DNA of 64,000 nt from positions 8,753 through 72,752 of the forward strand of contig JAKQQL010000192.1 of the NCBI GenBank assembly GCA_029564175.1. The letters are read 5' to 3'. The translations under genes and the position numbers were made by a program. The notes under the pieces are model-generated. The model had not been told where the DNA came from and made no database searches. It worked only from the letters and a program-made list of their open reading frames with translations. The stretch is from Candidatus Cloacimonadota bacterium. GTDB lineage: Bacteria; Cloacimonadota; Cloacimonadia; Cloacimonadales; WRIO01. Positions within the stretch are counted from its first letter, which is position 1; the number at the start of each line of letters is the position of its first letter. Shown here one piece after another: positions 1 to 64,000 of the stretch.

Positions 1-1
1 A

Positions 2-124
2 ATAATTGAATCTATCTTCCTAATGAACAGATATAAAAGAAGGGATATTCCGGTAGTTGAAAATAATAAAATAATTGGCATCATCAGTTTTATGGATATT
101 TTTAGAAAGATAATAAGAGGATAA
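2..124 (+). CDS. 3' end of a CBS-domain protein (truncated by window start)
   Basis: Own translation IIESIFLMNRYKRRDIPVVENNKIIGIISFMDIFRKIIRG* matches the CBS pattern (M...IPVV...IIGIIS..DI); stop lies 1 nt before the next ATG. Confidence 0.7.
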   Translation: MIESIFLMNRYKRRDIPVVENNKIIGIISFMDIFRKIIRG

Positions 125-125
125 C

Positions 126-1415
126 ATGTTGCAATTACAGGAAATAATAGCATTGAGTGTATTTGTACTCTGCTTTATATTATTTACAAACAGTAAGTTA
201 AATTCTGTTTTGGTAGCTTTATGTGGTGGTTTTTCGATGATTGTTTTTCATATCATCAGTCAGGAAAAAGCCTTTTCAGAGTATGTTGACTGGAATGTCA
301 TTTTTTTGTTAATCGGTATGATGCTTATGATCGGTGTCATTAAAACAACGGGATTATTTGAATATATTGCCCTCAGAACGGCGAAAATTGCCAAAGGAGA
401 GCCGGTCAGAATCTTAATCATGCTCTTTCTGACAACCGCCTTTCTTTCTGCCTTTTTAGACAATGTAACGACCGTCATCATCATTACGCCAATTTCCATA
501 TTAATCGCAGTGGAATTAGGCATTTCTCCACTCCCTTTTGTCATATCTCAGGCGATTGGTTCAAACATCGGCGGTACTGCCACACTGATTGGTGATCCGC
601 CAAACTTAATGATTGGCAGTGCAGCTCATTTAAGTTTTCTTGACTTTGTTTACAATCTAACTCCTGTTATAATAATAGAAGTACTTGTTGGTGCATTATT
701 CTTCTATATATTTTTCAGAAAAAGACTAGTCGTTCAAAACTGGAGAAAAGCAAAAATTCTTGAGTTTGATGAAAAGCAACAGATTACCGATAAAGGGCTC
801 ATGATTTTTTCAATAGTCATATTGGTTTTATTTGTTGTCTTCTTATTCTTCCAGGATTATTTCAAAATCCATGCAGCAACAGTTGCCATTGCCTGTGCCT
901 TAATCCTGATGATCAGAAACAGAAAGAATATCCATACTGAAGAATTCTTTAAAAATGAGATTGAGTGGGATTCCATATTCTTCTTTATAGGGTTGTTTAT
1001 CCTTGTAGGCGGGGTTGATCAGGCAGGTATAATAGATAAAATATCCAATTGGTTAATCGCCTTAACAAATGGTAATATCAGAGCCACATCTGTCATCTTT
1101 GTTTGGGGTTTTGGAATTGCCTCCGGTATCATTAACAATATCCCCTTTGTTGCCACAATGATTCCATTATTAAATAAAATGAGTATCGCATTAGGGGCTC
1201 AAAATGTACTACCCTTATGGTGGTCGCTTGCACTGGGATCTTGTTTAGGTGGAAATGGAACGCTAATCGGCGCATCAGCGAATATCATATCTGCCGGTAT
1301 ATCAAAAAAATCAGGTTTTCCTATCAGCTTCTGGACATTTACAAAATACGGAATGATTATTACTATCATAAACCTAGCTATTTCAAGCGTTTATGTTTAC
1401 TTCAGATATTTTTAA
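126..1415 (+). CDS. ArsB/NhaD (SLC13-like) ion transporter
   Basis: Polytopic hydrophobic protein with SAFLDNVTT, SNIGGTATLIGDPPN and LGGNGTLIGASAN motifs. Confidence 0.9.
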   Translation: MLQLQEIIALSVFVLCFILFTNSKLNSVLVALCGGFSMIVFHIISQEKAFSEYVDWNVIFLLIGMMLMIGVIKTTGLFEYIALRTAKIAKGEPVRILIMLFLTTAFLSAFLDNVTTVIIITPISILIAVELGISPLPFVISQAIGSNIGGTATLIGDPPNLMIGSAAHLSFLDFVYNLTPVIIIEVLVGALFFYIFFRKRLVVQNWRKAKILEFDEKQQITDKGLMIFSIVILVLFVVFLFFQDYFKIHAATVAIACALILMIRNRKNIHTEEFFKNEIEWDSIFFFIGLFILVGGVDQAGIIDKISNWLIALTNGNIRATSVIFVWGFGIASGIINNIPFVATMIPLLNKMSIALGAQNVLPLWWSLALGSCLGGNGTLIGASANIISAGISKKSGFPISFWTFTKYGMIITIINLAISSVYVYFRYF

Positions 1416-1425
1416 CAGAAAAAGC

Positions 1426-1448
1426 AATGAGCCTGAAAAGGCTCATTT
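1426..1448. terminator. Bidirectional intrinsic terminator
   Basis: AATGAGCCT-GAAA-AGGCTCATT hairpin with A-rich and T-rich flanks between convergent genes. Confidence 0.75.
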
Positions 1449-1463
1449 CTTTATATTTTTTAT

Positions 1464-3143
1464 TTAAACTCTTGTCAGTTTTCGGTAAGTAATTCGTTTT
1501 GGAATAAGCGCTTTTTCTCCCAGACGGCGGAGTTTATCTTCTTCATATTCAGAGAAGTTGCCATCAAAGAATTTTACCTGACTTTCTCCTTCAAATGCCA
1601 AAATATGAGTACAAATTCTGTCTAAGAAATAACGATCATGGCTTACGACCATCACACAGCCCGGAAAAGCCTGAATCGCTTCTTCCAAAGCACGAATGGT
1701 GTTAACATCCAAATCGTTGGTTGGTTCGTCAAGCAAGAGCACATTTCCCCCATCCTGTAGAGTTAAAGCCAGATAAACCCTGTTTCTTTCACCACCGGAT
1801 AGTTCACCTACCTTACGGTAGTGATCAGCACTTGGAAAATTAAACCATGAAATATATTGTCTGACAGGGATTTCTCTGCCACCCATCTCAATGACTTCAC
1901 GTTCTTTACCGATCAGCTCAATGATAGACTGATCAGCCTGTAAATCTCTATTCTGATCTACATAAGATAAACGAACGGTTTCGCCGGTTTCAATCGAACC
2001 ACTGTCAGGTGTTTCCTGTCCGGTAATCATTTTAAACAGAGTGGTTTTACCAGCACCATTGGGACCGATAATACCGACAATTCCACCGGCTGGCACGTCA
2101 AAACTCAGATCTTCGATTAACACTTTTGAATCGAAGGCTTTTGAGATGCCATTGATCTTAAACACTTTGTTACCCAGTTTCGGGCCTGCCGGAATAAAGA
2201 GTTCATTGGTCTCATTACGTTTTTCATTGGATTGTTCAACCAGCTTTTCAAAGTTGGATATACGGGCTTTACTTTTTTCATGATTAGCTTTAGGGGTTGC
2301 TCGTATCCATTCCAGTTCTCTGGCAAGTGTCTGAATTCTCTTTTGTTCTTTTTTTTCTTCTTCCATCAGGCTCTTTTGCTTTTGATCAAGCCATGAAGAA
2401 TAATTCCCTTTCCATGGGATACCATAGCCCCTGTCCAGTTCCAGAATCCAGCCGGAAACGTGATCGAGGAAGTAACGGTCATGGGTAACAGCGATTACAG
2501 TACCTTTATAGTTTTGCAGGTGATTTTCAAGCCATAAAACAGTTTCAGCATCCAGATGATTAGTAGGTTCATCGAGTAAAAGAATATCCGGCTCCTGTAA
2601 AAGCAGTTTACACAGAGCCACACGTCTCTTCTCTCCGCCAGAAATCACATCGGCATTCATATCAGATGGCGGGCAACGAAGCGCATTCATCGCCATTTCC
2701 AGACGGCTGTCCAAGTCCCAAATATTGTGAGCATCTAAAGCATCCTGTAAATTTCCCTGTTCTTCAAGGAGTTTATTCATCTGATCATCATCCATCGGTT
2801 CACACATCAGCATACTGATTTCATTGTAACGGTTCATGATGTCCACTTTATCCTGAACTGCTTCCTGAACGCATTCCAGCACAGTTTTTCCTGGTGTCAG
2901 ATGCGGTTCCTGTTCCAGGTAGCCAATGGTATAACCTTTTGTCATGCCGATTCTGCCAACATAATCTTTATCGATTCCTGCCATAATCTTGAGCAGGCTA
3001 CTCTTTCCGGATCCGTTCAAACCGATTACACCGATCTTGGCACCATAATAGTAACCAAGCGAAATGTCTCTTAATACCTGCTTATTACCTGGATAAATCT
3101 TTCCGACTCTATCCATCGAAAATATAACTTTATTTTCTTCCAT
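1464..3143 (-). CDS. ettA: Energy-dependent translational throttle protein EttA (ABC-F)
   Basis: Two ABC domains (GLNGSGKS, GPNGAGKT, SGGE, LLDEPTN); EttA-typical GAKIGVIG, GIPWKGNYSSWL, ELEWIR; likely start MEENK overlaps the mce stop (TAATG). Confidence 0.95.
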   Translation of the reverse strand: MEENKVIFSMDRVGKIYPGNKQVLRDISLGYYYGAKIGVIGLNGSGKSSLLKIMAGIDKDYVGRIGMTKGYTIGYLEQEPHLTPGKTVLECVQEAVQDKVDIMNRYNEISMLMCEPMDDDQMNKLLEEQGNLQDALDAHNIWDLDSRLEMAMNALRCPPSDMNADVISGGEKRRVALCKLLLQEPDILLLDEPTNHLDAETVLWLENHLQNYKGTVIAVTHDRYFLDHVSGWILELDRGYGIPWKGNYSSWLDQKQKSLMEEEKKEQKRIQTLARELEWIRATPKANHEKSKARISNFEKLVEQSNEKRNETNELFIPAGPKLGNKVFKINGISKAFDSKVLIEDLSFDVPAGGIVGIIGPNGAGKTTLFKMITGQETPDSGSIETGETVRLSYVDQNRDLQADQSIIELIGKEREVIEMGGREIPVRQYISWFNFPSADHYRKVGELSGGERNRVYLALTLQDGGNVLLLDEPTNDLDVNTIRALEEAIQAFPGCVMVVSHDRYFLDRICTHILAFEGESQVKFFDGNFSEYEEDKLRRLGEKALIPKRITYRKLTRV

Positions 3144-3544
3144 TAGTGTTTTTCCTGACAAAATTCAACTAAAACGCCATTGGTTGACTTTGGATGTAAA
3201 AAGGCAATATCAGCGCCATGCGCACCTAGGCGTGGTGCTTTATCAATGAGCATAATATCTTTCTCTTCTGCCTGTTGCAATTTTTCAGGTAAATCATCCA
3301 CCTGGAAAGCGATATGTTGAACGCCTTCACCTTTTTTCTCAATATATTTGGCAATCGGACTGTCTTCTGCAGTTGCTTCCAGTAATTCAATACGAACATC
3401 ACCTACCGGTAAAAAAGCAACTCTTACTTTTTGGGAAGGGACTTCTTCAATGGCTTCCAGCTGAAGACCTAATTTTTCGTAGAATTTTATCGCTTCTTCA
3501 AGGTTTTTAACGGCTATGCCGATATGACTGATTTTCTTAACCAT
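3143..3544 (-). CDS. mce: Methylmalonyl-CoA epimerase
   Basis: [34 protein letters not shown]; GGAG RBS before the ATG at 3544 (ORF track starts at 3583). Confidence 0.92.
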
Positions 3545-3573
3545 GATTATCTCCTTTTTTTTCTTTTCATAAG

Positions 3574-3710
3574 TGTAGGACAAGCAACCTGCTTGTCTAC
3601 ATTTAAATACGCAAGCTGGTAGCTTACGTTACATCTTCGCAAGCTGGTAGCTTTTCGTACTACAAGCGTCCCGCTTGTAGCATTTTCTACAAGCAAGATA
3701 CTTGTAGTAC
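3574..3710. repeat. Cluster of five REP-like short palindromes
   Basis: GACAAGC-AACCT-GCTTGTC; two direct copies of CGCAAGCTGGTAGCTT; CTACAAGCG-TCC-CGCTTGTAG; CTACAAGC-AAGAT-ACTTGTAG; GTAG/GTAC-type flanks. Confidence 0.75.
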
Positions 3711-3764
3711 ACACTTCGCTGCGTTGCAAGTCAAGTTCCTGATTCACAATTTGTTTGATTTGTT

Positions 3765-3788
3765 AAAAAAGCCTGCGCAGGGCAGGCT
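3765..3788 (-). terminator. Intrinsic terminator of the oxidoreductase operon
   Basis: Minus strand AGCCTGC-CCTGC-GCAGGCT followed by a T run. Confidence 0.75.
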
Positions 3789-3808
3789 CTTATCTTTTTA
3801 TTGAAATT

Positions 3809-4357
3809 TTATTTAGCATTATCTGCTAATTCAAAACCCAATTGCATCGCTTTCATATTTAAATCAACATGAGCAGATTTAACGGAATTGCGAATTGCAG
3901 TTTCCAATGATTTTTCACTAACGATTTTAGTTGCTCTAACCATAAAAGACAAAGCGACGATATTCATTGGTAAATCAGTACCTAGTTTTTCGAGTGCAAT
4001 TTCAGAGAAAGGCACTTCATATATTTTTCCAACTGTTACAGAAATATTTTTTACCAAGCCTGAATCAACAATCAATACACCATCTTCTTTCATTTCGAAG
4101 ATAAATTTATCGCAGGCTTCCTGAGTTAATGCAATTAAAACATCAATATTCTGTGCTTCAGGAAAATAAATATCTCCATCAGAAATAATGGTATCAGCAC
4201 GGGATGAGCCCCCACGTGATTCAGGTCCATAACTCTGTGTCTGGGTTACTTTATATTTATCGAGCACACCGGCACGGGCTAACACAATACCATCTAAAAT
4301 AAGACCTTGTCCGCCACTACCGCTAAAACGAACTTCTTTACGAAATACCTGGGTCAT
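3809..4357 (-). CDS. korC: 2-oxoacid:ferredoxin oxidoreductase gamma subunit
   Basis: SGSGGQG and QSYGPESRGG motifs; operon context. Confidence 0.9.
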   Translation of the reverse strand: MTQVFRKEVRFSGSGGQGLILDGIVLARAGVLDKYKVTQTQSYGPESRGGSSRADTIISDGDIYFPEAQNIDVLIALTQEACDKFIFEMKEDGVLIVDSGLVKNISVTVGKIYEVPFSEIALEKLGTDLPMNIVALSFMVRATKIVSEKSLETAIRNSVKSAHVDLNMKAMQLGFELADNAK

Positions 4358-5199
4358 TTTGAAGCCTCCTCTTTAGATTTAAACTGAGTGCATAAGTTTT
4401 CATAGGCATCGCAATATTCACGTTTATCAACGTTTCTCAGGATACCGCGAACAATTTTGCCTTCCAGTTGTTCAGGAGACATTTTTGCAACAGCCTGTAC
4501 TGGCACTGAGTTATCTCTCATCTGCATCATCATTTCAGGCGCTCCGCCTTTTCGGTTTAAGCGACCATAAATAACAGGACATGCAGAAACAACTTCAACT
4601 AAAGAAAATCCTTTGTGTTCAAGTGCCTGTTTAATCAGACCTTGAGCTTCGATCGCATGAAAAGCTGTCGTTCTTGCAACGAATGTTGCTCCAGCACCCA
4701 TTGCCAGATCACAGATATCGAAAGTAGGATCAATATTACCATAAGGGCAGGTCGTTGCACGATCACCGGTAGGCGTGGTAGGTGAATACTGACCACCGGT
4801 CATACCGTAAATATTGTTGTTAATCAGAATCATGGTAATATCAATGTTACGACGGCAGGCATGGATAAAATGATTACCACCAATAGCAGTCGCATCACCA
4901 TCACCGGTAATAACAATCACTTTTTGTTCCGGCTTCTGGAATTTTACACCGGTAGCAAATGGAATGGCACGACCATGTAGTGTATGTAATGTGTTAAAAT
5001 CCACATAAACAGGCATACGGGAAGAACAACCAATACCAGATACCATTGTGATACCATCACGGTTATAGTTTAATTCTGCAATAGCACGGATAATGTCACC
5101 CAGAACAATCCCGTTACTACAGCCGGCACACCAGACATGCGGGAATTTTTTATTGTGTCTTAAATATTTATGAATGACTCTTTGTGGGATATTTGCCAT
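4354..5199 (-). CDS. korB: 2-oxoacid:ferredoxin oxidoreductase beta subunit (TPP-binding)
   Basis: WCAGC, SGIGCS, HGRA, GDGD...NN and YGMTGGQ motifs. Confidence 0.93.
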   Translation of the reverse strand: MANIPQRVIHKYLRHNKKFPHVWCAGCSNGIVLGDIIRAIAELNYNRDGITMVSGIGCSSRMPVYVDFNTLHTLHGRAIPFATGVKFQKPEQKVIVITGDGDATAIGGNHFIHACRRNIDITMILINNNIYGMTGGQYSPTTPTGDRATTCPYGNIDPTFDICDLAMGAGATFVARTTAFHAIEAQGLIKQALEHKGFSLVEVVSACPVIYGRLNRKGGAPEMMMQMRDNSVPVQAVAKMSPEQLEGKIVRGILRNVDKREYCDAYENLCTQFKSKEEASK

Positions 5200-5200
5200 T

Positions 5201-6409
5201 TTAATGTACCTCCTTGATCACCTGGAAAATGTGACTTGGCGTAATCATTTCGCCATCAGTGCGCTGAATAGGGATTAATTTTCCATCGCCTTTGTCTTTA
5301 GTCAGTCGTTGTAATTCATGAATCATCTGTCCTTCGTTCAATTCAGGAACGATAACAGTATCTACATCACGAAGCATTTTACGAACTGCGTCATCAGGGA
5401 AAGGCCAAATAGTGATCGGACGTAAGAGACCCACTTTAATACCATATTCACGGGCAGATTTGATCGCTGCTTTTGCAGAACGGGCACAGATACCGGCTGC
5501 AAAGATAGCAATTGTTGCATCTTCCATCATATAGCTTTCAATCTGAACCAGATCTCTGATATTATGGGTAATCTTGCATTTGAGACGTTTCATCATGGTA
5601 GCCACTTCACTTGCCTTGTTGGTTGGGAAACCAAGCGCATCGTGAGCCAGACCGGTTACATGGAAACGGTAACCTTCGCCATAGCTGGCAACAGGTGAAA
5701 GATATTTTTGATTCTCATCATAATGTTTATACCATTCTGGTGGAACGGTTGGTTTTAAACGATTAATAATTCGGACATTGGAAATATCAGGCAGTTTAAC
5801 CGCTTCACGCATATGACCTAAAACTTCATCCAGCAATAAGGTAACACAGGTTCTGTATTTTTCTGCAAGATTTATTGCACGGATCGCCAACTCATAACAT
5901 TCCTTCACAGTATGCGGATAAAGCACAATCGCAGGAGCATCACCATGTGAGCCCCATTTTGACTGCATGATATCACTCTGTGACGGTTTGGTTGGTAAAC
6001 CGGTACTTGGACCGCCACGTTGAACATCAACCACAACACAAGGGGTTTCGGTAATTTTAGCATAACCGATACCTTCCTGCATTAAAGAAAAGCCAGGTCC
6101 GCTGGTAGCAGTCATTGCTTTAGCACCAGCCAGAGAAGCACCAATAATGGCACAAATACTGGCAATTTCATCTTCCATCTGAATAAATTTTCCGCCTCTT
6201 TTTGGTAATTCACTGGATAAAATCTCAGCAATTTCTGTAGAAGGTGTGATCGGATAGCCTGCATAAAAATTTAAACCAGCAGCAAGGGCGCCCATAGCAA
6301 CTGCTTCATTTCCCTGCATTAATACCACTTTACGGGTATCAGCAGACTGAGTATCTGCTGGTTGAATTTCTACCACTTTTTCGTTCAGTTTTTCGTTCTT
6401 TTTTGACAT
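5201..6409 (-). CDS. korA: 2-oxoacid:ferredoxin oxidoreductase alpha subunit
   Basis: GNEA, YPITPS, QMEDE, TATSGPG, QRGGPSTG motifs. Confidence 0.93.
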   Translation of the reverse strand: MSKKNEKLNEKVVEIQPADTQSADTRKVVLMQGNEAVAMGALAAGLNFYAGYPITPSTEIAEILSSELPKRGGKFIQMEDEIASICAIIGASLAGAKAMTATSGPGFSLMQEGIGYAKITETPCVVVDVQRGGPSTGLPTKPSQSDIMQSKWGSHGDAPAIVLYPHTVKECYELAIRAINLAEKYRTCVTLLLDEVLGHMREAVKLPDISNVRIINRLKPTVPPEWYKHYDENQKYLSPVASYGEGYRFHVTGLAHDALGFPTNKASEVATMMKRLKCKITHNIRDLVQIESYMMEDATIAIFAAGICARSAKAAIKSAREYGIKVGLLRPITIWPFPDDAVRKMLRDVDTVIVPELNEGQMIHELQRLTKDKGDGKLIPIQRTDGEMITPSHIFQVIKEVH

Positions 6410-6421
6410 TTCATAACCTCC

Positions 6422-6721
6422 TTAACGCTTAGCTCCGGTAATCGCAAAATCAGGGCATAAGCGATCGCAAGTTTCACAGTGAATACATTTTTCAGGAAAC
6501 TCAACAAAAGGAGTTCCATCGGCTTTTCTGCCTAAGCATTTTGTTGGACAAAACGCTACACAGATACCGCATTTTTTACACCATTCGTAATAAATATACA
6601 CGGGTGATAATTTGTAGTCCACATTTTCTTTTTCTTCTGTGACTTCTACTTCCATCAGCTCGCGTGCATCGCCGTCTGTTAATATCTGTCCTTCTTTGGA
6701 CTTAGACGTTTTAGCAGCCAT
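6422..6721 (-). CDS. korD: Oxidoreductase delta subunit (2x[4Fe-4S] ferredoxin)
   Basis: CKKCGICVAFCP and CIHCETCDRLCP; GGAGGCGAGG RBS before the ATG at 6721. Confidence 0.88.
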   Translation of the reverse strand: MAAKTSKSKEGQILTDGDARELMEVEVTEEKENVDYKLSPVYIYYEWCKKCGICVAFCPTKCLGRKADGTPFVEFPEKCIHCETCDRLCPDFAITGAKR

Positions 6722-6956
6722 CCTCGCCTCCAAATCTTCTCATCTTTATAAGACAAAAGATATAATCACTAAAAAAAGGGCAAGTTTTTTATTCAAATTT
6801 TTCTCTATTCTTGCCCTAAACTGCTTCTATTAAAGGATTAAGAGGGATTTATGAACCTCTTTAAAACAGACTTGTTTTTATAGAATTATCTGATTTTGGG
6901 TCTTTTTTTACTTATTTTTTTAAAAATGAATACTTTAAATCTCTATTTTTTAAAGC

Positions 6957-7340
6957 TTATGACTCATGCTGTTTTTTTTCAACCTTGATTACTTTAAACT
7001 GCTTTACGCCTCCAGGCATTTTCCATTCAATTTCATCACCCTGACGATATCCGATTAAAGCGGTTCCTATGGGTGCTAAAACGGATATCTTGCCTTCTTT
7101 ATAATCGGCTTCATCCGGATAAACCAGCGCAATCACTTTCTCAAGTCCACTTTGCAAATCAAGCAGGGTAACAGTGGATTCCATCGAAATCACATCTGAA
7201 GGAACATCCTGCAGTGGCAATACTTTGGCTTTGTTTAATTCTTTCCTTAATGCAATGGCATTGACATCTTGTACATGTTCTTGATTTAAAACCGCATCAA
7301 GCCTTAACTTATCATTTAACGAAATAATGAGTTCAACCAT
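6957..7340 (-). CDS. rnk: Nucleoside diphosphate kinase regulator Rnk (GreA/GreB family)
   Basis: VPSDVISMES, LVYPDEAD, ISVLAPIGTALIG; lacks the long Gre coiled coil; GGAGGAAG RBS before the ATG at 7340. Confidence 0.88.
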   Translation of the reverse strand: MVELIISLNDKLRLDAVLNQEHVQDVNAIALRKELNKAKVLPLQDVPSDVISMESTVTLLDLQSGLEKVIALVYPDEADYKEGKISVLAPIGTALIGYRQGDEIEWKMPGGVKQFKVIKVEKKQHES

Positions 7341-7527
7341 GTCCTTCCTCCGTAATTGATTTTGAATTGCTTTTGACCTTAATTCTCCTATCACCCTGTT
7401 TATCAATATAACCTGATTTTTCAAACATGCTACTAAAAACTTAATTTGAATGAAAATTAGTAATAACGCATACCCTTTATCTGCTTTTTATTTTGTATCT
7501 CAAGCACAGTTAACAGACGCAAAAATG

Positions 7528-7782
7528 TGTCATTCTGAGCCTGCGTAATCGCGAAGCGCTGAGCGTAGTGAAGCAAAGAACAATATCCTATAGAACTGCT
7601 TGCATCTAAAAAATATAGTCAATACCTGAACAGATAAAGAAGTTTTTTATACAACCACAGAAGGCACTGAAATCTACGAAGGCTACAAACAAGATGATCG
7701 TAATGCTGATCTCGGATTTACGTCATTCCGCTACGCTCCATTTCGCAAATCCCTACAAACCTATCATTCTCCGCGACTCTGC
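7528..7782. repeat. Patch of degenerate GC-rich intergenic palindromic repeats
   Basis: TGTCATTCTGAGC...GCGAAGC...GAGCGTAGTGAAG (7528-7573); AACCACAGAAGGCACTGA (7653-7670); GGATTTACG...CGCTACGCT...CGCAAATCC hairpin (7714-7752). Confidence 0.5.
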
Positions 7783-7932
7783 ATGAAAATAGAGTTGAAG
7801 ACCATTGGCTTAATACACTTGAAATTCTATATAATCTTTCAGATTTCTCCAAGATTGAAAAGAGAATATATTGAGAATCTATTTGCTTTTGTATGTAAAC
7901 CTATTAGTTTATCCAGAAGAGAGGATGAGAAT

Positions 7933-8493
7933 ATGAGAGTCTTTTTCAAAAACAAAGTACATGATTACCCCAAACAAGCGGGGGATTGTTATCTGGCATG
8001 GTATAATCAGGGAAAAAATTGTATTCTGAAAAAGAAACCAGTATTTGTCTGTAAAGCCCAGCATATCAAAATTCAAGTCATCAATCAAATCAGTTTAAAA
8101 CTGTGGACAGAACAAGGTCATAAAGTTAAAAGGGATATGGCAGAATATGCCAGACAATATAAACTCACCTACCCTGGTTTAAGAAAACGGGGAGTCAGTG
8201 CTTACAGTATTTTTCTGAAGATTACGCATGCACTCATCAAAAGATTTTCTCTGGCATTCCTGGAAGAATCCCTGTTGACAGACACCTTAAGAGTCTTGTT
8301 AAAAGGACTGAGTGTGTACAAATGTGTTCTGAATAAACTTTTAAACAAGGTACCTGGCATATATCGTTTTAATCATAAAACAGATGAAGTCTCTTGTCAA
8401 AATTTTTGCATAAAAAAAAGCTACTTTTTGAATAATGATAGCTTGAATCATTTACAACAAGTAGTCTCGCCTGATTTTTGCAATACAGGTTAA
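7933..8493 (+). CDS. Basic hypothetical protein
   Basis: Lys/Arg-rich open frame; GAGGA RBS before MRVFFKNK at 7933 (ORF track starts at 7783). Confidence 0.6.
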   Translation: MRVFFKNKVHDYPKQAGDCYLAWYNQGKNCILKKKPVFVCKAQHIKIQVINQISLKLWTEQGHKVKRDMAEYARQYKLTYPGLRKRGVSAYSIFLKITHALIKRFSLAFLEESLLTDTLRVLLKGLSVYKCVLNKLLNKVPGIYRFNHKTDEVSCQNFCIKKSYFLNNDSLNHLQQVVSPDFCNTG

Positions 8494-8555
8494 ATCAAGA
8501 AGGATAAAACCTGTATTATCACTAACTGCTTAATAATTTATTGTATTTTAAAAGA

Positions 8556-9362
8556 TTAGAGATATTTCAGTAATTCTTCTTCTCTCAGTTGGGCATAAAG
8601 TTCAATATAAGGTTTAATCGGGCTGGAAGCAATCTTGGTAAACAATACTTCTTCGACCTGAAATAAACCGACAGACTGGCTCATTTGTACCAGAATTCTA
8701 ATAGGTTTATGCTCTCCCTGTAAAATCGTTACTTTTTGTATTGCTGTTGCGGAATACTTATGAATATCTCCAACACGTGGTTTATCATTCAATAAAGTAG
8801 TAATTCTGGCTCTGCCATGTTCCATATCGCAACCATCGCCCACCAGTACCAGTCCTGCTTCTATAGAATGAATTTTCTGAGTTGCCATGTGCCCGAATAT
8901 TGCCTCCTGAGTAATCGAGCGAACAGCTACCTTCTTATTGATTTCTTCCTGAGAATAGATAGCATCGAGCACTTTATCAATAAAAGGTCTGGCCAGTTCA
9001 AGACTAATCAGTTCATGCTTGTCACGTGTGATTGCCATACCCAGATCATGAAATATAGAGGCCATAAAAACGGCCAGTCTGGAATCTTCTGCTTCTGCGA
9101 CATCTTCTTTTTCAAGACTCATTTTAATTTGGTTTTCAATCAATAAGTTAAACATAGTCATGGCATTCAGGGCTGCCTTTCTCATGTGAACCGGACCGTG
9201 ATCATTATAGCCGAGTCTTTTAATAGAAACATTATTGGCATATTCCTGCATTGCCTGTAATTCGATATCATTAAAAATCATTTCTGCTGCCTGAAGTGTT
9301 TTCCCTTTCAAGCTGTCGAGGATTTTATGTTCCAGCGATATCTGTTTTGCTGATTTATTCAT
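8556..9362 (-). CDS. HD-superfamily phosphohydrolase (COG3294-like)
   Basis: RLGYNDHGPVH, FHDLG, GH, DGCDMEHGRAR, DIHKYSA, AGLFQ-like SVGLFQVEE. Confidence 0.85.
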   Translation of the reverse strand: MNKSAKQISLEHKILDSLKGKTLQAAEMIFNDIELQAMQEYANNVSIKRLGYNDHGPVHMRKAALNAMTMFNLLIENQIKMSLEKEDVAEAEDSRLAVFMASIFHDLGMAITRDKHELISLELARPFIDKVLDAIYSQEEINKKVAVRSITQEAIFGHMATQKIHSIEAGLVLVGDGCDMEHGRARITTLLNDKPRVGDIHKYSATAIQKVTILQGEHKPIRILVQMSQSVGLFQVEEVLFTKIASSPIKPYIELYAQLREEELLKYL

Positions 9363-9687
9363 TTTACTTACTCCTTTTTATGTTTTTCGTACGACAAACA
9401 TCATGTTTGTAGCAAAGCTTTTTTCTTCTCTTATGCTTTAAATTCGCTAAAAAATAAAGCTAATCTTGATAATATAAGACAAATAGCAAAATAATGCCAA
9501 TTTTTTTAAAAGAAACTTTCAAAAAACAAAAAATTCTATCTTCTCTCATCTTTGAAAAATTAAGCGTTCTTTTTTAAAGCCTTCCATTTTTTTATTATAA
9601 CATATCAGATTTTCACCATTTATACCGATTAGACAGAATAATCGTTCTCCTATTAACCCATTACCTCATATTTTTTTCTTTTTTTTA

Positions 9688-9716
9688 TTGACTGAATTCC
9701 ATTATTATAATATAAG
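9688..9716 (+). promoter_or_regulatory. Putative sigma70 promoter of the fumarase operon
   Basis: TTGACT-N17-TATAAG just upstream of the RBS. Confidence 0.5.
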
Positions 9717-9744
9717 TGATAAAAAATGACATAAAGAGGGTGAA

Positions 9745-10590
9745 ATGCGGGATATTGATTTAAGACAGGTAAAGGAACTGGTTAAGAAAGCTTTTATTGA
9801 AGCGAATTATCATCTGAATCATGATGTCAGAGACGCTTTAGATAAAGCCTGTCTTTCAGAATCAAATCCAAAAGGAAAAGAAGTTCTACAAATTCTGACA
9901 GAAAATTATAAAATCGCTGATGAAGGAAATTTCCCCTTATGTCAGGATACCGGAGTGGCTGTTATCTTCTGCGAAATTGGTCAGGATATTCATTTTACCA
10001 ATGGAGACTTGAATGAGACACTGAACAACGCAGTTGCCGAAGCATACGATAGTGGTTTTTTAAGAAAATCGATAGTTGAAAGCCCATTGTATCAGCGTAT
10101 CAATACAAGAAATAACACACCCGCTATCATTCATTACGAGATTAAAAGCGGAGATTGTCTTAACATCACCGTCATGCCCAAAGGAGGCGGTTCTGAAAAC
10201 ATGAGCTGTTTAGCGATGTTAAAACCTTCTGATGGAGAGGAAGGTTTAATCAACCTGGTAGTCAACCATATCAGACAAATCAAAGGAAACCCCTGTCCAC
10301 CTATCATTGTTGGTATAGGTATCGGAGGAAACTTTGAGACCTCTGCCCTATTGGCGAAAAAAAGTCTGATAACAGAAATTGATTCTGTTAACCCAGACCC
10401 TATACTGGCTGAACTGGAACAGAAATTAATGAATCTAATCAACGAAACAGGTATTGGACCTATGGGGCTTGGCGGTAATACGACCTGCTTAAAAGTATCT
10501 ATACTGACAAAACCATGTCATATCGCTTCTTTGCCTGTAGCGATCAATATTGAATGTCATGCACATCGCTTCAAAAAAATATCCTTCTGA
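9745..10590 (+). CDS. Class I fumarate hydratase alpha subunit (Fe-S)
   Basis: CQDTG, NTPA, PKGGGSEN, PCPP, GPMGLGG, PCHIASLPVA, CHAHR. Confidence 0.92.
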   Translation: MRDIDLRQVKELVKKAFIEANYHLNHDVRDALDKACLSESNPKGKEVLQILTENYKIADEGNFPLCQDTGVAVIFCEIGQDIHFTNGDLNETLNNAVAEAYDSGFLRKSIVESPLYQRINTRNNTPAIIHYEIKSGDCLNITVMPKGGGSENMSCLAMLKPSDGEEGLINLVVNHIRQIKGNPCPPIIVGIGIGGNFETSALLAKKSLITEIDSVNPDPILAELEQKLMNLINETGIGPMGLGGNTTCLKVSILTKPCHIASLPVAINIECHAHRFKKISF

Positions 10591-10598
10591 GGCTCATT

Positions 10599-11105
10599 AT
10601 GAAAACAATACATATCAATACACCGGTAAATCAAAATCAGCTAAAAGACCTGCAAGCAGGTGATAAGGTGCTGATTAGCGGAACGATTTATACAGCGAGA
10701 GACGCTGCACATAAAAGAATCATTCATGCACTTGAAAATAACAATCCTCTGCCTTTTGATCTGACAAACCAGATTATTTACTATTGCGGTCCAACACCTG
10801 CAAGAGAAGAATTTCCAATTGGTTCTGCAGGGCCTACCACTTCTACCCGAATGGATGAATACACGCCCACTCTACTTGATAAAGGTGTTAAATTACTGAT
10901 TGGTAAAGGAGAAAGATCCGAACAGGTGATAGCGTCTCTTCGAAAAAATAATGCTTATTATCTGATAGCGATCGGAGGTGCAGGCGCCTATTATGCCAGC
11001 ACCATTTTATCGAGCAAGTTAATTGCATGGCCTGATTTAGGCGCAGAAGCAGTCTATCAGCTGGAAGTAAAAGATTTTATATGTTTTGTCAGCAACCAAA
11101 TGTAA
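10599..11105 (+). CDS. Class I fumarate hydratase beta subunit
   Basis: TARDAAH, GPTTSTRM, IGKG, DLGAEA; GAGG RBS before the ATG at 10599. Confidence 0.92.
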   Translation: MKTIHINTPVNQNQLKDLQAGDKVLISGTIYTARDAAHKRIIHALENNNPLPFDLTNQIIYYCGPTPAREEFPIGSAGPTTSTRMDEYTPTLLDKGVKLLIGKGERSEQVIASLRKNNAYYLIAIGGAGAYYASTILSSKLIAWPDLGAEAVYQLEVKDFICFVSNQM

Positions 11106-11137
11106 AATGATCACAAGACTCTGAAAATGAGGACTAA

Positions 11138-13279
11138 ATGAATATACAGGAAAAAGAAGATTTTATCAAAAAAGTATTTGAGCATCTGATTGATTCAGAT
11201 ACATTCAATATAAAAAATGAGTTTTCTTGCCAGCTTATTGAGTTTATGAGTGTTTTATCTGAGAATAATATCTGGCTTTTAGATAAACACTTTAATTTTA
11301 CTTATGTCAGCAAAAACATTGAAGAGCTAACCGGCCTAAGTCCTGAAGAATTTCGTCGTAATGGTGTTAGAAAAAACGTTACTCCGACAGGTTTACAGCT
11401 TGTTGTTCAAATCAAACACATCATTCAGAGTGGAGAACTATCCAGTCATAATCAGCTTCTGAAAATTGACGTCGAGCAAATTAAAAAAGATAAAGGGCGA
11501 GTATGGACAGAAGTTACTTTTCATCCATTTTACAAAGATTTTAAATATATTGGTACAATCGGATTTACCCGTAACATTGAAAGCCGAAAAAAATCAGAAA
11601 TAGAGCTGGTAAAAAACAGAAACCGCTATCTGACTTTTTTTGAATCCTCTCCCGTTTGCTTATGGGAATGTGATTTATCTTTGTTAAAAGTCTATCTGAA
11701 TTCACTACGACCTCTTATCATCGATAATTTTGAAAGCTATATGAAAGATAATCCAGAAGAAATACATTACTGTTTCAGTTTAATCACCATACAGGAAGCG
11801 AATCATACAACGCTCAGTACCTACATCACTGAAAATCAAAAAGATTTTTCAAACTGGATTAGTAAACCATGCCAAACTGATTCTGAAGCCTTATCGTTAA
11901 ACCTGCTTCATGCAATCTATAAAAACAAACTTTCATTTGAAGCGGAAGGTATTCATTATAAAAAAAACAACGAAGCGATGAATGTTAATTTAAAATGGAA
12001 TGTTGTACCTGGTTATGAAGATCTCTATAAAAAAGTCATATTTTCTGTTACTGATATCACTAATCAAAAAAAAGCAGAGCAAGCAATTCTAAAAACCCAG
12101 TCAAAACTGAAAAAAATCAATAAAAAACTGAAATCTTCTATAGAAAACGAAAAGATGCTTGCTTATGAAGCGACAATAGCAAACAATGCCAAAAACCGCT
12201 TTTTATCAACCATGAGCCATGAAATACGCACGCCCATCAATGGGATTCTGGGTATTGCACAATTACTTCAAACGACCGGTCTTAACCAGGAGCAAAACGA
12301 ATACGCAGATATAATTCTTAAATCAACCAATCATTTAGTGAATATCGTTGATAATATCTTTGAATATTCAAAAGTCATAAGCGATCAGATTCAATTATCT
12401 TCAGGTATATTCTCTCTTTACGAAACGATATTAAACTGTACAAAATCCGTTGCTTACTACGCTCATCAGAAAGGTTTAAGACTCTATTTTAAATGGAATT
12501 ATGCATCTCCTAACATGGTAGAAGGCGATGTAAATCGTATAAGACAAATTTTTCTTTATATCTTGGATAATGCTATAAAATTTACTGAAAAAGGTTCAGT
12601 TACAATCGTTTTACATCAGGCTGTAAAGCATGAAGACAATACTTATCATTTTAACTTCTCCGTTCAGGATACCGGAATCGGTTTTGAAGATAAATATGCT
12701 GATAAAATATTTGAACCTTTTTACCAAATTGACAATATGGCACACAGAAAATATAGCGGAACAGGCTTGGGACTGGCTTTAGTTCAACAATTAATTCATA
12801 TCAGTCATGGTTCAATAGTCCCCTCAAGCAAACCTGATAAAGGAACCCAATTCCATATCACGCTTCCTTTCAAAGTTTCCGATAACAGCCCATTGCTTGA
12901 GTTAAATCAAAATCTCCAATTAAAAATCCTTGTTTTTGAATATGATGATAAACAAATAGAAATAATTGATTCCTTCTTTGACAAATCAAATGTTTCCTGT
13001 ATCTTTATGAGCCCTGACAGAGTGGAAGATTATTTTGATTTTGCCAAAGACAATGACAGGAAATTTGATTTTATCATTATCCGATATTCTCAGTCATTTA
13101 AAACACTGGATATTTTGAATAATCATAGTCATACAATTTCATTAAAAAAAATCAAGATCATTCTACTCTACAGAATGTCAGACCAAATCAATATTCAGTT
13201 AACAGCAGGATTACCTATCTATGCAAAAGTCAGCCTGCCTATAGATATGATGGAGATATACCAACTGATTACATTATAA
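11138..13279 (+). CDS. Cytoplasmic PAS-PAS sensor histidine kinase with a degenerate C-terminal receiver
   Basis: H-box MSHEIRTP, N-box DNAIKFT, DTGIG, FEPF, GTGLGL; PAS/PAC segments; no TM helix. Confidence 0.88.
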   Translation: MNIQEKEDFIKKVFEHLIDSDTFNIKNEFSCQLIEFMSVLSENNIWLLDKHFNFTYVSKNIEELTGLSPEEFRRNGVRKNVTPTGLQLVVQIKHIIQSGELSSHNQLLKIDVEQIKKDKGRVWTEVTFHPFYKDFKYIGTIGFTRNIESRKKSEIELVKNRNRYLTFFESSPVCLWECDLSLLKVYLNSLRPLIIDNFESYMKDNPEEIHYCFSLITIQEANHTTLSTYITENQKDFSNWISKPCQTDSEALSLNLLHAIYKNKLSFEAEGIHYKKNNEAMNVNLKWNVVPGYEDLYKKVIFSVTDITNQKKAEQAILKTQSKLKKINKKLKSSIENEKMLAYEATIANNAKNRFLSTMSHEIRTPINGILGIAQLLQTTGLNQEQNEYADIILKSTNHLVNIVDNIFEYSKVISDQIQLSSGIFSLYETILNCTKSVAYYAHQKGLRLYFKWNYASPNMVEGDVNRIRQIFLYILDNAIKFTEKGSVTIVLHQAVKHEDNTYHFNFSVQDTGIGFEDKYADKIFEPFYQIDNMAHRKYSGTGLGLALVQQLIHISHGSIVPSSKPDKGTQFHITLPFKVSDNSPLLELNQNLQLKILVFEYDDKQIEIIDSFFDKSNVSCIFMSPDRVEDYFDFAKDNDRKFDFIIIRYSQSFKTLDILNNHSHTISLKKIKIILLYRMSDQINIQLTAGLPIYAKVSLPIDMMEIYQLITL

Positions 13280-13290
13280 AAGAGGGATTT

Positions 13291-15858
13291 ATGAAAATAG
13301 CAAGTATCATTTTAATTTTATGTATTTTTTTATCGTTATCTGCAGAGAACATCAGTATGAATGTCACAGAGTTACTCCAACACCCTGAATTAGACATCGC
13401 ACTTGATTCCATCAATATGACCCGAAAAGACTTAACATTTAACTTATACAAAAACGAAAAAGATGCTTTTAGATTGTCCTATATTGATGATCTGTTTAAA
13501 AATCCCCTTCAAAGCTTTAGTCTGGCTGATTCTGTTTCTCATAAACTTTGGTTTGCTCAAGAGATTGTTAAAAAAGATCTGAATCTGTCAAACCTGTTAG
13601 AAACAGCTTTTCAAATGACTGAAATATCATTTCAGACAAACCCGCCTGAAATACGGATAAACCTAAGCAAAAAACAAAAAAAACAAATTTCAAAACTAAG
13701 TAATTGCCACCAGCAAGTTATCCATCAAATTCTATTGATAAAATCGGTTCAAAATGAATTTTACAAGGCATTTTCTTCTCTTTCTCCGGAAGATATAAAA
13801 AATATTAAAGACTATTTTAATAATGAAAATCAGGAATCTGAACCTGTTAATCATATGGATTTAAAATCATTAAAAGCCTATACTGTCAAATCAAATGAAA
13901 AAACAAAACAAATATATCAGTTAATTGAAAAAATACAATTTGAACACATTGCTTCCGCTTCTTTAATGCTTCAAAACATTGTTCAAAACATTCACAGTCT
14001 CATTCAAAATTCTGAGGATACCGCGTTTAAACAGGATAAAATCGAATTACAAACTGATGAGGGTAACATTTTCATCAATCCTCCTCAAATCTGCAACCTG
14101 GATAATGCCCTTTTTGTTATTGATTATCAGAGTAACAATATCTACCAACAAACAAAGAACAATCCATTTCTGGCGGTATTAGATTATTCAGGTAATGATC
14201 GGTATGAAGGAAAAGACTATGCTCAGGGGGGTGTCTTTATGGGATTACAATACTTTATAGATTTTTCTGGTGATGATTTCTATACGGCCGCTAGTAATGC
14301 TCAGGGTGCAGCATGTCTGGGAGCAGGATTACTGCTTGATTTATCAGGTAATGATTATTATAATGCAGAAAATCTTGTGCAAGGAGCAGGAAAACTGGGA
14401 ATTGGCATTCTTTATGATACAGATGGAAACGATCAGTATTATTGTTCACTTTACGGACAAGGTTTTGGTTATACCAAAGGTTTTGGGACATTATCAGATT
14501 TATCAGGAAATGATACTTATATTGTAAAAAAAAGCCATGTGGACTGGCTTCGATACGACAGTCATTATGAAAGTTTATCTCAGGGCTGTGGTCTTGGAAT
14601 CAGGCCTTATTATTCTGGTGGCTGTGGTATTTTAGCTGATCAAAACGGCAGTGATACTTATATTTCTGATATTTATGGACAGGGTACCGCATACTGGTAT
14701 GCGTTTGGCGCTTTAGTAGATAAAAAAGGACACGATCAGTACATATCACATCAGTATGCTCAGGGTTCTGGTGTTCATCTGGCTTTTGCGGTGTTGATTG
14801 ACAGTCAGGGTGATGATTTGTATAAATCTCATGGCGTATCTCAGGGTTGTGGTCATGATTTGGCATTTGGAGGTCTAATGGACATCAAAGGAAATGATAA
14901 TTATGTCTGTTACGATCTTTCACAGGGTGGTGGAAATGCCAATGCAATCAGCTTTTTTATGGATTATTCAGGTAATGATGGATATATTGCCAAAAAAGAC
15001 AATGTCATGGGATATTCCGATATGAGAAGAAGCTTTGGTTACATAGGCATCTTTCTTGACCTTAACGGTGATGATCAGTATGGTTCACCAATTGGCACAA
15101 ATAACAAAACCTGGATGCACTCTTACTATGGTGTTGGACTGGATAAACAAAGTCTGAATAATTCTGAACAGCAAAACATGACTGATCCTCCAGCTGAACA
15201 GCCTGATATTGAACTAAATGACAATATTGAAGACCTTTTTCTTTATGCTTCTGCCCAGGCACAAGCCCTGGCACACATGGTTCAACCTGCCCGTAACAAA
15301 TTGATTGAGATGGGGGAAAAAAGTATCCCTTATTTACTTAATCAGTTAAACACTGAATTAATTAGAGAACAACTGGCTTTAACTGAAACTTTACCTAAAA
15401 TGGGTAAAATTGTCTATCCATACTTTGAAGAAACATTAAAAGATACAACAAAAACTTCCTTTGTAATCAGTTTAATTGGATTAAGCAAAGACTCTACCGC
15501 TTTTTATCTGATTGAACCTTTTTTAGTTTCAGATAATCCATTTAAATATCAGGCAATTAAAGCATCAGGTGAGCTTAGAAATTCAAAAGCGCTTCCCTGT
15601 TTGATTCAAAGTCTAAAAGACCCTTCTGTCTCAATCAGACGTGAATCATGTATTGCACTCCAAAAAATTTCAGATATTCAAGCTCTACAGAACCTTGTTA
15701 ACTGTCTAGATGACGAATATCAGGAAGTCAGATACTCTGCAGAAATTGCAATTAAAAATATAAATCCTCTACCTGTAAAAGATTTAAAAAAAGTATATGC
15801 CAGCTGCTCTGATCGTCAAAAAAAACATCTGGACAGATTATTAAAATACCAGTTCTAA
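13291..15858 (+). CDS. Secreted protein with tandem DxxGxDxY repeats and C-terminal HEAT repeats
   Basis: Signal peptide; 11 DxxGxDxY motifs at about 26-aa period; LIQSLKDPSVSIRRE and LVNCLDDEYQEVRYSA HEAT units. Confidence 0.75.
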   Translation: MKIASIILILCIFLSLSAENISMNVTELLQHPELDIALDSINMTRKDLTFNLYKNEKDAFRLSYIDDLFKNPLQSFSLADSVSHKLWFAQEIVKKDLNLSNLLETAFQMTEISFQTNPPEIRINLSKKQKKQISKLSNCHQQVIHQILLIKSVQNEFYKAFSSLSPEDIKNIKDYFNNENQESEPVNHMDLKSLKAYTVKSNEKTKQIYQLIEKIQFEHIASASLMLQNIVQNIHSLIQNSEDTAFKQDKIELQTDEGNIFINPPQICNLDNALFVIDYQSNNIYQQTKNNPFLAVLDYSGNDRYEGKDYAQGGVFMGLQYFIDFSGDDFYTAASNAQGAACLGAGLLLDLSGNDYYNAENLVQGAGKLGIGILYDTDGNDQYYCSLYGQGFGYTKGFGTLSDLSGNDTYIVKKSHVDWLRYDSHYESLSQGCGLGIRPYYSGGCGILADQNGSDTYISDIYGQGTAYWYAFGALVDKKGHDQYISHQYAQGSGVHLAFAVLIDSQGDDLYKSHGVSQGCGHDLAFGGLMDIKGNDNYVCYDLSQGGGNANAISFFMDYSGNDGYIAKKDNVMGYSDMRRSFGYIGIFLDLNGDDQYGSPIGTNNKTWMHSYYGVGLDKQSLNNSEQQNMTDPPAEQPDIELNDNIEDLFLYASAQAQALAHMVQPARNKLIEMGEKSIPYLLNQLNTELIREQLALTETLPKMGKIVYPYFEETLKDTTKTSFVISLIGLSKDSTAFYLIEPFLVSDNPFKYQAIKASGELRNSKALPCLIQSLKDPSVSIRRESCIALQKISDIQALQNLVNCLDDEYQEVRYSAEIAIKNINPLPVKDLKKVYASCSDRQKKHLDRLLKYQF

Positions 15859-15922
15859 AAACTGCTTGCCAAGATTGACTTTATATTTTAGAATGACTCA
15901 AAATCAAATAAAAGGAGTAAAT

Positions 15923-17389
15923 ATGTCTATTCAAACTCTCAGCGATAACGCAATCATGCGTTTTTATGATATATGTAATATACCACATGGTTCCGGTAAT
16001 GAAAAAGAAATCGGTCAATGGTTAATTCAGTGGGCTAAAAATCATCAGTATGATTATCAACAAGACGAAGTGGGAAATGTTATTATACAGGTACCTGGAA
16101 AGGGCACTGTAAAAAACCAAAGTCCAATCGTTCTTCAAGGTCATATGGATATGGTATGTGTAAAAGATGCTGCTTCTGATCATGATTTTTTAAAAGACCC
16201 TATTCAGACTTATATTGAAAATGGCTGGATGAAAGCAAAACATACAACTCTTGGTGCTGATAATGGGATAGCCATCGCAATGGCTATGGCTATAGCAGAA
16301 GATCAATCCTTAGATCATCCTCCTTTGGAACTCTTGTTTACCGTTGACGAAGAGAGAGGACTGACAGGTGCCAATTTCCTGAAACCAGGCACTTTAAAAG
16401 GAAAAATCCTTTTAAATCTGGATTCAGAAGAAGAAGGTGAATTTACAATTGGCTGTGCAGGAGGTAAAGATACTCATATTGAATTGCCTTTGCATTTTGT
16501 TAACTGTAAGGAATGCCGGCATATAGAGATTAATATAAGCGGTTTAACCGGCGGACATTCCGGAATGGAAATCAATCAGAACAGAGCGAATGCTATTCAG
16601 TTAATGGCTCGGCTCTTAAATCATCTCTTCGCTGTTGAAGCTTTCAGACTGGTAGATATCAAAGCCGGATTAGCACACAATGCCATCCCAAGAGATGCCT
16701 GTGCAAAAATTTCTGTTAAACCGGAGAGTTTTGATTTGATGATGAAACAATTTACAGATTTTGCCAATGTACTCATTAAAGAATTCCAGGAAACTGAAAA
16801 AAATATGAGTATTTCATTTGATGAACCTGTTTGCGCTTGCTCTGAAAATAACAATCAATGCGACTGTACAGTAATCGACGAACAAGATACCTGTAAAATT
16901 ATACAATTACTCATGGCTCTCCCCCATGGCGTTGCTTTCTTATCTCCTTCAAATCCGGAACTGGTTGAAACTTCAAACAATCTTGCAATCGTTAAAATTG
17001 AAAATCAGAAACTGCTCATTCTGAACAGCCAGCGCAGTTCTTCAGCTTCCAGAAATGATTACATCACCCAAAAAATTGAAAGCGTTGCCAGACTGGCAGG
17101 TGCAAAAGTTGAATCAGGAAATGGATATCCTTCATGGCAACCAAACTGGAATTCACCTCTGTTAAAAAAATGCGAAGAAGTCTATGAACGATTAAATCAG
17201 GTTAAACCTAAAATCAATGTCATTCACGCTGGACTCGAATGTGGAATTATTGGCGCAAAACACGAAGGTATGGATATGATTTCTATGGGACCTAACATCA
17301 GAACCCCCCATAGTCCTGAAGAACGTATGGAAATGATTTCTGTTGAAAAAACAATGCATTTTCTAACTGAATTATTAAAATCATTTTAA
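15923..17389 (+). CDS. pepD: Aminoacyl-histidine dipeptidase (M20C)
   Basis: LQGHMDMV, TTLGADNG, TVDEERG, NLDSEE, GGHSG, HAGLECG, HSPEE; AAGGAG RBS before the ATG at 15923. Confidence 0.93.
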   Translation: MSIQTLSDNAIMRFYDICNIPHGSGNEKEIGQWLIQWAKNHQYDYQQDEVGNVIIQVPGKGTVKNQSPIVLQGHMDMVCVKDAASDHDFLKDPIQTYIENGWMKAKHTTLGADNGIAIAMAMAIAEDQSLDHPPLELLFTVDEERGLTGANFLKPGTLKGKILLNLDSEEEGEFTIGCAGGKDTHIELPLHFVNCKECRHIEINISGLTGGHSGMEINQNRANAIQLMARLLNHLFAVEAFRLVDIKAGLAHNAIPRDACAKISVKPESFDLMMKQFTDFANVLIKEFQETEKNMSISFDEPVCACSENNNQCDCTVIDEQDTCKIIQLLMALPHGVAFLSPSNPELVETSNNLAIVKIENQKLLILNSQRSSSASRNDYITQKIESVARLAGAKVESGNGYPSWQPNWNSPLLKKCEEVYERLNQVKPKINVIHAGLECGIIGAKHEGMDMISMGPNIRTPHSPEERMEMISVEKTMHFLTELLKSF

Positions 17390-17428
17390 TTTGGAACATA
17401 ATTTCAAAAAATAGTTTTTTATTGAAGA

Positions 17429-17460
17429 CCTGGCTTCCGACAAACACACGGTAAGCCAGG
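17429..17460 (+). other. Intergenic stem-loop between pepD and dacB
   Basis: CCTGGCTT-CCG...CGG-T-AAGCCAGG; no clear U-tract. Confidence 0.45.
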
Positions 17461-17484
17461 ATGTTCTACCAGTAAAGGAGACAG

Positions 17485-19038
17485 ATGAATAATAAAAGAT
17501 TGTTTAAAGAACTGACCATCGCTTCAATGATCAGTTTTGGAATTATTAGTGCCTTTTTATTATTCAATCCTTTTAAACAAAATCTTGTTGCCAATCAATC
17601 TGAAGACCCTGCTGTTGAAAAACTGATTCAAGATATTGATAGTTTAGTAACCCATTACGAATCTAATCATTATACATTTGGAATCAGAGTAACCTCTACT
17701 CAGAATAATGAAACTTTATACAGTAAAAACGAAGATATGCCTTTTGTACCCGCTTCAAATCTAAAATTATTCCCATCTGCAGTTGCCCTGGAAACCTTAG
17801 GACCCAGTTTTAAATGGAAAACGCAAATTTATGCAGACGGACAAGTTCTGAACGGTGTTCTAAATGGTGATTTAGTAATTAAAACAGAAGGAGATCCTTC
17901 AATCAGTGAAAACTATCTTAACAGTACGATTGATCAACTATTTAAACACTGGGCATTAGAAATCAAAAAACAAGGTATTACTGTTGTTAAAGGAAATGTA
18001 GTGATGGATCATTCGGCTTTTAATAATACCGTCATTGGTAAAGGCTGGAAATCTGATTATGAGCAATCTCATTATGCAGCTCCTCCCTCTGCATTTTCAA
18101 TCAATGAAAATTACGTTACAATCAGAGTAAGTGGTGCCAGAAAAAATGGCAAATCACCTGTAGTAAGTGTTTATCCATATAATGGCAGTGTAAAAATTAT
18201 CAATAAAGCAGTAACCGCAAAAGTCAGAAAAAATTCAATATCCGTCAGAAGAGATGCAAATGAAAATATCATTTATGTTTATGGAAAAATCAGAAAAAAC
18301 AAAGTAATCCATTCATCAATCAACCTGCCAAAACCTGCAGATTACGCCTCAGCAATGTTGTTTTCTGCACTGATTAAAAATAAAATAATGATAAAAGGGA
18401 AATTAATAACATCAGATTCTCCTTACCCTACAGATAAGCTTCATTCTATTTATACCTACGAATCACCTGAATTAAGCCATTTGTTGAAAAGAATAAACAA
18501 AAATAGTAATAATTTCATGGCTAACCAGATGTTTTTAACTCTTGGTTATAAAATCAAACAAGATGCAAAACAGTCAGAAACTATTGTTAAATCATTTCTT
18601 GAAGATAAACAGATCAATACAAGTCAGCTGGTATTAGATGATGGTAGTGGCCTCTCCCCTCTTGATCAAACAACTCCACGTCAGTTTTCTGATTTATTGC
18701 AATATATGAGTCAATCTCCTGTTTTTAATGATTTTTATGATAGCTTTCCTGTAGCCGGAATTGATGGTACATTAAAAAATGTCATGAAATATGAGCCTTT
18801 ATATAAAAATGTAAGAGGTAAAACCGGTACAATTAATGAGGTTAAATCCCTCTGTGGTTATATTCATACCCGTGATAATGAAATGCTGACCTTTACAATA
18901 CTGGCTAATGATATTAAAGCAAACCGCTATAAGATTTATCAGTTTAACAACGAATTCCTAACTATTTTAGGTAACTTTTCACGAAACATGAAATCAAATA
19001 CAGTCATGGTACAAAGTGATTCTGTTAAGTTTAATTAA
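17485..19038 (+). CDS. dacB: D-Ala-D-Ala carboxypeptidase/endopeptidase PBP4 (S13)
   Basis: PASNLK (SxxK), SNN, DGSGLS, GKTGT; N-terminal TM/signal. Confidence 0.93.
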   Translation: MNNKRLFKELTIASMISFGIISAFLLFNPFKQNLVANQSEDPAVEKLIQDIDSLVTHYESNHYTFGIRVTSTQNNETLYSKNEDMPFVPASNLKLFPSAVALETLGPSFKWKTQIYADGQVLNGVLNGDLVIKTEGDPSISENYLNSTIDQLFKHWALEIKKQGITVVKGNVVMDHSAFNNTVIGKGWKSDYEQSHYAAPPSAFSINENYVTIRVSGARKNGKSPVVSVYPYNGSVKIINKAVTAKVRKNSISVRRDANENIIYVYGKIRKNKVIHSSINLPKPADYASAMLFSALIKNKIMIKGKLITSDSPYPTDKLHSIYTYESPELSHLLKRINKNSNNFMANQMFLTLGYKIKQDAKQSETIVKSFLEDKQINTSQLVLDDGSGLSPLDQTTPRQFSDLLQYMSQSPVFNDFYDSFPVAGIDGTLKNVMKYEPLYKNVRGKTGTINEVKSLCGYIHTRDNEMLTFTILANDIKANRYKIYQFNNEFLTILGNFSRNMKSNTVMVQSDSVKFN

Positions 19039-19068
19039 TAATTTTATTATGCCTTATTTAAAAAGAAG

Positions 19069-19174
19069 TTATACACATTTCATCCACTTTTGTGAATATT
19101 TTTATTTTCTCTTATTTTATTATACTTCAATCAGTTACGGATTCATTCATTACAAACGGTCAATTTTATCCACA
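19069..19174. promoter_or_regulatory. DnaA-box cluster upstream of dnaA (oriC1 / autoregulation)
   Basis: TTATACACA 19069-77, TCATCCACT 19080-88, TGTGAATAT 19091-99, TTATCCACA 19166-74. Confidence 0.8.
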
Positions 19175-19185
19175 TTGATCAGGTC

Positions 19186-19213
19186 TTGACAAATATTAAC
19201 CAAAGATTATTTT
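19186..19213 (+). promoter_or_regulatory. Putative dnaA promoter
   Basis: TTGACA at 19186-91 with TATTTT 16 nt later; perfect DnaA box 11 nt upstream of the -35. Confidence 0.45.
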
Positions 19214-19369
19214 TGATTAAAATTGGGTTTTTATGCTCAATTTGTGTCAGTTTAACATAGCGTGTCGAAGCAAATTCAGTGTTTTAATCCTGAGTTTGCT
19301 GTATCAACCAATCACTATGCAAAGATTTATTTATTTGTATATTTATCAAAGAATTAAGGGGTTCGATTT

Positions 19370-20698
19370 ATGGATCAGGATATATGGCAGAATATACTTG
19401 ATCAGTTAGAACAACATATTAATCCTCAGAGTTTCAAAACCTGGTTTAGCGAAACTCAGCTGATTGATATGGATGATAACTCATTGGTAATTCACGTACC
19501 AACAAAATTTGCAGCTGATTATCTGAATAAAACTTATTCAAAAACCATATCAGAAATATCAGATGCCATTTATAAAAAAATCTATCAGGTTAGATTTACT
19601 GAAAATATCCAATCTTCTTACAGAGATGTTAATAAAACTGAAATCTATCAGCAGAATTTGATTGCCAGTAAGCTTAATCCAAAATATAATTTTACCGAAT
19701 TTGTAGTGGGGAAGAGCAATAATTTTGCACACTCCGCATCAATGGCTGTAGCAGAATCACCTGGCACTACATACAATCCACTTTTCATTTATGGAGAATC
19801 AGGAATGGGGAAGACCCATCTAATGCAGGCAATAGGTAATTTTCTTCTTGAAGAAGGTAAAAGATATAATATTTTTTATATTACTACCGAGCAATTTACC
19901 AATGAAATGATTGAAGCAATTCGTGGTAATAAAATGCATGCTTTTCGTTATAAATTCAGAAATATAGACCTTCTATTAGTCGATGATATTCATTTTTTAT
20001 CTAAAAAAGAAGGATCTCAGGAAGAATTTTTCCATACTTTTAATGCACTTTACGAAGCTAAAAAACAAATAGTAATGACTTCTGATCGCCCGCCCAAAGA
20101 TATCCCTGATCTTGAAAACAGATTGGTGACACGTTTTGAATGGGGATTACTGGCTGATTTAAAGAGCCCTGATTTTGAAACCAGAGTTGCCATTTTAAGA
20201 AAAAAAGCAGAAGCAGAACATATTGAATTAAGTGATGAAGTAATTGATTTTATTGCAGAAAAAATATCAACCAACGTCAGAGCACTTGAAGGTTCTCTTA
20301 TCAGAATTCTGGCTTATTCTTCCTACAATAATATCAATCCAGACTGTATTGATATATATACTGCACAGGAAATCCTTTCTGATATGATTTCTGAAAAACT
20401 AAAAGAAATCAGCATGGACAACATCTTTCAGAAAGTATGTAATTTCTACAGTATCAGTCCCTCTCAGATGCTTGATAAAACACGAAAGGTAAATATTGCT
20501 TTTCCACGACAAATAGCCATGTATTTATCAAATCTGTTGATTCCTCAAATCTCACTAAAAGATATAGCCACTTATTACAAAAGAAACGATCATACAACGG
20601 TATTACATGCTAAAAAAATGATTGAAAACAAGTTTAAAGATGATAATGACCTCAGAATTCAAATCGAAAAACTGATAAAGGATATAAAAGGCTTATAA
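19370..20698 (+). CDS. dnaA: Chromosomal replication initiator DnaA
   Basis: YNPLFIYGESGMGKTHL, LLVDDI, QEEFFHTFN, RLVTRF, PRQIAMYL, DHTTVLHA. Confidence 0.98.
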   Translation: MDQDIWQNILDQLEQHINPQSFKTWFSETQLIDMDDNSLVIHVPTKFAADYLNKTYSKTISEISDAIYKKIYQVRFTENIQSSYRDVNKTEIYQQNLIASKLNPKYNFTEFVVGKSNNFAHSASMAVAESPGTTYNPLFIYGESGMGKTHLMQAIGNFLLEEGKRYNIFYITTEQFTNEMIEAIRGNKMHAFRYKFRNIDLLLVDDIHFLSKKEGSQEEFFHTFNALYEAKKQIVMTSDRPPKDIPDLENRLVTRFEWGLLADLKSPDFETRVAILRKKAEAEHIELSDEVIDFIAEKISTNVRALEGSLIRILAYSSYNNINPDCIDIYTAQEILSDMISEKLKEISMDNIFQKVCNFYSISPSQMLDKTRKVNIAFPRQIAMYLSNLLIPQISLKDIATYYKRNDHTTVLHAKKMIENKFKDDNDLRIQIEKLIKDIKGL

Positions 20699-20746
20699 AT
20701 GTCGTATTTTACTGCTAATGATATGGTTAAATCATTTCAAACTGTC

Positions 20747-20975
20747 TTTTCCACATATACACAGGAAAAGATGTGTAAAAATGTGGATAAGTCATTTAAT
20801 TCTGAATTTTCAAAAAAATGCGTGGATAAGTTTTTAAAACTATTTCATTTACTCACAACTTATACACATAATCATTATACAATTAACTCTATAAATAACA
20901 TGATGTTAAGCATTATTAAAACTAGCTTATACTCAAATACACAGCCCCTAATACTACTACTAAAAAAATAAATTA
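20747..20975. other. Replication origin oriC (unwinding sub-origin)
   Basis: Boxes TTTTCCACA 20747, ATATACACA 20755, TGTGTAAAA 20772, TGTGGATAA 20782, CGTGGATAA 20821, TTACTCACA 20849, TTATACACA 20860, TTATACTCA 20927, AAATACACA 20935; then GCCCC, TAATACTACTACTA trios and an AT-rich tract. Confidence 0.88.
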
Positions 20976-20995
20976 TAAAAGGAATTATTAGTATT

Positions 20996-22219
20996 ATGAA
21001 TAAGTATATTAAATTCGCTTTCGTTCTCAGCCTCCTGATCATTTTAACAGGATGTAATAATAAAAATTCAATTGCCGGTTTTCCAGGAAGTGCTATCAGC
21101 CAATATGAAGTCGTCATTCCTGATTCATGTTTTGAATATTCATATACATGGGGAGACAGTATTAAACCATTTACTGAAAATACAAAATTAGTTTTAGGTT
21201 CTTATGATGGTATTGATACAAGATGTTTGCTTCGTTTTTTAAGTCTTCCTTCAAGTGCTGACAGTGTTAGCAATGTCAATGTCCGATTTAAAATCTATAA
21301 GAATAAACTAAACTCAAATACTCAGTTTTCTATTCATAAAGTCACTAAATCATGGTTAGAAAGCCAGGCAAGCTGGACTCATAATAAAACAGATTCCAAT
21401 TGGTCTGAAGATGGGGGAGACTTTGATCCATTACCTTTGGCTACATTTACTATCAATGCATCAAGAACTGACAGTGTTTCAATTAATCTTCCAGCAAGCT
21501 TGATTGAATACTGGGTACATAATGATTCACTTAACTACGGTATTTTGATTAAGCAAACCAGTAGTAAAAGATCTACTCGTTTTGTTGAGTTATATTCATC
21601 AGAGAGTTATGATTCAGATATAGCACCTGTTCTCAGTTTTTCATACAAAGATTCTGATGGAGACTCTGTCTATTACAAGCAAATGTCGTATTCAGATACT
21701 TTTATTCATAATGCTCAGATGAGTCAAATGATAGATGAAAATATTCTTTCAATGTGGAATATAGCTCCCAAAGCACTTGCTTTTAAAGTGACTCTTCCAT
21801 ATCAGTTATTTGCAGATGCCGATTCTACAATCCTATCAGATGATGATTTAAGATTTGTTACAGTTAATCGTGCAGAATTAATTTTAAGTAAATCAGATGA
21901 TGTATTGCCTAATACCAATACCAAAAATAGTGTTTCTGCATATTTACTCAATACACCTCTTACAAATCAGAATTATTTTTCAAGTGATGATTATACCTTT
22001 TATCATTCAACAATTGATACTTTAAGCAATAACACAATGAAAATCAATGTTACCGGACTGATTCAGGCTTATTTATCAAAACTGAAAACCAATAATGGAT
22101 TTTTAGTAAAATCCAATTATCAGGGTATGGATTTTTCACGAATTAATTATTTTAACATTAATTGCAACGAACCTTCAAAAAGACCAAAAATTAAAATCAA
22201 ATTTTCTACTTTACGATAG
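20996..22219 (+). CDS. Lipoprotein with a DNRLRE/CBM96-like beta-sandwich domain
   Basis: Lipobox LTGC; R.LLRF, VTKSWLESQASW, W...GGDF, NYGILIK, SSE..., P.L pattern. Confidence 0.65.
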   Translation: MNKYIKFAFVLSLLIILTGCNNKNSIAGFPGSAISQYEVVIPDSCFEYSYTWGDSIKPFTENTKLVLGSYDGIDTRCLLRFLSLPSSADSVSNVNVRFKIYKNKLNSNTQFSIHKVTKSWLESQASWTHNKTDSNWSEDGGDFDPLPLATFTINASRTDSVSINLPASLIEYWVHNDSLNYGILIKQTSSKRSTRFVELYSSESYDSDIAPVLSFSYKDSDGDSVYYKQMSYSDTFIHNAQMSQMIDENILSMWNIAPKALAFKVTLPYQLFADADSTILSDDDLRFVTVNRAELILSKSDDVLPNTNTKNSVSAYLLNTPLTNQNYFSSDDYTFYHSTIDTLSNNTMKINVTGLIQAYLSKLKTNNGFLVKSNYQGMDFSRINYFNINCNEPSKRPKIKIKFSTLR

Positions 22220-22228
22220 GAGAAAATA

Positions 22229-23038
22229 ATGAAAAATATTTTATTAATTACCTGTATAACTTTTCTGTTATTATTAACAGCCTGTGATAATCATAAAGGC
22301 ACAATCATTGCAAAAGTAAATGAAGAAGTACTCACTCTGGAAGAATTTGAAAAGAGTTTTCTGTCAATAGAATATAACAGTATGAGTGCTGAAAAGAAAA
22401 GAGAATGGATTAATAAATGGGTTGAGTTAACATTATTAGCTCAGAAAGCCGATCAGGATGATTTTTTAAAAGATAATAATGTGATGGATTTTAAAATTCA
22501 AAATGCAGTTAAAAAAGTAAAAGCCAATGCTGTAATCAACAAAGAGTTACAATCAATTAAGGTTTCAGATGAAGAATTGTTCAATTATTATCGTGTACAT
22601 CAGGGAGAATTTTCAAAGAAATATGCTTCTTACAAAGTGCAAAGAATCTTTTTTAATAATCAGGATGATATGTTAAAGGTAAAAAATTTATTAGATAATG
22701 GCAGTATTAAATTTACACCTGCTGCTATAGAATATTCTCAGGAAGATATAGGGAAGTATGGTGGTTATATGACTGAATCTGTAACAGAAAAAGAACCACA
22801 TACACAATTATTTAATACCTTAAAATCCTTAGTTCAATATCAATATACAACAATGCCTTACAATAATGGATTTATTATAGTTAGATATATTGAATCCTCA
22901 GAAATCAATCAGGATGCTTCATTTGAAGAATTAAAACCAGAAATAGAACAAGCTATCATTAAAGAAAAAAGAAAAGATATTTATAAAAATCTGATTCAAG
23001 ACATCAAGTCAGAATCAAATATCGTAATATCATTATGA
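22229..23038 (+). CDS. PpiC-type/PrsA-like chaperone lipoprotein
   Basis: Lipobox LTAC; IIAKVNEEVLT, VSDEELFNYY, F..AA.EYSQ...GGY, SFEELK. Confidence 0.75.
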   Translation: MKNILLITCITFLLLLTACDNHKGTIIAKVNEEVLTLEEFEKSFLSIEYNSMSAEKKREWINKWVELTLLAQKADQDDFLKDNNVMDFKIQNAVKKVKANAVINKELQSIKVSDEELFNYYRVHQGEFSKKYASYKVQRIFFNNQDDMLKVKNLLDNGSIKFTPAAIEYSQEDIGKYGGYMTESVTEKEPHTQLFNTLKSLVQYQYTTMPYNNGFIIVRYIESSEINQDASFEELKPEIEQAIIKEKRKDIYKNLIQDIKSESNIVISL

Positions 23039-23046
23039 GGTTTAAG

Positions 23047-24333
23047 ATGAAAAAAATGACTTTAATCATACTGTTATCTTTCTTTACTACAATCCTTTTT
23101 GCTACAAAAACCGATTATATTATAGCAAAAGCTGGTAAAGATATTATTATGAAATCTGATTTACAAAAACAGATAATCCAAATGAAAAATGCAAAAGTTT
23201 GGGCTTCAGATACAACAGCTGAAACTGTTTTAAATGATATGATAGAAGCTAAGATTATCTTGGTTAAAGCACGAGAAATTGGCATTAAACCAGATGAACA
23301 AAAGATAAAAAACATTGTTGATAAACAACTTGCTTCAGTTAAATCGCAGTTCCCTGATGAATCGATGTTCTTTAATGAGTTAAGAAAAGCCGGCTTAACT
23401 GTCAGTGATTTAAAAAAGTATTATGAAGATATGTTAACAGATCAACAACTTAAAGAGCAACTGATTCAAACACAGATCAGAAAAAAAGTTCAAGTAACTG
23501 ATAGTGAGATTAAACAATATTTTGAAGATAATAAAGAAACAATTCTTAAGGATTTAAAAAAATATAAGATATCACTTATATTGAGAAATGTAAAAGCAAG
23601 TGATAAAACCAAAAAAATGGCTTTTAATAAGACTCTGGAAATACAACAGAAAATCAAAAAAGGGCAAAAATTTACTGTTTTAGCTAAAGAAATGAGTGAT
23701 TGTCCCAGTGGTCAAAATGGAGGTGATTTAGGTTGGTTTTCAAGAGGAATGATGGTTAAACCATTCGAAGATGCTGCTTTTAGTTTAAAACCAGGCGAAA
23801 TATCAGAAATCGTGGAAACTCAATTTGGTTATCATCTGATAAGACTGGAAGAAGTTAAAGGAGATGAAATCAGAGCGAGTCATATTCTGGTTAAAACTGA
23901 TCCGAATCAGGAAGATTTTGATAACGAAAAAACTACTATGGATTCTTTATTAAAAAGGATAAAAACGGGTGAAGAGTTTAGTAAAATTGCTTCAGCATAT
24001 TCTGAAGATGATTCTTCTAAAGTGAAAGGTGGAGTGATTGGTTATTATTCTGTCAGTGAATTCCCTGAACTTTTTTCTGAAGAGATCGCATCAATTAATG
24101 ACAATGAAGTGTCTAATGTGATTCATCATGAAAATACATTTTATATTTTTAAAAAGGACAGAATTGATGATCATGAATCCGGTTATGAAGATTTTAAAGA
24201 AAACATTCGTAATTATCTTATGAGTAAGAAGCAAACAGAATACTATCATAAATGGATTCAACAAATAAAAACAGAGTTTTATATTTTTATCTATCAGGAA
24301 AGATTAAATGAATTTAGCCAGGAAATTAATTAA
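23047..24333 (+). CDS. surA: SurA-like periplasmic chaperone/PPIase
   Basis: Signal peptide, SurA N-domain, two parvulin domains (SDCPSGQNGGDLGWF, ETQFGYHLI, RASHILV). Confidence 0.82.
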   Translation: MKKMTLIILLSFFTTILFATKTDYIIAKAGKDIIMKSDLQKQIIQMKNAKVWASDTTAETVLNDMIEAKIILVKAREIGIKPDEQKIKNIVDKQLASVKSQFPDESMFFNELRKAGLTVSDLKKYYEDMLTDQQLKEQLIQTQIRKKVQVTDSEIKQYFEDNKETILKDLKKYKISLILRNVKASDKTKKMAFNKTLEIQQKIKKGQKFTVLAKEMSDCPSGQNGGDLGWFSRGMMVKPFEDAAFSLKPGEISEIVETQFGYHLIRLEEVKGDEIRASHILVKTDPNQEDFDNEKTTMDSLLKRIKTGEEFSKIASAYSEDDSSKVKGGVIGYYSVSEFPELFSEEIASINDNEVSNVIHHENTFYIFKKDRIDDHESGYEDFKENIRNYLMSKKQTEYYHKWIQQIKTEFYIFIYQERLNEFSQEIN

Positions 24334-24826
24334 TCAATTATCCCTTTATATATCCACCTGTTCGGGTGTTGGATATATTCCTTTTGCACCAGGAACTTTT
24401 GGTACATTATTTGCCATGTTTATTTGGTTTTTAATACCAGATTATCTATTTTACAATGCTACTGATAGTCATATATATTATCAGGAATTTATATATATGT
24501 CAGTCATTACCTTATTTTTAACTTTAATAGGTATTTATTCTTGTAGCAATGCTGAAAAACAGTTAACACATGATGACCCAAAGATTGTTTTTGATGAATT
24601 AGTAGGATATATGATTTCAGTATTGTTTTTACCCAAAACATTGTCAATAACACTATATGCTTTTATTTTATTTCGAGTTTTCGACATTGCCAAACCTTTT
24701 CCAATCAAACAAATTCAGAAGTTAAAAGGTGGGCTTGGTATCATGATAGATGATGTTGTAGCCGGAATTTTTAGTAATGTCTTATTACAAATATTGGTAA
24801 TTATATACCCAAATTTTTTTAAATAA
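24308..24826 (+). CDS. pgpA: Phosphatidylglycerophosphatase A
   Basis: PFAPGTFGT, HDDPKIVFDELVG, FRVFDIAKPFPI, GGLGIMIDDVVAG. Confidence 0.93.
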   Translation: MNLARKLINQLSLYISTCSGVGYIPFAPGTFGTLFAMFIWFLIPDYLFYNATDSHIYYQEFIYMSVITLFLTLIGIYSCSNAEKQLTHDDPKIVFDELVGYMISVLFLPKTLSITLYAFILFRVFDIAKPFPIKQIQKLKGGLGIMIDDVVAGIFSNVLLQILVIIYPNFFK

Positions 24827-24843
24827 ACCAAACAGGAGAAAAA

Positions 24844-25167
24844 ATGAATCAGTTAATATTAGCTCAGGCAGCACAACCAGGAACAGCAGCTTCCTTATTG
24901 AATATGGTAGTAATTCCATTTGCTTTAATGTTTTTTGTCATCTATTTCTTTATGATCAGACCACAGGCAAAAAAACAAAAAGAACATCAGGCTATGCTGG
25001 ATAGTCTTCAAATCAATGATAAAGTTATCACATCCAGTGGAATTATTGGTGTTATTGTCAATATTAAGAGTGATAAAAACATCATTGTTGTACGTGTTGA
25101 TGATACAACCGGAACAAGAATAGAATTTCAAAAAAGCTCAATCGTAGGTAAAGTATCAAATGAATAG
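24844..25167 (+). CDS. yajC: Preprotein translocase subunit YajC
   Basis: YFFMIRPQAKKQKEH, DKVITSSGIIG. Confidence 0.95.
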   Translation: MNQLILAQAAQPGTAASLLNMVVIPFALMFFVIYFFMIRPQAKKQKEHQAMLDSLQINDKVITSSGIIGVIVNIKSDKNIIVVRVDDTTGTRIEFQKSSIVGKVSNE

Positions 25168-25711
25168 AAAAGCAAAACTCTTAGATATACATATATATGG
25201 GGATAAGGTTTTAAGAGAAAAAGCAAAACCTGTTGAGTCATTAACTCAAGAAATAAAAGATTTTATTGATGATTTAACTTATACCATGTATGAGAGAGAT
25301 GGTGTAGGACTAGCAGCCCCACAAGTTGGTGTTTCTCTCCGTATTTTTGTTTGTGATCCAGAATGGTCAAAAACAGAAAAAAAGAATCCTTTAGTTCTGA
25401 TAAATCCCAAATTTATGGATATGGAAGGAGATACTACTTACGAAGAAGGTTGTTTAAGTATTCCTGGAATATATGAAAAAGTGAAGCGATATTCCAAAGT
25501 CAAGATAAGCGCTTATAATGAAAACTGGGAAGAAAAAATATACGAAGCTGATGATCTTTTTTCAATTGTATTACAACATGAAAATGACCATCTGGATGGT
25601 ATTCTATTTACAGATAAAATACCACAGTTACGAAAACTCATTATCAAAAAACAACTTAAATTAATTGAATCTAGCACTGATGAAAACGGAACAAATATCA
25701 AAAATGATTAA
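25160..25711 (+). CDS. def: Peptide deformylase
   Basis: GVGLAAPQ, EGCLS, QHENDHL. Confidence 0.97.
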   Translation: MNRKAKLLDIHIYGDKVLREKAKPVESLTQEIKDFIDDLTYTMYERDGVGLAAPQVGVSLRIFVCDPEWSKTEKKNPLVLINPKFMDMEGDTTYEEGCLSIPGIYEKVKRYSKVKISAYNENWEEKIYEADDLFSIVLQHENDHLDGILFTDKIPQLRKLIIKKQLKLIESSTDENGTNIKND

Positions 25712-26660
25712 AAAAACAATATTTGTGGGAACACCAGAGTTTTCTGTTCCCACTCTTTTAGCTTTGACAGAATCTGAGTTTAGGCCTGAATTAGTTATAA
25801 CACAACCAGACAGACCTAAAGGAAGAAAGTTAATTTTAACCCCTCCGCCTGTAAAAATCATCGCTTTGGAAAAAGGTTTAAAAGTAATTCAACCCGAAAA
25901 TATCAATTCAGAAGATGTCATTTCTATGCTTAAATCATTTCAACCAGATATCATTATTACAATATCTTATGGTGGCTTTATTGGTAAGGAAATCAGGAAA
26001 ATTCCACCTTACGGCGTTATTAATATCCATCCTTCTATATTACCTAAATACAGAGGAAGTACTCCTATACAGACTGCCATCATAAATGGAGACGATGAAA
26101 CTGCCATTACTATCTTCAAAATTACGGCTAAAATGGATGCAGGTCCAATTTTATTTCAAAGAAGATATCCAATAAAATCTGATATGAATTTTACCCAATT
26201 GGATGATTTTCTTGCTTCAAAATCAGCTGATGATCTTTTAGATTTTCTCAGATATGCAGATAAATTAGTTTCAATAGATGATTATAATCGGATTATGACA
26301 ACGCAATGTATTGATAATGTGAGTTATACATCCAAGGTTGCACATGAAACTTTACGAATTAACTGGTATCAGGAAGCTAAAATTATTCATCATTTTATCA
26401 GAGCCTTTAGTGAAAGCCCTGGTGCTTTTACTACATTTAGAGAAAAAGAAATTAAAATATTAAAAACTTCTATTAGTTCTTCTCTCTCTAAACAATGTCC
26501 TGGAACTCTTTTTTATGATAAATCAGAAAATCAATTACTAATTTCAACTCAAAGCAATGATTTGATTATTAATCAAGTACAACCACAAGGCAAGAAGATA
26601 ATGAATATTCATGACTTTATTAATGGATACAGAATACAAACAGGAGACATTTTTATCTAA
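25704..26660 (+). CDS. fmt: Methionyl-tRNA formyltransferase
   Basis: GTPEF, TQPDRPKGR, NIHPSILPKYRGSTPIQ, MDAGP; follows def. Confidence 0.95.
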   Translation: MIKKTIFVGTPEFSVPTLLALTESEFRPELVITQPDRPKGRKLILTPPPVKIIALEKGLKVIQPENINSEDVISMLKSFQPDIIITISYGGFIGKEIRKIPPYGVINIHPSILPKYRGSTPIQTAIINGDDETAITIFKITAKMDAGPILFQRRYPIKSDMNFTQLDDFLASKSADDLLDFLRYADKLVSIDDYNRIMTTQCIDNVSYTSKVAHETLRINWYQEAKIIHHFIRAFSESPGAFTTFREKEIKILKTSISSSLSKQCPGTLFYDKSENQLLISTQSNDLIINQVQPQGKKIMNIHDFINGYRIQTGDIFI

Positions 26661-27430
26661 TGGATTTTGAAATTAATACCAAAGGAAAAGGATTATTTTT
26701 AACTCTATCAACAATAAGTCTTATAATAATCATGGCTTTGACAACTATTCTCTGGTTCTTTATTTCACCTCGACTTCATGAAATTCATTTTTATTTCGCT
26801 AAAACAGTTCTCTATTTGTTAAGGGCATTTTATCTGATTATCATTTCAGGTATTGTTTTTCTATATATTACCTGTTTTCTTGAAAAGGTCTTCAAATTTG
26901 CTTTGCCTTTCGTTAGAATATCTATCAATTTTCTTTTTCCTATTACGGTATTATTGGGAAAAACACTTTCTATTCCAAAAGATAGGATTAGAAATTCTTT
27001 TGTTTTTGTTAATAATTCTTTTATTAAGGCATATAAGAAATTGTATAATCCTTCTGATATATTGATACTTTTACCTCATTGCTTACAAAATACAGAATGT
27101 AAATACCGTATCAATCATCATATTGAAAATTGTATATCTTGTGGTAAATGTGATATTGCATCTCTTAAAGCAATTCATCAAAATTATCATGTGAATATTG
27201 CAATTGCAACCGGTGGTACATTAGCCAGACGTATAATTGTTAATGTTAAACCAAAACTGATTATTGCTGTTGCATGTGAAAGGGATTTAGTAGATGGCAT
27301 TCTTGAGGTATTTCCAATACCTGTTTATGGATTATTGAACGATAGACCTGAAGGTCCATGTATTAATACCAGAGTAAGCTGTGAATTAATAGAACAGATT
27401 TTGCAAAAAATTATAAGGAGAGAGGAATGA
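26660..27430 (+). CDS. DUF116 family membrane protein
   Basis: N-terminal TMs; LLPHCLQ, C..CGKC, ATGGTLAR, AVACERDL, GPCINT. Confidence 0.85.
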   Translation: MDFEINTKGKGLFLTLSTISLIIIMALTTILWFFISPRLHEIHFYFAKTVLYLLRAFYLIIISGIVFLYITCFLEKVFKFALPFVRISINFLFPITVLLGKTLSIPKDRIRNSFVFVNNSFIKAYKKLYNPSDILILLPHCLQNTECKYRINHHIENCISCGKCDIASLKAIHQNYHVNIAIATGGTLARRIIVNVKPKLIIAVACERDLVDGILEVFPIPVYGLLNDRPEGPCINTRVSCELIEQILQKIIRREE

Positions 27431-28161
27431 AACGTACTTTATTTATCGTGTTTATGTTGATAAGTTGCTCTATTTTTGCTGAACGAATTCAAGAAATCAG
27501 CAATCCAACTGCAGGTATTCTCAAAAAGGGGGAAGCAAAAATTTATACTAAAATCTATAAAGATAATGGTATGATTACAGGTGCATCAGTTGGTTTATTT
27601 GATAGTTTTATGTTTGGATTTACTTACGGTGGGGAAGAGCTTGTTGGAGATAAAAAACCTTTATGGCATGATAAGGTTGATTTTAATGCAAGATTTCGTT
27701 TGATTGATGAAACAACAAGTATTCCTGCAATTGTTATTGGATTTGATAGTCAGGGGCATGGAAAGTATTATAAAGAAGAAAAACGCTATGATATCAAGTC
27801 TAAAGGATTTTATACGGTTGCTTCTAAGAATTTTAATTTTTTAGGATTGTTTGGCTTAGATGCAGGTTTAAACTATTCCCTTGAAAATCATGATAATGAT
27901 AAAGATTTAAACGTTTTCTGTGGAGCTTATAAAACTATAGGCAAAAGTATAACTGCAATAGCTGAATATGATTTTGCAACAAATGATAATCAAAAACATC
28001 CCCTTCATGGAAAAGGAAATGGATATTTTAATGCTGGACTTGAATTACAGATAAATGATCAATTTAGTATTAAAGTTTTAGCACATGATATTTTTATGAA
28101 CAGACCTTTTGTAGATAGTTTTAACCGTTCTGTTCAAATCAATTATAGATGGAATTATTAA
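27427..28161 (+). CDS. Putative outer-membrane beta-barrel protein (YjbH-like)
   Basis: Signal peptide, PTAGIL motif, amphipathic beta strands, C-terminal aromatic YRWNY. Confidence 0.65.
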   Translation: MKRTLFIVFMLISCSIFAERIQEISNPTAGILKKGEAKIYTKIYKDNGMITGASVGLFDSFMFGFTYGGEELVGDKKPLWHDKVDFNARFRLIDETTSIPAIVIGFDSQGHGKYYKEEKRYDIKSKGFYTVASKNFNFLGLFGLDAGLNYSLENHDNDKDLNVFCGAYKTIGKSITAIAEYDFATNDNQKHPLHGKGNGYFNAGLELQINDQFSIKVLAHDIFMNRPFVDSFNRSVQINYRWNY

Positions 28162-28171
28162 AGGAGTATAA

Positions 28172-28345
28172 ATGGAACGCTTTAAATTTTCAAAATTGAA
28201 CCTTATTTTGCTGGTTTTAGCAGCCGTTCTCTTAGTGGTTGGATATGGAATACTAAATACTGGAGATCGTACGATATCGCCCGTTATTTTAATTATTACT
28301 TATTTGTTAATTATTCCTTTTGCCTTTTTATATCATAAAAAATGA
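28172..28345 (+). CDS. Small two-TM membrane protein (DUF3098-like), absent from the ORF track
   Basis: AAGGAG RBS; MERFKFSKLNLILLVLAAVLLVVGYGILNTGDRTISPVILIITYLLIIPFAFLYHKK* (57 aa); ATGA overlap with the next gene. Confidence 0.8.
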   Translation: MERFKFSKLNLILLVLAAVLLVVGYGILNTGDRTISPVILIITYLLIIPFAFLYHKK

Positions 28346-29226
28346 ATTCTGTAAGATATCAGGACATTTTCTTTAATATAGAAAAGTTCAAGCTTCAAAC
28401 CAGGAATATTGTACATGGATTTATTACAGGAATTCATAAATCTCCCTTTCAGGGATTTAGTGTTGAATTTTCTGATCACAGACCCTATAATAATGGAGAT
28501 TCAGTCGATCATATCGACTGGAAGCTATATGCAAAAACAAACAGATATTTTATCAAAAGATATGAAGATGAAACAAATGTACCGGTTTACATCATTCTTG
28601 ATCATAGTAAGTCTATGTCTTTTTCATCAGAAAAGCACACCAATAAATTAGATTATGCTAAAATGATTACTGCTACTCTTTCTTATCTGGCATTAAAACA
28701 ACGTGATGCTGTCGGGTTAATAACCATAAATCAGGATATCACATCCTTTTTACCTGCTAAGTCGAGACAAAACTGGATAGATCAGATTATTAAGAATTTG
28801 AATCTTTCTGATAGTACTGGGATAACTAAACTGAGTGAATGTCTTCATAAATCTGCTGATATTTTAAAAAAACGCAATTTGATTATTATAATATCTGACT
28901 TTTTAGAAGAAACAAATGAATTTTTGTCTGCTTTAAGCCATTTTAAATATAATATGAATGACTTGATTTTAGTGAATGTAAATGACCAGAAAGAACTCAA
29001 TTTTGATTATGATAGTGCATTAGAAATCTATGATTTAGAATCAGATGAAATGATTAATGCGAATGCTTTTGAAATAAAAAAAGAATACAATGAGTTTATT
29101 AGAAATCATTATAAAACCATAGAAGATGAAACTCTTAAACTGAATTATGATTATATCAATTTCACTCTTAATTATGATTATAGTCAGATATTAGCTGCTT
29201 TTTTAAACAAAAGAAAAAGAATGTAA
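28342..29226 (+). CDS. DUF58 family (vWA-like, usually MoxR-associated) protein
   Basis: GIHKSPFQGFSVEFSDHRPY, IDWK, DHSKSM, ISDF. Confidence 0.9.
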   Translation: MNSVRYQDIFFNIEKFKLQTRNIVHGFITGIHKSPFQGFSVEFSDHRPYNNGDSVDHIDWKLYAKTNRYFIKRYEDETNVPVYIILDHSKSMSFSSEKHTNKLDYAKMITATLSYLALKQRDAVGLITINQDITSFLPAKSRQNWIDQIIKNLNLSDSTGITKLSECLHKSADILKKRNLIIIISDFLEETNEFLSALSHFKYNMNDLILVNVNDQKELNFDYDSALEIYDLESDEMINANAFEIKKEYNEFIRNHYKTIEDETLKLNYDYINFTLNYDYSQILAAFLNKRKRM

Positions 29227-29255
29227 AAAATTAAATAGTTTTGAAAAATCGCTAT

Positions 29256-30080
29256 TTAGCGATGTAATCCTGTGTTTAAAATGAATATAGAAATCAATAA
29301 AAAAAGGTACAATAAAACTTGTTTTCTACTAAACCGTGTTTTCCAAATCAAAGAATCTGATAAAAATGAACCTAAGATAATTAAAGAAGCATTCATAGGG
29401 TAGCATACTATTGAAGGTACTGAATGTAATCCCTTTAAAAAGAAAACAGAAGTAAGTAAGTTTGGAATACCTAAACCAAATCCAAAACATAGTGATTTCC
29501 AATCAAATTTAGATTTAGTTATGATGATAGATAAGCCTGAAAAAATAACAGCTGAGAAGAATAATAAAGCTAAAAACTGGCTGTCTGGAATTAATGAAAT
29601 ACTTTGATGAATTTTTAAAAGATAATCTGTAAAGCCAGTCACTATGAATAAACTTAAAGCTAAAAGGATGTTAAATTTCTTTTGAAACTTACATAAAGAC
29701 AAAATAATCAAAACAGATAGTATAATACCAGTTAATGAAATCAATGATACTGTTTCACTAAATATTAAAAATGACAAGAGTACTGGAATGATGACAGCAA
29801 TTCTCATGAAAGATACACTCAGCGAAACACCATTTTTTACAACATTTTTCTTATAAAGGAGCAGATTTACGACAAACATAAAACCGGCAAACAATGCTAA
29901 TAATAAATCATAATTCAAAAATGAAACCTGTTTTTTTTCTGATTGTATTAGTAAAATTGAAAATGCAAACAAATAATTACCAAAGAAAATATAGGGAACT
30001 GATAAATTTTTATGACTGATATAGTGAAGATAATTTGCTATCATAACACTGAATAATGCTGAAAGAAAAATAAAAAACAT
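29256..30080 (-). CDS. EamA/DMT family transporter
   Basis: About 10 hydrophobic segments, GLGIPN motif, duplicated DMT layout. Confidence 0.7.
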   Translation of the reverse strand: MFFIFLSALFSVMIANYLHYISHKNLSVPYIFFGNYLFAFSILLIQSEKKQVSFLNYDLLLALFAGFMFVVNLLLYKKNVVKNGVSLSVSFMRIAVIIPVLLSFLIFSETVSLISLTGIILSVLIILSLCKFQKKFNILLALSLFIVTGFTDYLLKIHQSISLIPDSQFLALLFFSAVIFSGLSIIITKSKFDWKSLCFGFGLGIPNLLTSVFFLKGLHSVPSIVCYPMNASLIILGSFLSDSLIWKTRFSRKQVLLYLFLLISIFILNTGLHR

Positions 30081-30103
30081 ATAAGCTCCCTATCTATGTA
30101 TGA

Positions 30104-31159
30104 TTAAAGAAATTCACTCTTTTGTTTTAACTTCATTTCTTCAACAAGGTTTTTAACTCGTTCAGATGAACTTCTTGGTATGATAAGAATTGCATCTTCA
30201 GTTTCAACAACGACTAGGTTATCAACATCAACACAGGTGATCAATTTCTTACTGACCATCAGATTGTTATGTGAATTGATGCTGACATGATTACCCGAAA
30301 AATGATTATTCATATCGTCTTTGTCAAGTACCTCATGAAGTGAGTACCATGAGCCAACATCACTCCATTTCAGGTCAAGAGGCACAACTGCTCTGAGATT
30401 AACTTTCTCCATTATCGCAATATCTACAGGCATTTTTGGTAATGATTTATATAGTGACCTGATTTTAAAATAATTTTCTACCTGATAATCATAACGATTA
30501 ATCTGCTCAAGAATATGAGAACCTTCTGAATAATACGTTTTAAATGATTGAGAAATGGTTTTTAAAGTCCAAAGAAAAATGCCACAATTCCAATGAAAAT
30601 TACCTGAAGAAATAAAGTGTTCAGCTGTAGGTAAATCTGGTTTTTCTTTGAATTGTTTCACATGAAACATAGTATTGCTAAGTGCTTGACCCTGTTCGAT
30701 ATAGCCATAGCCTGTTGCCGGATATGATGGTTTAATTCCAAACACAACATGGTAACCTTGTTGTGATAGTTCTCTAGCATTTGTTACTGAATTTTTAAAT
30801 AAGGTCATATTATCGATTAACTGATCCGAAGGTACGATCAGTAAATCAGTATTATCTGTATAGAGTCTGTTAAGATAGTTTACAGAGTATGCGATACAGG
30901 CCGCTGTATTCATGGCATAAGGTTCAATAATTATATTTTTTTTGGGTAATTCAGGTAAATGTTCATGAACCTGACGATGCTGGTCAATTGTAGTAATGAC
31001 ATAAATATCATCTGATTTTATAAACTGATTTAGTCTTTTGAAGGTCATTTGAATTAAGGATTGATTATCAAAAAGCTTCAAGTATTGTTTTGCCATTGTT
31101 TTGCGGCTGAGTGGCCAGAAACGGGTGCCGGATCCACCTGCCATTATTAATCCGATCAT
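30104..31159 (-). CDS. manC: Mannose-1-phosphate guanylyltransferase
   Basis: MAGGSGTRFWPLSR, EP..MNTA, TGYGYI, FKEKP, WSDVGSW; no PMI domain. Confidence 0.92.
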   Translation of the reverse strand: MIGLIMAGGSGTRFWPLSRKTMAKQYLKLFDNQSLIQMTFKRLNQFIKSDDIYVITTIDQHRQVHEHLPELPKKNIIIEPYAMNTAACIAYSVNYLNRLYTDNTDLLIVPSDQLIDNMTLFKNSVTNARELSQQGYHVVFGIKPSYPATGYGYIEQGQALSNTMFHVKQFKEKPDLPTAEHFISSGNFHWNCGIFLWTLKTISQSFKTYYSEGSHILEQINRYDYQVENYFKIRSLYKSLPKMPVDIAIMEKVNLRAVVPLDLKWSDVGSWYSLHEVLDKDDMNNHFSGNHVSINSHNNLMVSKKLITCVDVDNLVVVETEDAILIIPRSSSERVKNLVEEMKLKQKSEFL

Positions 31160-31223
31160 ACGAACTCCTTATATAAATTTGATTAACAATTAAAAAATTG
31201 GTTTTAATTGTTTTATTTTGAAT

Positions 31224-31865
31224 TTATTGTTTAAATAATTTGGTATCAGGAGGATAAGTGTAGTTTGGAATATCTAATTTGTGTTTCTTATTAAATCGAT
31301 GATTGATGAAATGAATGATCACTTTGTTGTTTAGTTGATCTTGATAACTGACGGATTTAATAAAATTGCCTTTAAAATCAAAATCAATAGTTAAAAAATC
31401 AAAATACTGGTTCAAGGAGATAAAAGATATATTAAAAGGATTTTGTTTGTTTTTTAGGCTTATTTTGCCGTTTTCTATTTCTCTAAAAATCACAGCAGGA
31501 TTAAAAGATGGAAATTTACTAAAAGGAATCAGATAGGCTGTTTTAACGGATGAATCATAGACTGTAACCTGACTGTCTGTAAATTTTATAAATTGCTTGT
31601 AAGGTTTATCGAAAATTATGAGATAATTTTGATTCTCACGATAGAGATAACCGTGTGATTTAAGTGTCTTGTTTTGAGCTACATAATGATTTTCCTGTTG
31701 AATCTCAATCTGATAGAGAGTGCTTTGATTGTATTTTGATACAATCTCCTGAATATTTTTGAGATTGTCACAAAACAGATTAGTCATGCATAATAAGCTT
31801 AAAATAATAAACAGGATTGTCTGTAAAATAGATCTAAATTGTAGCTTTATTGAAATTTGTTTCAT
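31224..31865 (-). CDS. lolA: Outer-membrane lipoprotein carrier LolA-like
   Basis: Signal peptide, LolA-like beta pattern (P..Q.I, YD, DQLNN, YTYPP); classic ftsK-lolA synteny; GGAGGA RBS. Confidence 0.65.
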   Translation of the reverse strand: MKQISIKLQFRSILQTILFIILSLLCMTNLFCDNLKNIQEIVSKYNQSTLYQIEIQQENHYVAQNKTLKSHGYLYRENQNYLIIFDKPYKQFIKFTDSQVTVYDSSVKTAYLIPFSKFPSFNPAVIFREIENGKISLKNKQNPFNISFISLNQYFDFLTIDFDFKGNFIKSVSYQDQLNNKVIIHFINHRFNKKHKLDIPNYTYPPDTKLFKQ

Positions 31866-34167
31866 CCAAATCCTCCATACTCATTAATACATCTCTCGAT
31901 TTACTGCCTACATGGGGACCAATCACTCTGGCTCGTTCTAAAAGATCAATCAATCGGCCAGCACGTGCATAACCAATTTTGAAATGTCTTTGCAACATAG
32001 AAACAGAAGCGGTGTTGGAAGCGACAATTAATCTTGCAGCTTCAGGGAAAAGTTCATCATCATATTCAAAATCATTAATAGATGTGGTATCAGGTTTTGT
32101 CATTTGAATCATATTAACTGGTTTTGGTTGGGTTTTTAGATAATCAACCAGACTTTCAATTTCAGAATCAGACAGGAATGCGCCATGAATACGTTCTGGA
32201 TTAGCTTTGCCAGGTGGTAAGAACAGCATATCGCCTCGTCCGAGTAATTTCTCAGCACCCATTGAGTCCAGAATAACGCGGCTATCGACTTTGGAAGATA
32301 CTCTAAATGCTATTCTGGCAGGGAAGTTGGCTTTAATTACACCGGTAATTACTTTAATTGAAGGTCTTTGTGTGGCTAAAATGAGATGAATACCAATCGC
32401 ACGTGCCATTTGAGCCAGGCGGGTGATAGGCATTTCGATTTCACGACCGGCTGTCATGATTAAATCGGCAAATTCATCAACTATGACAACAATATAAGGT
32501 AATTTATGAATTACAGCTTCTTCTGTACCAAATTGTTCTTCAATCTTTTGGTTGTAACCGGTAATATCACGAACTTTTAAATCCTGAAGCATTTCGTAGC
32601 GGCGTTCCATTTCATATACAGCCCAGTTAAGTGCATTCATGGCGTCTTCAGGGTCTGTTACGACATTCTGAATCAAATGGGGGATACCTTCGTAACCGGA
32701 TAACTCAATACGTTTAGGATCAATCATCACCAGTCTGACTTCGTCAGGCGTTGTGTGAAAGAGAAGTGATGTGATAATTGTATTGATACAAACACTTTTG
32801 CCAGCACCAGTCGCACCAGCAATCAAAAGGTGAGGCATTTTGGCCAGATCAGAAATAATTGGCCTGCCGGCAATATCTTTACCTAACCCGATACTTAAAA
32901 TATTCTTTGCTTCTCCGGCTTCTTCAGAAAGCAGAACATCACGCAGAAAAATCACATCTGATAATTTATTGGGTATTTCAATACCAATCAGCCCTCTGCC
33001 TGGTATTGGTGCCTGAACACGAATACTCTTTGCTTTGACAGCCAAACTAAGGTCATCTGATAGTGAAACAAACCGATTGACTTTAATACCTGGGGCTGGC
33101 TGAAGTTCATATTGGGTGATGATAGGACCGATATTGACATTAACAACTTTTGCTTCAATATCAAATTCGGCCAGTTTACTGAGCAGGATTTGACAGGTTT
33201 GACTAATTTCTTCCTGTAAGGCAGCTTTATCAACTTTTTTTTCAGTGCTAGCGCTTTTAAATAAAAAACTTTCTATTTGGGGTTTCACATAGACAGCATC
33301 AGGATCAAAATTTTCCTCTACAGGCGAAAAAACTGTCTTGGTCACATTTTCGTAGTTAAGACGGGCAATATATTCGTCTTCATCTATTTCGTCTTTATCT
33401 GTAAGGAAATTGATGCCAATATCACTTAGAATATCTTTATCATTAGATAGCTGATTGACTTTGTCCGTAACAGGTGTTTCTATAGCATTATAATCAGGTA
33501 TTGTTTCGTTTTCGTCTATTGTTGGCTTTAAATCAGGTTTTTTATCATCATTTAGAGTAGGAGTTTCTTTTTCAATTTTTAATGGATTACGCTTAAAAAG
33601 TGATATCAATGCCTGTTTGATTGTGCTGAAGCCAATATAAAAACCGAAACTCAGCAGTGTAAAAAAGAAATTGATGATAAAAGCACCAATTGTGTTGAAG
33701 ATTCCTTTTAAAAGGTTTGTGTAAAATTGGAAAAGATAAGCATATTCCGGATTAAATTCAGCAAAAATAAAGTAATTGGAAAAACCAAGAAAACTAAGTA
33801 GCGAAATGAAATAAAGATGTTTTTGGAATGAACGATGATGAAATAATAAACGATTCATAAAAAACAGGAAAAGTAAAACATATAAGAAAAGACAAAAAAC
33901 TTGTCCAAAAATAACAAAGGATAACCAACCTAAAAAGACACCAAGATATCCTATCATGTTCTCTGCAGGAGGATATTTATGGGTTAGAAGATCTACCAGA
34001 CTAAAAGGATATTCCTTAAAAGTGCTAATATCGTTCTCCAAGTAAGAAAGGGGAGTGGAAGAGGAAAGAAAGAGGAGTATATTGATAAATAATAAGAAAA
34101 TAATAAGTAATTTTGTGTTTATTTGTGATACTGATTTTTGTTTTTTTTCTTGTTTTTTTGCAGGCAT
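31834..34167 (-). CDS. ftsK: DNA translocase FtsK
   Basis: 4TM N-terminus; MPHLLIAGATGAGKS, IDPK, VDEFADL, ATQRPS; gamma domain ASVSMLQRHFKIGYARA. Confidence 0.96.
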   Translation of the reverse strand: MPAKKQEKKQKSVSQINTKLLIIFLLFINILLFLSSSTPLSYLENDISTFKEYPFSLVDLLTHKYPPAENMIGYLGVFLGWLSFVIFGQVFCLFLYVLLFLFFMNRLLFHHRSFQKHLYFISLLSFLGFSNYFIFAEFNPEYAYLFQFYTNLLKGIFNTIGAFIINFFFTLLSFGFYIGFSTIKQALISLFKRNPLKIEKETPTLNDDKKPDLKPTIDENETIPDYNAIETPVTDKVNQLSNDKDILSDIGINFLTDKDEIDEDEYIARLNYENVTKTVFSPVEENFDPDAVYVKPQIESFLFKSASTEKKVDKAALQEEISQTCQILLSKLAEFDIEAKVVNVNIGPIITQYELQPAPGIKVNRFVSLSDDLSLAVKAKSIRVQAPIPGRGLIGIEIPNKLSDVIFLRDVLLSEEAGEAKNILSIGLGKDIAGRPIISDLAKMPHLLIAGATGAGKSVCINTIITSLLFHTTPDEVRLVMIDPKRIELSGYEGIPHLIQNVVTDPEDAMNALNWAVYEMERRYEMLQDLKVRDITGYNQKIEEQFGTEEAVIHKLPYIVVIVDEFADLIMTAGREIEMPITRLAQMARAIGIHLILATQRPSIKVITGVIKANFPARIAFRVSSKVDSRVILDSMGAEKLLGRGDMLFLPPGKANPERIHGAFLSDSEIESLVDYLKTQPKPVNMIQMTKPDTTSINDFEYDDELFPEAARLIVASNTASVSMLQRHFKIGYARAGRLIDLLERARVIGPHVGSKSRDVLMSMEDLDETNFNKATI

Positions 34168-34220
34168 AAATCCTCTTATTATCAGATTCAGAAAGGAATC
34201 TGTTTAGTTTGATTGTTGCT

Positions 34221-34229
34221 TGTGAATAA
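34221..34229 (-). promoter_or_regulatory. Consensus DnaA box upstream of ftsK
   Basis: TGTGAATAA (TTATTCACA) 54 nt upstream of the ftsK start. Confidence 0.35.
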
Positions 34230-34247
34230 TTCTTGCTTTATGATCAT

Positions 34248-34285
34248 AAAAAAAGGAATCAGAAACGGATATAGGTTTCTGATTC
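34248..34285 (-). terminator. Intrinsic terminator after ychF
   Basis: GAATCAGAAAC-N8-GTTTCTGATTC followed by a T run on the minus strand. Confidence 0.75.
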
Positions 34286-34305
34286 AATTATATTAATAAG
34301 ATGTT

Positions 34306-35382
34306 TTATACATTAAACCGTACATTGATGATGTCACCATCTTTAACAACATAGGTTTTGCCTTCAAGACGGAATAGCCCTTTTTCGCGAATGGCTTTTT
34401 CTGAACCATGAGTAACAAAGTCAGTGTAATTAAATGTTTCTGCGCGGATGAAACCACGTGCCAGATCAGAGTGGATCTTGCCAGCAGCTTCAAGAGCGAT
34501 GTCTCCTTTATGGATGGTCCAGGCTCTGACTTCATCTGTACCGACTGTGAAGAAACTGATTAACCCTAAAACTGAATAAGCTGTTTTGGTAAACACGTTG
34601 ATGGCAGAATCTTTGATGTTCATGTCTTCCATAAACATTTTTGCTTCTTCTTCATCCAGACGACTCAGTTCCATTTCAAATTTGCCAGCAAATTCAATGC
34701 ATTCGGCATATTCTTTGAGTTCATTAATGATGTTTTCATTTTTATAGAGGTTGTTTTCATCAGAATTAAGAACGATAAGAACTGGTTTTTGACTTAGAAA
34801 TTGAAAGCCACGTATTGTTTTTAATTCATCTTCTGATAAAGTCAGGCTAGAAATAGGTTTGATTTCATTAAGTGTTTCAACAATTTGCCTGAGTACTTTT
34901 TCTTCAAGTTGAATTGCAGGGGTTTTAATTCCTCTTTTATATCCCAATTCAATTTTTTCAATTCTTTTTTCTGCTGTAATCAGATCAGAAAGTATGAATT
35001 GTTCGTAAATGGATTTGAAGTCTTTAACCGGATTTGCTTTATAATAGGTTTCATCAAGCACCGGATCAGAAAAATTTCTCAAAACAATAGCCAGTGCATC
35101 GGTATTTTTGATTAAAGTCATAGAAGATGTACTGAGAAACTGATGATTTTCATCATCTTCACTCATAGCAGGAAAATCTATAAATTCAATATTGGCATAG
35201 ATGGTACTTTTGGGTTTGTAGATTTCTGAAAGATGCGTAATTCTTTCATCCAAAACCAGAACATTGCCAAGATTGGGTTCGCTTTTACTGTCATAAAGAC
35301 TTGTATCTGCTTCCAGTTTGGTTAAAGCATTAAAGATGGTTGTTTTACCAGATTTTGGCAGTCCGCTGATTCCTATTTTCAT
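34306..35382 (-). CDS. ychF: YchF/OLA1-family ATPase (divergent)
   Basis: GLPKSGKTTIFNALT; C-terminal FFTVGTDEVRAW, AAGKIHSDLARGFIRAE, RLEGKTYVVKDGDI..RFNV. Confidence 0.9.
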   Translation of the reverse strand: MKIGISGLPKSGKTTIFNALTKLEADTSLYDSKSEPNLGNVLVLDERITHLSEIYKPKSTIYANIEFIDFPAMSEDDENHQFLSTSSMTLIKNTDALAIVLRNFSDPVLDETYYKANPVKDFKSIYEQFILSDLITAEKRIEKIELGYKRGIKTPAIQLEEKVLRQIVETLNEIKPISSLTLSEDELKTIRGFQFLSQKPVLIVLNSDENNLYKNENIINELKEYAECIEFAGKFEMELSRLDEEEAKMFMEDMNIKDSAINVFTKTAYSVLGLISFFTVGTDEVRAWTIHKGDIALEAAGKIHSDLARGFIRAETFNYTDFVTHGSEKAIREKGLFRLEGKTYVVKDGDIINVRFNV

Positions 35383-36239
35383 TTTTGAGTCCTTACACTT
35401 TTATTATTCATTTTGGTGGGTTTGAATGTTTTTTGTTTAGGTTGAGTCTGTTTTGGGTGATGTACAAGATTTGATTCTGTAACAGCATGTTGAGTTTTTA
35501 GCTGATGATTTTCTCTTTTGGCATGCTGAGTATGTTTCACAAGATATAGCACTTCTTCAGGGGTAAGTGATCTCCACATACCAACAGGCAGATTTTCAAG
35601 ATGAATTTCACCGATCTGGATTCTTTTGAGTTTGGTTACCTGATGACCGAGTGCTTCTATCATACGTCTGATTTGACGGTTTCGGCCTTCAAATATTGTC
35701 ATTTTGATTTCACAGTTTTTATCTGCAACCTTTTTCATATAGACTTTAGCAGGTAAAGTGGGTCTGTCATCGAGCATGATACCATTTCTTAGCTGGTTGA
35801 GTTCTTCTTCGTTTAGCATGGCATCAACGCTTACGACATAAGTTTTGGGGAGTTTGAATTGGGGGTGAATGATTTTATTCGCCAAATCGCCATCATTTGT
35901 TAAGATCAGTAATCCTTCAGAAGCATAATCAAGTCTGCCAACCGGATTAAGGGATTTTGCAAAATCAGGTAATAAATCGTAGATGGTTTTTCTATCAAAT
36001 TCATCGCTTTTTGTTACAATGTAATTTTTGGGTTTATTCATAACGATAAGTGTCTTTTGGACGTCTGGTTTTACCCGTTTATTCTTGTATTGTACAATAT
36101 CTCTGTCAGGATCAATCTGTCTGCTTAAATCTGTGCAAATTTCGTTGTTAATTTTGATATCACCATTTAGTATAAATTCTTCGACTTTTCGTCGAGAGCC
36201 TATCTGGCTCATTGCTAAAAACTTATTAATTCTCACCAA
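35379..36239 (-). CDS. rluB: RsuA/RluB-family rRNA pseudouridine synthase
   Basis: S4 domain (RINKFLA..SRRK), VGRLD catalytic Asp, EGRNRQIRRM; start may be the GTG at 36236. Confidence 0.85.
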   Translation of the reverse strand: MVRINKFLAMSQIGSRRKVEEFILNGDIKINNEICTDLSRQIDPDRDIVQYKNKRVKPDVQKTLIVMNKPKNYIVTKSDEFDRKTIYDLLPDFAKSLNPVGRLDYASEGLLILTNDGDLANKIIHPQFKLPKTYVVSVDAMLNEEELNQLRNGIMLDDRPTLPAKVYMKKVADKNCEIKMTIFEGRNRQIRRMIEALGHQVTKLKRIQIGEIHLENLPVGMWRSLTPEEVLYLVKHTQHAKRENHQLKTQHAVTESNLVHHPKQTQPKQKTFKPTKMNNKSVRTQK

Positions 36240-36733
36240 GACTCCAATGTATTTTTGATGATATGATCAAACAAGTCACTGAATATTTTGTTGATGGCTT
36301 CTTCTTCCGTTTTTTCAATATTCACGTTTGTTGAGCTGGGGTTATAGGTCTTTGTGAGTAATAGACTTTTATTTTCATAAATGGTCTTACTCATTTTTAA
36401 ATCGGTAAAAGTGACAGAAAATAAAATCTGAATCTGATATTCCTGAACATTGCCGGCATTATCGTAAGAAAATATCTTTTTTTTGTAATCGATAATCTCA
36501 CCTTTAAGTTCAGAATCAGGGTTTTGTGTGTTGATTTTTAATCGTCCATCGTGAAGAAATGCGTTTACGAGACTATTTTGTGTGTCCTGTGCAAGTGCGT
36601 ATTCTACGGTTTTGTTTTCAAAGGGCTGGATATAAATAGTCTTTAAATGGGGGTACTCACTGGTGTAAACCGAGTAAGAGCAACCTGCAAAAAGCAGTAG
36701 TAATAAAAAAATATAATAAAAATTCTTGACCAT
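36233..36733 (-). CDS. lptE: LptE-family lipoprotein
   Basis: Lipobox FAGC-SYS; TIYIQPFENKT; LptE-like size and C-terminal helix. Confidence 0.7.
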   Translation of the reverse strand: MVKNFYYIFLLLLLFAGCSYSVYTSEYPHLKTIYIQPFENKTVEYALAQDTQNSLVNAFLHDGRLKINTQNPDSELKGEIIDYKKKIFSYDNAGNVQEYQIQILFSVTFTDLKMSKTIYENKSLLLTKTYNPSSTNVNIEKTEEEAINKIFSDLFDHIIKNTLESW

Positions 36734-36780
36734 AAGTTATAAGATTTTTTTTTATATGTTAATGTCAAGAAATTATTGTC

Positions 36781-36809
36781 TTGACATGATTAAAAAATTA
36801 GATTATAAG
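36781..36809 (+). promoter_or_regulatory. Putative sigma70 promoter (divergent region)
   Basis: TTGACA-N17-TATAAG; an opposing TTGACA lies on the minus strand at 36763-36768. Confidence 0.5.
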
Positions 36810-36840
36810 TACAAAAAAGTGATAATGAAAGGGGTTTACA

Positions 36841-37524
36841 ATGAATAATACGAAACTCTTAAGTGTCGCAGAAGCGGCGAAATACTTAAAAGTTGCCGAA
36901 TCTGTTGTCATTGAAATGATTAATTCCGGCACATTTAAGGAACAAAAAACAGGGAAATCTGTTAAAGTGGACAAAATTGAGATTGATGAATGGCTTACCA
37001 ATCTGAATGAGAATGAAGAAGCATATCTGGCAATGAAAAGAACAATTTGTCGTTTCCAGGATTATTTCAAAATTGAAAATATCTTTTTGGATTTTGAAGC
37101 AGATAACAAATACGAAGCGATCGCGGTTATGTCCAGAAAAGCAAGAGATCTTAAGTTAGTCAGAGATCACCGTTGGTTGTATGAAGTGGTTGTTGCCCGT
37201 GAAGAGCTGGTTTCCACAGCAGTTGGTGAAGGTGTGGCTATGCTTCATCCAAGACATATGCATCCAACCAAGATTAAAACACCATCTATTTTATTTGGAC
37301 GTTCAGTTCAGGGTGTAGAATTTGATGCACCAGATAACCAACCGGTCAGCATTTTCTTTATGTTATTACTGCATAATGACATGCAACATTTGTTCTCTCT
37401 GTCATTTTTATCTAAGTTTTTAAAAACAGGCGATAATCTTCAGACTTTATTAAATGCAAATACACCTGAAGATATTATGAAGTGTTTTGAAGCTTATGAT
37501 GCAAATCAACCAATAAAAAAATAA
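36841..37524 (+). CDS. Excisionase-type HTH fused to a PTS EIIA (Fru/Ntr) domain
   Basis: LLSVAEAAKYL...EIDEWL HTH; AREELVSTAVGEGVAMLHPR phospho-His; FDAPDNQPV. Confidence 0.85.
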   Translation: MNNTKLLSVAEAAKYLKVAESVVIEMINSGTFKEQKTGKSVKVDKIEIDEWLTNLNENEEAYLAMKRTICRFQDYFKIENIFLDFEADNKYEAIAVMSRKARDLKLVRDHRWLYEVVVAREELVSTAVGEGVAMLHPRHMHPTKIKTPSILFGRSVQGVEFDAPDNQPVSIFFMLLLHNDMQHLFSLSFLSKFLKTGDNLQTLLNANTPEDIMKCFEAYDANQPIKK

Positions 37525-37535
37525 GCGGGGAATTA

Positions 37536-37985
37536 ATGCCTTTAGTACGAATCATATTAGGTAGTCAATCAGATATGAAACACGCGGAAAAAGCGGTTGA
37601 GCAGCTAAATCTGTTAAATATCAGCAGTGATTTACATGTGGCTTCAGCACACAGGACACCCGAAAGAGTCAGACAATTGATTGAATCAGCTCCTTCAGAT
37701 GGGGTTCAAACGATTATTGCCATGGCTGGTATGGCAGCTCATTTGCCAGGCGTGATTGCTTCTATGACTGTTTTACCGGTTATTGGGGTTCCTTTATCCG
37801 GATCAGCTTTAAGTGGAGTCGATGCACTTTATGCTGTGGTTCAGATGCCTCCAGGAATTCCTGTGGCGACAGTGGCTGTTGATGGCGCAAAGAATGCGGC
37901 TATTCTGGCAGCTCAGATGATTGCTTTAAATGATAACAATGTTCATGAAGCATTGATTCAGATGCGAAAAGATTTTTATAAGTAA
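37536..37985 (+). CDS. purE: N5-CAIR mutase PurE
   Basis: GSQSD, SAHRTP, AGMAAHLPG, QMPPGIPVATV. Confidence 0.96.
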   Translation: MPLVRIILGSQSDMKHAEKAVEQLNLLNISSDLHVASAHRTPERVRQLIESAPSDGVQTIIAMAGMAAHLPGVIASMTVLPVIGVPLSGSALSGVDALYAVVQMPPGIPVATVAVDGAKNAAILAAQMIALNDNNVHEALIQMRKDFYK

Positions 37986-38010
37986 ACCCATTATAAATTT
38001 CGTAAACAGG

Positions 38011-38036
38011 GCAGAGGCGTGTAATAGCGTCTCTGC
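38011..38036. repeat. REP-like hairpin / possible terminator
   Basis: GCAGAGGCG-TGTAATAG-CGTCTCTGC followed by ATTTT. Confidence 0.5.
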
Positions 38037-38074
38037 ATTTTAAAAATAAAATTGATAGTGGATTAAATGAGGAA

Positions 38075-39619
38075 ATGATGTTTGCTCGTTCGATATCTTA
38101 TACTTTAAATGGAATAGATGCAGAAAAACTATGTATTGAATGTGATGCCAAGCATGGTACTTTTAGTTTTAACATGGTAGGATTACCTTCCAATTCGGTG
38201 AAAGAGAGTAAAGACAGGGTTGCAGCAGCGATTATTAATGCCGGATATCAGTTTCACGCACGCCGATATACTGTTAATCTGGCACCGGCAGATCTCAAAA
38301 AAGATGATGTGGGGCTTGATTTACCGATAGCGATTGCATTGATGGCAGCGACCAAACAGGTTAGAAGTCTGAAAATGGAAAAATGTGCGATTGTCGGAGA
38401 ATTGTCTCTGGATGGAGAAGTCAGACCGGTAAGAGGAATATTACCCATTGCTCTGGCAGCAAAACGCGACAATCTGGATGGTATCATCGTGCCAAAAGAG
38501 AATGCAGAAGAAGCTGCTATGATTGAGGGTTTAGCTGTTTACCCGGTGGAGTCTCTGAGAGATACGGTGGAGTTTTTGGAAAACAGCATTCAGATAGAAC
38601 CCTGTGTTATCAATACCGAAGATATTTTTTCCAATATGAGTCATGTTGTGGATGATATGTTTGATGTTAAAGGTCAGTTTCATGTGAAACGGGCTTTGGA
38701 AGTCTCTGCAAGTGGAGGACATAATCTGTTGATGATAGGACCTCCTGGTTCTGGAAAGACTATGCTTGCAAGAAGACTTGCCTCTATTCTCCCTGAGTTT
38801 AGCATGGAAGAATCCCTGGAAACAACTAAGATTTTCTCTGTTGCCGGTTTACTCACTGGAACAAACAAAGGGATTATAACTAACCGTCAGTTTCGCTCGC
38901 CTCATCATACCATTTCAGATATTGCCTTGATAGGTGGTGGCTCATATCCAAAACCAGGAGAAGTATCATTGGCACATAATGGTGTTTTATTTTTAGATGA
39001 ATTACCCGAATTTAAAAAATCAGCTCTGGAAGTGCTCAGGCAGCCACTTGAAGATGGTTTTGTTACGATTGCAAGGGCAACGCAGACCTTATCTTTTCCT
39101 GCCAAATTTATCCTGATTGCCTCGATGAATCCCTGTCCATGCGGATATTATGGCTCTCATATAGAAGGACATTCTTGTAGTTGTGGTCAGCAGCAGATTA
39201 TTCGTTATCGCTCAAAAGTATCAGGGCCTTTATTGGACAGGATCGATTTACATATTGAAGTACCTCAGATGCATTATAGCGATTTGATGGCTGTTCCAAA
39301 TGGAGAAAAATCTGTTGATATTCGCAAAAGAGTAAACCTGTGTCGTCAGATTCAACTGGAACGATTTAAAAATGAATCTATTTATTGTAATGCACAGATG
39401 TCATCTAAGTTAATTAGAAAATACTGTGAGCTTGATGAAGAAAGTAAGGAATTGTTAAGGGTAGCGATGCAGAAAAAAGGCTTATCTGCCAGAGCTTATG
39501 ACAGAATCCTTAAAGTTTCACGAACAATAGCCGATTTGGATAATAGTGAGAGAATAAAAGTTCAGCATCTCAGTGAGGCTGTTAACTACCGGAGTCTGGA
39601 CAGAAAATACTGGGATTGA
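38075..39619 (+). CDS. comM: YifB/ComM Mg-chelatase-like AAA+ ATPase
   Basis: NLAPADLKK, GELSLDG, GPPGSGKT, FRSPHH, LFLDELPEF, NPCPCG, SGPLLDRID, SARAYDRILKVSRTIADL. Confidence 0.93.
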   Translation: MMFARSISYTLNGIDAEKLCIECDAKHGTFSFNMVGLPSNSVKESKDRVAAAIINAGYQFHARRYTVNLAPADLKKDDVGLDLPIAIALMAATKQVRSLKMEKCAIVGELSLDGEVRPVRGILPIALAAKRDNLDGIIVPKENAEEAAMIEGLAVYPVESLRDTVEFLENSIQIEPCVINTEDIFSNMSHVVDDMFDVKGQFHVKRALEVSASGGHNLLMIGPPGSGKTMLARRLASILPEFSMEESLETTKIFSVAGLLTGTNKGIITNRQFRSPHHTISDIALIGGGSYPKPGEVSLAHNGVLFLDELPEFKKSALEVLRQPLEDGFVTIARATQTLSFPAKFILIASMNPCPCGYYGSHIEGHSCSCGQQQIIRYRSKVSGPLLDRIDLHIEVPQMHYSDLMAVPNGEKSVDIRKRVNLCRQIQLERFKNESIYCNAQMSSKLIRKYCELDEESKELLRVAMQKKGLSARAYDRILKVSRTIADLDNSERIKVQHLSEAVNYRSLDRKYWD

Positions 39620-39697
39620 TATGATAAGCATTTATGAAAATTAATACTTTCATAAAGGGTTAGATAATAATAATGAATCAGAGAGAAAGCAGGATAA

Positions 39698-39859
39698 ATG
39701 AAAAATAAAGATTACTCAAAGGTGATTAAAACCCTGATAATCTTAAATCTGGTAATGGTAATAATTGTTTTACTGGCATATTGCGCTAAAACGAAAGATT
39801 ACTCCGGTTACAAAGTTAAGAATATTATTGAGTTTCACAGGGGTATTCAGAAAAAGTAA
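39698..39859 (+). CDS. Small single-TM hypothetical protein, absent from the ORF track
   Basis: AGGA RBS; MKNKDYSKVIKTLIILNLVMVIIVLLAYCAKTKDYSGYKVKNIIEFHRGIQKK* (53 aa); terminator follows directly. Confidence 0.55.
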   Translation: MKNKDYSKVIKTLIILNLVMVIIVLLAYCAKTKDYSGYKVKNIIEFHRGIQKK

Positions 39860-39861
39860 AA

Positions 39862-39911
39862 AAAAGCGTTTTTGATGACAGAATGACAATCATGTTATCA
39901 AGAACGCTTTT
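39862..39911. terminator. Long bidirectional hairpin/terminator
   Basis: AAAAGCGTTTTTGATGACA-N12-TGTTATCAAGAACGCTTTT, a 19-bp stem with two G-U pairs, between convergent genes. Confidence 0.7.
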
Positions 39912-39919
39912 AACAGTAT

Positions 39920-40258
39920 CTATTGTTTTAGCTCCATCAGATTGTTTTTTGCACATTCAACCATATTCATAAAACTCTGAATTTTTTCACATGCAAAATC
40001 ACTACATTCTGCGCAGTGGTTAATCTTGTGATCAATTACACAGGATCTGATATTGCATTCATTACAATGTGCGAATTTAATTCCTTCTTTCATACATCCG
40101 GTACAGTTCACGTTTTCTGGTTGGATATTAGCCTGATACATTTCAGACCATTCTTTAGCGACTTTTTCACGTAATTGATTATCATTGTTTTCTGTTGCAA
40201 TTCTGGCTTCACAAATTTGGCAATCCAGACCACAGGCTCCCTGGTTTAATGATTTCAT
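39920..40258 (-). CDS. DUF3795 family Cys-rich protein
   Basis: ACGLDC..C, C.GC, C..C.IR.C, HCAEC.DF.C. Confidence 0.85.
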   Translation of the reverse strand: MKSLNQGACGLDCQICEARIATENNDNQLREKVAKEWSEMYQANIQPENVNCTGCMKEGIKFAHCNECNIRSCVIDHKINHCAECSDFACEKIQSFMNMVECAKNNLMELKQ

Positions 40259-40273
40259 GATCTCTTCCTTTTT

Positions 40274-41590
40274 TTAATATTCTTCTGCAATCAGTTCACC
40301 ATCAACTATTGAATATGAAACCTGTCCGGTTTCCTCATTAATATTGATAGATTTTTTTAAAATACGGATATACACGCCTGGAAAAATCTTTTTGAATATC
40401 AGTATATGTTTTGGTAAAACATCTTCATTTTTGAGTGTTTTATTGATTTCGTTTTCCAGTTTTGTTTCAAGATCTTGTAATTTATCTGATAAATCAGAAA
40501 ATTCAGAGCTGTCAGTCTGATTATACTCTCTCATTTTCATGATTTGTTTGGTAAGCAGAAGCATTTTTTCTTTGGTAAAAGGGGAAATGGATATTTCAGT
40601 TTCAGTGTTCATCATACTTGCATTTCCAATGATAGCTGCTTCAATGTGCTCACCACTTTGAATAATGCCACCAACAATAGAACTGTTTTCTTCATTACCA
40701 AATACTCCTTTTTCAGCCATCAGACGACAGAAATGAGCATTTTTATCAAATGAGATCTTGCCACCGCAAGCTATTCTTGAATTTTCAGCATTTTGAAAGT
40801 GAATGTCTCCTTCGGCTATTATACCAGGTTGTCTGCAATTTAGAATATTCCCTATCACATTGATATTACCGGTTGCATTAACGGAGGCATCCTCAATGTC
40901 TTGTTCGACAGTTAAATCCCCATCAATAAAGAGTTGGGCTTTTTCACAGATATTGCCTTTAACAATCAGATTTCCGAACAATTTAAAATTTTCATATCCT
41001 AAATCAATATCGTGCTCAATAATAAAATCACTCTTAACATGAATTCTGTTCAATTCGTCAATCCATGGATATCCTGAACGCGTGGCAATGATTTGACCTC
41101 TATCATGGATGTATTCTGTATTTTCGCCTAAATACTGGTTAATAAGAAAATTCTCAGAACTTTCAGGGTTTACTTCTTCTCCAAAAATATTAATTCCTGT
41201 TTTTGCAGGGCGTGTAACAAAAAGATGAGCCAGGGCTTCTCCTTTATGGATTTTATTAAGATTATCCAAAAGGAAGAACTGATTACCAATTGAGCTGTGA
41301 TAACATCTGTCCTGGTTAAACAGGGGGGAGAACTCTATTTCAGGTTCTTTGGTTTTTTGACCGATGGCAATTGGAAAGGGAGTTCCAAATTCTTTTTTTA
41401 TATCATTTTCTTTAATGAAATCCATCGCTTTGTCGATTCCATAAAGAATGCCAGACTCTTCAATCAGTTTTACAATTTCTGTTTCATTAATAAATTCATC
41501 ATTATCGTGAATGGTCAGATAGGCATTATATGCATCATCTGATATTTCTAACGTAATATTTTGTGTGGGATTACTAAATGTTTGGCTCAT
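40274..41590 (-). CDS. FapA/DUF342 family protein
   Basis: AYLTI, GILYGID, G.NIFGE, ATRSG, beta-solenoid GNLIVKGNI repeats, C-terminal coiled coil and IFPGV. Confidence 0.8.
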   Translation of the reverse strand: MSQTFSNPTQNITLEISDDAYNAYLTIHDNDEFINETEIVKLIEESGILYGIDKAMDFIKENDIKKEFGTPFPIAIGQKTKEPEIEFSPLFNQDRCYHSSIGNQFFLLDNLNKIHKGEALAHLFVTRPAKTGINIFGEEVNPESSENFLINQYLGENTEYIHDRGQIIATRSGYPWIDELNRIHVKSDFIIEHDIDLGYENFKLFGNLIVKGNICEKAQLFIDGDLTVEQDIEDASVNATGNINVIGNILNCRQPGIIAEGDIHFQNAENSRIACGGKISFDKNAHFCRLMAEKGVFGNEENSSIVGGIIQSGEHIEAAIIGNASMMNTETEISISPFTKEKMLLLTKQIMKMREYNQTDSSEFSDLSDKLQDLETKLENEINKTLKNEDVLPKHILIFKKIFPGVYIRILKKSININEETGQVSYSIVDGELIAEEY

Positions 41591-42306
41591 TGGATGATTC
41601 CTATAACTGATAATTGGCGGTTATTTCCTTTGTCCCTACGGAAAGAAAAATAGTTTTGGTTTTCATAAGTACATTCAGGTATTAATTGAATTTGATTATT
41701 CTTAATTTTTTCTGCCTCAAGCTGAAAAGACAGCATTTCAGGTATGTTAATTTTATACGAGGACTCGTTGAACTTTTTTTCAATAAACTCCTGACTCAGA
41801 ATTTCTGAGTTGGATTTATAGAAATGATGATAGGTATTTTTATCGACTTCATAGTGATTTGCTGATATTCCAGCACCAATAACAATATGTAAGTCATTTG
41901 ACTGACATTTGAATTCATCAATCATTTTTTGAATTGTTTTTCCAAGTATATTGAGTCTTGTTCCTTCGCGTCCAGAATGGACAGCTGCAATTGCTTTTTG
42001 TTTTTTATCATAAATCAAAATGGGAAAACAATCGGCAGTACGGACGCATAAAAAAAGGTTTTTCGTATTGGTAATCATTGCGTCAGCAAGTGGAATTTCC
42101 GGCACATTATCAATAAATCCAGCTCCTGCATGAGCATCATTCACATTAACAATGACATCGCCAGCAGTTTGCTCCATTCTGACAAGCCGTTCATAAGGGA
42201 TGACCAAATGAGACAGTTGAATTGCCTGTCTTTCTTTTAACAAAGTACGATAATCGTTTTTTTTATCTCCATGCCAGACAAAAATGTTTTCACAAATATA
42301 TTCCAT
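41587..42306 (-). CDS. pgeF: PgeF/YfiH (laccase-domain) family protein
   Basis: ADAMIT, RTADCFPI, AAVHSG, CTYE...FSFRR; start uncertain (42306-42369). Confidence 0.85.
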   Translation of the reverse strand: MEYICENIFVWHGDKKNDYRTLLKERQAIQLSHLVIPYERLVRMEQTAGDVIVNVNDAHAGAGFIDNVPEIPLADAMITNTKNLFLCVRTADCFPILIYDKKQKAIAAVHSGREGTRLNILGKTIQKMIDEFKCQSNDLHIVIGAGISANHYEVDKNTYHHFYKSNSEILSQEFIEKKFNESSYKINIPEMLSFQLEAEKIKNNQIQLIPECTYENQNYFSFRRDKGNNRQLSVIGIIQ

Positions 42307-42427
42307 AAATCTCATTATCCTCATTTCATACTTTGTAAGTAAAAAAAATGAAAATTGTAATAAAGTCAATACTTTTCTTAAAAGTTTTTTATATTTGACT
42401 GGAAGTGAGACAATTATGACTCATAAT

Positions 42428-42451
42428 AAAAAAGGCTGCCGAAGCAGCCTT
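42428..42451 (-). terminator. Intrinsic terminator of the glycogen operon
   Basis: AAGGCTGC-TTCG-GCAGCCTT followed by Ts on the minus strand. Confidence 0.85.
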
Positions 42452-42457
42452 GAGTTT

Positions 42458-45019
42458 CTATCTCCATTTAATGAGTTTTCGCTCTTTATAGAGTCTAAAA
42501 TTGTATTTAGGTTTGATTCTGACACTGAGGTTTTGATATCCTGATTTTTTGAGACGGAAAGAACAAGTATATTTTACTACATTATCAGAGTATTTTTCAA
42601 CAAAGTCAAGCGGAATAATTTCAAAATTATCCTGATTATCGAGCTGATAAAAGAGTTCGACTTCAAAGAGCTGATGTTCTGCCTGATCAAGGTAAACATA
42701 AGACTCAATATCTACGATATCTCCACTGGTAATCTTTTCTTCATCTGGGAATTTTAAGAAGAAATCCTTAATAAAAATTTTATCCCATACTGTAGCTGCT
42801 TTAGATTCGATTTCGAGTATATCATTCAAAATCTTGTAATTATCTGAAGATATTTGCTCATACAGATAAATGCTTGGAATATAGAATTTTTTACCATATT
42901 CATCAAGCATACGGTGCATATTGAATCCCATTCCGACAGTGTACATAGAGCGTTTCATCATCCTGATCCAACGGATAGGGTAATTTGCCTGATCACGTTC
43001 ATAGTAAAGCGGAGCAATTTCATTTTCAATCAGGTCATAGATCTGCTCTGCTTCCATTCTCTGAGCAGTCTCATAATCACTGTAATAATCTGCTGCATTG
43101 ATTGCCCATCCGTTTTTCCCATCATAACATTCAGGCCACCAGCCATCGAGCACACTACAGTTGAGTACACCGTTAATACCGGCTTTCATTCCGGAGGTAC
43201 CACTGGCTTCCATTGGTTTGACAGGATTATTCAACCAAACATCCACACCCTGAACGATATGACGGGCAACGTTCATGTCATAGTCTTCAATAAAGAGAAA
43301 TTTGTCTTCTACATTGTTTTGTCTGGCAAATTCGATAATACCTTTAATCAGTTTTTTTCCTTCTATATCTGCAGGATGGGCTTTGCCGGCAAATAGAAAC
43401 TGAACAGGCCTTTCCTTATTGTTTAGAATCCTAAGTAATCTTTCAGGATTTTTTAACAGCAGGGTTGCTCTTTTATACTGGGCAAAACGACGGGCAAAGC
43501 CTATTGTCAGATAACTGTGATGTAAAATTCGTTTACCTGGATTGCTGGTACTTTGTGTAAGCCCTTTATCTTGTGAAAAGCGAACGATTCTGTTTCTGAT
43601 AAAAGAAATCATTTGTTCTTTTCTTTGCAGATGTGCTTCCCATATTTCATTGTCTGGTATCATCAGTACATTATTCCAAACATGCTTACGTTCAGATGCA
43701 TGCAGATATTCAGGTCCTACATAGCGATTATAAAGAATCGTTAATTGTTTACTGAGCCATGTTTGCAGGTGAACGCCATTGGTAATTGCAGTAATTGGCA
43801 CTTCACTGTCACAAAGATTAGGGTAAATCTTATGCCACATTTTTCTGGAAACATGAGAGTGTAATTCAGAAACACCATTAATGTATTTGGAAAATCTGAT
43901 TGCCATGGCAGGTAGCCAGAAATTATGATCATCACCCTCAATCTCGCCATAAGAGATCATTTCCTGATAATTGATGCCTATCGCTTCAATCTTATCTTTC
44001 AGATATTTATCAATCAGTTTCTTATCAAAATGTTCATTTCCTTCAACAACCGGAGTGTGAGTGGTAAATACTGAACGGGCTTTGATGATGTTTTTTGCCT
44101 GATTAAAACTTAACTTTTGCTCGACCATCAGTTTTCTGAGCAGTTCAAAGATAATAAAGGCAGAATGCCCCTCATTCATATGATAAACAGTTGGCTCAAT
44201 CTTAAGATACTCCATGATCTTCATCGAACCGTAAGCCAGTAGGATTTCTTGAAGGATTCGCTTTTCTCTGTCAGCTTCATACAGCAGATGAGTAATGCTT
44301 TGGTATTGAGGTGGATTTTGAGGCAGATCGGTATCAAGCAGGTAAAGTTTGATCTTGCCTACATTGATTATCCAGACTTTGAAGAAGAGCTTTTGGTTAT
44401 GAATATTGATGTCCAGAATCAAGTCCATATTCTTGTCATCTTTGACAGTTTTAACAGGTTTTTGACCCCATTCAATCAACTTATAGGCCTCTTCCTGCAT
44501 TCCTTCAGGGTTTATTCTCTGACTGAAATAACCATATTTATACAGAATACCAAAGGCATACATGGGAATCGCCTGATCTGAAGCTGCTTTAAGGTAATCG
44601 CCGGCAAGGATGCCCAGACCGCCTGAATAGATAGGCAATGACTCATGTAAACCATATTCCATACACAAATAAGCGACTTTTGCCGGATGATCCATTGTCC
44701 ATTTTTCGCCATTAATTTCAAAATCAGTATTATCAAAATTGAGGTATTCCTGATAACCCGTATAGACTTTATCCAGTTCATACAGATAGCCGGAGTCAGT
44801 TGACAATTCTTCCAGTCTTTCATTAGTGATTTCAGAAAGCAGTTTAACCGGATTGTGTTCACATTTTCTGTAAAGCATCGGATCAATATGGCTAAACAAA
44901 TCATAAGCATCTTTATCCCAGGTTGACCATACATTGTAAGCCAGCTCTTCCAGTCTGTGCAGACTTTCTGGAATTCTGGGTTTTACATGGATACTGGTAA
45001 AACGTGGTTTTTTAATCAT
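42458..45019 (-). CDS. glgP: Alpha-glucan (glycogen) phosphorylase, GT35
   Basis: YSGGLGILAGD, HMNEGH, FTTHTP, TNGVH, FARRFA.YKRA, EASGTSGMK (PLP Lys). Confidence 0.96.
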   Translation of the reverse strand: MIKKPRFTSIHVKPRIPESLHRLEELAYNVWSTWDKDAYDLFSHIDPMLYRKCEHNPVKLLSEITNERLEELSTDSGYLYELDKVYTGYQEYLNFDNTDFEINGEKWTMDHPAKVAYLCMEYGLHESLPIYSGGLGILAGDYLKAASDQAIPMYAFGILYKYGYFSQRINPEGMQEEAYKLIEWGQKPVKTVKDDKNMDLILDINIHNQKLFFKVWIINVGKIKLYLLDTDLPQNPPQYQSITHLLYEADREKRILQEILLAYGSMKIMEYLKIEPTVYHMNEGHSAFIIFELLRKLMVEQKLSFNQAKNIIKARSVFTTHTPVVEGNEHFDKKLIDKYLKDKIEAIGINYQEMISYGEIEGDDHNFWLPAMAIRFSKYINGVSELHSHVSRKMWHKIYPNLCDSEVPITAITNGVHLQTWLSKQLTILYNRYVGPEYLHASERKHVWNNVLMIPDNEIWEAHLQRKEQMISFIRNRIVRFSQDKGLTQSTSNPGKRILHHSYLTIGFARRFAQYKRATLLLKNPERLLRILNNKERPVQFLFAGKAHPADIEGKKLIKGIIEFARQNNVEDKFLFIEDYDMNVARHIVQGVDVWLNNPVKPMEASGTSGMKAGINGVLNCSVLDGWWPECYDGKNGWAINAADYYSDYETAQRMEAEQIYDLIENEIAPLYYERDQANYPIRWIRMMKRSMYTVGMGFNMHRMLDEYGKKFYIPSIYLYEQISSDNYKILNDILEIESKAATVWDKIFIKDFFLKFPDEEKITSGDIVDIESYVYLDQAEHQLFEVELFYQLDNQDNFEIIPLDFVEKYSDNVVKYTCSFRLKKSGYQNLSVRIKPKYNFRLYKERKLIKWR

Positions 45020-46211
45020 TTAATCTTTCCTCCAGATCAGCTAAGGCATTTATAAAATAGATATAAGCCTGTTCAGGGGAGTCGTAAGGTGAGAAGTATT
45101 TATGAACGTCTCCATCCTGAAAATACTTGGTACACATATAGTAGAAATGGTCAGAAGTGCTTAATTTTCTTGCATCTTCCATCAGATCATAACGTCCCTT
45201 TTCCCTGATTTTTTCGACAAGCTCATAGAATGTTTCTATCGCATTTTTTTGCATATCATTTTCCAGCCATGCAGATAAGTCACGCTCTGCATCTGCCCAG
45301 GAGACAGGTTCAGGGAAGGAGAGGGTTTCCTGCTGGTAATTGGATAATTCATAAGCCTGGGAAGGCCATGCAAATCCCAGATTCGGATTTTGAAGTACAC
45401 GTTCCGGTAATTTCTCCATAAACTTGAAGATACCTGTTTCTTCCCATTGGTGTTCGCCGAATGTTTCATAATCCATAAAGAGATTGAGAAACATATTGCG
45501 CCCTTTTTCTTCCTTAAAAGTAAGCTGTTCAACCCAATGAACAAACTTATCGACTGTCAGTGGAAATTCAGGCCAGTCTCTGTTGGAAAAACGGAAGGCA
45601 ATATCATCAGACAACTGATAGTATTTGAGCAGAAGACTGATGTCGCCAGTATAATTTTTGTAAGCATATAGTGGAGAACGCCAGCCTAAAATACGGTCAA
45701 CGCCTTCTGTCAAAATCGTCTTAAAGCCTTCAATGTCATAGATGATGTCAGACAATTTATCCTGATAGATCAATTCTGTATTACGGAAAGTCGTTGTATA
45801 ATAATTAAATTCTTTTTTCATCAGATTTCTGTGCATTTCGACTTGTTCCAGAAACTCTTCAGTATCGTACAGTAAGGCCAGTGAGTGATAATAAGTCTCT
45901 CCGATAAACTCCACACAGCCGGTTTCTGCCAGTGCTTTAAATGAATCCAATACATCCGGACGGTATTTTTTAAATTGTTCAATTGCCACACCTGTAACCG
46001 AATATGAGATTTTAAACTGACCTTTAAATTGTTTGATCAGTTTCAGCATCAGATTATTAGTTGGAATATAGCATTTGTCAGCCACTTTATGAGTAACCAG
46101 TTCATTAAGCTTATGATCAAAATAGTCATGGTTTTTACCAATTTCCAAAGCGCTGTAATGTTTCAGACGGTAAGGTTGGTGCACCTGAAAGTAGAAAACT
46201 AAGTTTAACAT
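45012..46211 (-). CDS. GH57 alpha-amylase-like protein
   Basis: QVHQP, ETYYHS, FRNTEL, SDDIAFRFS, DYETFGEHQ, SDHFYYM. Confidence 0.92.
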   Translation of the reverse strand: MLNLVFYFQVHQPYRLKHYSALEIGKNHDYFDHKLNELVTHKVADKCYIPTNNLMLKLIKQFKGQFKISYSVTGVAIEQFKKYRPDVLDSFKALAETGCVEFIGETYYHSLALLYDTEEFLEQVEMHRNLMKKEFNYYTTTFRNTELIYQDKLSDIIYDIEGFKTILTEGVDRILGWRSPLYAYKNYTGDISLLLKYYQLSDDIAFRFSNRDWPEFPLTVDKFVHWVEQLTFKEEKGRNMFLNLFMDYETFGEHQWEETGIFKFMEKLPERVLQNPNLGFAWPSQAYELSNYQQETLSFPEPVSWADAERDLSAWLENDMQKNAIETFYELVEKIREKGRYDLMEDARKLSTSDHFYYMCTKYFQDGDVHKYFSPYDSPEQAYIYFINALADLEERLND

Positions 46212-46235
46212 AAAAATTCTCCTTTGAAGGTTGGC

Positions 46236-47552
46236 TTAAAGCATTTCATCATAAACGCTTATGATTTTATCTGCAGCTTCACTCCAACTAATAGATTGGA
46301 CTTCTAATCGACCTTTTTCACCCATTTCCTGACATTCATCAGGATTCTCAATTAAATAATTAACAATTTCTGACATTTTCTTTGTATCCCAGAAATCCAC
46401 TTTATATGCATGATTTACCACTTCCGATACACCTGATTGTTTTGATATAATGGCGGTTACACCATAAGCCATTGCTTCAAGCGGGGCAATACCAAAAGGT
46501 TCTGAAACGGAAGGTAATATATAGATATCGACACTATTTAGTATTGTCTCGACTTGTTTTCTGTTCAGGAAACCGGCAAAAATAAAGCGGTTTCTGAGTC
46601 TGAGAAAGGCAGATCTGTGGAGTAGTTTTCTCGACATATCGCCTGTTCCTGCCATAATAAATCGTGCATGCGGGTGAACTTTGAGCACTTCATTGGCAAT
46701 CTCGATAAAGTAATCAGGTCCTTTTTGCAGAGTAATTCTACCTAAAAAGAGGATGGTTGGCCCTTTAAAAATTCTGTCTTTCTGGTCAGCAATCAAATCT
46801 CCTACATCGTATGCATTGTGAATAATACGAATCTTTCCTGAATCTATATGATAACGGGATATCACCATATTGGCAGTATATTTTGAAACACAAATCACTC
46901 TGTCTGCATAGGACATGCCGTCATATTCCAGATTGTGTATTCTTTCATCACCCACTCCGCCTGATCTGTCAAATTCTGTGGCGTGCATGTGGGCAATTAA
47001 AGGTTTACCGGTTAATCGTTTAGCCAGCATGCCTGCCGGATAGGTTAGCCAGTCGTGAGAATGAATCAGATCAAAATCAAGCGTTTTGGCAAATTTTTCA
47101 GCACGGACAGTCAGTTCCTGAACTTTTTTAAATATATTTTCCTCACCCAGTAAATAGATTTTTAAGTCTTGCCAAATCTTTTCCTGAATGGTGGTGTGAT
47201 GATGTTTTTCAACAACGACTTTTTCGACAACTTTAGTCCATGATTTTAATTCAGAACCATTTATGTAAGTCTCTGGTGAAAAGCTAACGCCTAGATACTC
47301 CAGTCTTTTGGTTAAGGTTTCGTGAGTAATTCTTTCATATTCTTTGTGTTTTATAGGATCAAGGAAAACTACAGGCAATGTGTCTGCATCTTCCACTTTT
47401 CTGAGTGGAAAATACACCATATCTTTGGTTGGCAATACCAGATCGACTTCAATACCTGATTGTAGCAATGCTTTTACCATGCCGTAACATGCCATTGCCA
47501 GTCCTCCGGCAATTAAAGGTGGAAATTCCCAGGTAAACATCAGAATTTTCAT
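46236..47552 (-). CDS. GT4 glycosyltransferase (probable glycogen synthase)
   Basis: WEFPP..AGGL, HSHDWLT, HATEFDR, GRITLQKG, EPFGIAPLEA; located in the glycogen operon. Confidence 0.85.
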   Translation of the reverse strand: MKILMFTWEFPPLIAGGLAMACYGMVKALLQSGIEVDLVLPTKDMVYFPLRKVEDADTLPVVFLDPIKHKEYERITHETLTKRLEYLGVSFSPETYINGSELKSWTKVVEKVVVEKHHHTTIQEKIWQDLKIYLLGEENIFKKVQELTVRAEKFAKTLDFDLIHSHDWLTYPAGMLAKRLTGKPLIAHMHATEFDRSGGVGDERIHNLEYDGMSYADRVICVSKYTANMVISRYHIDSGKIRIIHNAYDVGDLIADQKDRIFKGPTILFLGRITLQKGPDYFIEIANEVLKVHPHARFIMAGTGDMSRKLLHRSAFLRLRNRFIFAGFLNRKQVETILNSVDIYILPSVSEPFGIAPLEAMAYGVTAIISKQSGVSEVVNHAYKVDFWDTKKMSEIVNYLIENPDECQEMGEKGRLEVQSISWSEAADKIISVYDEML

Positions 47553-49645
47553 GATTTATCCCCTTCCAGATTAGACAGAATCATTTCAATACAGTAAAGC
47601 GCATTGACGCTCCATGCCTGAGCAGGGGTACCCTTTGGGAAATGTGGTTTATCGCCATCCCAAACTTCTGCGATTGAGGCAATATGACCTTTTTGGTAGC
47701 CATTTCTGAATTTCTCAATCAGATAACTGATATGATTCCTCGATTCATTGACTGATTTACCAGGATAAGCTCTCAGCCAGGTCTTTACAAACGGTAAAAG
47801 CAACCATGCCCAGACTGTTCCCTGATGGTAAGCTTTATCTCTTTGGTTGAGGTCACCGATATATTTTTTTTTAAATTTGTAGTCTCTTGGAGAGAGAGTT
47901 CTCAAACCATAAGGTGTAAACAATTCAATATGCGCACATTCGTAAATTTGCTGAAGTTTATCTATTGAGAGCGGGGTAAATGGCAAAGATGCTGCAATAA
48001 TCGCATTTGGTCTGTATTCAGCAATCACCTGGTCACGATAAATACGGTCAGCTAAAAAATCACCAATCCAGTATTTAGAAAAAGACTCTTTTATCAGATT
48101 TTTTTGCTCTATAAATTCATTGTTCAGCAGATAGAATTTACTTTCAGGTGCAATATTATTATATTTTTCAATCATTAGTTCATAATAACATAATGCATTG
48201 TATAATAATGCGTTAATTTCAACTGGCGCACCATCTCTCGGTGTTACTGGATTACCAGAAATTTTCGCATCCATCCAGGTTGCAGATGCAAATGAATGAC
48301 CTAACTCCAGCAAACCATCTTCTCGTATAAAGAAATGCTCGTTTTCTTTAAATAATAACTCATTCAGAGTGTTTTCTGTAATATCAATGATTTCTTTCCA
48401 GTTAGCCGTTTTTTGTTTTTGAGTGCCTTTTTGATTCAGTTTTTCAACAGTTTCATAAAGTCTGATAATAAACCATAAGCTGGCGTCAATTGTATCATAA
48501 TTACCACCCTGTCCGCTTTCAGAGCACATATTGGGCAGTAATCCGTTTTTTCTTTGTTCATTATATTTTTTTAAGACAGACCAGGCATACTCTGCTCCTT
48601 TAGGCATTTGAATAATACTCTCCAATGCGATCATTGTATCTCTTCCCCAGGCACCAAACCATGGGAATCCTGCTACGATGTCATTGTTTGCCATAAAATC
48701 AGTCATTGACAGTTCTAGTATTTTCAGATAATCAGGATATTCAAACATGATGTTATCATTATAATCCAGAGAATTTAAGATACTGTTTTCTTCTTCATTT
48801 TCTTCAGATTTTGATTTAATATCATTTTTTCTTTTTTGAGGAATATCATAGGGAAGAGGATATTTTTTATACCGTTTTTCGATTCTAGCGACCAGTTCTT
48901 CTGTGTTTTCAATCGGCATGTCAGAGAAAATCAGATAATCAGTTTCATTTGTTTTCAGACTAAACTCAATACCTGCAACCGAGATCAGATCTTCTGAACC
49001 TGGATAACCTCTCATGGCTTCCCATGGATAATACTGACTTCTATAGATGTTATGTTCTGGATAAATCTGTCCGTGTTGAAGCCAGCCATAACACTCAAGC
49101 TGATTAGAAAAGCGTTTAACTTTTAAAAAGTGACAATGTTCATCCTGGCAGATTTCTGTATGAATATCATTTTTATCCCAGTCACCCGCCTGATTGAGAT
49201 GATGATGATTTCTCAGGGCAAATTTGGGTCTAATTTTGAAGTTGAGTTGATTGGTACTTAAATTTTTGTATTTAATCAGAATCGTATTACTTGTTTCGTC
49301 CATCATGATGCTTTTTCGGATGAGAATATCATCATTATGTGGTAAAGCAGAAAACAAGAATACCGGATAAGGTCGTAACCAGCTTTTTACCAGATGTAAA
49401 AAACCTTCCGGATAAATGCAGTTGTTATAATGATTGCTGTCCAGAAAAAATGATTCCCCCCGCCATTCAATCATCTCTTCCAGACTGGCAAGCAAATTAT
49501 AACGTTCGAATTGAGCATTACTTTTTGTCAGTAAAGAATGGTATTTTCTCAGAGGTACAAGATTGCCTGTTCCAAGTGCATAAGCACCGTTTTGATTGCT
49601 TAAAATCCATTCATGACTCTGAGTCTCCAAGAAATAATTTGCCAT
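47549..49645 (-). CDS. Glycogen debranching enzyme (amylo-alpha-1,6-glucosidase)
   Basis: EWILSN..G.YA, AGFPWF.AWGRDT, DASLW, TWMDA, TPRDG.PVEINAL, YHQGTVWAWL, QAWSV. Confidence 0.92.
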   Translation of the reverse strand: MANYFLETQSHEWILSNQNGAYALGTGNLVPLRKYHSLLTKSNAQFERYNLLASLEEMIEWRGESFFLDSNHYNNCIYPEGFLHLVKSWLRPYPVFLFSALPHNDDILIRKSIMMDETSNTILIKYKNLSTNQLNFKIRPKFALRNHHHLNQAGDWDKNDIHTEICQDEHCHFLKVKRFSNQLECYGWLQHGQIYPEHNIYRSQYYPWEAMRGYPGSEDLISVAGIEFSLKTNETDYLIFSDMPIENTEELVARIEKRYKKYPLPYDIPQKRKNDIKSKSEENEEENSILNSLDYNDNIMFEYPDYLKILELSMTDFMANNDIVAGFPWFGAWGRDTMIALESIIQMPKGAEYAWSVLKKYNEQRKNGLLPNMCSESGQGGNYDTIDASLWFIIRLYETVEKLNQKGTQKQKTANWKEIIDITENTLNELLFKENEHFFIREDGLLELGHSFASATWMDAKISGNPVTPRDGAPVEINALLYNALCYYELMIEKYNNIAPESKFYLLNNEFIEQKNLIKESFSKYWIGDFLADRIYRDQVIAEYRPNAIIAASLPFTPLSIDKLQQIYECAHIELFTPYGLRTLSPRDYKFKKKYIGDLNQRDKAYHQGTVWAWLLLPFVKTWLRAYPGKSVNESRNHISYLIEKFRNGYQKGHIASIAEVWDGDKPHFPKGTPAQAWSVNALYCIEMILSNLEGDKS

Positions 49646-49755
49646 TAACCCCTCCTGGTTTTTTATTCGCAGAATCTGTTGATTAGCGAATCGTTTTTAT
49701 TTGCTTTTTATACCTTAATATTGTCAAAGACAGTCTTTCTGACTCTCTTTAGATA

Positions 49756-49784
49756 TATATAGTACGATTCCTTTTAAAAGTCAA
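49756..49784 (-). promoter_or_regulatory. Putative promoter of the glycogen operon
   Basis: Minus strand TTGACT-N17-TATATA. Confidence 0.45.
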
Positions 49785-49999
49785 GCAAAAATTTGATTAA
49801 TTTTGTTTTTTAACACAAAACTGACATAAAAATTAAAAAGCAGAATCTTAATTTTTGTTGAAATGTTTATTCGTTTGTTTTTGAAGTTCTTCAATCGAAT
49901 CAGTACTGTTCAGACTACCTGTTTAGAATTCAGTTTAAATCAGAATCTAAGCTACTCATTGACTTCAAATGTTCAATGTGGTAAATTTACGACAGAATC

Positions 50000-50033
50000 A
50001 AAAAAGGACACAGTTTCTTATAACTGTGTCCTT
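50000..50033 (-). terminator. Intrinsic terminator after the decarboxylase gene
   Basis: AAGGACACAGTT-N6-AACTGTGTCCTT, a 12-bp perfect stem, then Ts on the minus strand. Confidence 0.85.
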
Positions 50034-50049
50034 AAAAGATTAAGAAAAG

Positions 50050-51210
50050 TTATTCGATAAAATAGGTTTTAAGAGGAGGAAATCCATTAAATTCAACAGA
50101 ACAGTAACTTGAGGTATAGGCTCCGGTTGTAAACCAGTACAAACGATCTCCAATAGATAAACTCAAAGGTAATTCATATTTCGTATCTTCGTACATAATG
50201 TCTTGAGAATCACAGGTTGGCCCTGCAATCACAACCTCTTCCATTTCTCCCTTCTTTTCGGTATAAATAGGAAATTTGATTGATTCTTCAAGCGTTTCTA
50301 TTAAACCGTTAAATTTGCCCACGTCAGTATAAACCCAACGGTTTAAAGCGGTTCTGGATTTTCTGGAGACTAAAACTACTTCGCTGACAATCATCCCAGC
50401 TTCAGCAACCAGTGATCGACCTGGTTCCAGAATAATTTCAGGATGATCATCTCCAAAATCTTCTATAATATAACGGGTAATCTCTGAAGCATAAACCGAT
50501 AAATCATTGGTTCTTGCTACATAATTTGCAGGGAAACCGCCACCCATATTAATCATTTTCAATTTAATACCTTCTTCTTCTTCCAGCCATGTAAAGATAT
50601 ATTTTACTTTTGAAATCGCTGCATCCCACGCAGATATATCTCTTTGCTGTGATCCTACATGGAAAGAGATTCCATAAGGCTCAAGTCCCAATTTGCTGGC
50701 AAGAATGATCAGATCAGTCGCCAGGTCTGTCTGACAACCAAATTTACGGGATAAAGGCCAGTCAGCTGTTTCCATACCTTCGGTCAGAATTCTGACAAAA
50801 ATTCTTGAACCTGGTGCTGCTTTGGCTATATTTCTCAGGTCTGCTTCACTATCTGTCACATAGAGACGAACGCCTGCTTCATAAAATTCTCTGATATCTT
50901 TGGATTTTTTAATCGTGTTTCCGTAACTGATTCTATCGGGTGTGACACCCAATTCCAGTAAACGTCTTAATTCATAAACAGAGGCTACATCAAAGTTTGA
51001 GCCTAAATCTCTTAAAAGAGATAATACTTCGACTGCTGGATTTGCTTTTACTGCATAGTAAACTTTTGCAAAAGGGAAGTTCTCTTTTAATTCATAATAA
51101 TTGGATTTAATAATACTTAAGTTGCACACAATAAAAGGGGTTTCTTTAGTATCTGCAAAACTCTTAAATTTTTTCCAGTCTTCCGGAGAGTAGTAGTTAT
51201 CTTTGATCAT
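50050..51210 (-). CDS. Fold-type III PLP ornithine (or lysine/ornithine) decarboxylase
   Basis: YAVKAN (PLP Lys), FDVAS, WPLSRKFG, SFHVGSQ, GGGF, EPGR, GPTCDS, GAY; GGAGG RBS before the ATG at 51210. Confidence 0.92.
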   Translation of the reverse strand: MIKDNYYSPEDWKKFKSFADTKETPFIVCNLSIIKSNYYELKENFPFAKVYYAVKANPAVEVLSLLRDLGSNFDVASVYELRRLLELGVTPDRISYGNTIKKSKDIREFYEAGVRLYVTDSEADLRNIAKAAPGSRIFVRILTEGMETADWPLSRKFGCQTDLATDLIILASKLGLEPYGISFHVGSQQRDISAWDAAISKVKYIFTWLEEEEGIKLKMINMGGGFPANYVARTNDLSVYASEITRYIIEDFGDDHPEIILEPGRSLVAEAGMIVSEVVLVSRKSRTALNRWVYTDVGKFNGLIETLEESIKFPIYTEKKGEMEEVVIAGPTCDSQDIMYEDTKYELPLSLSIGDRLYWFTTGAYTSSYCSVEFNGFPPLKTYFIE

Positions 51211-51304
51211 TGTATCCTCCAATCTTTAGGAGGTTTTTAATAGTCATAGCTAAACATCTGTCAGGGGGGTGTACCTGAGTATTCCATCTTCTGATGTCAA
51301 ACAT
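51197..51304 (-). CDS. Putative regulatory leader peptide (35 aa) of the decarboxylase
   Basis: AAGGAGG RBS 5 nt before the ATG; MFDIRRWNTQVHPPDRCLAMTIKNLLKIGGYNDQR*; overlaps the first 14 nt of the decarboxylase CDS. Confidence 0.7.
   Translation of the reverse strand: MFDIRRWNTQVHPPDRCLAMTIKNLLKIGGYNDQR
51216..51233 (-). promoter_or_regulatory. Anti-Shine-Dalgarno hairpin over the decarboxylase RBS
   Basis: mRNA CCUCC-UAAAGAUU-GGAGG pairs the whole GGAGG SD. Confidence 0.6.
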
Positions 51305-51532
51305 TTTAGCCTCCTTTTCTTAAATATTTATGTGTTACGCATAATTAATCCCCAAATTATAGCAAGTATTTTTTTAAAATATTTATAAAAGACATTATTG
51401 CAATTATTTATAAAACGAATTTCTAGCTTGTATCTACCAGATAATCAGAAAAAAAACAAACATTTCTTACAAAAAGAGAAAATCAAATAAAGTAAAAAAA
51501 AACTTATTATAATTAATATAAATAATAGTTTT

Positions 51533-51576
51533 GATAAGGAAAGGATAAGGAAAGGATAAGGAAGGAATAAGAAAAG
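51533..51576. repeat. Short purine-rich tandem repeat
   Basis: GATAAGGAAAG twice exact plus two degenerate 11-nt copies. Confidence 0.7.
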
Positions 51577-51603
51577 TTTTCAAAAATTTACAGGTCAGAT
51601 CTT

Positions 51604-52500
51604 CTAAGGTAAACGATTAATCAATCTGACAATCTGTTCAAGACTGAGTCCTGTTAAGATCAAAAATAGTCCAATACCTTGCCATACAGAAAAACTTTCT
51701 TTTAGGATAATGACTGCTAAAAAGGAGGCAAAGACCGGTTTTAGTAAAAAAAACATTGAAGATAATGAAGCATCAATTTTTTGTAATCCTTTTGAATAGA
51801 GTATATATGCAAAACCCGTAACAAAGAGACCAAGGTAAAGAAGAGCACTTATATTTTTAATATTAGGACTGAAACTCAAATCTACTTTAAGTAGTAATCC
51901 AACAATTAATAAAACGATTGCTCCAACGAAGAAAGAGATACAATTAAAAACAACTGCTCCGTATTTATGAATATTTTTTTTTGCAAGAACTGTAAACAAA
52001 GCAAACGAGACCGATGCCATCATGCTAAAGATAATGCCCAGTGAAACACTTTTAGCCGGAGTATAGTCCAAACCCTGATTGCCTGCTACAACCATAATCA
52101 TGCCAATTATTCCTGCAATAATTCCGATTAGCCGATATTTGCCGATTTTTTCTTCTAAAATAAAAAAAGCCAGCAAACTGACAAAAATGGAATTTGAACT
52201 GATTAAAATCGCAGCAATAAGGGCTTTCCCATAAAAAATAGCCAGTTGGAGTAAATACATACTGACTGTAATATTGATGATGCCAGGTAAAGCCATAGAA
52301 AGTATATCTTTTTTGTTTAAAGAGATTGTATTTTTTTTGAGTTGAAATATCGTAGGAACTAATAAAATCAGACTTCCGATTAAAAATCTATATGCAGTTA
52401 CTGCAAGTGGACTAATATCGGCGCCAATCATTTTGCCGGTAAATTCAAGAGTGGAAAAGAAAAATATAGCCAGAATACAAAATATATAAGCGATTTGCAT
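51604..52500 (-). CDS. EamA/DMT family transporter
   Basis: 10 TM, duplicated EamA repeats (FILEEK, IILKE); GGAG RBS before the ATG at 52500. Confidence 0.88.
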   Translation of the reverse strand: MQIAYIFCILAIFFFSTLEFTGKMIGADISPLAVTAYRFLIGSLILLVPTIFQLKKNTISLNKKDILSMALPGIINITVSMYLLQLAIFYGKALIAAILISSNSIFVSLLAFFILEEKIGKYRLIGIIAGIIGMIMVVAGNQGLDYTPAKSVSLGIIFSMMASVSFALFTVLAKKNIHKYGAVVFNCISFFVGAIVLLIVGLLLKVDLSFSPNIKNISALLYLGLFVTGFAYILYSKGLQKIDASLSSMFFLLKPVFASFLAVIILKESFSVWQGIGLFLILTGLSLEQIVRLINRLP

Positions 52501-52686
52501 TAAAAACTCCTTTTTATTCTCTTCAAATAGAAATGAAAAATAAGTCAAGAGAAAAGAATATTAGCTTGAAAAAATGGATTATTAAAGCATTTAAAAAAAA
52601 AGCGGTAAAACATGAATGTCATCTTGACAAAGTATCTGATTTATTATTTTTGACTAAGTAATAACGATATTCTTATTGGAGGAAAA

Positions 52687-53007
52687 ATGGCTGGAATTGA
52701 AACTGAAATTCAAATCAATTATGACAGTTTACTCAAACAGGGTTTTGCAGTAATTGATGTCAGATACAAAGACTATGATGTAACTAATGAAACCTACAAA
52801 CTGGTAATTGCAAAAATTGAAGGTGATCGTGACGATTTTTATCCATCAATGTTAAAACACTATATGGGAAAAGAAGTTAAGGATCGTAATGTTTACGAAT
52901 TATGGACTAATATCTTAAAACATAAAATCAGCATGAGTGCCCAGTTAAAACGTGATGTTTACATTAAAGTTGCAGCCATGGATTATTTAGAGAATTTCTT
53001 TGTATGA
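52687..53007 (+). CDS. Small protein with a DUF4032-like C-terminus
   Basis: GGAGG RBS; W..ILKHK..MS....RDV....AAMDY pattern; ATGA overlap with ndk. Confidence 0.6.
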   Translation: MAGIETEIQINYDSLLKQGFAVIDVRYKDYDVTNETYKLVIAKIEGDRDDFYPSMLKHYMGKEVKDRNVYELWTNILKHKISMSAQLKRDVYIKVAAMDYLENFFV

Positions 53008-53414
53008 TACAGCAAACACTTTTACTTATCAAACCAAATGCCACCGCCAAGAATGTGATCGGACGCATTATTGATATCGCTGAATGCAATCAGTTTAGAG
53101 TAAAACAGTTAAAAATGTTTACGATGTCTCAGGATATTGCAGACCAGTTTTATGAAATGCATAAAGGGAAATCTTTTTTTCAAAGCCTGTGTGATTTTAT
53201 GACATCTGGTCATACGGTTGCTGTTATTTTGGAAAAAGATAATGCCATTGAAGAATTACGTTTACTGGTAGGTAACACTGACCCCGTTAAAGCAAATCCG
53301 GGCACTATTCGTCACATGTATGGAGAATCCGTAACTGTAAATGCCGTTCATGCTTCAGACAGTGAAGAGAATGCAATCAGAGAGATTAATATCATATTTT
53401 ATGAAAATGAATAA
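53004..53414 (+). CDS. ndk: Nucleoside diphosphate kinase
   Basis: IKPNA, FYEMHKGK, PGTIR, NAVHASDS. Confidence 0.96.
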   Translation: MIQQTLLLIKPNATAKNVIGRIIDIAECNQFRVKQLKMFTMSQDIADQFYEMHKGKSFFQSLCDFMTSGHTVAVILEKDNAIEELRLLVGNTDPVKANPGTIRHMYGESVTVNAVHASDSEENAIREINIIFYENE

Positions 53415-53525
53415 TCCATCAAAACACAAGTAAGCTCTTATGAAAAACAAGAATGAAGGCAACTTGTCTTCAATAAACAAGCAATACAAGCACCAGCTTG
53501 AATATACCATAAAACAGGAGAAAAA

Positions 53526-54731
53526 ATGAATATACTGGTTTTAAACTGCGGTAGCTCATCAATCAAATTTCAGTTATTGAATATGGCAGAAGAAAACGTA
53601 ATGGCAGAAGGAATCGTTGAAAGAATTGGAGAAGATGTTTCTTTATATACTTACAAAAGCGAACCCTATACCAAAAAGAAAAGAGAAATTGTGATAGAAG
53701 ATCATGCCAAGGGTCTTCAAATGATCATTGATACACTATTAGATCCGAATCATGGTGTGATAAAAAATGCAAATGAAATAGATGCGGTAGGACACAGACT
53801 TGTCCATGGTGGTGAATATTTCTCCGGTAGTGTTAAAATTACCAGAGAAGTAGAAGAAGTGCTTGAAAAATGCTGTGCACTTGCTCCTCTCCATAACCCA
53901 GCTAACATCAGAGGTATCGAGGCTGTTCATAAAAATTTACCAAACACTGTTCAGTGTGGTAGTTTTGATACTGCATTTCATCAGACAATCCCTGCCAAAG
54001 CTTATCTCTATCCAATACCACTTAAGTTATACAATGAAAACAAGATTCGACGTTATGGATTTCATGGTACATCTCATCAATATGTCAGTATGAAAGCAGC
54101 AGAGTATCTTGGCAAAGATATAAAAGATTTGAAAATTATTACATGTCACATCGGAAACGGAGCATCCATTACTGCCATTGACAAAGGCAGATCAATTGAT
54201 ACATCAATGGGTTTTACTCCTCTTGAAGGATTAATGATGGGAACCCGTTGTGGTGATTTAGATCCGGCTATTCCTGTCTATATGTGCAAAACACTGGGTA
54301 TGAGCATTGATGAAGTAGATACGATGCTTAATAAAAAAAGCGGTATGTTGGGATTATCACAGATTTCTAACGATATGAGAGAAATCGAAGAAGAAATTCT
54401 TGAAAAGAAAGAACCACGTGCTATCCAGGCACATGATGTTTATGCTTACAGAATTAAAAAATATATCGGTGCATATATGGCTGCATTAAATGGCTGTGAT
54501 GTACTGATCTTTACCGGTGGTGTGGGGGAAAAAATGCCAATTCTCAGAGAGCTGGTTTTACGTGATATGGATGGTCTTGGTTTTGTATTAAATCAGGAAA
54601 ACAATAAAATATTTAATGATGAAATCGTTGATTTAAGTGCGCCTGAATCCAGAGTGAAAATTCTGAAAGTGCCTACTAATGAAGAGTTAATGATTGCACT
54701 AGAAACACAAAAATTAGTATCAGAAAAATAA
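53526..54731 (+). CDS. ackA: Acetate kinase
   Basis: LNCGSSSIK, GHRLVHGG, APLHNP, FDTAFH, RRYGFHGTSH, PTNEE. Confidence 0.96.
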   Translation: MNILVLNCGSSSIKFQLLNMAEENVMAEGIVERIGEDVSLYTYKSEPYTKKKREIVIEDHAKGLQMIIDTLLDPNHGVIKNANEIDAVGHRLVHGGEYFSGSVKITREVEEVLEKCCALAPLHNPANIRGIEAVHKNLPNTVQCGSFDTAFHQTIPAKAYLYPIPLKLYNENKIRRYGFHGTSHQYVSMKAAEYLGKDIKDLKIITCHIGNGASITAIDKGRSIDTSMGFTPLEGLMMGTRCGDLDPAIPVYMCKTLGMSIDEVDTMLNKKSGMLGLSQISNDMREIEEEILEKKEPRAIQAHDVYAYRIKKYIGAYMAALNGCDVLIFTGGVGEKMPILRELVLRDMDGLGFVLNQENNKIFNDEIVDLSAPESRVKILKVPTNEELMIALETQKLVSEK

Positions 54732-54740
54732 GAGGTTATC

Positions 54741-55619
54741 ATGAAAAGGACAAAACTGTGTATTCTGCTGATATTGTTAATGACCACATTGTTTGCTGAC
54801 AACAAATTGAATTTATCCAATCCAGACGATTATTATAATGCTTTTCTGAAAACCCGTGCCGATTTAAGCGGTAAGGAAGTGGTATATTATTGGACTGGAA
54901 CTGTTTATAGTTTTGTCCCTGGAGAAAAAGATAGCCCATTATTTAAATTTGAAGGCTTTAATGTAGCTAAACTGGTCAAAGTAGAAGGCGGATATGAGAT
55001 GCTTACTCGTGAAGCCGCCTTTTACGAAGACCTTAAAACAGGGCAGATTATCGAAAAATGGCAAAATCCATGGTTAAAAAAAGAAGTGGAAGTCGTTCAG
55101 ATCTGGAATGATCCGGTAAATCAAAGTTTTGTTTTTCCGGAACAATTCAGACCCTATATGCATAAATTATTACCATCCAATGATCTTGGTAACATGATGA
55201 GCTTTAATCTGGATTTATTTTTAAATTATCCATCACCCCTTAAAAGAGCGGATTATCCGCTAAATGCCCAGAGTGATACTTATGAAGCAGCTGAGCTGTT
55301 CCGCTTTTTTGTACAAAAAAGTGATTTGGAAAATGTAACACTTACTTCTGTCCCTGTCAGTATTTCCTGGACTCGTTTCAGTCCATGGATGCCTTTTATG
55401 GAGATGGGAGACAGACCAGGTAATCTTGTCTTTAGTTGTTCAGGTTTTAAACTTGAAAATGGTTTCGAAGATTTACCTGAACATATAAAAACATACGTTA
55501 TAAAACAAAAGCCTGTTTTCTCCAAAGCACCTGAAACATATACTGAACCAAATGAGACCAGCTGGACTTATTTCCTGAAATATATGAAAGAAAATGAAAA
55601 CACTAAAACAAAAAAATAA
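54741..55619 (+). CDS. Secreted DUF1838-like protein
   Basis: Signal peptide; YYWTG.VY...PGE, LFKFEGFNV, REAAFY.D..TG, WNDPVN, SWTR.SPW.PFM.MG. Confidence 0.7.
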   Translation: MKRTKLCILLILLMTTLFADNKLNLSNPDDYYNAFLKTRADLSGKEVVYYWTGTVYSFVPGEKDSPLFKFEGFNVAKLVKVEGGYEMLTREAAFYEDLKTGQIIEKWQNPWLKKEVEVVQIWNDPVNQSFVFPEQFRPYMHKLLPSNDLGNMMSFNLDLFLNYPSPLKRADYPLNAQSDTYEAAELFRFFVQKSDLENVTLTSVPVSISWTRFSPWMPFMEMGDRPGNLVFSCSGFKLENGFEDLPEHIKTYVIKQKPVFSKAPETYTEPNETSWTYFLKYMKENENTKTKK

Positions 55620-55657
55620 TAAAGAACATAGTATAAATCTATGCAGATGAGGATATT

Positions 55658-56695
55658 ATGATTTTTCATAAACTATTCGGTATGCTTTCCAGTGATGTTG
55701 CAATTGATCTGGGTACAGCTAATACACTTGTTTATAAACAAGGATCAGGAATCATTATCAATGAACCCTCAGTTGTTGCACTTTCATCTGATGGTAAACG
55801 AATCCTTTCTATCGGTAAGCTGGCTAAAGAAATGCTCGGGAAAAATCCAGATGAAGTTAAAGTCATCAAACCCATGAAAGATGGTGTTATCGCAGATTTT
55901 CAGGTAACAGAATTAATGCTCAGAGATTTGATTCTCAGAACACAAAAGAAGAAATGGCTGGTTAAACCCCGTGTGATTGTTTGTGTTCCATCAGGAATTA
56001 CAGAAGTTGAAAAGCGTGCTGTCAGAGACAGTGCTTTACATGCAGGAGCCAGAGAAGTCCATCTGGTTTCAGAACCTATTGCTGCTGCAATAGGTGCAGA
56101 TCTGCCAATTCATAAGCCATACGGTAATATGATTATGGATATTGGTGGTGGAACCTCTGAAATTGCTGTTATATCCCTTTCTCATATTGTGATTCATAAT
56201 TCAATCCGTGTAGGCGGAGATAAAATGGATTCTGATATTGTTAATTATCTTCGTAAAAAAAACAATATCAATGTTGGTATTCAAACTGCAGAAAAAATTA
56301 AACAAACGATAGGCTCAGCATTCCAGCTAAAAGAGGAATTGGAAATGGATGTCAGAGGTCGTGATGTCATAACAGGCTATCCTGTAACCATTAAAGTCTC
56401 TTCTAATGAAATTCGCGAAGCCCTGGCAGAAACGATTGTGGATCTTATCGATGCGATTAAACGTTTGTTTGAAAAAACGCCTCCTGAACTGGCTGCTGAT
56501 ATTGCCGAAAGAGGGATCGTACTGACAGGTGGTGGAGCTCAGTTAAAGGGGCTTGATGCAAGAATCCGTGAAACAGTAGATTTACCTGTTCATGTAGTTG
56601 CAGATCCATTGACCTGTGTGGTTAAAGGTGTTGGCAAAATCCTTGAAGATATTGATCAATACAGAGATGTATTAATTAACAAGGTGGAAGATTAA
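55658..56695 (+). CDS. mreB: Rod shape-determining protein MreB
   Basis: IDLGTANT, EPSVVA, DGVIADF, DIGGGTSE, LTGGGA. Confidence 0.97.
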   Translation: MIFHKLFGMLSSDVAIDLGTANTLVYKQGSGIIINEPSVVALSSDGKRILSIGKLAKEMLGKNPDEVKVIKPMKDGVIADFQVTELMLRDLILRTQKKKWLVKPRVIVCVPSGITEVEKRAVRDSALHAGAREVHLVSEPIAAAIGADLPIHKPYGNMIMDIGGGTSEIAVISLSHIVIHNSIRVGGDKMDSDIVNYLRKKNNINVGIQTAEKIKQTIGSAFQLKEELEMDVRGRDVITGYPVTIKVSSNEIREALAETIVDLIDAIKRLFEKTPPELAADIAERGIVLTGGGAQLKGLDARIRETVDLPVHVVADPLTCVVKGVGKILEDIDQYRDVLINKVED

Positions 56696-56702
56696 GCGTA
56701 AA

Positions 56703-57491
56703 GTGACACACAAAAAAGCGGTTTTAGTCATCTATCTTTTGATTGGGTTGATCTTGTTTATGGGAAGTGTGGATAGCCGTCTAAAAAAAGCATCCATACT
56801 TTCCAAAACCGTTTTCTATCCTTTTTTTTTAAGTGTTAATAATTTTATCTCTTTTCATAAAATCAAGAAATTTAATGAAGAACTTCAAATTCAATTGGCA
56901 AATCAACTGATTGAGAATACTCATTTAAAAACGCAACTCAAAAAAACAGAGTTGAATCAGTTTGAATATGTCATTAAAGATACGGCCTTTGTGTTAGCTG
57001 ATGTTGTCGGTATATCTGGAAATCTGACATCAAACAACATTATCGTTAATAAAGGAAAAGATGTCGGAATTGATGATAATTATCCCGTTTTATCTTCTAA
57101 AGGGATTGTGGGTAAAGTAATAAAATCATATTCTGATTTTTCTATTATTCTACCCATGAATAACCCTGGATTTAAGCTGGCTGTTTTTGACCAAAGTTCA
57201 AATATTCAGGGATTACTGGAAACTAATATTACAGGGAAAACCTATATCTCTTTTGTGAGGTTGGGTTCTGTTATCAGTATTGGAGATACGATTGTTACTT
57301 CTAATTTGTCACAGTTGTTTCCTCCTGGTTATCCGGTAGGTACGATTACTGCAATTGAAGAGTCGCAGGATGCCATGTATATTAAAGGCTTGATAAGCCC
57401 CAAAACAAACTTTAACAACCTGGAAAATGTCTTTATTTTAAAACCAGGCAGAAAGGAAAATTATGAAAACTACATTCAATCCGGTCATTAA
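56703..57491 (+). CDS. mreC: Rod shape-determining protein MreC
   Basis: TM, coiled coil, NKG..VG...PV...GIVGKV, GD.IVTS...FPPGYPVG. Confidence 0.9.
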   Translation: MTHKKAVLVIYLLIGLILFMGSVDSRLKKASILSKTVFYPFFLSVNNFISFHKIKKFNEELQIQLANQLIENTHLKTQLKKTELNQFEYVIKDTAFVLADVVGISGNLTSNNIIVNKGKDVGIDDNYPVLSSKGIVGKVIKSYSDFSIILPMNNPGFKLAVFDQSSNIQGLLETNITGKTYISFVRLGSVISIGDTIVTSNLSQLFPPGYPVGTITAIEESQDAMYIKGLISPKTNFNNLENVFILKPGRKENYENYIQSGH

Positions 57492-58149
57492 AATAAATGA
57501 CAAATCATACTTAAGAATTCCTGTAAAGACCAGAATACTGCAAGCAAATGATGATTTTGTGGAAATAATCAGAGAATTTGCCCTTCCTCAAATGGAGAAG
57601 GGTGATATACTGGTGATTAGTGAAAGTCCACTGGCAATCACTCAAAATAGAGCTATTCCTGTTAAAGATATTAAAATTGGCCTTTTAGCCAGTATTTTAT
57701 GGCGATTTGTTGGCAAAGTAAATTATGGAATAGGTCTTCGTGCTCCAACCAGTATGCAGTGCGCGATTGATGAGTGTGGTAGTTTTAGAATTCTTTTAGC
57801 TGCTATTGTGGGGGGGATTACAAAATTATTTGGGAGAAAAGGTGATTTTTATAGAATTGCCGGAAAACAGGCTGCATTGGTAGATGCGGCTTCTACTTCT
57901 CCAGTCCCACCTTATACGGAATGTGTTATCAAAGGTCCTCTTCATCCTGAAAAAGTCTCTCAGGGAATTTGTGATGTTTTAGGATTTGAAACCTGTGTCA
58001 TGGATATAAACGACATAGGCGGAAGCTGGATGATAGGTGGTAGTAAAAATATCAATAAAAACTTGATGGAACAAATCATGAAAGATAACCCTCAGGGACA
58101 GGGCGATGAACTGACTCCTGTTTGCATTGTCAGAAAACTTGATAATTAA
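57463..58149 (+). CDS. Coenzyme F420-0:L-glutamate ligase (CofE)-like protein
   Basis: IPVKT, GDILVISES.LAITQ.R, FYRIAG, DIND, DNP.GQG.E.TPVCIVR; resembles the uncharacterised non-actinobacterial CofE-like family. Confidence 0.75.
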   Translation: MKTTFNPVIKINDKSYLRIPVKTRILQANDDFVEIIREFALPQMEKGDILVISESPLAITQNRAIPVKDIKIGLLASILWRFVGKVNYGIGLRAPTSMQCAIDECGSFRILLAAIVGGITKLFGRKGDFYRIAGKQAALVDAASTSPVPPYTECVIKGPLHPEKVSQGICDVLGFETCVMDINDIGGSWMIGGSKNINKNLMEQIMKDNPQGQGDELTPVCIVRKLDN

Positions 58150-58165
58150 AGGCTAATCATTTAAA

Positions 58166-58660
58166 ATGAAATTGATTAAGTATATCCTTTTTTCGGTACT
58201 AATCATATATTTTCAGGTTCTATTTTTATCGGGAAAATCATTTTTAGGTGCAAGTTTATATCTTCCGCTTGCACTTGTAATTTATATTTCAATTAAGCTT
58301 AATTATATTTCCTGTATGACGATTACTCTGTTTCAAAGCATGATATGGGATGTATTTTGTCCTCAATTACTGGGTTTAAATGTAATTCTTAATATTGTTG
58401 TTTGTCATCTGGTGTTTATCTATCATTCCAATATTAACAAGGAAAAATTCCTGTCTGTCTTATTTTCAGTTTTACTGATTAATCTTCTTTATTTCTTTGG
58501 TTACTGGCTATATTATATTATCAGCTATCAGAATCCAAATATACTTGTCCTTAGCAGTATTCTGAGTGTTTTAATCAATACGTTTGCTAATGTGTTTCTC
58601 TTATATTTGTTAGTCCTTACAGATAAACTTAAAATCATATTCTATGAAGACGCAAGCTAG
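58166..58660 (+). CDS. mreD: Rod shape-determining protein MreD
   Basis: 164-aa multi-TM protein with D.....LG motif, directly before mrdA. Confidence 0.75.
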   Translation: MKLIKYILFSVLIIYFQVLFLSGKSFLGASLYLPLALVIYISIKLNYISCMTITLFQSMIWDVFCPQLLGLNVILNIVVCHLVFIYHSNINKEKFLSVLFSVLLINLLYFFGYWLYYIISYQNPNILVLSSILSVLINTFANVFLLYLLVLTDKLKIIFYEDAS

Positions 58661-60410
58661 ATTAATTATATTATACAGAATCATTCTTGGCATTATATTT
58701 CTGGTTTTACTGATTGTTCTTTTTACGCTTCAGATTATTAAAGGAGAACGATATAAGGAAATTGCAGAACGTAACTACGTTCGAATCAGAAGAATCAATG
58801 CTGCACGTGGTGTGATTTATGATGAAAAGCTAAACCCGATTGCTGTTAATAATCCTTCAATCAATTTATATTTCAGGCCATTTCTGATCAAAGATAAAGA
58901 GAAAATGGCTGATTTCGTTGCCAATAACCTGCCAGTAGAGAAGAAAACTGTAGAAAAACTAATTCATGATAACCGTTATAGATCTTTCAATGAAATTCTC
59001 ATATATGAGAATATTGATTACAACAAAATGGTGGCGATCTCTGAAAATTTAAATTATTATCCTGAATTGTTTTTTAAAGTAGAAACCATGAGATCCTATA
59101 CGCTTCCAAACCATTTTTCTGGTTATGTAGGTCGAATCAATGAAAAAGAATATAACAAGCTCAAAAAAGAAGAATATTCCATTAATAGTGTCATTGGAAA
59201 AACAGGAATAGAAAAGTATTACGAAAGAATTCTTGCCGGAAAGCCCGGTTATGAAGTGATCCAAGTAGATGCTTATGGCAGAAACCTAAATATCTTCAAA
59301 GATAATCTGAATAAAAAACCAGAAAATGGGCTTCATCTGGTATTAAACATTAATCTTGATCTTCAAAGATATATTGGAACAATCTATCCACGGGAATATG
59401 CCGGAGCAATAGTTGTTATGAATCCTAAAACAGGTGGAATTCTTGCGTATAGCAGTTTTCCTGAATACGAACAGAACTGGTTTGCTTCAAGAATAACGAC
59501 CGAACAATGGATTAGTTTGCGGGATAATCCTCAAAAGCCGATGCTGGACAGAGTCATAAATGGCACATATCCTCCAGGTTCAACATTTAAAGCCGTTACA
59601 GGTTCTTTTGGCCTTGAGAAAAAACTAATCAATCAGGAAACCTTGTTAGCATCATGTGTTGGGGGACTCCAGATTGGCAATCGCTTTTTTAAATGCTGGT
59701 TTCATGGGGGACATGGCAGAACCAATATTCTTTCAGCACTTAAGGTTTCATGTGACGTCTTTTTTTATGATTTGTCTAAATATTTTAAACTCGATGAGTT
59801 TAAAGATTTTGTTCAAGCAAACTATCTGATTGACCGGACTGGTGTTGATATTCCTTATGAGAGAAAGGGATTTTTCCCTGATACAAAATGGTATGCCAAA
59901 CGATTAGGGAAATATTTCAGCTTACAGGGAAGAAAAGCCAACCTTTCTATTGGTCAGGGAGAAGTATTAATGACTCCATTGCAGTTGTGTGCCTATTATG
60001 CCGCTATTGCAAATGATGGAATATGGAAAAAACCTCACCTCCTAAAAAAGGCAATAGGACATAAATCTTTGAGTTATGAAGAAATTGAAGGACCTGTTGA
60101 TAAAAAATTACCTGTTTCACCACAGAATCTTAAAATCATTCAGGAAGGTTTATGGCAGGTATGTAATGCACCCGGAGGTACAGGCGGTGGTGCCAGAGTG
60201 CCAGGTGTTAAGGTCTATGGAAAAACTGGCTCAGCCGAAAATGCGCATGGAGGGCAAACTCATGCCTGGTTTGCCTGTTATGCAACCTGGGATGAACCGG
60301 AACTGGCTGTTGTCGTCTTTATGGAAAATGCAGGGCATGGAGGAAGTATGTCTGCTCCAATAGCCGGTAAAATTATCAGTTATTATAATTTGAATGTCAG
60401 AAATAAATGA
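58644..60410 (+). CDS. mrdA: Penicillin-binding protein 2
   Basis: AARG.IYD, GKTGIEKYY, YPPGSTFK (SxxK), SCD, KTG, HAWF. Confidence 0.95.
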   Translation: MKTQARLIILYRIILGIIFLVLLIVLFTLQIIKGERYKEIAERNYVRIRRINAARGVIYDEKLNPIAVNNPSINLYFRPFLIKDKEKMADFVANNLPVEKKTVEKLIHDNRYRSFNEILIYENIDYNKMVAISENLNYYPELFFKVETMRSYTLPNHFSGYVGRINEKEYNKLKKEEYSINSVIGKTGIEKYYERILAGKPGYEVIQVDAYGRNLNIFKDNLNKKPENGLHLVLNINLDLQRYIGTIYPREYAGAIVVMNPKTGGILAYSSFPEYEQNWFASRITTEQWISLRDNPQKPMLDRVINGTYPPGSTFKAVTGSFGLEKKLINQETLLASCVGGLQIGNRFFKCWFHGGHGRTNILSALKVSCDVFFYDLSKYFKLDEFKDFVQANYLIDRTGVDIPYERKGFFPDTKWYAKRLGKYFSLQGRKANLSIGQGEVLMTPLQLCAYYAAIANDGIWKKPHLLKKAIGHKSLSYEEIEGPVDKKLPVSPQNLKIIQEGLWQVCNAPGGTGGGARVPGVKVYGKTGSAENAHGGQTHAWFACYATWDEPELAVVVFMENAGHGGSMSAPIAGKIISYYNLNVRNK

Positions 60411-60416
60411 GGTATT

Positions 60417-61634
60417 ATGAAATTCAACTTTGACAGGAATTTTGACTGGTACTTGTTTACAGTTTGGATGGCATTGGTTGTTTTTGGTATAATTGCTATT
60501 TTTACAGCCTCAGCTTCAAAAATTGGTGAAGAAATGGTTCTTAAAAATCATTACTGGAAACAGATTATTTGGTTTGTTTTAAGTCTGGGCTTATTTATTT
60601 TCATTATGAAAGTGCCATTACCCGTTATCGATATGTTTATATGGCCATTGTACGGACTTACACTTATCTTGCTAATTATCGTCTTATTTATGCCACCAGT
60701 TAATAACTCCCGAAGTTGGCTGATGTTAGGCGGTTTTCGTTTTCAGCCTTCTGAATTAGCTAAAATTGTTATGATTTTATTGATATCGAAACTGATTTCA
60801 AAGGAACATATCAGTGAGTATAAAATGCTGACAAAAGCTATTTCTGGTACTATTCTACCTGTGTTTCTGATTTTACTCGAACCTGATTTCGGAACAACGC
60901 TGGTCTTTTGGGGGAGTCTTGTTTTAATGCTTGCTCAGGCAGGTTTTCCGCTTTCTTATATCGTAGTTTTGATAAGTCCGATAACAGGTATCATATTTTC
61001 ACTTAACTGGATGTTATTTGTTTTTGTATGTTTTTTACTGATTCTATATTATTACAGAGAGCATTTTAACTGGGTTTTAATCTCTTTTTCTATTATTTTT
61101 AATACTTTTATATTTTTACTGACACCTGTATTTTGGAACAGTTTGAAGGAGTACCAACAAAACAGAATCATCACTTTTTTTAATCCGATGCATGATCCTT
61201 TAGGCGCAGGATATCAGGTGATTCAGGCAAAGATTGCGATTGGTTCTGGTCAGCTTTTTGGAAAAGGTTTTTTACAGGGAAGCCAGAAAAATATGAATTT
61301 TCTGCCTGAACACCATACAGACTTTATTTTCTCTGTTGTAGGCGAAGAATTTGGTTTTATGGGTGCGTCATTATTGCTGGTGCTTTTCTTTTTGTTTTTT
61401 AACAGAATCATTTATCTGATACGGGTTGTTAGTAAAAGAGAGTATAAAATTGCCATTTCTGGTATTTTTGGTTATCTGTTATTGCAAACCTTCATCAATA
61501 TTGGTATGAATCTGGGCGTTTTACCTACTACCGGTATTCCTTTGCCATTTATTAGTTACGGAGGTTCAAATCTGCTGATTAATTCATTTGCGATTGCGAT
61601 GATTTTAAAATATTCTGTTTATAAGGTTGTATAA
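60417..61634 (+). CDS. rodA: SEDS peptidoglycan glycosyltransferase RodA
   Basis: QPSELAK, EPDFGT, IAIGSG, LPEHHTDFIF, LPFISYGGS. Confidence 0.95.
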   Translation: MKFNFDRNFDWYLFTVWMALVVFGIIAIFTASASKIGEEMVLKNHYWKQIIWFVLSLGLFIFIMKVPLPVIDMFIWPLYGLTLILLIIVLFMPPVNNSRSWLMLGGFRFQPSELAKIVMILLISKLISKEHISEYKMLTKAISGTILPVFLILLEPDFGTTLVFWGSLVLMLAQAGFPLSYIVVLISPITGIIFSLNWMLFVFVCFLLILYYYREHFNWVLISFSIIFNTFIFLLTPVFWNSLKEYQQNRIITFFNPMHDPLGAGYQVIQAKIAIGSGQLFGKGFLQGSQKNMNFLPEHHTDFIFSVVGEEFGFMGASLLLVLFFLFFNRIIYLIRVVSKREYKIAISGIFGYLLLQTFINIGMNLGVLPTTGIPLPFISYGGSNLLINSFAIAMILKYSVYKVV

Positions 61635-61635
61635 T

Positions 61636-62538
61636 ATGAATTCTCTTATTGCAAGTAAATGTATATTGGGGGGAGGAGCAGCGCTTGGATATGCTCATAT
61701 CGGGGCTTTAAAAGCCCTTGAAAATAAGTATGAAGTAAAAGCGATTCTCGGTACAAGTATGGGGGCAATTATTGGTGCACTTTATGCCTGCCAGTATTCC
61801 GCTGATGAGATATGTCAGATTGCAAAAGAAAAGCAGTTTAATAAATTTATTCGTCTCAATCTGAATATATTCAGAGAAGGAATTCTAAATACACGTAAGA
61901 TGTATGACTTTTTTAGTCAGATAACTCATCATAAACGGATTGAAGAGAGTTCGGTAGCTTATGCATCTGTCGCATTTGATTTATTGCAAAAAAGAACCGT
62001 GATTATCAATCAGGGTAAATTTGCAGATGCGATGATTGCTTCATCAAATCTGCCATTTCTTAATCAGGCTTATCCTTATCAGGGGGCTCTTTTGGTTGAC
62101 GGAGGTGTATGTTACCCTTTTCCTCTTGAATTTCAAAACATCTTTCCAGACCAACTTACAAGTATTGCTATCAATGTATTGCCACCTATTCAGATAAAAC
62201 CTGTCTTTTTATCCAATAATATCCCTGCTGATGAAACTAATCATCAAAACAATCTGATTTATAATTCGATGCTGGTTAATCTTTATAATCAGGCAAACCT
62301 TGCATTGGATTCTCTGCAACACATTAAACCGGATATCTATGTTAATTGTTTTTCAGAACATCTCAAAGCATGGGATTTTCATAAAGTAGATGAATTTTTT
62401 CATTTAGGATTTCATCAAACAAATCAAATTATTCAGCTTACAACAGAGAAACATGATTCACTTCTTGATGAAATCAGAGACAATACCAGAATGCTCATTA
62501 AGAAAATTCAAAAGGATTTCTCTTTTAAAAAATTGTGA
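61636..62538 (+). CDS. Patatin-like phospholipase
   Basis: LGGGAALG.AHIG, GTSMG nucleophile, DGG. Confidence 0.9.
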   Translation: MNSLIASKCILGGGAALGYAHIGALKALENKYEVKAILGTSMGAIIGALYACQYSADEICQIAKEKQFNKFIRLNLNIFREGILNTRKMYDFFSQITHHKRIEESSVAYASVAFDLLQKRTVIINQGKFADAMIASSNLPFLNQAYPYQGALLVDGGVCYPFPLEFQNIFPDQLTSIAINVLPPIQIKPVFLSNNIPADETNHQNNLIYNSMLVNLYNQANLALDSLQHIKPDIYVNCFSEHLKAWDFHKVDEFFHLGFHQTNQIIQLTTEKHDSLLDEIRDNTRMLIKKIQKDFSFKKL

Positions 62539-62606
62539 ATTATATCATGACTAATACGGCATTCTTTTGATTATCAACTTAAATCAATCCTATTTAAACT
62601 GTTACA

Positions 62607-62635
62607 TTGACAGAAAAAACAGGTTATATTATAAA
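62607..62635 (+). promoter_or_regulatory. Putative sigma70 promoter
   Basis: TTGACA-N17-TATAAA ahead of the AAGGAGG RBS. Confidence 0.55.
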
Positions 62636-62659
62636 CTGTGAAAAGTAAAGGAGGTTACA

Positions 62660-64000
62660 ATGGGTAAACAGGATTTATTCGTCAGCAAAATGAAGCAGGA
62701 AGGTTTGAATGATATTGTCATAAACACCTTTATATCCTACTTTAATAAACTGCTTAATGGTGAAAAAGGAAAACTCAGTAAAAATGAGATTAAACAACCT
62801 GCAGAAAGTAATATTATTCATTATCATGATCTCAAAAATGAAAAAACAGATTTTCTGTGTAAACTGGCAGTTATCAAACTGAATGGTGGTTTAGGTACCA
62901 GTATGGGCCTAAAAAAAGCCAAGTCCTTATTGCCTGTTAAACATGGATTAAGCTTTTTAGATATCATTGCTCAACAGATTCTTTTTTTAAGGGAAAAATA
63001 TCATTTCTCTATCCCTGTTTTATTTATGAACAGTTTTAACACTCAGCGTGATACGCTCCAATTGTTAGACAAGTATCCAGAAATTAAGAAACAATCTTGC
63101 CCTTTGGATTTTGTTCAAAATAAGTTTCCTAAAATAAGACAGGATAATTTTGAACCTTTGACGGTTTCCGAAGAAGCTGCTGGCTGGAATCCTCCTGGAC
63201 ACGGTGATATTTACTCCTGTCTTGTTCAGGAGAAAATTATCGACCAGTTACTGGATTCAGGTATAGAATACATTTTTGTTTCAAATTCAGACAATTTAGG
63301 CGCAATCGCTGATATTAGAATACTCAACTATATGATTGAAAATAAGATACCCTTTATTATGGAAGTTTGCAACAGAACTGAAATGGATAAAAAAGGAGGG
63401 CATCTCGCTGAAACGAAGGATGGACGCTTAATCCTCAGAGAAACAGCCCAATGTCCTGATGATGAAACTGAGGATTTTCAGAATATCAGTCTTTATCATT
63501 ATTTTAATACCAATAATCTGTGGATCGATTTAAAAGTCCTTAGAGATAAAATGCAAAGCAATCATAATATCCTTGATCTTCCACTGATTATCAATCCAAA
63601 AAAGGTAGATAACATACCTGTTTATCAGCTTGAAACTGCTATGGGTTCAGCAATATCTTTGTTTGAAGGGGCAAAGGCTGTGCTTGTCAACCGTGACCGT
63701 TTTGCACCAGTAAAAAAGACACAGGATTTGTTATTGATTTGGTCAGATATCTATGATTTGAAAGATGATTTTACGTTGCAAAAAGTAACTGAGAATGATC
63801 ATCTGCTTGACCTTGACAGTCAATACTATGGCGAAATTGATCAACTTGTAAAACGTTTCCCGACTACTCCTCCTTCTTTAAAAGAATGCCAGTCATTTTC
63901 TGTTAAAGGTGATATCAGCTTTGGCAACAATCTTTCATTCAAAGGAAGCATTACCTTAAAAGCAAGTCAGCCAGCTTATCTTGAAAATATTGAAATTACG
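62660..64000 (+). CDS. Eukaryote-type UTP--glucose-1-phosphate uridylyltransferase (truncated by window end; absent from the ORF track)
   Basis: Own translation: KLNGGLGTSMG..KAKS, MNSFNT, WNPPGHGD, SNSDNLGA, KKGGHL, QLETAMG, RFAPVK. Confidence 0.92.
   Translation, partial: MGKQDLFVSKMKQEGLNDIVINTFISYFNKLLNGEKGKLSKNEIKQPAESNIIHYHDLKNEKTDFLCKLAVIKLNGGLGTSMGLKKAKSLLPVKHGLSFLDIIAQQILFLREKYHFSIPVLFMNSFNTQRDTLQLLDKYPEIKKQSCPLDFVQNKFPKIRQDNFEPLTVSEEAAGWNPPGHGDIYSCLVQEKIIDQLLDSGIEYIFVSNSDNLGAIADIRILNYMIENKIPFIMEVCNRTEMDKKGGHLAETKDGRLILRETAQCPDDETEDFQNISLYHYFNTNNLWIDLKVLRDKMQSNHNILDLPLIINPKKVDNIPVYQLETAMGSAISLFEGAKAVLVNRDRFAPVKKTQDLLLIWSDIYDLKDDFTLQKVTENDHLLDLDSQYYGEIDQLVKRFPTTPPSLKECQSFSVKGDISFGNNLSFKGSITLKASQPAYLENIEIT

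What the first reader, a model, noticed from the sequence alone, without database searches (positions are those of the whole stretch)
51197..51316. Candidate new polyamine/ornithine-sensing leader-peptide attenuator controlling ornithine decarboxylase
Seen: AAGGAGG SD, 5 nt, then ATG opening MFDIRRWNTQVHPPDRCLAMTIKNLLKIGGYNDQR*. The ORF runs through a CCUCC/GGAGG hairpin that sequesters the decarboxylase SD and stops 14 nt inside that CDS (decarboxylase in the +1 frame). Nested helices GGCUAA/UUAGCU, ACAUC/GAUGU and UCAGG/CCUGA are possible. Known: the E. coli speF leader SpeFL senses ornithine through an HIRRxxH motif; di-proline motifs stall ribosomes (RAPP-like arrest peptides, EF-P dependence, the polyamine-sensitive PPW uORF of eukaryotic AZIN1). 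This peptide has both IRR and HPP, but precedes a fold-type III enzyme unrelated to SpeF. Inference: ligand-dependent stalling at HPPD leaves the anti-SD hairpin closed (OFF), while read-through melts it and allows coupled re-initiation (ON).
Basis: partly seen in the sequence, partly recalled or inferred. Interest (0 to 1): 0.85.

Follow-up and report, generated by a model that had tools for sequence, protein, structure and literature searches.

The report
Diproline leader peptide controlling ornithine decarboxylase
A short upstream reading frame with an unchanging proline-proline pause site sits in front of the ornithine decarboxylase gene of eleven uncultured Cloacimonadota species and probably decides, by whether ribosomes get past that pause, if a hairpin hiding the enzyme's ribosome-binding site is opened.

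Summary
On the minus strand an AAGGAGG site, 5 nt and an ATG open a 35-codon uORF (51304-51197). It runs through a CCUCC/GGAGG hairpin that hides the decarboxylase Shine-Dalgarno (SD) site, and it stops 14 nt inside that gene.

The uORF is not a chance ORF. A homologous one precedes the same alanine-racemase-fold (AR-fold) ornithine decarboxylase (ODC) clade in 11 of 14 Cloacimonadales genomes that carry the clade.
- Pro-Pro lies at codons 13-14 in all 11.
- Codon 12 is only His or Gln, and codon 15 only Asp or Asn. These are published strong contexts for EF-P-dependent stalling.
- Third codon positions vary freely, so the constraint is on the peptide.
- The anti-SD CCUCC is kept in three different reading frames, so that constraint is on the RNA.

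Most likely mechanism: ribosomes that pass PP[D/N] unwind the hairpin and terminate at or near the ODC start, which turns the gene on. Ribosomes paused at PP sit 30-41 nt short of the hairpin and leave it closed.

The signal is untested; polyamines, EF-P activity and prolyl-tRNA are the candidates. The SpeFL-like "IRR" is kept in only 2 of 11 peptides and the HIRRXXH motif is absent. I rate this a new variant of a known kind, leader-peptide translational attenuation. I found no published description.

The parts
51362..51366 (-). Conserved CTTGC motif, a candidate -35-like promoter element for the leader transcript. The transcription start site is unknown.
   Evidence: CTTGC lies 57-65 nt upstream of the uORF ATG in 11 of 11 uORF-bearing loci, after an A/T-rich tract. 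The sigma-70 consensus scan found no promoter here, so this rests on conservation only.
51310..51316 (-). Shine-Dalgarno site (AAGGAGG) of the uORF
   Evidence: Read directly. A GGAGG or AGGAG lies 4-7 nt before the uORF ATG in 11 of 11 relatives.
51197..51304 (-). Leader ORF (uORF): 35 codons plus a TAA stop
   Evidence: Homologous uORFs are present in 11 of the 14 Cloacimonadales genomes that carry this ODC clade. Nucleotide identity by codon position (first/second/third) within the window's own family is 0.76/0.81/0.33.
51260..51271 (-). His12-Pro13-Pro14-Asp15, the proposed EF-P-sensitive pause site
   Evidence: Pro13 and Pro14 are invariant in the aligned peptides. Codon 12 is only H or Q and codon 15 only D or N. 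The proline third positions vary. Published pause hierarchies are cited.
51229..51233 (-). Anti-SD (CCUCC) inside the uORF
   Evidence: locates it. An exact CCUCC lies between PP and the ODC SD in 10 of 11 loci, and CUCC in L003. It is read in three different frames, so the constraint is on the RNA.
51216..51220 (-). Shine-Dalgarno site (GGAGG) of the decarboxylase, paired with the anti-SD
   Evidence: Predicted probability of being unpaired is 0.00 in the window and 0.00-0.21 across all 11. Local hairpins have -8.8 to -16.4 kcal/mol.
50050..51210 (-). AR-fold ornithine (or ornithine/lysine) decarboxylase, 386 aa
   Evidence: PF02784 and PF00278. The nearest solved structures are lysine/ornithine decarboxylases (5gjm, E 1.5e-54) followed by eukaryotic ODCs. 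No NCBIfam model is passed at its cut-off.

Best explanation
This is a cis-acting leader peptide that gates translation of a biosynthetic ornithine decarboxylase.

1. The leader mRNA starts about 30 nt before the uORF (inferred).
2. Ribosomes load on the strong uORF SD and, after 12 residues, reach [H/Q]-P-P-[D/N]. This is a diprolyl context of the kind that stalls ribosomes unless EF-P helps (inferred from E. coli data).
3. Downstream, a CCUCC inside the uORF pairs with the decarboxylase GGAGG. In most species an outer helix also covers the decarboxylase AUG (shown as conserved complementarity and predicted pairing).
4. A ribosome held at PP has its front edge about 15-25 nt short of that hairpin, so the decarboxylase stays off.
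5. A ribosome that gets through unwinds the hairpin and terminates inside, at, or 13-28 nt before the decarboxylase start. That frees the SD for a new or re-initiating ribosome, so the gene is on.

Decarboxylase output therefore follows the flux through the diproline pause. I think the physiological modulator is most likely the polyamine pool, acting as negative feedback as at the eukaryotic AZIN1 PPW uORF. EF-P activity is the alternative. This last step is conjecture.
For: Conservation of the uORF:
- It is present in 11 of the 14 Cloacimonadales genomes with the close ODC clade (at least 70% identity), spanning two GTDB families.
- M1, P13 and P14 are the only invariant columns in the aligned peptides.
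- Pro codons differ at the third position: CCC CCT, CCA CCC, CCT CCA, CCA CCG, CCG CCA, CCG CCT. Arg5 changes AGA to CGC.
- Identity by codon position (first/second/third) is 0.76/0.81/0.33 within the window's family. For codons 11-15 between clades it is 0.62/0.80/0.22.

The flanking residues fit published strong stalling contexts:
- PPD and PPN were found only among pausing motifs (PMC4140641, passage).
- His and Gln at -1 fall in the strong-stalling cluster for XPPP (PMC4176338, abstract and section 14).

Structure and geometry:
- The anti-SD is kept as nucleotides in different frames (read as NLL, SSS, PP, TLL).
- The ODC SD is predicted paired in 11 of 11 (unpaired probability 0.00-0.21). 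This is below the shuffle mean in 11 of 11.
- RNAalifold recovers the anti-SD:SD helix and an outer AUCA:UGAU helix over the ODC AUG.
- A modelled ribosome at PP leaves the SD closed (0.00-0.25). Masking the anti-SD opens it (0.25-0.75) in 11 of 11.
- In all 11 the uORF runs through the anti-SD and ends at +14, +4 (ATGA), 0, -13, -16 or -27/-28 relative to the ODC ATG.

Context:
- The motif pattern is unique in the 4.6-Mb genome.
- Flanking genes differ between loci and the upstream neighbour is often divergent. The uORF plus ODC therefore travels as a unit with its own CTTGC motif.
- The genome encodes EF-P with a Lys-type loop and spermidine synthase, so ODC feeds polyamine synthesis.
Against: - There is no experiment. 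Translation of the uORF, the transcription start and the pause itself are all inferred.
- The stall hierarchies come from E. coli, not from this phylum.
- EF-P is present, so the pause may be short in vivo.
- I know of no evidence that polyamines modulate bacterial EF-P or Pro-Pro bond formation, and no search returned any.
- RNA support is conservation of complementarity, not covariation. Only 1 of 10 alifold pairs has a double change.
- Shuffle controls are modest for single sequences: 0 to 13 of 50 mononucleotide shuffles are at least as closed. The whole-leader fold has z -1.59.
- In 5 of the 7 leaders of the second family the full-length MFE pairs the anti-SD with the uORF's own SD instead, so the real ensemble is more complex than one hairpin.
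- Four close-clade loci (L004, L012, L013, metagenome L128) have no uORF, so the element is dispensable.
- Residues 2-11 differ between the two families, so no shared ligand pocket is evident.
Confidence: 0.6

Rival explanations
1. Proline-supply sensor, like the Salmonella mgtP and mgtL leader ORFs. Ribosomes wait at the two Pro codons when charged tRNA-Pro is scarce, the hairpin stays closed, and ornithine is spared for proline synthesis rather than putrescine.
For: The invariant element is two Pro codons in a short leader ORF. mgtP is a 17-codon ORF with three consecutive Pro codons that responds to proline-charged tRNA-Pro (PMC3641672, passages). The stall position and the downstream consequences would be the same as in the main model.
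Against: There are only two Pro codons. All four Pro codons are used across species, so no single isoacceptor is targeted. The neighbours are restricted to H/Q and D/N, which is expected for peptide-bond-level stalling and is not needed for tRNA starvation. Ornithine-to-proline genes were not examined here.
Confidence: 0.13
2. Substrate (ornithine or arginine) sensing by the nascent peptide, in the manner of SpeFL, with the stall switching the decarboxylase on.
For: The regulated gene is an ornithine decarboxylase. Within the window's own family residues 4-10 (xRRW-x-x-Q) are kept at the amino-acid level with synonymous changes. SpeFL shows that a nascent peptide can trap ornithine (10.1101/604074, passages).
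Against: HIRRXXH is absent. IRR occurs in 2 of 11 peptides. SpeFL arrests at its stop codon and acts through Rho on an AAT-fold speF. Here the conserved site is internal and 30-41 nt short of the hairpin. A modelled stalled ribosome does not free the SD (0.00-0.25). By reading the sequences, I saw no GGAGG-like segment between the stall site and the anti-SD that could act as an ermC-type competitor.
Confidence: 0.07
3. Constitutive coupling ORF or independent small protein. The uORF only serves to open the hairpin, or it encodes a peptide that acts elsewhere, and the diproline has no regulatory role.
For: uORFs that merely unfold a sequestered ribosome-binding site are known (PMC8092293, abstract and section headings). 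Four relatives manage without the uORF.
Against: The only invariant residues besides Met1 are the two prolines, at a fixed codon position in all 11, flanked only by strong-stall residues. The C-terminal half is not conserved as peptide and varies in length from 28 to 35 aa, which argues against a folded or trans-acting product.
Confidence: 0.08

Closest known systems
Salmonella mgtP and mgtL proline-codon leader ORFs (mgtCBR and mgtA leaders)
   Same: A short leader ORF with an SD, whose conserved proline codons make ribosome progress conditional. Ribosome position decides which mRNA structure forms. mgtL also has a link to EF-P: section heading 3.1 of PMC6460261 states that efp deletion raises mgtA mRNA in a manner dependent on the mgtL proline codons. 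mgtP details come from PMC3641672 passages.
   Different: Those are transcription attenuators in which the stall turns the gene on, and they control Mg2+ transporters in Enterobacteria. Here no terminator follows the hairpin, the predicted target is SD sequestration, the stall is predicted to keep the gene off, and the gene is ODC in Cloacimonadota. There is no sequence similarity.
Eukaryotic AZIN1 upstream conserved coding region with C-terminal PPW
   Same: A uORF in a polyamine-synthesis mRNA whose conserved element is Pro-Pro followed by a strong-stall residue. The stall represses the main ORF. Polyamines promote the stall by interfering with the EF-P homologue eIF5A (review PMC11550727, passage).
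   Different: The eukaryotic system uses a scanning and queuing mechanism and a near-cognate start, with no SD or hairpin. A polyamine effect here is conjecture. Any resemblance would be convergent, not homologous.
SpeFL (orf34) leader of speF-potE in gamma-proteobacteria
   Same: A leader peptide of about 34 aa in front of an ornithine decarboxylase. Regulation works through ribosome arrest.
   Different: SpeFL has an HIRRXXH ornithine pocket at residues 10-16 and a Phe-rich effector domain. It arrests at the stop codon by blocking the release factor, and it acts by Rho antitermination on an AAT-fold enzyme (10.1101/604074, passages). None of these features is found here.
odc1 motif of alpha-proteobacteria
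   Same: A conserved 5' leader of an ODC gene with a sequestered ribosome-binding site and a conserved short uORF (PMC8632094, passages).
   Different: The odc1 uORF has 11 codons and starts at a UUG 2 nt before the main UUG start. The structured RNA with a pseudoknot lies upstream of it. Its peptide logo is in a figure I could not see. No Rfam family matched the window leader or two related leaders.
CadC polyproline and EF-P control of the lysine decarboxylase operon cadBA
   Same: EF-P-dependent proline stalling sets the expression of a basic-amino-acid decarboxylase that makes a polyamine (review PMC12856214, passages).
   Different: There the prolines are in a trans-acting membrane regulator, not in a cis-acting leader peptide.

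Membership tests
SpeFL leader peptides | HIRRXXH ornithine-recognition motif (residues 10-16) | tested here: not met
   The window peptide has D-I-R-R-W-N-T, with no His on either side. IRR occurs in 2 of 11 peptides and YRR in 1 of 11.
SpeFL leader peptides | Arrest at the stop codon, Rho-dependent antitermination, upstream of AAT-fold speF-potE | tested here: not met
   The conserved site is internal (codons 12-15). The uORF stop position varies from +14 to -28. The downstream enzyme is AR-fold. Rho involvement cannot be tested here.
Proline-codon leader-ORF attenuators (mgtP/mgtL type) | A short SD-preceded leader ORF with conserved consecutive Pro codons overlapping alternative mRNA structures | tested here: met
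   An SD and ATG are present in 11 of 11. PP is at codons 13-14 in 11 of 11. The uORF overlaps the anti-SD hairpin in 11 of 11.
Proline-codon leader-ORF attenuators (mgtP/mgtL type) | Control of transcription elongation through a terminator or Rho site | tested here: not met
   No terminator-like site lies on the coding strand. The single hit is the same hairpin read on the opposite strand.
EF-P-dependent XPPX stalling motifs | Diprolyl with strong-context neighbours (-1: H, Q, R and others; +1: W, N, D, G, P) | tested here: met
   HPPD in 3 of 11, QPPD in 1 of 11, QPPN in 7 of 11.
EF-P-dependent XPPX stalling motifs | Measured ribosome pause that is relieved by EF-P | not testable with these tools
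   This needs toeprinting or profiling. Only the presence of an efp gene in the genome was shown.
Leader-peptide translational attenuation by SD sequestration (erm/cat type; named from my own recall) | The downstream SD is paired with a segment inside or next to the leader ORF | tested here: met
   Unpaired probability of the ODC SD is 0.00-0.21 in 11 of 11. Its commonest predicted partner is the CUCC inside the uORF in at least 7 of 11. In the rest the pairing is split with an alternative fold.
Leader-peptide translational attenuation by SD sequestration (erm/cat type; named from my own recall) | The stalled ribosome itself frees the SD (stall = on) | tested here: not met
   The stall site is 30-41 nt before the anti-SD. 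Modelled stalling leaves SD accessibility at 0.00-0.25.
Rfam RNA families (including any ODC or speF leader in release 15) | A covariance-model match at the gathering score | tested here: not met
   For the window leader the best sub-threshold hits are unrelated families far below gathering. Among 7 related and proteobacterial loci the only hit is RNase P elsewhere in L006.

The most novel reading that the evidence does not exclude
This would be a bacterial counterpart of the eukaryotic PPW uORF. Free polyamines would slow Pro-Pro-Asp/Asn bond formation, or counteract EF-P, on this leader peptide. The ribosome itself would then serve as the polyamine sensor that feedback-represses ornithine decarboxylase. 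That would be the same logic evolved independently in bacteria and eukaryotes, and it would imply that EF-P-dependent translation in bacteria is tuned by polyamines.
Probability: 0.3. Interest if true: 0.8.

Novelty: new variant of a known kind. Interest (0 to 1): 0.62.

Why it matters
Known bacterial control of ornithine decarboxylase by nascent peptides is limited to SpeFL in gamma-proteobacteria, and the alpha-proteobacterial odc1 motif remains unexplained. This element is a third, unrelated solution.

It uses the simplest ribosome-stalling signal known, a diproline in its strongest context. It wires that signal so that getting through the pause, not the pause itself, switches the gene on.

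It also mirrors the Pro-Pro-Trp uORF that makes antizyme-inhibitor translation sensitive to polyamines in animals and fungi. If polyamines act here too, this small cassette (about 130 nt) would be a direct assay for an open question: does the polyamine pool modulate EF-P-dependent peptide-bond formation in bacteria? The cassette can be tested in vitro and in E. coli reporters.

Even if the signal is only EF-P activity or prolyl-tRNA, it adds a translational, stall-equals-off design to the small set of proline-based leader switches.

Tried and rejected
1. A wider class of PP-uORFs before the same ODC clade in Proteobacteria.
- Pseudomonas leaders contain a frame ending '...FLIDL-x-x-P-W-[S/P]-stop' 190-290 nt upstream (19 loci). 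The first proline is P, F, C or A. The start codon is not fixed. The block and the about 40 nt after it are conserved at the nucleotide level with little synonymous variation. I do not count it as the same thing.
- 'GRYAHI-x-PPE' occurs in only 3 Marinobacter loci, and a fourth shares the nucleotides in a shifted frame.
- The beta/gamma-proteobacterial 'ENPSANV' frame is one reading of a nucleotide block across the ODC start, with variable stops.
- Most of the 142 proteobacterial and metagenomic loci scanned had none of these.

2. 'QPPD' upstream of three Cloacimonadaceae ODCs (L118, L120, L121). It lies in an alternative frame of the preceding protein-coding gene, so it is a false positive.

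3. A second genomic short ORF with PPN (contig C66). It has no recognisable downstream gene and the surrounding sequence looks like the antisense strand of a coding region.

4. An ermC-like switch in which the stall frees the SD. This is not supported by constrained folding.

5. A +1 frameshift at CCC-CCU fusing the uORF to ODC. By reading the sequence, the +1 frame hits a stop before the hairpin. The slippery codon pair is present in only 1 of 11 loci.

6. Covariation. RNAalifold gives essentially none, which is expected for an SD helix.

7. Sequencing runs.
- Only assembled contigs were available.
- One metatranscriptome holds two 151-nt pieces inside the ODC gene.
- Three libraries of uncertain RNA status hold pieces of a roughly 5% diverged relative reaching 51310-51328. 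These have three changes in uORF codons 20-21 and none in codons 1-15.
- This shows neither transcription start nor expression. Stretches without cover mean nothing.

8. EF-P modification genes. Deoxyhypusine synthase was not found. EpmA was not found above its cut-off. The EarP search had an uninformative control.

9. The dinucleotide-shuffle script timed out. I reran it with mononucleotide shuffles.

10. Literature. I found no description of this element in searches, nor in the two recent proline and EF-P reviews (passages only). The peptide logo of the odc1 motif is a figure I could not see.
Full report
**What is there.** Everything lies on the minus strand. AAGGAGG (51316-51310), five bases and ATG (51304) open a 35-codon ORF that ends with TAA at 51199-51197. 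Codons 12-15 are His-Pro-Pro-Asp (51271-51260). Further on, the ORF contains CCUCC (51233-51229). This pairs with GGAGG (51220-51216), the Shine-Dalgarno (SD) site that lies 5 nt before the ATG at 51210 of a 386-aa protein.

That protein has the two Pfam domains of alanine-racemase-fold (AR-fold) Orn/Arg/DAP decarboxylases. Its nearest solved relatives are bacterial lysine/ornithine decarboxylases (5gjm, E 1.5e-54), followed by eukaryotic ornithine decarboxylases (ODCs). No NCBIfam equivalog is passed at its cut-off. The uORF overlaps the decarboxylase by 14 nt, with the decarboxylase in the +1 frame.

**Organism and pathway.** Near-identical loci in public genomes carry titles of Candidatus Cloacimonadota or Cloacimonadales MAGs. 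The window's genome (4.6 Mb, 35% G+C) has one EF-P gene with a Lys-type PGKG loop and a spermidine synthase. Nothing passes the cut-offs for nspC or the AR-fold speA. The decarboxylase is therefore the plausible entry to putrescine and spermidine synthesis.

**Is the uORF real?** I searched all 203 genomes held for the order. Of these, 98 have an ODC at E <= 1e-100. Fourteen carry the close clade (70-100% identity to the window's enzyme).
- Eleven of the 14 have a homologous uORF: L001-L003, L005-L011 and L111. They span two GTDB families and four genera.
- Three lack it (L004, L012, L013), as does one metagenome contig in which the ODC follows another gene directly (L128).
- The other 84 genomes carry a 56-63% identical ODC. 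I examined 27 of those loci and none has the uORF.

In all 11 uORF-bearing species:
- the uORF starts with ATG, 4-7 nt after GGAGG or AGGAG;
- Pro-Pro sits at codons 13-14;
- codon 12 is His (3 species) or Gln (8 species);
- codon 15 is Asp (4 species) or Asn (7 species).

In the peptide alignment the only invariant columns are Met1, Pro13 and Pro14. Conservation has the periodicity of coding sequence.
- Identity at codon positions 1/2/3 is 0.76/0.81/0.33 within the window's family. For codons 11-15 between the families it is 0.62/0.80/0.22.
- Six different Pro-Pro codon pairs are used, and Arg5 switches from AGA to CGC.

By contrast the anti-SD is conserved as nucleotides while being read in three different frames (AAC-CUC-CUA, UCC-UCC, CCU-CCU, ACC-CUC-CUC). 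The peptide downstream of codon 15 is not conserved, and total length varies from 28 to 35 aa.

Further support for a dedicated, cis-acting cassette:
- CCTCC occurs about 4 times per 10 kb of strand in this window (51 matches on both strands of 64 kb, as expected by chance). An anti-SD at the right place in every lineage is therefore not a composition effect.
- Genome-wide, ATG-N30-CAN-CCN-CCN-RAY open for 15 codons occurs once, and that hit is this site. Of 104 short ORFs behind a full GGAGG, only 2 contain PP[DNWEG].
- The flanking genes differ among the loci and are often on the other strand.
- A CTTGC motif sits 57-65 nt before the uORF ATG in 11 of 11.

**Why the diproline matters.** Published E. 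coli work places this motif among the strongest EF-P-dependent pauses.
- PPD and PPN were found only in the pausing set (PMC4140641, passage).
- At position -1, His promotes stalling (abstract). HPPP and QPPP cluster with the strong stallers, while Cys and Thr suppress stalling. At XPP/Y motifs the stall comes after the last proline (PMC4176338, abstract and section 14).

The two positions that vary here therefore vary only within the strong sets. This is what selection for pause strength would produce. Transfer of these hierarchies to Cloacimonadota ribosomes is an assumption.

**RNA structure.**
- In every one of the 11 leaders the local minimum-free-energy fold pairs the anti-SD with the ODC SD (-8.8 to -16.4 kcal/mol). 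In about 8 of 11 an outer helix also pairs the ODC AUG. In the window's full-leader fold UAUU pairs with AAUG.
- The predicted probability that the ODC SD is unpaired is 0.00-0.21. Mononucleotide shuffles of the intervening sequence give means of 0.26-0.48. The observed value is below the shuffle mean in 11 of 11. For single sequences, however, 0 to 13 of 50 shuffles are at least as closed.
- There is essentially no covariation, which is expected when one strand is an SD.
- In 5 of the 7 leaders of the second family the full-length MFE pairs the anti-SD with the uORF's own SD, while the ODC SD is held by an alternative hairpin. The ensemble is therefore more complicated than a single stem.
- No Rfam family matches.
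- No terminator follows on the coding strand. The one terminator-like hit is the same palindromic hairpin on the opposite strand.

**Mechanism.** The P-site proline codon lies 30-41 nt upstream of the anti-SD. A ribosome covers roughly 12-15 nt ahead of its P site (a figure also used in PMC3641672). A paused ribosome therefore cannot touch the hairpin.

Folding with a 30-nt footprint fixed at Pro14 leaves SD accessibility at 0.00-0.25. Masking 9 nt at the anti-SD raises it to 0.25-0.75 in 11 of 11.

The uORF always runs through the anti-SD. It ends inside the ODC gene (+14), on an ATGA overlap (+4), directly abutting the ATG (0), or 13-28 nt before it, in the hairpin loop. For the -27/-28 type I counted from the sequences: a terminating ribosome would hold the anti-SD inside its footprint while the SD lies beyond its front edge.

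The best reading is therefore a pause-gated coupling device. Passage through PP[D/N] switches ODC on, and arrest at PP leaves it off.

What modulates the pause is not shown. For a biosynthetic ODC, negative feedback by polyamines is the attractive option. It mirrors the AZIN1 uORF, where polyamines impair eIF5A-assisted synthesis of PPW (PMC11550727, passage). EF-P activity and prolyl-tRNA supply (as for mgtP; PMC3641672) would act at the same step.

**Comparison with known systems.**
- It is not a SpeFL. The HIRRXXH motif, the Phe-rich effector domain, arrest at the stop codon, Rho dependence and the AAT-fold target are all missing.
- It is not the alpha-proteobacterial odc1 motif, which has an 11-codon UUG uORF starting 2 nt before the main start, plus an upstream pseudoknotted RNA.
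- It works most like the proline-codon leader ORFs of the Salmonella mgtA and mgtCBR leaders. It is also a mirror image of the erm/cat/SecM-type switches (named from my own recall), where the stall opens the SD.
- The logic of a uORF opening a sequestered ribosome-binding site is also known (PMC8092293, abstract).
- EF-P control of another polyamine-forming decarboxylase, through polyproline in CadC, is known (PMC12856214, passage).

I found no paper describing a diproline leader peptide before a bacterial AR-fold ODC. Two recent reviews of proline translation do not mention one in the passages I read. Supplements were closed, and subscription-only papers are not in the library.

**Leads that did not hold.** The ODC clade is 69-75% identical to enzymes of Pseudomonas, Marinobacter, Nitrosomonas and others. 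I looked there for related uORFs. The Pseudomonas frame '...FLIDL-x-x-PW-x-stop', the Marinobacter frame '...YAHI-x-PPE...' and a beta/gamma-proteobacterial block over the ODC start are conserved mainly as nucleotides. They lack an invariant diproline or a fixed start, or they occur in few loci. The Cloacimonadota element therefore stands as a lineage-specific invention.

**Expression data.** Only assembled contigs of public runs were available. They show pieces of the ODC gene in one metatranscriptome. They also show pieces of the leader of a roughly 5% diverged relative in three libraries of uncertain RNA status. In that relative the three differences inside the uORF fall in codons 20-21 and none falls in codons 1-15. 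This agrees with the conservation pattern but is a very small sample.

**Verdict.** The element is real and conserved, and it is very likely a translated cis-regulatory leader peptide (about 0.9). The pause-gated hairpin mechanism is the best-supported model (about 0.6).

Noticed in passing
window 50050-51210 (-); loci L041-L110: The window's ODC is 69-75% identical to ODCs of Pseudomonas, Marinobacter, Nitrosomonas and other Proteobacteria. It is only 56-63% identical to the ODC of most other Cloacimonadales (84 genomes). This suggests horizontal transfer of the clade between phyla. No tree was built.
   Followed up: partly
L046, L054-L056, L060, L062-L065, L067, L068, L070, L072, L073, L079, L087, L133, L148, L173; 190-290 nt upstream of ODC: Pseudomonas-type ODC leaders share a strongly conserved block. 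One frame of it ends '...FLIDL-x-x-P-W-[S/P]-stop', and it is followed by about 40 nearly invariant nucleotides. No Rfam family matches two of the loci (L064, L046). It may be an undescribed leader RNA or a tiny ORF.
   Followed up: partly
L082, L088, L094, L097-L104, L106, L107, L110; -60 to +10 around the ODC start: Beta- and gamma-proteobacterial ODC genes share a conserved nucleotide block spanning the start codon. It reads '...RIHQPMSDTAV' in the ODC frame and '...ENPSANV' in another frame. Stops in the alternative frame vary, so it looks like RNA-level conservation.
   Followed up: partly
window 51530-51575: A short tandem repeat (about 11-nt unit, three or so copies, GGAAAGGATAA-like on the plus strand) lies between the EamA-family transporter gene and the ODC leader (read directly).
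   Followed up: no
window 51604-52548 (-): An EamA/DMT-family transporter gene lies directly upstream on the same strand as the ODC leader. The corresponding neighbour in the related loci is a different ORF, mostly on the opposite strand, so the pairing looks incidental.
   Followed up: partly
window 51216-51233 (+): The anti-SD/SD hairpin scores as an intrinsic-terminator-like site on the opposite (+) strand because a T-run follows it there. No + strand gene ends nearby in the ORF list.
   Followed up: no
L006 3552-3943 (-): A bacterial RNase P class A RNA lies about 1 kb downstream of the ODC in one related genome. This is ordinary.
   Followed up: no
L006-L009, L011 leaders: In the second family the uORF's own SD is predicted to pair with the same CCUCC that can pair with the ODC SD. 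One anti-SD may therefore be shared between two ribosome-binding sites, possibly adding control of uORF initiation.
   Followed up: partly
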